Of a DNA stretch of 21,891 nucleotides, positions 1 through 21,891 are shown piece after piece. The stretch's first letter is position 1. Every line of letters starts with the position of its first letter. A program made the translations under genes and the position numbers. The notes below the pieces were generated by a model. It was not told the origin of the DNA, searched no databases, and worked only from the letters and a program-made list of their open reading frames with translations. The stretch lies in assembly GCA_030668825.1 (NCBI GenBank), contig DAOVET010000039.1, forward strand, positions 1-21,891, in the 5' to 3' direction. This DNA is from Candidatus Heimdallarchaeota archaeon. GTDB lineage: Archaea > Asgardarchaeota > Heimdallarchaeia > Heimdallarchaeales > Heimdallarchaeaceae.

Positions 1-375
1 AAAACAGGTGCAGCTGTAGGTCTTTATTCCGCAAGGGTTGATGAGTTAATTCACGATTATGTTTATCCACAAGAAAATGGGAATAGAACCGATGTTAGAT
101 GGGTAAGTGTTACAGACAGTGAAGGAAAAGGTTTCAAAATAACTGATGTGGAAGGAAACTTCCTGAATTTCAGTGCTTGGCCTTATACATTAGAGGATTT
201 AGAAAAAGCAGAACATATTCATGAGCTTCCTAGAAGAGATGAAATTACTTTCAATATTGATTATAAACAGAGAGGAGTAGGTGGGGATTTACCTGCATTT
301 CCAACAGTTCATGATAAATATAAACTGAAAAAGAATGTTCATTACTCCTATTCATTCAAGATTACACCCATCTGA
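1..375 (+). CDS. lacZ: Glycoside hydrolase family 2 beta-galactosidase, C-terminal part (5'-truncated by the window edge)
   Basis: Frame 1 is open from base 1: KTGAAVGLYSARVDELIHDYVYPQENGNRTDVRW...HIHEL...NIDYKQRGVGGD. The YxxPQENGNRTDVRW and QxGVGG motifs are typical of the LacZ/GH2 C-terminal beta-sandwich domain. The 148 start in the ORF track is internal. Confidence 0.9.
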   Translation, partial: KTGAAVGLYSARVDELIHDYVYPQENGNRTDVRWVSVTDSEGKGFKITDVEGNFLNFSAWPYTLEDLEKAEHIHELPRRDEITFNIDYKQRGVGGDLPAFPTVHDKYKLKKNVHYSYSFKITPI

Positions 376-388
376 ATTTGGTAAGATT

Positions 389-1504
389 TCAAGAGAAGGA
401 ACTGGACTCTTTGTATTCTTTCCAATTTTCATCAAATACTTTGGGACCAAAAACACTCAATCCTATTTTTGATTTCCAGATCTCTGGGGCATCTTGAACA
501 AAAACAGATATCTTTCTGTCTTCCTTGAAATCCTCTTCCCAAGGTGAAAGACCTAGGCCTGTCTTTGTGTCTACTACATAGAACCCATCCGGACAAGTCA
601 CATATGGTTTGTTGTTAATCCATGAAAGAAGATATTCATTCTGATACCAGATTTTTAGATTAACTCCTGTATTTATTGATGATTCTACTATTATTTCACC
701 TGCTGTGAAACCTCCCTCTTCAACTCTGGAGAACAGCTTTACTCTTCCAGAGAAAACATGTTCTGCATTTGGTAATGTACTTTTAATTGATTCAATTGGA
801 TTAAGCCCTCCTTCATTAGCCTCCCTAACATTTTTTCCTAGTTCAATAGCTAACGAATAGGTTTCTGGAATAACAGCTTTTTGAGCTTCCTCTATTCTCA
901 TAGGACATCTAGCCACACTTGCTGAACCGCCTGATAACCTAGATGCATTTCTAGCAATCAGCTCTCCTCTTACGTCGTCAATGGTCTCTTTTACGATTTG
1001 AACATCCCCATATTGGTTCACTATTGTAAATGGTGCTATAGGAATACAAGCAACTCTTGTTGTACTAATTGAGATCTTTGGTTTACTTCTTCCACAACAA
1101 TCTCCATTAATTGCTACTTTTCCCATTTCTGCTGCTGCCATCATTGGAATAACGCTATTATTCGGTCCAAGCTCGGTTGCAACAAATGCACTGAATTCTA
1201 TATCTAGAAACTTTTCCAATTCTCTGATAGCAGTAATCATTGGCTTTTTCTGAACAATTTCCCGATCTTTGACTAGTAGTTTATCCTCCTCTGTAATGCC
1301 ACCTCCAACCATCCCTATTATGCAAATATATTCATCTTGTTTGAAATCGTTTAAATCTGCAATTGTAAAATTCAAGCCCCTTTCATATATTCTATTGATA
1401 TTTGCCAAAGCATTAATTTCACTACCTCCTCCCCCACAAGCTAAAATTTTTGCTCCTATTACAAAATCTATTGATTCATGCTTTGTTAATTTTCTTATAG
1501 TCAT
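389..1504 (-). CDS. DUF917 family protein (hydantoin/thiohydantoin-metabolism-associated family)
   Basis: N-terminal GAKILACGGGGS, ELGPNN, NGDCCGRSKP, WYQNEYLL and TCPD motifs; 371 aa fits DUF917. Confidence 0.85.
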   Translation of the reverse strand: MTIRKLTKHESIDFVIGAKILACGGGGSEINALANINRIYERGLNFTIADLNDFKQDEYICIIGMVGGGITEEDKLLVKDREIVQKKPMITAIRELEKFLDIEFSAFVATELGPNNSVIPMMAAAEMGKVAINGDCCGRSKPKISISTTRVACIPIAPFTIVNQYGDVQIVKETIDDVRGELIARNASRLSGGSASVARCPMRIEEAQKAVIPETYSLAIELGKNVREANEGGLNPIESIKSTLPNAEHVFSGRVKLFSRVEEGGFTAGEIIVESSINTGVNLKIWYQNEYLLSWINNKPYVTCPDGFYVVDTKTGLGLSPWEEDFKEDRKISVFVQDAPEIWKSKIGLSVFGPKVFDENWKEYKESSSFS

Positions 1505-1575
1505 ACTCTCTATCTTTTATAAGAATGTGAAGGTTTTTATGCTTTTTCTGTTGAAATGGACAAAAACAGTGCATA

Positions 1576-1584
1576 AGGATGTGA
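1576..1584 (+). promoter_or_regulatory. Putative ribosome-binding site AGGATGTGA before a TTG start at 1590
   Basis: The identical 9-mer at 11941-11949 precedes the TTG start at 11954. It resembles the archaeal GGAGGTGA Shine-Dalgarno. Confidence 0.6.
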
Positions 1585-1589
1585 CACAT

Positions 1590-3212
1590 TTGGGTACAAA
1601 CGTAATTATTACTGAGAAAAATGAAGGAAGTCCTTATGACACAATTAATAAGGTTGAGGGCTCCGAAACCATTTCTTCAAAACATCCTGATTATATAATT
1701 GACGAATCGAAGTTAGCGGGAGGATCTGCTGAATTATTATTCTTTCCTAAGAATGAATCTGAAGTTATTACTATCGTAAAGAAGATGAAGAATCGAGAAA
1801 TACCAATTACAATTTCTGGTGGTAGAACAGGAATTGTTGGGGGTGCTGTTCCTTTTGGTGGAGCTGTTGTATCAACTGATGATATGGCAAACGTGCTTGG
1901 TTTTGGTTATGATGAAACTAACCAGAAATACTTTGTAAGAGTTCAACCAGGTATAACTCTTGATGCTATGGAAGATGTGATTAAACATAAAGAGTTCACT
2001 GAACGGCAGAATATTGGTGAAACAAACTGGGTTGAGAAATTCAAACATGATCCGGAAACATACATGTTTGCTGTAGATCCAACTGAGATGTCAGCTGCTG
2101 TTGGGGGAGCTATTGCAGCTAATGCATCAGGTGCAAGATCATTCAAATATGGCGCAATGAGACCCTGGGTAAAACACATGAGAGTTGTATTAGCCAATGG
2201 TGATGTTCTTGATATGACTAGAGGACAATGCAATGCTGAAAATGGTAAATTCATTATAGAGACAAGTGATCAAAAACTAAAAGTCACCATCCCAACTTAT
2301 CAAATGCCAAAAGCAAAAAATGCGGCTGGTTTCTATTCAAAACCTGGTATGGATGTAATTGAGCTTTTCATAGGTACTGAAGGAATGCTAGGTTTTATAA
2401 CAGAAGTTGATTTGTGGATAGTTCCAACAGTGGAAGGATTAACCACTGTAATGTTCTTTACATCAGAAGAAGACTCTATTAGTTTTGTTGAGAAACTTAG
2501 AGTTGATGATGAATTAATTGTGGAGTATATGGAATATTTTGATGAACATTCTTTCAATCTCTTGAAAACCAAAAAAGATACAAATCCTGCATTAGCAAAT
2601 CTGCAAACGTTACCTCCTGATGTTAAAACAGCTATCTTCTTTGAAGTAGTTTTTAGTGATGAAACTCTTGAAGATATAATTGTTAAACTGGATGAAATTG
2701 CAGTTGAATGTAATTCTTCAATTGATTCTAGTTGGTCTGCAATTGAAGAAATTGAGCAAGAAAATCTCAAAATTATGCGCCATGCAATTCCAGAAACAGT
2801 CAATGGGATAATCGCTAGAAGAAAGATAGAATATCCTGGAATACATAAACTTGGAACAGATATGTCTGTTGAACATGAGCATTTCAGAGAAATGATGAAT
2901 ATTTATAGAGAATCTCTAAAAGAACACAATCTTGAAAATGCTACATGGGGTCATATAGGTGATTCTCATATTCATGTGAATATTCTACCTAGAAATCTAG
3001 AGGAACTAGAATTGGGTAAGAAACTTTACAAAAAATTTGCTCAAAAAGCTGTTGAATTTGGTGGCTCTGTTTCAGCTGAACATGGTATTGGGAAAATCAA
3101 AGCTGAGTATCTTTTAATTATGTATGGGGAAGATGGCGTTAATCAAATGCGTGATGTTAAAAGCGTCTTGGATCCTCAAGATCTATTCAATAAAGGTAAC
3201 ATGTTTGTATAA
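1590..3212 (+). CDS. FAD-binding oxidoreductase, D-lactate dehydrogenase/glycolate oxidase GlcD family (FAD_binding_4 + FAD-oxidase_C)
   Basis: Motifs ISGGRTGIVGGAVP, DPTEMSAAVGGAIAANASG, FIGTEGMLG, WGHIGDSHIHVN, GGSVSAEHGIGKIK and LDPQDLFNKG. I moved the start from 1269 (which would overlap DUF917 antisense) to TTG 1590, downstream of the RBS; GTG 1581 is an alternative. Confidence 0.85.
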   Translation: MGTNVIITEKNEGSPYDTINKVEGSETISSKHPDYIIDESKLAGGSAELLFFPKNESEVITIVKKMKNREIPITISGGRTGIVGGAVPFGGAVVSTDDMANVLGFGYDETNQKYFVRVQPGITLDAMEDVIKHKEFTERQNIGETNWVEKFKHDPETYMFAVDPTEMSAAVGGAIAANASGARSFKYGAMRPWVKHMRVVLANGDVLDMTRGQCNAENGKFIIETSDQKLKVTIPTYQMPKAKNAAGFYSKPGMDVIELFIGTEGMLGFITEVDLWIVPTVEGLTTVMFFTSEEDSISFVEKLRVDDELIVEYMEYFDEHSFNLLKTKKDTNPALANLQTLPPDVKTAIFFEVVFSDETLEDIIVKLDEIAVECNSSIDSSWSAIEEIEQENLKIMRHAIPETVNGIIARRKIEYPGIHKLGTDMSVEHEHFREMMNIYRESLKEHNLENATWGHIGDSHIHVNILPRNLEELELGKKLYKKFAQKAVEFGGSVSAEHGIGKIKAEYLLIMYGEDGVNQMRDVKSVLDPQDLFNKGNMFV

Positions 3213-3243
3213 TAAGTAAGTTTTCAATCTTCCTTCAAACTTT

Positions 3244-3723
3244 TTATTTTTCTATTTCTTTCTTTAGAAGAATCAAAGCTTCTTTAGTTGCTTTTTCTTT
3301 AAAATCCTGTCTTGTTTCTGCTTGTAGAAATATTTCTTTACTATTAATTCCCTTCTTAGTAGAAATCCCAATTACTAGTTTTCCAATCTTCTCTGTTGTT
3401 TGCTTATCTCCTGGAGGTGCAATCCCCGTTGTAGATAGTCCTATTGATGTTCCAAAGATTCTTCTAATTGCATCTGCCATCGCTTCAGCGGTTTCTCTCG
3501 AGTAGATTCCTTGGTGCTCTGCAATCTCCCAATCGATTCTGAGGTCACGAATTTTTGAAGCTTTACTATAAGTTACAAATCCTCCTTCAAAGAAATCTGA
3601 ACTCCCTTCAGTATTAGTAATATTATGAGAAATATACCCCCCAGTACAAGATTCAGCTGTAGATAAAGTTAAGTTCTGATCTCGTAGATTTTTACCAATT
3701 TCCTTAATTAATTTCTCTATCAT
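3244..3723 (-). CDS. pncC: CinA C-terminal domain protein / nicotinamide mononucleotide deamidase (PncC-like)
   Basis: STAESCTGG, GSSDFFEGGFVTYS, TAEAMA and STTGIAPP motifs; stand-alone 159 aa. Confidence 0.85.
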   Translation of the reverse strand: MIEKLIKEIGKNLRDQNLTLSTAESCTGGYISHNITNTEGSSDFFEGGFVTYSKASKIRDLRIDWEIAEHQGIYSRETAEAMADAIRRIFGTSIGLSTTGIAPPGDKQTTEKIGKLVIGISTKKGINSKEIFLQAETRQDFKEKATKEALILLKKEIEK

Positions 3724-3853
3724 TATTACACTATTCTCCTCCTAGTTCTTTTCTTTTATTATCTCATTATGGGTAAGTTGGAAATCCTGACTCCAAAAAA
3801 ACGTGTATTTCTTCTCCAAGCTAGAGACGAACGGATATTTTTTAGGGAAGGTA

Positions 3854-3880
3854 TTCTCACGCAATGAGAAAACTTATAAG
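3854..3880 (+). promoter_or_regulatory. BRE/TATA promoter (GAGAAAA-CTTATAAG) with an overlapping inverted repeat TTCTCA-N5-TGAGAA
   Basis: TATA-like CTTATAAG at 3873-3880 lies 22-29 nt before ATG 3902 (leaderless geometry). The 6-bp inverted repeat at 3854-3870 covers the BRE position. Confidence 0.5.
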
Positions 3881-3901
3881 GGCTTCTACTTGGTTAGTTT
3901 T

Positions 3902-4798
3902 ATGAAAAAGTATACCCTTAAGGTTTACGAGAAGGGTTTCGAAGAAGAACAAGCGAAAGTGGGTTATGAGGTGGCTCGTACATGGAGTTTTGCTCACCAA
4001 ACTCCTCCCGAAGTACTTCGTGAAGTTTATTCTAAACCAGACTTTGATCCTGAAACGCGTCACTATTGTTTCAAGGATGGAAAAATGGTTGGTTTTCTCA
4101 CCTCAAAAGTCATTGAACCCAAAGAAGATGGAAGGAAACGAGCTAGTCTCGTTTTTCCCTCTATCTTACCTGAACACAAAGAAGCTACTGATTTGCTTCT
4201 TGAGAGAGCTTTTGATTTTCTTAAGAAGAAAGATGTAGAAGTTGTTGAAACAAATGTTTCCGCCTTATCAGGAAATAATTATGATTTAGCCCACAAATGG
4301 GATTACAAGTATATTCAAGACACGGATAATTTAGTTTACATACTGAATGGAGTAGAGATTAAAGCTGATTTAGAGACAGTTGAAATAAGAGATTTCGATA
4401 GAGAAAAGGATTTAGAGAAATGGCTTGAATTAGTTAGAAAATATGATGAACTCCCTGAAGAAGGGGTTAAGAATTTAATTAAAGAACTCGGCAATGAGAG
4501 CGGGAATATAGTCGCTCATCTGGTAATTGAGCAAGATGAGGAAATTGTAGGTACAACAATGATCTACAGAAATGAACTCAAGCCAAATACAGCCAATTTA
4601 GCTTTTACTTATGTAACTGAGACAGAATATCTAAAGAATCTTGCAGTCAAAGTGAAAGAAATTGGAAAGGAAAGAAAAATTGACACATTCTTCATTTGGC
4701 TGTTCAGAGGTCGTCTAAAACTCAAGGAGCATTTTGATGAACTTAATTTTAAATATGCTCAACCTAGTGCTTCCTTATTTGAGAAATTTCTCAAGTAA
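3902..4798 (+). CDS. Tandem GNAT-fold acetyltransferase-like protein
   Basis: Two GNAT-like halves (RHYCFKDGKMVGFL...LLLERAFDFLKKKDVEVV and EIRDFDREKDLEKW...LVIEQDEEIVG). ATG 3902 is preferred over GTG 3803 because of the TATA box position. Confidence 0.7.
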   Translation: MKKYTLKVYEKGFEEEQAKVGYEVARTWSFAHQTPPEVLREVYSKPDFDPETRHYCFKDGKMVGFLTSKVIEPKEDGRKRASLVFPSILPEHKEATDLLLERAFDFLKKKDVEVVETNVSALSGNNYDLAHKWDYKYIQDTDNLVYILNGVEIKADLETVEIRDFDREKDLEKWLELVRKYDELPEEGVKNLIKELGNESGNIVAHLVIEQDEEIVGTTMIYRNELKPNTANLAFTYVTETEYLKNLAVKVKEIGKERKIDTFFIWLFRGRLKLKEHFDELNFKYAQPSASLFEKFLK

Positions 4799-4851
4799 AA
4801 TTATGAGGACTGCGATTAAATCGCTTAGTCTTGATACAAACAAACCAAACC

Positions 4852-4881
4852 GGGAGGGGGTCTGTTCTCTTCTTCTTTTTT
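4852..4881 (+). terminator. G-U-rich hairpin followed by an oligo-T tract downstream of the GNAT gene
   Basis: GGGAGGGG (4852-4859) pairs with TCTCTTCT (4866-4873) using 4 G-U pairs, followed by TTTTTT at 4876-4881. Confidence 0.45.
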
Positions 4882-4907
4882 GTTAATTAGAAACAAGGCA
4901 CAAATAA

Positions 4908-6494
4908 TTATTCTTCAGTTGTTTCTTCCCCTTCCTCATCTTCCTTATCCTGCCCAATTAGTTTCTTATAATCCTTAATCTTTCCTTCTTCGCTAGTCTC
5001 CTCTAAAACAAGAACATATTCTATACATCCTCTTGCCCTTTCTCTTCTTTGTATCATGTCATCGATATTTGTAGTAATATCCAAATGAATGACTACATCT
5101 GCAGCTTCAAGATTTAGACCTCTTCCTCCTAAAGGTGTAAAGATAAGTACATTTACATTTCCTTCATCAAAATTCTTGAGTACAATTCGACGTGTGTCCT
5201 CTGTACTTTGTCCTGAGAGATATTTAATTTCAGGAAATCCTAAGTTATTTAATAATCTAGAGAGATAATTCCCTAAAGCAATATATCTTGTAAAAACTAG
5301 AACTTGTGCTCCTCTGAATAGATGTTCATGGATTATATCAATTGCTGTATATATTTTGGGTTGAACTAAAGCTCGAGTTACCTTTTCTTCTGGATTTTCA
5401 TATTTTGGTAAATCTACTCTATATGTGATTAGTTCTTTGCTTGGTTCTAGAATATTCCTGAAGATTTCTTTATTTTCATCATTCTCGATATATTTTAGAA
5501 ATTCTCCTGGTGTTGATTCTAAGAGTAATAATCTAGCATGACTCAGTTTGAACAGTCTTCTAAAAGCAATTATTAGACTATCTTTAGTTTCTTCGTCTTT
5601 TACTTCAAATTTTCCAAGTTTTGCTGGAAATTGATTCATTCTTTGTAATCTCTCTAAAGCACCACTATAGGATAGTTTAATGATTTCCAATCGAGAAAGG
5701 TTTGGATCAAGTATCTTTTGAATTGTTTCAACTGGTTTGGTTAGCTGAATTGAGATTTCTTTATCAATTTTGATGTAATCTTCTCTTCTTATTTTATGAA
5801 TTTTAGTAACGGTTTCATATGGAGAAAGATCGAGTCTTTGCATCATCAAAGTTTCTTTTCCTAATAGACGTAAAATAGCATTAGCTTTTTGTCCATCTCT
5901 TGTTCCCGTTAGACCAAGTATAGGAAATTCATTTCCCTTTTCTCTTATTTTGAATAACATCTCAAAATATTTACTTAATCTAAATCCTGACATATCTCTT
6001 GCTAGAACATCTGTAGCTTCATCAATTACACAGATATCAATATTTTCTAGAATGTTTATTTTTAACTTAGTCTTAATCTCAAAATAGTCATTCATAAGAG
6101 CGGTAATTGGTGAGAATATGACAGTTGAAGCTTCATACATTTTACTCTTTTGTCTAAGACTTAGTCCTTTACCTGTCGGGTCGTAGAGATAACCTAAATT
6201 CTCAATATACCCGAATTTCTTCCCCATTTCTAAAGCTTGACGACAACGTAATCCTGCAGCTTCACGAGCTGAAGTGAAGATAAATTTGGCATTCTCTTTT
6301 TGCATTTTTACAGCTAAAAATGATAGAAGTGTGATAATTGTCTTTCCTGTTCCATAAGGATAATTCAGTAATATGGACTTATCTGGAAGAACATCAATTA
6401 TCTCACTAACTGCAGAGAGTTGATAATCCCTTTTTTCAATAGTTAAGTCGTTTATCTTATCTTCAAACTCAGCAGGCAAGTTCATTCTATTCAA
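4908..6494 (-). CDS. Superfamily 2 helicase, Hef/Mph1/FANCM-like, lacking the ERCC4 nuclease domain
   Basis: Q motif RDYQ, motif I PYGTGKT, motif II IDEAT, motif III LGLTGT, a helical insert between the RecA domains, motif IV VLVFTRY, motif V GRGLNL and motif VI IQRRERAR. ATG 6485 is an alternative start. Confidence 0.8.
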   Translation of the reverse strand: MNRMNLPAEFEDKINDLTIEKRDYQLSAVSEIIDVLPDKSILLNYPYGTGKTIITLLSFLAVKMQKENAKFIFTSAREAAGLRCRQALEMGKKFGYIENLGYLYDPTGKGLSLRQKSKMYEASTVIFSPITALMNDYFEIKTKLKINILENIDICVIDEATDVLARDMSGFRLSKYFEMLFKIREKGNEFPILGLTGTRDGQKANAILRLLGKETLMMQRLDLSPYETVTKIHKIRREDYIKIDKEISIQLTKPVETIQKILDPNLSRLEIIKLSYSGALERLQRMNQFPAKLGKFEVKDEETKDSLIIAFRRLFKLSHARLLLLESTPGEFLKYIENDENKEIFRNILEPSKELITYRVDLPKYENPEEKVTRALVQPKIYTAIDIIHEHLFRGAQVLVFTRYIALGNYLSRLLNNLGFPEIKYLSGQSTEDTRRIVLKNFDEGNVNVLIFTPLGGRGLNLEAADVVIHLDITTNIDDMIQRRERARGCIEYVLVLEETSEEGKIKDYKKLIGQDKEDEEGEETTEE

Positions 6495-6536
6495 GATAAA
6501 TGAACTTGACCATTTTAAAGAATTTCTAAAACCTCG

Positions 6537-6932
6537 TTAACCCTCTTCAGTTTTCTTCTCAAAGTATTTGCCAATTTTATCCATAATATCTTTAGGAATC
6601 AATTCTTCTACTTCTTCCCCTTCTGCAGTAGCTTCAGTTTTCTTCTCAAAGAATTTGCCGATTTTATCTTTAATATCTTTAGGAATAAAGTCTGCTTTTT
6701 CTTCTTCTTTCTTCTTCTTACCTTTACCGATTGAACCAAGAATGCCAAATATAATAAACAGAATAAACATTCCAATGAATAAAGGTACATAGAATAGTGA
6801 TATTGTTGTTTTGTTTGATATAAAGCTTGCAGGGTTATTCCATTGAACAATTCCCCAGATGGTGAAAGTAAACCATGCTCCGAAAAGCCCTAAAAAGATT
6901 AGTCTTGATATTAATTTTCCAATTTTAACCAT
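6537..6932 (-). CDS. Small membrane protein with two TM helices and a charged, internally repeated C-terminal tail
   Basis: Hydrophobic segments LIFLGLFGAWFTFTIWGIV and ISLFYVPLFIGMFILFIIFGILGSI, then KGKKKKEEEK and two IPKDIxDKIGKxFEKKTE repeats. RBS-like GGTG and a TATA-like element lie upstream. Confidence 0.75.
   Translation of the reverse strand: MVKIGKLISRLIFLGLFGAWFTFTIWGIVQWNNPASFISNKTTISLFYVPLFIGMFILFIIFGILGSIGKGKKKKEEEKADFIPKDIKDKIGKFFEKKTEATAEGEEVEELIPKDIMDKIGKYFEKKTEEG
6545..6686. repeat. Direct repeat, 2 x 55 bp (6545-6599 and 6632-6686), 87-bp period
   Basis: CTTCAGTTTTCTTCTCAAAG(T/A)ATTTGCC(A/G)ATTTTATC(CA/TT)TAATATCTTTAGGAAT; 51 of 55 positions are identical and the duplication is in frame within the membrane-protein gene. 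Confidence 0.9.
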
Positions 6933-7036
6933 ATTAACACCATTTTTATTGATTAATAGTTAGGTTATCACTTTGTATATTTAAATCTTATACCAAAAAT
7001 TGCCTTATCAAATGAAAAAAACGTTTTTTTCCTTTT

Positions 7037-8044
7037 CTACACAGGATTCTCTTCAAACCATTGAACTGTTCTCTCAAAAGCTTCCTCTTTGGATACTATT
7101 GGTTGATAACCAAAATCATGTTCAGCTTTGTCACTTACAAATGTATGATCAACACATGTTTGGATTACTGCAAATCTGTTAAAATTGGATTTAGGAGAAA
7201 ATATCTCCACTATAGAAGCTAGAACATATGCAAGTTTGTAAGGAATTGATTTTGTAGGTACTTGTAAATTCAATGCCTCTAGAAAAGGCTCCATGAAAGT
7301 GAAAAGATTTTCTGCAGGTTGATGATCTGCTATAAAATAGCATTCTCCTGCAACTTCAGAATCTGGATATAGTTTCTTTGCAGCTAGAATATGAGCATAC
7401 GCTGCATTTTCTGAGTAAACATGACTGAAACAAGCAGTCCCATTTCCTAATTTAATATTGCTCTTACTCTTAGCAACTTCGATAATATTAGCAATATGAT
7501 ATTTGTCTCTAGGACCATACATACCAACTGGTCGTAAAGAACATGTTAGTAAACCCTTTTTTCCATTTACTTCAATTATATCTTTTTCTGCGATAATTTT
7601 AGTTCTTGAGTAATGGTCCTTTGGCATCTTTGATGGGTAAGGTAGGGTTTCATCACCATATACAATAGGTTTTTTTCCATCAACAACAACATCTAAAGTG
7701 CTTGTATAAACCAGTCTAGGAATATTAAATTTGAGGCATGTGTTAATTACATTCTGATTTCCTTTTACATTGACGTCATCAAACATCTGACTAGGTGTTC
7801 CAGGATTCCATACTGTTGCAGCTGTTTGAAAAACAGTATCTATTCCCTCACAAGCTTTTTCTACACCCTTTAGATTTATAATGTCGCCGACTATAGATTC
7901 TATACCATTCACATTGATTGGTTCTAAATCAAAAACTCTTACAGAGCACCCCTGAAGATGAAGTTGAGAGGCAATCTCAAAACCTAGCATTCCTGCTCCA
8001 CCTATAACCAAACATTTTCCTAAATCTACTCCTTGCTCTGTCAT
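7037..8044 (-). CDS. Extended SDR of the 3beta-hydroxysteroid dehydrogenase/isomerase (NSDHL/Erg26-like) family
   Basis: GGAGMLG Rossmann motif, VFQTAA, VNVKG, YTST, catalytic YSRTK and LRPVGMYGPRD (3beta-HSD/NSDHL-type LRPxGxYGPxD). Confidence 0.8.
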   Translation of the reverse strand: MTEQGVDLGKCLVIGGAGMLGFEIASQLHLQGCSVRVFDLEPINVNGIESIVGDIINLKGVEKACEGIDTVFQTAATVWNPGTPSQMFDDVNVKGNQNVINTCLKFNIPRLVYTSTLDVVVDGKKPIVYGDETLPYPSKMPKDHYSRTKIIAEKDIIEVNGKKGLLTCSLRPVGMYGPRDKYHIANIIEVAKSKSNIKLGNGTACFSHVYSENAAYAHILAAKKLYPDSEVAGECYFIADHQPAENLFTFMEPFLEALNLQVPTKSIPYKLAYVLASIVEIFSPKSNFNRFAVIQTCVDHTFVSDKAEHDFGYQPIVSKEEAFERTVQWFEENPV

Positions 8045-8056
8045 TTTCTTATACTC

Positions 8057-8314
8057 CTACCAAGAAACAGTAATTGCTTGTTCTGGACATGCTTCAACAC
8101 ATTTCATACAGTGTGTACAAAGCGACGGATATAACGGCGTGATTCTCCAAATCTGTGGATTGAATTGGTTGTCATTTTTGAATTTCTCAAGAGTTTGATG
8201 TATCAGAAATAAGGCTGGATCACAAACTTTCATACAAATGGCACATTCTCTCGGATCGATTTTATTACCATCCCCACATATTGTATAATCTATCTTGATT
8301 TTCGTTTTGCCCAA
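8057..8314 (-). CDS. 2[4Fe-4S]-type ferredoxin
   Basis: C-GDGNKIDPRE-CAIC-MKV-CDP (first cluster has an extended loop) and CTHCMKCVEACP; TTG start after a GAGGGG RBS. Confidence 0.85.
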   Translation of the reverse strand: MGKTKIKIDYTICGDGNKIDPRECAICMKVCDPALFLIHQTLEKFKNDNQFNPQIWRITPLYPSLCTHCMKCVEACPEQAITVSW

Positions 8315-8326
8315 AATATTCCCCTC

Positions 8327-9220
8327 TCAATACTTTCCAACCAGAATTGGAACTTCTTTTCTCTCGATAATGCTTAAAGCATCAAATCTACACGCATGAA
8401 CACAGACACCACAGCCATAACAACTCTCTTGATCAATCTCTACTCTTTGTGTAATTTCATTAAAACTTATAGCTCCAAACTGACACATTGTCAAACATCT
8501 CTTACATCCCTGACAGTTGTTTGGATTGTTCTGTACAACATATTCTGCCTTGAAAATAGAATTAATCCCAAAATCTACTCGAGGTCTGAATCCTGCACAC
8601 TCAGGTGTTTGGCATGCACACAGATTATTGATGTATGGAAATGCCCCATACCAGATTGTGCCTATGTATCCTTTTTTATTGAATTCTGTAAACTTTTCGA
8701 TAGCTTCTTCTTTTGTTAGTCTGTATTTACTATCTTCAGGTTCTGGAATAAAACGTGGCAACTTATCTATTATGTCACTCATAACACCGAAATTGATACA
8801 ACAAGCTTCTTTTTCAGCTCTTGCCATATACCTACACATACAATATTTCATGATGATTGTATTTTCGTCTACACAGTTTTCTAAAATGGCGATTGCGTCA
8901 TCAAGAGGAACAACTTGACCTATATGGCCTTCAGCTTGAAAGGGATTGAATTTAGGTTTTTTTGAATGCAACATTTTCTCTGCAAAGTGTTTTACAATTC
9001 TTCCAATAACTGGCATTTTAATTTTGTAACCCAATCCTTCTGCACTAAATCCTGCCAGCTTCCTTACTTGCATGGCCTCAAAGGTTTTGTATTGTTCAAG
9101 TAAAAACTCTTTGAGAAATTCCTCATCTATGTTTATGTCATCTAATACTTCAGTAGTATAATTTCTAGCATTCAAGTACCATTTTCCAGCTGTTCCATGT
9201 TCTAAACAATGATCACACAT
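8327..9220 (-). CDS. Multi-cluster Fe-S protein with a C-terminal 2[4Fe-4S] ferredoxin domain
   Basis: N-terminal CDHCLEHG, central CMCR...CCINFG...CACQTPEC, C-terminal CQGCKRCLTMC and CYGCGVCVHAC. Start is ATG 9220 (TTG 9223 alternative). Confidence 0.85.
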   Translation of the reverse strand: MCDHCLEHGTAGKWYLNARNYTTEVLDDINIDEEFLKEFLLEQYKTFEAMQVRKLAGFSAEGLGYKIKMPVIGRIVKHFAEKMLHSKKPKFNPFQAEGHIGQVVPLDDAIAILENCVDENTIIMKYCMCRYMARAEKEACCINFGVMSDIIDKLPRFIPEPEDSKYRLTKEEAIEKFTEFNKKGYIGTIWYGAFPYINNLCACQTPECAGFRPRVDFGINSIFKAEYVVQNNPNNCQGCKRCLTMCQFGAISFNEITQRVEIDQESCYGCGVCVHACRFDALSIIERKEVPILVGKY

Positions 9221-9344
9221 CAATAATCACTAAATTAAGATATCTTTCTTCGAAATGAGAAAAGCTTTATATAAGATTTAAGCCACCAAATTCTCCCTAA
9301 AAATAGAAATATAATTTTAAATACGTGTAAATATTAGGACTAAT

Positions 9345-10226
9345 TCATATTAACTGAAGGGTTTCTATAGTTCTTTTTACTGCTAGAGTAGTAATATTCA
9401 ACTTCTCTGCTATTTGCTTAGGTGTAAATGCCAGTTTAACAGATTTTTCAATTTCCTTCAATTTATTTATTACTCTCCTAACAGTAAAAACAGAGAGCTC
9501 TAGTTTTTCCGAAATTTCCTCTATTGTTTTTCCTTGTTTGTGATAAACGTAGATTTCTTTGTATTTAGCAATCGTTAAACCAAATTCGTATAAGATGTCA
9601 ATGACATCTAGAATGTAAAGGTTATATTTCATGGAAATATCATGGATGGATTTACCCTCTAATCTATCTCTAACAATGTCTGGAAGACTCTCAATTTTCT
9701 TTGTCTTCTGCCTGACAGCTGTTACGTTTACAGTTGAATTACGAATTAGTTTGTTAAGTTGCTTCAAATCATTTAATCCAAGATAGATCGATATAGCCTC
9801 ATTATCATAACCTCTATTCTTCATTTGGACATAGTTGGCAATACGTAATGTTTCTTTATCCTTCCTATTTCGAATGAAACCTCTATCTTCTAGAACTTTT
9901 CTAACTGTATAATATGTCAATCCCAGCTCTTTAGCTATCTCGTGTTTTGATTTACCTCGATTAAAAAGATTTCCAATATCTTCGTGCTTGAATTTATGAT
10001 AATCTGCAATTGTACGAGTTTCAATTCTATTTTCTTTGAGAACTTTTGAAACTGTGTGCCTGTTCAGTTCAAGTTCTATGGCAATCTCATATGTAGAGAG
10101 ACCATCCTCATACATTTCTACTATTAGTGCGTCTCTTTCATTTAATGGAACATTCCCTAACATAACTGGAACATTTTCCTCCAATAGAGCTTCATCTCCT
10201 TGATTGTTAGGTTCCATTTTCATCAA
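9345..10226 (-). CDS. Multi-helix-turn-helix DNA-binding protein (about 6 tandem tri-helical HTH repeats)
   Basis: Repeats GLSTYEIAIELELNRHTVSKVL, GKSKHEIAKELGLTYYTVRKVL, GYDNEAISIYLGL, GKSIHDISMKYNL, GKTIEEISEKLELSVFTVRRVI and FTPKQIAEKLNITTLAVKRTI. The start is uncertain (10226, 10223 or 10217). Confidence 0.8.
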   Translation of the reverse strand: MMKMEPNNQGDEALLEENVPVMLGNVPLNERDALIVEMYEDGLSTYEIAIELELNRHTVSKVLKENRIETRTIADYHKFKHEDIGNLFNRGKSKHEIAKELGLTYYTVRKVLEDRGFIRNRKDKETLRIANYVQMKNRGYDNEAISIYLGLNDLKQLNKLIRNSTVNVTAVRQKTKKIESLPDIVRDRLEGKSIHDISMKYNLYILDVIDILYEFGLTIAKYKEIYVYHKQGKTIEEISEKLELSVFTVRRVINKLKEIEKSVKLAFTPKQIAEKLNITTLAVKRTIETLQLI

Positions 10227-10247
10227 CTTTGAAATTTCCCACTAAGG

Positions 10248-10265
10248 AGCTATATCAATATAGCT
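10248..10265. promoter_or_regulatory. Perfect inverted repeat AGCTATAT-CA-ATATAGCT, candidate operator upstream of the multi-HTH gene
   Basis: 8-bp arms with a 2-nt spacer, 22-39 nt upstream of the HTH gene. The same half-site AGCTATAT recurs at 10408-10415. Confidence 0.5.
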
Positions 10266-10463
10266 TTGCGTGTGCTTTACATTGAAACATAGTAATAAAA
10301 ATATTTTTGCTTACTTCTAATCATTGGAATGATTTAGCTAAAGTGGAGAAAATAATAGTTTCACAAATTGTGGTTAGGATATACATCCAATTGATTTTTT
10401 CCATATAAGCTATATGAAGAAGATATTTCCATGGTTATTAATCCAATATTTTCACTGATAAAA

Positions 10464-10473
10464 TATTTAAATA
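10464..10473 (+). promoter_or_regulatory. Archaeal TATA box (TATTTAAATA) for the MFS gene
   Basis: Lies 21-30 nt upstream of ATG 10494 with an A-rich BRE position and no SD, consistent with a leaderless transcript. Confidence 0.55.
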
Positions 10474-10493
10474 GAATTAAATAATTTCTGGAT

Positions 10494-11837
10494 ATGTCGT
10501 ATTTTACAAGAATTAGAGAAAATTATGGCAAAGCAAGGAACCGGGAAAGTTTTTCTTACCTTTATACTGCAGTTATCGGTCTTGGTTTCTTTACAACTGC
10601 TATAACTTGGGCAATGTTTAATGTTTACATGCCCTTATATCTAGAAGATCTACTTGGACATCTACCCAATCCCAAACTCATTATTGGTTTTATAATGGTT
10701 TTAGATAACATTGCAGCAATAACCTTACAACCATGGATTGGGAAAGTATCTGATAATATCTGGACTAAATGGGGGCGAAGGATGCCTTTTATTTTAGTCG
10801 GTATTCCAATTGCAGCAGTATTTTTTGGATTACTTCCAACTTTTAGAGATTCACTTGTTCTAATATTGGTTATTATAGGTGGTTTCAATATTGCTATGGC
10901 TCTTTACAGAGCACCAGTAGTTGCATTGATGCCAGATCTTGTTTCCAAGGATTATCGAAGCAGAGGAAATGCAGTAATAAACCTACTCGGAGGTATAGGC
11001 GCTTTAATTGGTTTGTTTGTTATGGGCGCAATTCATGATGCGAATCCAATACTCTCCTTTGTAATAGTCTCAATACTAATGGTACTTTGTTTAGTTGTGT
11101 TAATTTTTAGCATAAGGGAACAAAAAGAGAGAAAAGAGGTTGAAATCAGAGAGAAAATAAGTATGTTCAAATCAGTTAAACAGATGTTTGTTGACAAAGA
11201 TAGAAGCTTATTAGCTGTTCTTTTTGCAATCCTGTTATGGTTTTTTGGATTCAATGCAATCGAAACGTGGTTTAGTACATATGCTACGCGACCAGATCTT
11301 CTTAATATTTCTCCTGGAAGTGCGAGTATGCTTCTTGGAGTTTACTCTTTAACTTTCATCTTGTTTGCATTACCAGCAGGACTAATTGCAAAAAGAATTG
11401 GTCGAAAAAGAACTATTCTCATAGGACTAGTTGGTTTAGTATTGACCATGATTCCACTTGTTATATTCTCCGTAGTGCCGATACCTGGATTACGAACAAT
11501 AGTTGATTTCCTACCATTTAGTTGGACTTGGGAAATTATAATAGATGGTCTCCTCCTCTTCTTTGGTGGAATGTTCTGGGCTTTTGTAAACGTCAACAGT
11601 ATAGTCATAGTTTGGGAACTTGCAGGACCTTCTCGATTAGGAACTTATACAGGAATATATTATTTCTTCTCAGCTTTAGCAGCGATTACTTCTCCTGTAC
11701 TAGCAGGTGCTCTATTTGATGCCATTGGTGTAAACTTCCTATTCCTATATTCTGTTGTATTCTTTATTGCTGCTTTTATTAGTACACTTTTCATAAAAAC
11801 AACAGGTCAAGAAGCTAATGAAATGGTGGCAAAATAA
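10494..11837 (+). CDS. MFS transporter, SLC45/GPH-like (maltose/sucrose/glycoside:cation symporter type)
   Basis: About 12 hydrophobic segments; QPWIGKVSD...WGRRMPFIL, YRAPVVALMPD...RSRGNAVINLLGG, IAKRIGRKRTI and GTYTGIYYFFS. Confidence 0.88.
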   Translation: MSYFTRIRENYGKARNRESFSYLYTAVIGLGFFTTAITWAMFNVYMPLYLEDLLGHLPNPKLIIGFIMVLDNIAAITLQPWIGKVSDNIWTKWGRRMPFILVGIPIAAVFFGLLPTFRDSLVLILVIIGGFNIAMALYRAPVVALMPDLVSKDYRSRGNAVINLLGGIGALIGLFVMGAIHDANPILSFVIVSILMVLCLVVLIFSIREQKERKEVEIREKISMFKSVKQMFVDKDRSLLAVLFAILLWFFGFNAIETWFSTYATRPDLLNISPGSASMLLGVYSLTFILFALPAGLIAKRIGRKRTILIGLVGLVLTMIPLVIFSVVPIPGLRTIVDFLPFSWTWEIIIDGLLLFFGGMFWAFVNVNSIVIVWELAGPSRLGTYTGIYYFFSALAAITSPVLAGALFDAIGVNFLFLYSVVFFIAAFISTLFIKTTGQEANEMVAK

Positions 11838-11849
11838 AGTAAATTGCCA

Positions 11850-11872
11850 TTTTTTCACTTTTTTTCTTTTTT
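11850..11872 (+). terminator. Oligo-T archaeal-type terminator after the MFS gene
   Basis: TTTTTTCACTTTTTTTCTTTTTT begins 13 nt after the stop codon. Confidence 0.55.
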
Positions 11873-11953
11873 AAAGATTGAACTTCAACATATTTAAATG
11901 TCATATGATGTTATGTCTAACTGTCTGTTAAGAAGTTCTCAGGATGTGATAAA

Positions 11954-14920
11954 TTGACTACTGATCAAGAAGCAGCTAGCTTCTTTCTAGAATATAAACC
12001 AAAATACAAAATCTTTCATGAACTTATGAAAAGAAGAATGAAAAATGTCCTTCTCGTTTCTAGTATTTATGATAGTTTTATGCTCGAAGAGGATGGTCGA
12101 TTATCTGATCAAATTTATGAAGAATTTCAAAATCTCAATCTTCGAACTCTACCAAGAATTACTCGTGTATCTTCTGCTAATGAAGCCTTGGATATGCTAG
12201 AAAAGAAAAAGTTTGATTTAGTTATTACTATGAGACGATTAGGCGATATGGATGCTTTTTCTTTTGGAGCAAATGTTAAAGAAATCCAAGATATTCCTGT
12301 AATTCTACTATTAAATAGTGTTGTAGAAATCAAGTATCTTCCTGAATTTAGTAAACGAAAAGGTATAGATAGAGTCTTTGTTTGGAATGGAGACAGTAAG
12401 ATTTTCATTGCTATTATCAAACATCTTGAGGATAGATTTAATGCAGATTTCGATACAGATGCTGGTAATGTAAGAGTTTTTATCTTCGTTGATGATTCAA
12501 TTAGGTTCTATTCTCTAATGCTTCCAGAATTTTATGGAGAAATTATGAGACAAACTCATCGGTTAATTCTTGAAGGTACAAATGATTTTCAGGATTTACT
12601 CAAGATGCGAGTAAGACCAAAAATTCTGCTTGCAGAGAATTATGAAGAAGCCGTTTCATATTATGAACGCTATAAAGAATACGTAATGGGCGTTATTTCA
12701 GATATCGAGTTTCCACTTGATGGAGAACTCAACAAAAATGCTGGATTTCTCTTTGCAGAGAGAATAAAAAAAGATTTTCCCAACTTACCTATTGTTCTAC
12801 AATCAAGTAAAGACTTTTATCGAGAACAAGCCGAAGAGATGAACTGTTATTTCATTCATAAACGGTCACATGGTATGCTGTGGGATCTTCGGAAATGGCT
12901 TCTTGAATATGTTGGATTTGGAGAGTTCATATTTAAAGATCAGGATGGCAATATTTACGGTCATGCTACTGATGTCGTTACCTTTTACAAGCAACTTTCT
13001 GAAGTACCTTTAAATTCCTTAGTTTATCATGGAAAAAGTGATCATTTCTCTAACTGGTTACGTGCAAGAGGCGAATTCGAAATTGCTGAAACATTGAAAC
13101 CTCGGAAAGTTTCTGAATTTACTGAAATTGAGCTTAGAGACTTTCTAATTAAAACAATAGATAATATTGTAATAGAAAAAACAAGAGGTGTTATTAATGA
13201 TTTCTCTCGAGATAATTATCATCCTGAGACTCTTTATCTAAGATTGCGACCCGGTTCATTAGGAGGAAAAGGAAGGGGTATTGCTTTCTTGATGTTCCTC
13301 CTTAACTCTTTAATGATTAAAGATGAATTTCCTACTATAAATATCGAAATTCCAAAAACCATTGTTATTGGTACTGATGAATATGATAAGTTTATGGAAG
13401 ATAATAATTTATATGAATTCGCTTTATCAGATGTTCCAGATTCTGAAATAAAGAAGAGCTTCGTTAATAGCAAACTATCAAGGAGTCTAAGAAATGATTT
13501 AGCGTTTATTCTCAAAGATTTAGATGGTCCTTTAGCTGTTCGTTCATCAAGTCTTCTAGAAGATTCCGCGTATCAACCATTTGCAGGTATATTCGATACA
13601 TACATGATTCCCAATAATCATGGAAGTAGGAAGGAAAAGCTTGAGAAACTATGTACAGCTATAAAACTTGTTTATGCATCTCAATTCTTAAAACTTGCAA
13701 AATCATATGTCGAAACCATTCAACAGACTGTTGAAGAATCGAAAATGGCTGTTGTTATACAAAAAGTAGTAGGAAAAGAAAGACACAAACATTATTATCC
13801 AGATTTCTCTGGAACTGCAGCGTCATATAATTATTACCCATTTGGAGACTATATGAAACCTGAAGATAGAATTGCACATCTAGCTCTAGGGCTTGGTAAA
13901 ACAATTGTTGATGGGGAATTTTCTGTGCGGTTTTGTCCAAAATATCCTAAACTAAATTACTACTCAACACCTGATTTATTATTAAATCTAAGCCAGAAAA
14001 ACTATTACTGTGTTGATTTAACAAAAACTGAATTTGATATTCTAGATGATGATCCATATATCAAACGCTTACACCTTGGAGATGCCATTAAAGAGGGAAC
14101 CTTATCTAAAATCGCAGATAATTATAATTTCAATACAGAATCTTTAGAAGAAGGTTTCTTTGGCAAAGGATCCCCTGTTATAACATTCAATCAGCAATTA
14201 AAATTTGAAACTACACCTTTAGCAAGATTGGTAACTAGAATTTTATCTATTGGTGAAAGAGCTCTAGGTTCTTCAATAGAAATTGAGTTTGCTGGAAACT
14301 TCAGTAATTCGAAGAGCGAAAAAGATCAATTCTATATATTGCAAATAAGACCATTCTTACAACAAGAAGCTCTTTTATTGGATGATTTTGAGGTTGTAGA
14401 TGTTAATCAAATCTTAGCATTTTCTTCGCATGTGTCAGGAAATCTTCTCCGATCGGATATCAAGGATATTGTTTATGTTAAAGCAGGGATGTTTGATAAG
14501 ACCAAAACTCTAGAAATTGTTGAAGAAATAGATTTACTAAATTCCCAATTAACTAAAAAGAATCGCCCCTATTTGTTAATTGGTTTTGGTAGATGGGGAA
14601 CTGCTGATAGATTTTTAGGAATCCCTGCTAAATGGAGCAATATTAATGGGGCGAGAACTATAATTGAGACATCTCTAGAAGGTTTCTCAATTGATTTTTC
14701 TCAAGGTGCTCATTTCTTCCATAATATTGTATCAGCTAATATTGGGTATTTCCATATTAAGCACAAATCTGAGCATCATAAGATAGATTGGGATTGGATA
14801 AATAAACAAAAATCTAAAACTGATTTGAAATTTGTAAGACACATTGAGTTGAAAAACCCTTTAACAGTCAGAATAGATGCTCAAAAACGAGAAGGAATAA
14901 TATTAAAACCTGAAAAATAA
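11954..14920 (+). CDS. Receiver-domain-containing PEP synthase/pyruvate phosphate dikinase-like protein (PPDK_N ATP-grasp domain)
   Basis: N-terminal pseudo-receiver, a second receiver (FVDDS...VISDIEFP...IVLQSS...FIHK), a DUF5752-like segment (SLVYH...HFSNWL), PPDK_N motifs GSLGGKGRG, PLAVRSSSLLED...FAGIF, MAVVIQKVVG, LGLGKTIVDG and EIEFA...FYILQIRP, and C-terminal GRWG...SQGAHFFHN. TTG start after AGGATGTGA. Confidence 0.85.
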   Translation: MTTDQEAASFFLEYKPKYKIFHELMKRRMKNVLLVSSIYDSFMLEEDGRLSDQIYEEFQNLNLRTLPRITRVSSANEALDMLEKKKFDLVITMRRLGDMDAFSFGANVKEIQDIPVILLLNSVVEIKYLPEFSKRKGIDRVFVWNGDSKIFIAIIKHLEDRFNADFDTDAGNVRVFIFVDDSIRFYSLMLPEFYGEIMRQTHRLILEGTNDFQDLLKMRVRPKILLAENYEEAVSYYERYKEYVMGVISDIEFPLDGELNKNAGFLFAERIKKDFPNLPIVLQSSKDFYREQAEEMNCYFIHKRSHGMLWDLRKWLLEYVGFGEFIFKDQDGNIYGHATDVVTFYKQLSEVPLNSLVYHGKSDHFSNWLRARGEFEIAETLKPRKVSEFTEIELRDFLIKTIDNIVIEKTRGVINDFSRDNYHPETLYLRLRPGSLGGKGRGIAFLMFLLNSLMIKDEFPTINIEIPKTIVIGTDEYDKFMEDNNLYEFALSDVPDSEIKKSFVNSKLSRSLRNDLAFILKDLDGPLAVRSSSLLEDSAYQPFAGIFDTYMIPNNHGSRKEKLEKLCTAIKLVYASQFLKLAKSYVETIQQTVEESKMAVVIQKVVGKERHKHYYPDFSGTAASYNYYPFGDYMKPEDRIAHLALGLGKTIVDGEFSVRFCPKYPKLNYYSTPDLLLNLSQKNYYCVDLTKTEFDILDDDPYIKRLHLGDAIKEGTLSKIADNYNFNTESLEEGFFGKGSPVITFNQQLKFETTPLARLVTRILSIGERALGSSIEIEFAGNFSNSKSEKDQFYILQIRPFLQQEALLLDDFEVVDVNQILAFSSHVSGNLLRSDIKDIVYVKAGMFDKTKTLEIVEEIDLLNSQLTKKNRPYLLIGFGRWGTADRFLGIPAKWSNINGARTIIETSLEGFSIDFSQGAHFFHNIVSANIGYFHIKHKSEHHKIDWDWINKQKSKTDLKFVRHIELKNPLTVRIDAQKREGIILKPEK

Positions 14921-14929
14921 GAAAAATTA

Positions 14930-14948
14930 TCGATGGATAATCCATCGA
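14930..14948. terminator. Perfect hairpin TCGATGGA-TAA-TCCATCGA between convergent genes
   Basis: 8-bp stem in the 38-nt gap between the PPDK-like gene and gdhA, with T-rich flanks on both strands; possible bidirectional terminator. Confidence 0.5.
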
Positions 14949-14958
14949 AATTTAGTTT

Positions 14959-16332
<1,374 letters not shown>

Positions 16333-16482
16333 TTAATCTGCTAATCTAAATTTTATTTAAAACCATTGTGATATAACATTAAAATTACGTATTATATATT
16401 CACAAAAATACGGGAAGTTGGGTGCAAGTTTAACTAGAGGCTTATAAAAATTAAAGAAAAAAATAGATTAAAAAACTTATTT

Positions 16483-17235
16483 TTATTCTAGTTCTTTCTT
16501 TATAACATCAAGTATTTTGTAAGAATCACTCAATGCGTCATATTCTATAACAGATTCTAACAGATTGTTGATTGTAGGTTGAACTCTAACAGGAGGCATG
16601 TTGACCTTTTCCTTAATCTCAGCTAGCTTAAGACCTTCAGGACGAGATGCAATTGTTGCAACAACCTCTGCTTCAGGAACATCCATTAGACCAGCATCCA
16701 TCAGATACACAATCAGTTTATTTTCATTTTCTACTTGTGCTAACCTAGCAGTTGCTTCAGCTATTTTATGATCCAATGCATCAACAGTTTCCTTCGATTG
16801 AGTTTGAAGTTGAGTATAAATTAGCTCTTTACCTTTGACATCAGAACTAAATTGGTTATGTTCTGATTCCAGTTGACTAATCTTCTGTTGAAGATCAATA
16901 ATTTTGTGTTCAATTTCTTCTTTGTATTGTCTCTTGCTGCTTTCCGTCAATTCCAGTTCACTTTTCTTAACAATATTGATTTCTATTTCAGTTGTGGTAG
17001 TTTCGATTGATTGTTGTGTATGCATATCCTTCTCTTCTAGTTGTTCGTTGTTCTCCTTCAGTCCATGCAAAGAATTTTTTAATGAAACAATATAGTCTGG
17101 AATGACTCTCACATCATCTATTGTGGAATCTAGTGTCATTTTAGAAGTGGAAATAGTAGCTGAAACACGAGAGGATAATTCCTCAATATCTCTCTTAATC
17201 TCTTCAAGTAAATTTGTTAGTTTTTCTTCTGACAT
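16483..17235 (-). CDS. Long coiled-coil protein with a C-terminal winged-helix domain (paralog B)
   Basis: About 175 aa of heptad-rich E/K/L/I/Q sequence, then PEAEVVATIASRPEGLKLAEIKEKVNMPPVRVQPTINNLLESVIEYDALSDSYKI. SD AGGTGA overlaps the upstream stop, favouring ATG 17235 or 17238 over GTG 17244. Confidence 0.75.
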   Translation of the reverse strand: MSEEKLTNLLEEIKRDIEELSSRVSATISTSKMTLDSTIDDVRVIPDYIVSLKNSLHGLKENNEQLEEKDMHTQQSIETTTTEIEINIVKKSELELTESSKRQYKEEIEHKIIDLQQKISQLESEHNQFSSDVKGKELIYTQLQTQSKETVDALDHKIAEATARLAQVENENKLIVYLMDAGLMDVPEAEVVATIASRPEGLKLAEIKEKVNMPPVRVQPTINNLLESVIEYDALSDSYKILDVIKKELE

Positions 17236-17244
17236 CATAATCAC

Positions 17245-17997
17245 CTAAATATCAATACTTGAGAGCAATTTGAACCTTCCAGAGGCAGGATCATATTCAA
17301 TAATTTCTCTTCGAGCTAAGTCTTGGAGAATTTTACGAATAACGTCATCAGAAACACCAGAGGTTTTCTTAAGATTTTCAGCATTATCTACTCCAGGTGT
17401 ATTCAAACTACGTAAAACCTGTATTTCTGGTAAAGTAACAATATCATTCTTCACTAAATATTGTAAAGATTTAGAACGGGAAAGTACTCGATTAAAATTG
17501 TTTTCAAGTTCAGCGTTTTTAATCTCTCTAGTTCTTATTTGTTCTTTAGTTTCTTCATTTAATGCATCTGTTAACACATCAAATTCTTCGATTTTGCGTT
17601 TTAAATTCGCAACTCTTTCTTTTAAGGAATCAACTTGAAGATTGACTTCAGTACTGACTTTTTCTCTTTCCAAAATTAAAGCTGATAACTGCTCAATATC
17701 TCTTTGTTTACTAGTGACTTCAGACTGAAGAACATCTCTTCTATGATTTAGCTCTTGTAATTCATTTTTGAGTTGATCCAAGTGATTCGAGCTTTGACTT
17801 TTCTTTTCTTCTCCTGAATTAATAGTTTGATTGATTTCATCGGCTTCTTTGAAAAAGGAGGAAAGTTCTTCCGTAAGTTCTCTAATCTTCCCGGTAATCT
17901 CTTCTTTTTTGCTAGCTAAAACCTGTTGCAATTCGTCGAGGTTTGCAGTTAACCTCTCAATATTGTTTTGAGCTGATTCAAGATTTACTCTACTCAT
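17245..17997 (-). CDS. Long coiled-coil protein with a C-terminal winged-helix domain (paralog A)
   Basis: About 180 aa of continuous heptads, then PEIQVLRSLNTPGVDNAENLKKTSGVSDDVIRKILQDLARREIIEYDPASGRFKL (HTH plus beta-wing). Confidence 0.8.
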   Translation of the reverse strand: MSRVNLESAQNNIERLTANLDELQQVLASKKEEITGKIRELTEELSSFFKEADEINQTINSGEEKKSQSSNHLDQLKNELQELNHRRDVLQSEVTSKQRDIEQLSALILEREKVSTEVNLQVDSLKERVANLKRKIEEFDVLTDALNEETKEQIRTREIKNAELENNFNRVLSRSKSLQYLVKNDIVTLPEIQVLRSLNTPGVDNAENLKKTSGVSDDVIRKILQDLARREIIEYDPASGRFKLLSSIDI

Positions 17998-18086
17998 TTT
18001 ATTTCCTCACATTACTAATCTGTGTAAACAATAACAAATAATACACCATTACCTAGCTAAATAAATCTTGTTAAAGCTTAAATGAC

Positions 18087-18112
18087 AAAAAGAAAAAGAG
18101 GGAAAGGAAAAA
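18087..18112 (-). terminator. Pyrimidine/oligo-T terminator after oppF
   Basis: Minus strand reads TTTTTCCTTTCCCTCTTTTTCTTTTT directly after the oppF stop. Confidence 0.5.
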
Positions 18113-18114
18113 GC

Positions 18115-19338
18115 TTACTGAGTAAATGAATCAGGGCTGTCTTCTCCACCTTCAATATTGTGGCAAAATGCAACATGCGATGCAGTGTACCATTTGGCTG
18201 GTGGGTCATCAACACGGCAAATATCCGATACTAAAGGACAGCGTGTTTGGAATTTGCAACCTGGAGGTGGATTAATAGGAGTTGGAATATCTCCAGTCAA
18301 GAAGATTTTCTTTGAGCGTTTGGTAGGATCAGCAATTGGTACTGCTGAAATCAAGGCTTTAGTATAAGGATGCATCATTGATTCAAAGATTTCATCACTG
18401 GTTCCTGCTTCCATGATTTTACCGAGATACATGACGTTTACTTCATCACAAAGAATCTTAACGAGTGAAAGATCGTGAGCAATAAAGAGATAGGTTAATC
18501 CCATTTTTTTCTGCAAATGTAAAATCAGTTGGATAATAGCTGCACGGACTGATACATCAAGGTTAGATACTGGTTCGTCCATCACAATGAAATCTGGTTC
18601 TAAGGCTAATGCTCTTGCGATACCTAGTCTTTGCCTTTGACCACCACTGAATTCGTGAGGATAACGGTATGCATGGTGAGGGGCAAGACCTACATCCTTT
18701 AGAAGAGTTAAAACTCTGTAACTAGCTTCGTCACCAGATGCAACTCCATGAATGTCAAATGGTTCGATAATGATATCGTGAGCTGTAGCTCTTGGATTTA
18801 ATGAAGCATAAGGGTCTTGAAATACTATTTGTAAATGTCTTCGAATCTCCTTCATTTCATCAGAAGTTAAACGATTGATGTCAATACCTTTGAAATAAAC
18901 AGCCCCTTCAGTAGGTTCGTGTAACCTTATGATTGTTTTTGCGGCTGTACTTTTTCCGCAACCAGATTCACCAACTAAACCAACAATCTTTCCTTTTCTA
19001 ATCTGAAGGCTAATACCATCAACAGCTTTCAGATGCGCTACTCGAGGTCGCTTATTGAAAGGAGGAATATATGGTAAAGCAAAGTAGAGAACAACAATAG
19101 TTGCAATAATAATGAGTCCAATTACTTGTTCAAAAGCAAATACTACGATTGCTGCTACGAAAGCTATCATGAACCATGTAGTTTCAAAGGGAACTGGGAT
19201 GTCAAAGAATTTCTTCAGATTTTCTATTTCCAGAACAACGTCTTCTGCCATCTCCTTAGTTCGAATACGATCTGCAAGTAAACCTCTTTTCTGTTGTTTA
19301 TCATGAAGTCTATCAATAAAAGAATCTGCACTACTCAT
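18115..19338 (-). CDS. oppF: Oligopeptide/dipeptide ABC transporter ATP-binding subunit OppF/AppF with an inserted hydrophobic hairpin
   Basis: KAVDGIS, GESGCGKST, VFQDPYASLNPR, YPHEFSGGQRQR, DEPVSNLD, IAHDL, HPYT and the C-terminal PPPGCKFQTRCP...C...CH oligo_HPY/Fe-S motif. Confidence 0.92.
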   Translation of the reverse strand: MSSADSFIDRLHDKQQKRGLLADRIRTKEMAEDVVLEIENLKKFFDIPVPFETTWFMIAFVAAIVVFAFEQVIGLIIIATIVVLYFALPYIPPFNKRPRVAHLKAVDGISLQIRKGKIVGLVGESGCGKSTAAKTIIRLHEPTEGAVYFKGIDINRLTSDEMKEIRRHLQIVFQDPYASLNPRATAHDIIIEPFDIHGVASGDEASYRVLTLLKDVGLAPHHAYRYPHEFSGGQRQRLGIARALALEPDFIVMDEPVSNLDVSVRAAIIQLILHLQKKMGLTYLFIAHDLSLVKILCDEVNVMYLGKIMEAGTSDEIFESMMHPYTKALISAVPIADPTKRSKKIFLTGDIPTPINPPPGCKFQTRCPLVSDICRVDDPPAKWYTASHVAFCHNIEGGEDSPDSFTQ

Positions 19339-20405
19339 TTTTTCACCTCACTTACAATACTTTTTGGTACAGTACCAATAACGCGTTTGTCTCCTTTTTC
19401 AGCCATCCAAGTTTTACCTTCGTCAGTATAAAGATGGCATCGAACTGAATGTCCAGGTTCTATTTCAACTAATTCTGGTAGGATACTTTCACAAAGACCC
19501 AACATGTAATAATCACAACGTGGGTGGAATCGACAAGCAGAGGGAGGATTAATAAGATTGGGAATAGCTCCGCGAATAATCGTTAAATCATCACGAGCTG
19601 CATCAGGACGAGGAATCGCACCTAATAAACCGCGAGTATAAGGGTGATAAGGGGATTTGAAGATAATCATGATATCACCAATCTCACAAATAAAACCGGC
19701 ATACATGACAGCGACTCTATCGCACATCTCGGCAATAACACCCATATCATGTGTGATAAGTATGATACTCATGTCGAACTCTTCACTTGTAGCTTTGAGC
19801 AATTCAAGGATCTGAGCTTGAATGGTCACATCTAAACTAGTTGAAGGTTCGTCAGCAATCAAGAGTTCAGGATTACAACTTAAAGACATAGCAATCATGA
19901 CACGTTGACGCATTCCGCCAGAGAACTCAAATGGATAATTATCTACCCGTTCATCTGCACTTGGAATACCTACAAGAGACATGATTTTAATTGCCTTTTC
20001 TTTTGCTTCTTTCTTAGTAACTTTTTGGTGAAGCATAATGGCTTCGCTAATTTGGTCTCCTACTGTGAAGACGGGATTTAGAGATGTCATTGGGTCCTGG
20101 AAAATCATTGCTATCTGGTTACCTCTTATTTTACGCATATCTGAATCACTAAGTTTGCGAAGATCTTGTCCGTGGAAAATTACCTCCCCATCAAGTATCT
20201 TACCTGGCGGATCTGGAACAATACCTAATATAGATAAAGCTGTAACTGATTTACCTGATCCTGACTCACCTACTAGTCCAAGAGTTTCTGACTTATATAC
20301 CTCAAGATCAACTGATTCTATTGCTTTAACTACACCCTCTTCCGTAAAAAAGTACGTACGCAAACCGTTTATCTCCAACAATATGTCTTCTGATGGTCTA
20401 CTCAT
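19335..20405 (-). CDS. oppD: Oligopeptide/dipeptide ABC transporter ATP-binding subunit OppD/AppD
   Basis: GESGSGKSVT, IFQDPMTSLNP, SGGMRQR, ADEPSTSLDVTIQAQIL, ITHD, HPYT and CRFHPRC. ATGA overlap with oppF suggests translational coupling. Confidence 0.95.
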   Translation of the reverse strand: MSRPSEDILLEINGLRTYFFTEEGVVKAIESVDLEVYKSETLGLVGESGSGKSVTALSILGIVPDPPGKILDGEVIFHGQDLRKLSDSDMRKIRGNQIAMIFQDPMTSLNPVFTVGDQISEAIMLHQKVTKKEAKEKAIKIMSLVGIPSADERVDNYPFEFSGGMRQRVMIAMSLSCNPELLIADEPSTSLDVTIQAQILELLKATSEEFDMSIILITHDMGVIAEMCDRVAVMYAGFICEIGDIMIIFKSPYHPYTRGLLGAIPRPDAARDDLTIIRGAIPNLINPPSACRFHPRCDYYMLGLCESILPELVEIEPGHSVRCHLYTDEGKTWMAEKGDKRVIGTVPKSIVSEVKK

Positions 20406-20420
20406 AAAATCACTTTTTAC

Positions 20421-20436
20421 ATTATTAGCTAATAAT
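20421..20436. promoter_or_regulatory. Perfect 16-bp palindrome ATTATTAGCTAATAAT upstream of oppD
   Basis: Lies between a TATA-like element (minus strand CTTATAAAAG within 20467-20480) and the oppD start at 20405. Confidence 0.5.
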
Positions 20437-20608
20437 CTTAAATTACTTGGTTGATTTTGTTATTCTAACTTTTATAAGTTTGCCTATTTTTACTCAAGAT
20501 TTCAAGAGCCTATTAAAATATATCCACAAGCTGGGTAAAAACATCCAGAAATGGATTTAGACGAAGTTTCTATTAGATGATGAAAACCACAAGAATGTTA
20601 AGGACTGT

Positions 20609-21397
20609 TCATTTTTTTGGAATACCAGCTTTTTGTAGTTTTTTTCTAAATCTTATTACATCTTTTCTTAATGTTGGGAGGTGTACATTTAGTTCCTCTT
20701 GCAAGTGAAGCATGATATAAAGTTTCACTGCTGGATAGTCTAAATAGAAAGGGAAAAAAGCTACTATCATTGTTAGTGCAGCAGTACTTATACTTGCAAA
20801 TGGAATAATTTTCTTTCGGATAAGTTTAGTGATTTCTTCCAACACTACATCTAGCTCCTCACTAGCCTGTGGGAGAATCTGTTTCAAGTATTTTGCTAGG
20901 AGATTGACTTTTGCATGCAGCTCATCAGTAGCATTTTCGCTATCATTGCGCAATAATTTGGCGTTTTCTAGAATTTCTTTTGCTTGTGTGACTTTTCTAG
21001 CGTAAACACCTATGTCTCTGTCAACACCCCAAAATCGTAAGATTCTATGCAACAATTTTTGTTGTAATTCTCTACCATAATAAGCTAAGGTACTATCAAG
21101 AAGAGCAAGAAAATATGCTAACATATCATCGTTGTTGAAGCTATTGTCACTTGAGTGACTTTCCAGCAATAAATCACTTAAATATTGGAATTGAATGAAT
21201 GCTTCCGCAAAGATATTTTCAGGTATAGATTTCTTGGCTAAATCAGAGATAATCTCAATAAATCTGAAGATATGGCGTAGGTCTTGGCTCCAATCTATGC
21301 GCTCCAATTTCCCATTAATTAGAAAGAGTGGGGTTTGCAATTCACGGATAGTCTTTTCAAGGGGTTGTAGGTGCACTGAGTCAACGATAGTAGTCAT
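20609..21397 (-). CDS. Divergent TFB/TFIIB-like (two cyclin-fold repeats) protein lacking the zinc ribbon
   Basis: QDLRHIFRFIEIISDLAKKSIPENIFAEAFIQFQ parallels TFB repeat 1 (ERNLxxAxxELxRxxxxLxLPxNVxExAxxIYR). LQEELNVHLPTLRKDVIRFRKKL parallels the TFB C-terminal HTH (VAEVAGVTEVTIRNRYKEL). The protein has no cysteines. This is a pattern match by eye only. Confidence 0.55.
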   Translation of the reverse strand: MTTIVDSVHLQPLEKTIRELQTPLFLINGKLERIDWSQDLRHIFRFIEIISDLAKKSIPENIFAEAFIQFQYLSDLLLESHSSDNSFNNDDMLAYFLALLDSTLAYYGRELQQKLLHRILRFWGVDRDIGVYARKVTQAKEILENAKLLRNDSENATDELHAKVNLLAKYLKQILPQASEELDVVLEEITKLIRKKIIPFASISTAALTMIVAFFPFYLDYPAVKLYIMLHLQEELNVHLPTLRKDVIRFRKKLQKAGIPKK

Positions 21398-21426
21398 TTT
21401 TTCCTCAAAAATATATATGGAATTTG

Positions 21427-21435
21427 ATTTAAATA
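21427..21435 (-). promoter_or_regulatory. TATA box (TATTTAAAT) for the TFB-like gene
   Basis: About 30-38 nt upstream of ATG 21397. The same TATTTAAAT motif occurs before the MFS gene and upstream of the PPDK-like gene. Confidence 0.5.
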
Positions 21436-21686
21436 CCTAATAGAATTTTTGTGCAGTTAGGTTACAGCTGGAGAGGAACAACTAGTGCTTCTTCTTTCAA
21501 GTGGATGGTGAGTCTCCTCCCAGTTTTTAGTCTTCACCCAATCTACAAGATTTATGACTCTGATGTGCAACAGACAAAGCACATCAAAAAGATAATGACC
21601 ACTTTGATTAATAAAGGATGAAAAAAAAATTGCAGTTTATTCGCAAGAAAGTAAATGAAAAGAAGAAAAAGAATTGAAAGAAGGTG

Positions 21687-21891
21687 TTAATCCTTCAGTC
21701 TTGGATCAAGAGCATCCCTTAAAGCGTCACCAAGTAAGTTGAAACCGAGTACCGTAAAGAAGATGAACAACGCCGGAAACATCGGCATCCATGGATAATA
21801 TAACAACTCATTTTGCCATTTATTCAAATCGTCTCCCCAGCTTACAGCATTTGGATCTCCGAAACCGAAGAAGGCTAATGCTGCGAATAGG
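21687..21891 (-). CDS. oppC: Oligopeptide/dipeptide ABC permease OppC, C-terminal end (truncated by the window edge; absent from the ORF track)
   Basis: Manual translation gives LFAALAFFGFGDPNAVSWGDDLNKWQNELLYYPWMPMFPALFIFFTVLGFNLLGDALRDALDPRLKD*, with the hallmark FNLLGDALRDALDPR. Stop TAA at 21687-21689. Confidence 0.93.
   Translation of the reverse strand, partial: LFAALAFFGFGDPNAVSWGDDLNKWQNELLYYPWMPMFPALFIFFTVLGFNLLGDALRDALDPRLKD

Follow-up and report, generated by a model that had tools for sequence, protein, structure and literature searches.

A co-inherited pair of coiled-coil and winged-helix paralogues in Asgard archaea, candidate for a two-headed linker of fixed length

Hop2-Mnd1 is a paralogous heterodimer of chains of about 200-250 aa, in which the paired winged helices cap a parallel coiled-coil rod whose opposite end has a second functional site. 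Spc24-Spc25, which serves as a spacer, joins two paralogues of about 200-220 aa; each begins with a coiled coil, and the globular heads at their C-termini are paired. Paralogy among kinetochore subunits is a subject of 10.1101/514885 (excerpt), where Ska1 is described as a coiled coil with a microtubule-binding winged helix. The archaeal families arCOG09748 and arCOG11741 of Euryarchaeota, which lie beside ESCRT-III and Vps4, have a winged helix at the C-terminus in addition to a coiled coil, and it has been proposed that the winged helix binds ESCRT-III while the coiled coil acts as a stalk (PMC11188069, excerpt). Kite proteins, in turn, are defined by tandem winged helices (10.1101/2024.01.07.573240, excerpt).

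The window (the whole 21,891-nucleotide stretch of DNA analysed here, from a Heimdall-group Asgard archaeon) carries a pair of genes, A and B, each coding for about 250 aa, on the minus strand from 17997 to 16483. The preliminary description of this DNA proposed a stand-alone operon of two such adjacent genes, and both ORFs are indeed found there, with the following features.

18058-18065, minus strand: TTTATTTA, putative TATA-like box upstream of gene A, from sequence
18005..18008, minus strand: GAGG, Shine-Dalgarno-like, 7 nt upstream of the gene A ATG, read from sequence
17248..17997, minus strand: gene A, 250 aa, P0001, upstream member of the pair (ORF and translation)
17449..17991, minus strand: A rod, one continuous helix, residues 3-183 (AlphaFold2, pLDDT 86-97 along the helix)
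17266..17430, minus strand: A head, winged helix, residues 190-244 (AlphaFold2)
17245-17247, minus strand: TAG stop codon of gene A (ORF and translation)
17241..17246, minus strand: AGGTGA, Shine-Dalgarno of gene B, overlapping the gene A stop, read from sequence
16486..17238, minus strand: gene B, 251 aa from the ATG at 17238, P0002, downstream member of the pair (ORF and translation)
16696..17235, minus strand: B rod, one helix, residues 2-181 (AlphaFold2, heptad analysis and layer table)
16513..16680, minus strand: B head, winged helix, residues 187-242, followed by a short C-terminal helix (AlphaFold2)
16483-16485, minus strand: stop codon of gene B (ORF and translation)
16446..16475, minus strand: oligo-T runs T6, T7 and T5, 8-40 nt 3' of the gene B stop (sequence reading)

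The overlap of AGGTGA with the gene A stop, already pointed out in the preliminary description, is read as translational coupling of A and B. The ORF of gene B offers three candidate starts on the minus strand (17244, 17238 and 17235), and AGGTGA is spaced 2 nt from the ATG at 17238 and 5 nt from that at 17235. Because homologues begin with MSEEK, we place the start most likely at 17235, giving a protein of 250 aa like A. At other loci the gap between the two genes ranges from an 11-nt overlap to a 29-nt spacer, as judged from first-start ORF calls. The T-rich stretches said to flank the pair are present on both sides: the runs past gene B are likely an archaeal terminator, oligo-T being a known termination signal for archaeal RNA polymerase, and three T5 runs (18112-18087) stand between an upstream oppF-like gene and gene A. 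The annotated neighbours in the window are a glutamate dehydrogenase, oligopeptide ABC ATPases, a dikinase-like regulator and an MFS transporter. A neighbour cluster common across families was not found in 21 loci from 10 Asgard families, in agreement with a stand-alone two-gene operon, and gene context offers no clue to function. Both genes are single copy in their own genome. None of the data sets listed as containing this stretch is recorded as RNA, and two candidate RNA runs, with scattered contigs of low depth, are probably DNA and have no bearing on expression.

In the AlphaFold2 models (mean pLDDT 90.3 for A and 86.1 for B), each protein is a long helix joined by a linker of 5-6 residues to a small C-terminal head, and the two helices bear out the expected coiled coils of about 175-180 aa and of matched length. 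The A head is built of helices 190-198, 206-213 and 217-229 and strands 233-236 and 241-244. That both heads fold as winged helices, as had been anticipated, is the result of the models and also of Foldseek, which matched the heads only (winged helices of MarR, Fur, TrmBL2, Z-alpha and TFE): MarR, Fur, Z-alpha and TFE for A (E from 4.7e-3), and MarR, TtgV, TrmBL2, MotA and the cullin WHB for B (E from 3.8e-3). Among Pfam models, TrmB matches 8 of 18 A heads (best E 1.9e-6), none of which was seen to reach the curated cut-off, and A heads also match TFIIE_alpha and MarR. B heads match MarR in 10 of 17 cases (best E 2.6e-6), TrmB in 8 and MarR_2 in 7, and their best PDB sequence match is an Lrs14-like regulator (E 4.3e-4). 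From these matches, sub-threshold in sequence, and from the models, the heads are classified as MarR/TrmB-type winged helices. The motif shared by the two heads had been given correctly as IEYD-xx-S-xx-[FY]K[LI]L, but at the junction it reads YL-x8-PE and not YL-x7-PE.

The rods are regular in length and in phase. Between anchor and junction, A measures 167 aa in all but one of 22 family members, at 13-20% identity to the window protein, a constancy that depends on MAFFT anchor columns at low identity. Full-length A homologues are nearly all exactly 250 aa (47 homologues). In B the same span is 175 aa in 11 of 25 members, one heptad longer (181-182 aa) in 13 and 158 aa in one, and homologues range from 237 to 253 aa (n=44). 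The A rod has a heptad repeat whose register shifts twice by +3, near residues 25 and 145; two such shifts fall at matching places in the B rod, and the heptad phase of A equals that of B in all three segments, with an offset of A(i)=B(i-2). In the layer table, the B rod has conserved charged core residues (K92, E99, K102 and K106). Conserved surface residues of A (D88, S92, S96, Q103, E110, T116, E117 and S124) occupy heptad positions b, c and f. The A rod alone matches only generic coiled coils: myosin, SMC arms and tropomyosin. A rod length that stays constant despite such low identity is a hallmark of a spacer or ruler, and the pair therefore probably belongs to an undescribed structure of defined geometry.

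A and B are themselves related (BLASTP E 9e-5; profile-profile comparison 89.6% over 217 columns), most clearly in the heads, for which hhalign gives 98.5% with E 3.1e-15. The heads are thus paralogous by sequence comparison, as the preliminary description supposed. In 20 of 21 non-redundant loci from the 10 Asgard families, an A-like gene is directly followed by a B-like gene, and the remaining locus is cut through by a contig end. In a 50-row tree the two sets separate completely, with the 22 upstream genes together (SH-aLRT 80) and, across a branch from them, the 25 downstream genes (SH-aLRT 96), which indicates one old duplication. The A and B sub-topologies mirror each other, and in one genome a tandem second pair was copied as one unit. 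Phylogenetically, the pair derives from one ancient duplication and has been co-inherited since; the two genes are conserved together, a point that the preliminary description had asked to be checked. In families f13 and f31 (three genomes examined), there is a single gene of 223-229 aa that has no adjacent paralogue, so a homodimeric form evidently works.

Genomes of many Asgard families carry the pair, among them Heimdall-group, Njord-labelled and Loki-type ones. The family-wide alignment lacks a conserved stretch; with a single Loki-type protein as query, 25 loci were retrieved, in records mostly of Promethearchaeota or Promethearchaeia and including Loki_b32. A phylum-wide tally, in which 323 of 400 genomes match at E 1e-6, overstates the range of the family, since the best matches of f25 and f28 are long coiled-coil proteins (396 and 708 aa) that we take as noise. 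In a protein atlas, scores of 0.91-0.95 are confined to unnamed clusters of Promethearchaeota, and a cluster of Bathyarchaeota, at 0.77, is a lead only. The literature searched holds no description of the A-B family, for which supplementary tables may list an asCOG number. What is new here is a co-inherited A-then-B pair from a single old duplication, with a constant A rod length, matched heptad phases and single-gene families.

Co-folding of A with B in ESMFold2 gave an ipSAE of 0.53 in three of three runs, against 0.00 for the best of three controls, with at least 94% contact agreement and a partner pLDDT of at least 84. The pass mark is reached by 58 of 80 solved complexes and by 2 of 110 mismatched pairs, and because passes at or below 0.60 include few solved complexes (7 of 80) but both of the mismatches that passed, the A:B result is graded as a weak pass. 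With this weak support from modelling, an A:B heterodimer likely forms. In five consecutive core layers, A I94, K97, I101, L104 and I108 face B K92, L95, E99, K102 and K106, so that a B:B dimer would stack like charges in four of the five. A crude and unvalidated score of core and g-e' pairing gave means of 34.8 for A:A, 32.2 for B:B and 28.3 for A:B over 20 Heimdall-family loci, and by the same unvalidated score A:B in register had no advantage over alignments displaced by 7-21 residues, for which the values were 22.0-31.6. A has 16 polar core layers and B has 17; they fall together in 4 of 52 layers as against 5.2 by chance, and none of the nine charged layers of A coincides with any of the eight of B (chance probability about 0.19); neither figure is significant. 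The two register shifts lie at roughly equal distances from the middle of the rod, which makes an antiparallel A:B arrangement possible from the sequences. For the obligate parallel heterodimer that had been suggested, the weak co-fold pass speaks in favour; complementarity scoring shows no preference for A:B and, as an unvalidated measure, is given no weight in either direction.

The reading that we somewhat favour is that A and B form a parallel, in-register heterodimeric coiled coil that serves as a two-headed linker of fixed length; the heterodimer, its parallel orientation and the whole of its function are what we infer. Under this reading A and B, ancient paralogues that are inherited and translated together, would wind around each other as parallel, in-register chains, giving a coiled coil about 26-27 nm long (180 residues at 0.148 nm per residue). 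Its C-terminal end would bear the two adjacent winged-helix heads, its N-terminal end a conserved tip. Together the heads would hold a single conserved partner in the cell, which could be nucleic acid or a winged-helix-binding protein, while the N-terminal tip and the A stripe at 88-124 (mostly positions b, c and f) may bind something else or mediate higher-order assembly. If the heads bind protein, the pair would point to an unknown assembly; if they bind DNA, it would represent a kind of chromosome tether new to archaea. As a small, soluble and acidic pair, A and B are co-expressible, and their stoichiometry, length, DNA binding and partners are therefore directly testable.

Binding of nucleic acid by the head pair, as a nucleoid bridging or segregation adaptor or as an unusual transcription factor, is a tentative proposal that we hold to be on the unlikely side. 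It amounts to a MarR-like dimer on a long stalk, and is a functional sub-case of the linker explanation, compatible with it. The heads have their best, if sub-threshold, matches in the DNA-binding wHTH families TrmB and MarR, an Lrs14-like regulator heads the PDB sequence matches of B, and two heads held together would have the geometry with which winged helices customarily bind DNA, as in MarR-type dimers. Some basic residues are also in place: the recognition helix of B retains one (PPV-x3-R-T-I-x2-L-E-x-K-G-I), and A has basic columns in helix 3 as well as at the end of its rod. The charge of the proteins nevertheless argues the other way. The net charge of the heads averages +0.2 in A (range -4 to +5) and -1.9 in B (range -7 to +2), the heads of A and B in the window have a pI of 4.9 and 4.8, and the whole proteins are acidic, with mean charges of -5.3 and -12.5, respectively. 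Moreover, the recognition helix of A starts with acidic residues (S-D/E-D/E/Q) in the Heimdall family, the wings bear D, S and G in place of basic residues, exposed residues of helix 3 vary across families, and a DNA-metabolism gene was not found as a conserved neighbour at the 21 loci.

We doubt that the two proteins instead form A2 and B2 homodimers, acting separately or joining side by side as tetramers or as filaments like those of intermediate-filament proteins or crescentin, in which case the pairing of the genes would reflect co-regulation only. The crude score ranks A:A and B:B above A:B, single-gene relatives exist in f13 and f31, and the conserved rod ends, constant length and conserved stutter positions are properties that intermediate filaments share; the rods also have weak matches to keratin and crescentin. 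These filament-family matches are, however, generic and far under the cut-offs (Rod_CreS 25.5 bits against 100; keratin E 0.019), and an intermediate-filament-like or crescentin rod was rejected as an assignment. Against homodimers stand the conserved charges at four of five consecutive core positions of B, which would clash in B2, the weak pass of A:B in co-folding as against its controls, and the strict adjacency and co-divergence of A and B since their duplication.

More speculative, and in our estimate quite improbable, is an extension of the linker reading in which the rod is an Asgard-specific spacer of fixed length that places a MarR-like head pair on DNA and the N-terminal tip with the central stripe on a cytoskeletal or envelope partner. 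If this were true, the pair would be a prokaryotic rod-and-head tether of the same design as Spc24-Spc25/Ndc80 or Hop2-Mnd1 that predates eukaryotes. Very unlikely, finally, is a role as an ESCRT accessory, in which the heads bind ESCRT-III-type subunits and the coiled coil is a stalk: the coiled-coil and winged-helix proteins of archaeal ESCRT loci are a precedent (PMC11188069, excerpt), and the CdvB winged helix is among the weak PDB matches of the A head (2xvc, E 0.11), but this match is weaker than those to MarR, TFE and cullin, the window neighbours are unrelated, no conserved neighbour was found in the 10 families, and Snf7 is neither among the 13 Pfam matches of B nor among the best 25 of the 49 of A (E up to 1). 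As the models show one straight helix in place of the ESCRT-III hairpin, an ESCRT-III protein with a C-terminal winged helix of the CdvB type, which would have a Snf7 core and lie beside cdvA/cdvC, was rejected on the same grounds.

A and B reach no family in Pfam, NCBIfam or PDB; all matches are sub-threshold and to generic coiled coils or wHTH domains, and the preliminary description was right to name none. SMC, Rad50 and MukB-type ATPases have Walker A and B head halves, a back-folded coiled coil with a hinge or zinc hook and about 900-1200 aa. A and B, at 250 aa, have no Walker A motif, no cysteine at all and one unbroken helix in each model, and the earlier exclusion of SMC and Rad50 holds, as does that of a transmembrane segment (maximum KD19 0.58 and 1.2 in the two proteins). 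NCBIfam scores for SMC and Rad50 are 16-30 bits against cut-offs of 567-1087, in arm regions only, and the label “chromosome segregation ATPase”, put on some homologues by one source, rests on coiled-coil likeness. Kite proteins (ScpB, MukE, Nse1/Nse3) have tandem winged helices and share an operon with SMC and kleisin; here there is a single winged helix behind a long rod, and neither SMC nor kleisin was found as a conserved neighbour at the 21 loci. Matches to such proteins are weak and rare, MksE matching 3 of 18 A heads (best E 0.004) and ScpB 1 of 17 B heads (E 0.0099), and assignment to the kites was rejected. Ska1 is absent from the best 60 of 71 PDB profile matches of the A heads, from all 52 of the B heads and from the listed Foldseek matches. 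PF24161, precomputed on three Njord-labelled homologues, was not reproduced at E up to 0.01 in the two of three that were rescanned, and PADLOC gave coiled-coil noise only for defence systems (JetC, LmuB and DruC).

Of the described systems, MarR/TrmB/Lrs14-type wHTH proteins (PF01047, PF12802 and PF01978) share the head fold and give the best sequence and structure matches, and by Foldseek both heads belong to the wHTH fold class. These are, however, small regulators with the wHTH in or ahead of a short dimerisation module, whereas here it follows a 180-residue rod, and the A-B heads are neutral to acidic. MarR and TrmB regulators are defined by a score over the gathering cut-off, a length of about 140-350 aa and a wHTH near the N-terminus; the window's own proteins are under the curated cut-offs (TrmB 14-16.7 bits against 25.6), with the domain order reversed, and the window's B head has no match to the Pfam MarR models. 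Membership was therefore rejected. The ESCRT-locus families arCOG09748 and arCOG11741 are likewise archaeal, and in them too a C-terminal winged helix comes after a helical or coiled-coil region, but they adjoin ESCRT-III and Vps4 and carry extra domains (PMC11188069, excerpt). Compared by description, the A-B pair stands alone in every examined locus and consists of two paralogues of fixed length; with no ESCRT adjacency and no shared neighbour cluster in 10 families, it is set apart from them by gene context.

Hop2-Mnd1 resembles the pair in having two paralogues with a coiled-coil rod and winged helices, and a heterodimer is predicted for A:B. Its chains are recognised by an N-terminal winged helix followed by leucine zippers and by a Pfam Mnd1/TBPIP match, whereas the winged helices of A and B are C-terminal and the Mnd1 HTH matches 2 of 18 A heads (best E 0.028); membership was rejected on these grounds. 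The A-B rod is, furthermore, one straight helix of about 180 residues in place of three short zippers, Hop2-Mnd1 (PDB 4y66) has no significant sequence link to the A heads (E 0.13), and nothing in the comparison points to a recombination role for the pair. No sequence or structure match to Spc24-Spc25-type kinetochore linkers was found among the listed PDB-profile and Foldseek matches. In overall design Spc24-Spc25 is nonetheless alike, in that paralogous chains with an N-terminal coiled coil end in C-terminal globular heads, which are RWD domains there and winged helices in A and B.

The adjoining genes A and B of the window are a genuine, well-conserved and uncharacterised Asgard gene pair, laid out as follows.

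17997-17248, minus strand: gene A, open reading frame of 250 amino acids
7 nt 5' of the A ATG, minus strand: GAGG, a Shine-Dalgarno-like sequence
17247-17245, minus strand: TAG stop codon of A, overlapping AGGTGA
17246-17241, minus strand: AGGTGA, predicted Shine-Dalgarno sequence of B
17238 or 17235 to 16486, minus strand: gene B, 251 or 250 amino acids, directly after A

The two genes of about 250 amino acids, with AGGTGA of B overlapping the stop of A, are both present as the preliminary description had them, on the minus strand. Of the candidate B starts, the ATG at 17235, which lies 5 nt beyond the Shine-Dalgarno sequence, is the most likely since B homologues open with MSEEK, and from it both proteins are 250 amino acids long. 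Three T5 runs lie farther 5' of A, after the upstream oppF-like gene, and T6, T7 and T5 runs follow within 40 nt of the B stop. Given these start and T-run signals, and neighbours comprising a glutamate dehydrogenase, two oligopeptide-type ABC ATPases, a receiver/PPDK_N protein and an MFS transporter, A-B looks like a self-contained bicistronic operon.

Among the surrounding genes, the gene of the oppF-like ABC ATPase (18115-19338, minus strand; ABC_tran at residues 107-257 plus oligo_HPY) and the oppD-like gene upstream of it overlap by 4 nt, start over stop. The N-terminus of the oppF-like protein is extended by about 100 residues that include a long hydrophobic run (FMIAFVAAIVVFAF...IIIATIVVLYFAL); it may be an ATPase subunit anchored in the membrane, or its start may have been called too far upstream. 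The 988-residue protein at 11954-14920 (plus strand) has a receiver-like N-terminus (Response_reg, 30.3 bits against a cut-off of 30.2) and a PPDK_N AMP/ATP-binding domain (E 4.7e-35), and looks like a response-regulator-controlled dikinase-like enzyme. The 262-residue reading frame at 20609-21397 (minus strand) has no Pfam match at E 1e-5.

AlphaFold2 models built with family alignments give each protein a long helical rod and a C-terminal winged-helix head: a single helix at 3-183 and a winged helix at 190-244 in A (mean pLDDT 90.3), and a single helix at 2-181, a winged helix at 187-242 and a short terminal helix in B (mean pLDDT 86.1). Foldseek searches of the PDB found no full-length match for A or B, the heads alone matching MarR, Fur, TtgV, TrmBL2, Z-alpha, TFE and cullin WHB (E from 3.8e-3). 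The coiled coil and winged helix first read from the sequence are borne out, and it is fairly secure that A and B are matched rods, each about 26-27 nm long and ending in a winged-helix head. Both sequences lack Walker A motifs, cysteines and hydrophobic segments, in keeping with the earlier exclusion of SMC/Rad50. Pfam and NCBIfam scans gave no model above cut-off and PDB profile searches with full-length family alignments returned only generic coiled-coil proteins (myosin tails, SMC arms, tropomyosin); no named family was reached. SMC/Rad50, ESCRT-III/CdvB, kite proteins, MarR/TrmB regulators and filament rods were rejected, as each fails a defining feature. No account of the A-B family was found in the literature searched; supplementary tables outside that search might list an asCOG number.

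A and B are related to each other by BLASTP (E 9e-5, final 140 residues) and by profile-profile comparison of the two alignments from the window's own Heimdall family (probability 89.6%, 217 columns). The proposed paralogy of the heads is confirmed by alignments across Asgard families (98.5%, E 3.1e-15, 81 columns); of the head motifs said to be shared, IEYD-xx-S-xx-[FY]K[LI]L stands, and the junction motif needs correction from YL-x7-PE to YL-x8-PE.

Sequence searches recovered 47 homologues of A, nearly all of the full-length ones exactly 250 residues long, and 44 of B, with named hosts in Heimdallarchaeaceae, Heimdallarchaeota or the "Asgard group"; a full HMMER search with B against 1.84 billion representative proteins returned eight proteins. 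The window's own genome has one copy of each gene. In a phylum scan of 400 genomes, the Heimdall-family A profile hit 80, including 27 of 30 in the window's own family (its own genome excluded), with distant matches in other families falling in reading frames of about 250 residues. A family-wide profile hit 323 of the 400 at E 1e-6, many of the weak matches among them being noise. The families with strong full-length matches are f1-f7, f9, f11, f12, part of f19, f20, f26 and f27; the f20 relatives are mostly Promethearchaeota or Promethearchaeia, Loki_b32 among them, and Njordarchaeota names also appear among the homologues. Weak matches in f25 and f28 were rejected, the best hits in two genomes being long coiled-coil proteins.

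An A-like gene is directly followed by a B-like gene at 20 of 21 non-redundant loci from 10 families (18 distant loci were retrieved), the remaining locus ending at a contig edge; the pair is thus conserved together across these Asgard families. A and B overlap by up to 11 nt or are spaced by up to 29 nt, and no neighbouring gene cluster is common across families at these loci. A second pair occurs in several genomes (G094, G002, G003, G004 and G053) and in tandem in G105 (locus L047, contig C8, 1468-4591), where the extra members each branch beside their own kind, so that the pair was duplicated as a unit. In a maximum likelihood tree (quick IQ-TREE search, 50 rows), one branch divides all 22 upstream genes (SH-aLRT 80) from all 25 downstream genes (SH-aLRT 96), with mirrored sub-topologies. 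This indicates that A and B stem from a single old duplication and have been inherited together since. In f13/f31, three genomes encode a lone gene of 223-229 residues that shares the design and has no paralogue beside it (within 1.5 kb):

L078 (G114): single-gene locus, f13/f31
L079 (G384): single-gene locus, f13/f31
L080 (G370): single-gene locus, f13/f31

In the tree these group as a separate clade on the A side, and they may resemble the pre-duplication form, which was presumably homodimeric.

Rod spans were counted from the conserved N-terminal basic column to the junction leucine and depend on MAFFT anchor columns. In A the span is 167 residues in 21 of 22 sequences, at 13-20% identity to the window protein outside its own family; in B it is 175 in 11 of 25, 181-182 (one heptad longer) in 13 and 158 in one. 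Each rod falls into three heptad segments, the register shifting by +3 near residue 25 and again near residue 145, and with the chains aligned from the head junction the phases coincide in all three, with offset A(i)=B(i-2), as expected of paralogues and compatible with a parallel in-register dimer. These two shifts also lie about equally far from the centre of the rod, making antiparallel pairing possible.

We consider that A and B probably form a hetero-oligomer, and lean, by a narrow measure, towards a parallel in-register heterodimer. A heterodimer is likely from strict adjacency with co-divergence, translational coupling, and equal lengths with matched heptad phase. Moreover, five consecutive core layers set hydrophobic A residues opposite conserved K92, E99, K102 and K106 of B, which would stack like charges in a B:B dimer. 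ESMFold2 co-folding scored 0.53 (ipSAE) in three runs, with at least 94% contact agreement and partner pLDDT of at least 84, against 0.00 for the best of three controls. Of 80 solved complexes 58 reach the passing mark, as do two of 110 mismatched pairs, but passing scores at or below 0.60 come from only seven of those complexes and from both mismatches that passed, and the tool grades the result as weak support. The crude pairing score (core a/d plus g-e' pairs, 20 Heimdall-family loci) does not favour A:B, averaging 34.8 for A:A, 32.2 for B:B and 28.3 for A:B, with register-shifted A:B at 22.0-31.6. Coinciding polar core layers are at chance level (4 of 52, 5.2 expected), and single-gene relatives exist; all three points are neutral or adverse. 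The obligate parallel heterodimer originally proposed is favoured weakly by co-folding and not by the pairing score or the coincidence of polar layers.

As to what the heads bind, a protein partner is an alternative to DNA by analogy with the winged helices of cullins, ESCRT-II and CdvB, which are protein-binding. One report describes coiled-coil + winged-helix proteins encoded at ESCRT loci of other archaea (PMC11188069); at the 21 loci neither an ESCRT gene nor any other is a conserved neighbour. Binding surfaces may also lie on the A rod, where residues invariant in the Heimdall family (D88, S92, S96, Q103, E110, T116, E117 and S124) occupy outward b, c and f positions and the first 12 residues are almost invariant. 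DNA binding is possible but not indicated. The nearest families of the heads are DNA-binding wHTH regulators (TrmB in 8 of 18 A heads, best E 1.9e-6; MarR in 10 of 17 B heads, best E 2.6e-6; an Lrs14-like regulator as best PDB sequence match of B heads, E 4.3e-4), and the B recognition helix and the A rod end keep some conserved basic columns. Against this, the heads are neutral to acidic (mean charge +0.2 in A, -1.9 in B; pI 4.9 and 4.8 in the window), the whole proteins are acidic and the wings lack basic residues.

Our best guess is that A-B is a fixed-length two-headed linker. PDB profile and Pfam searches gave no significant sequence similarity between the heads and Hop2-Mnd1. The latter is the closest architecture, a paralogue heterodimer that combines a coiled coil with paired winged helices, but with the domain order reversed relative to A-B.
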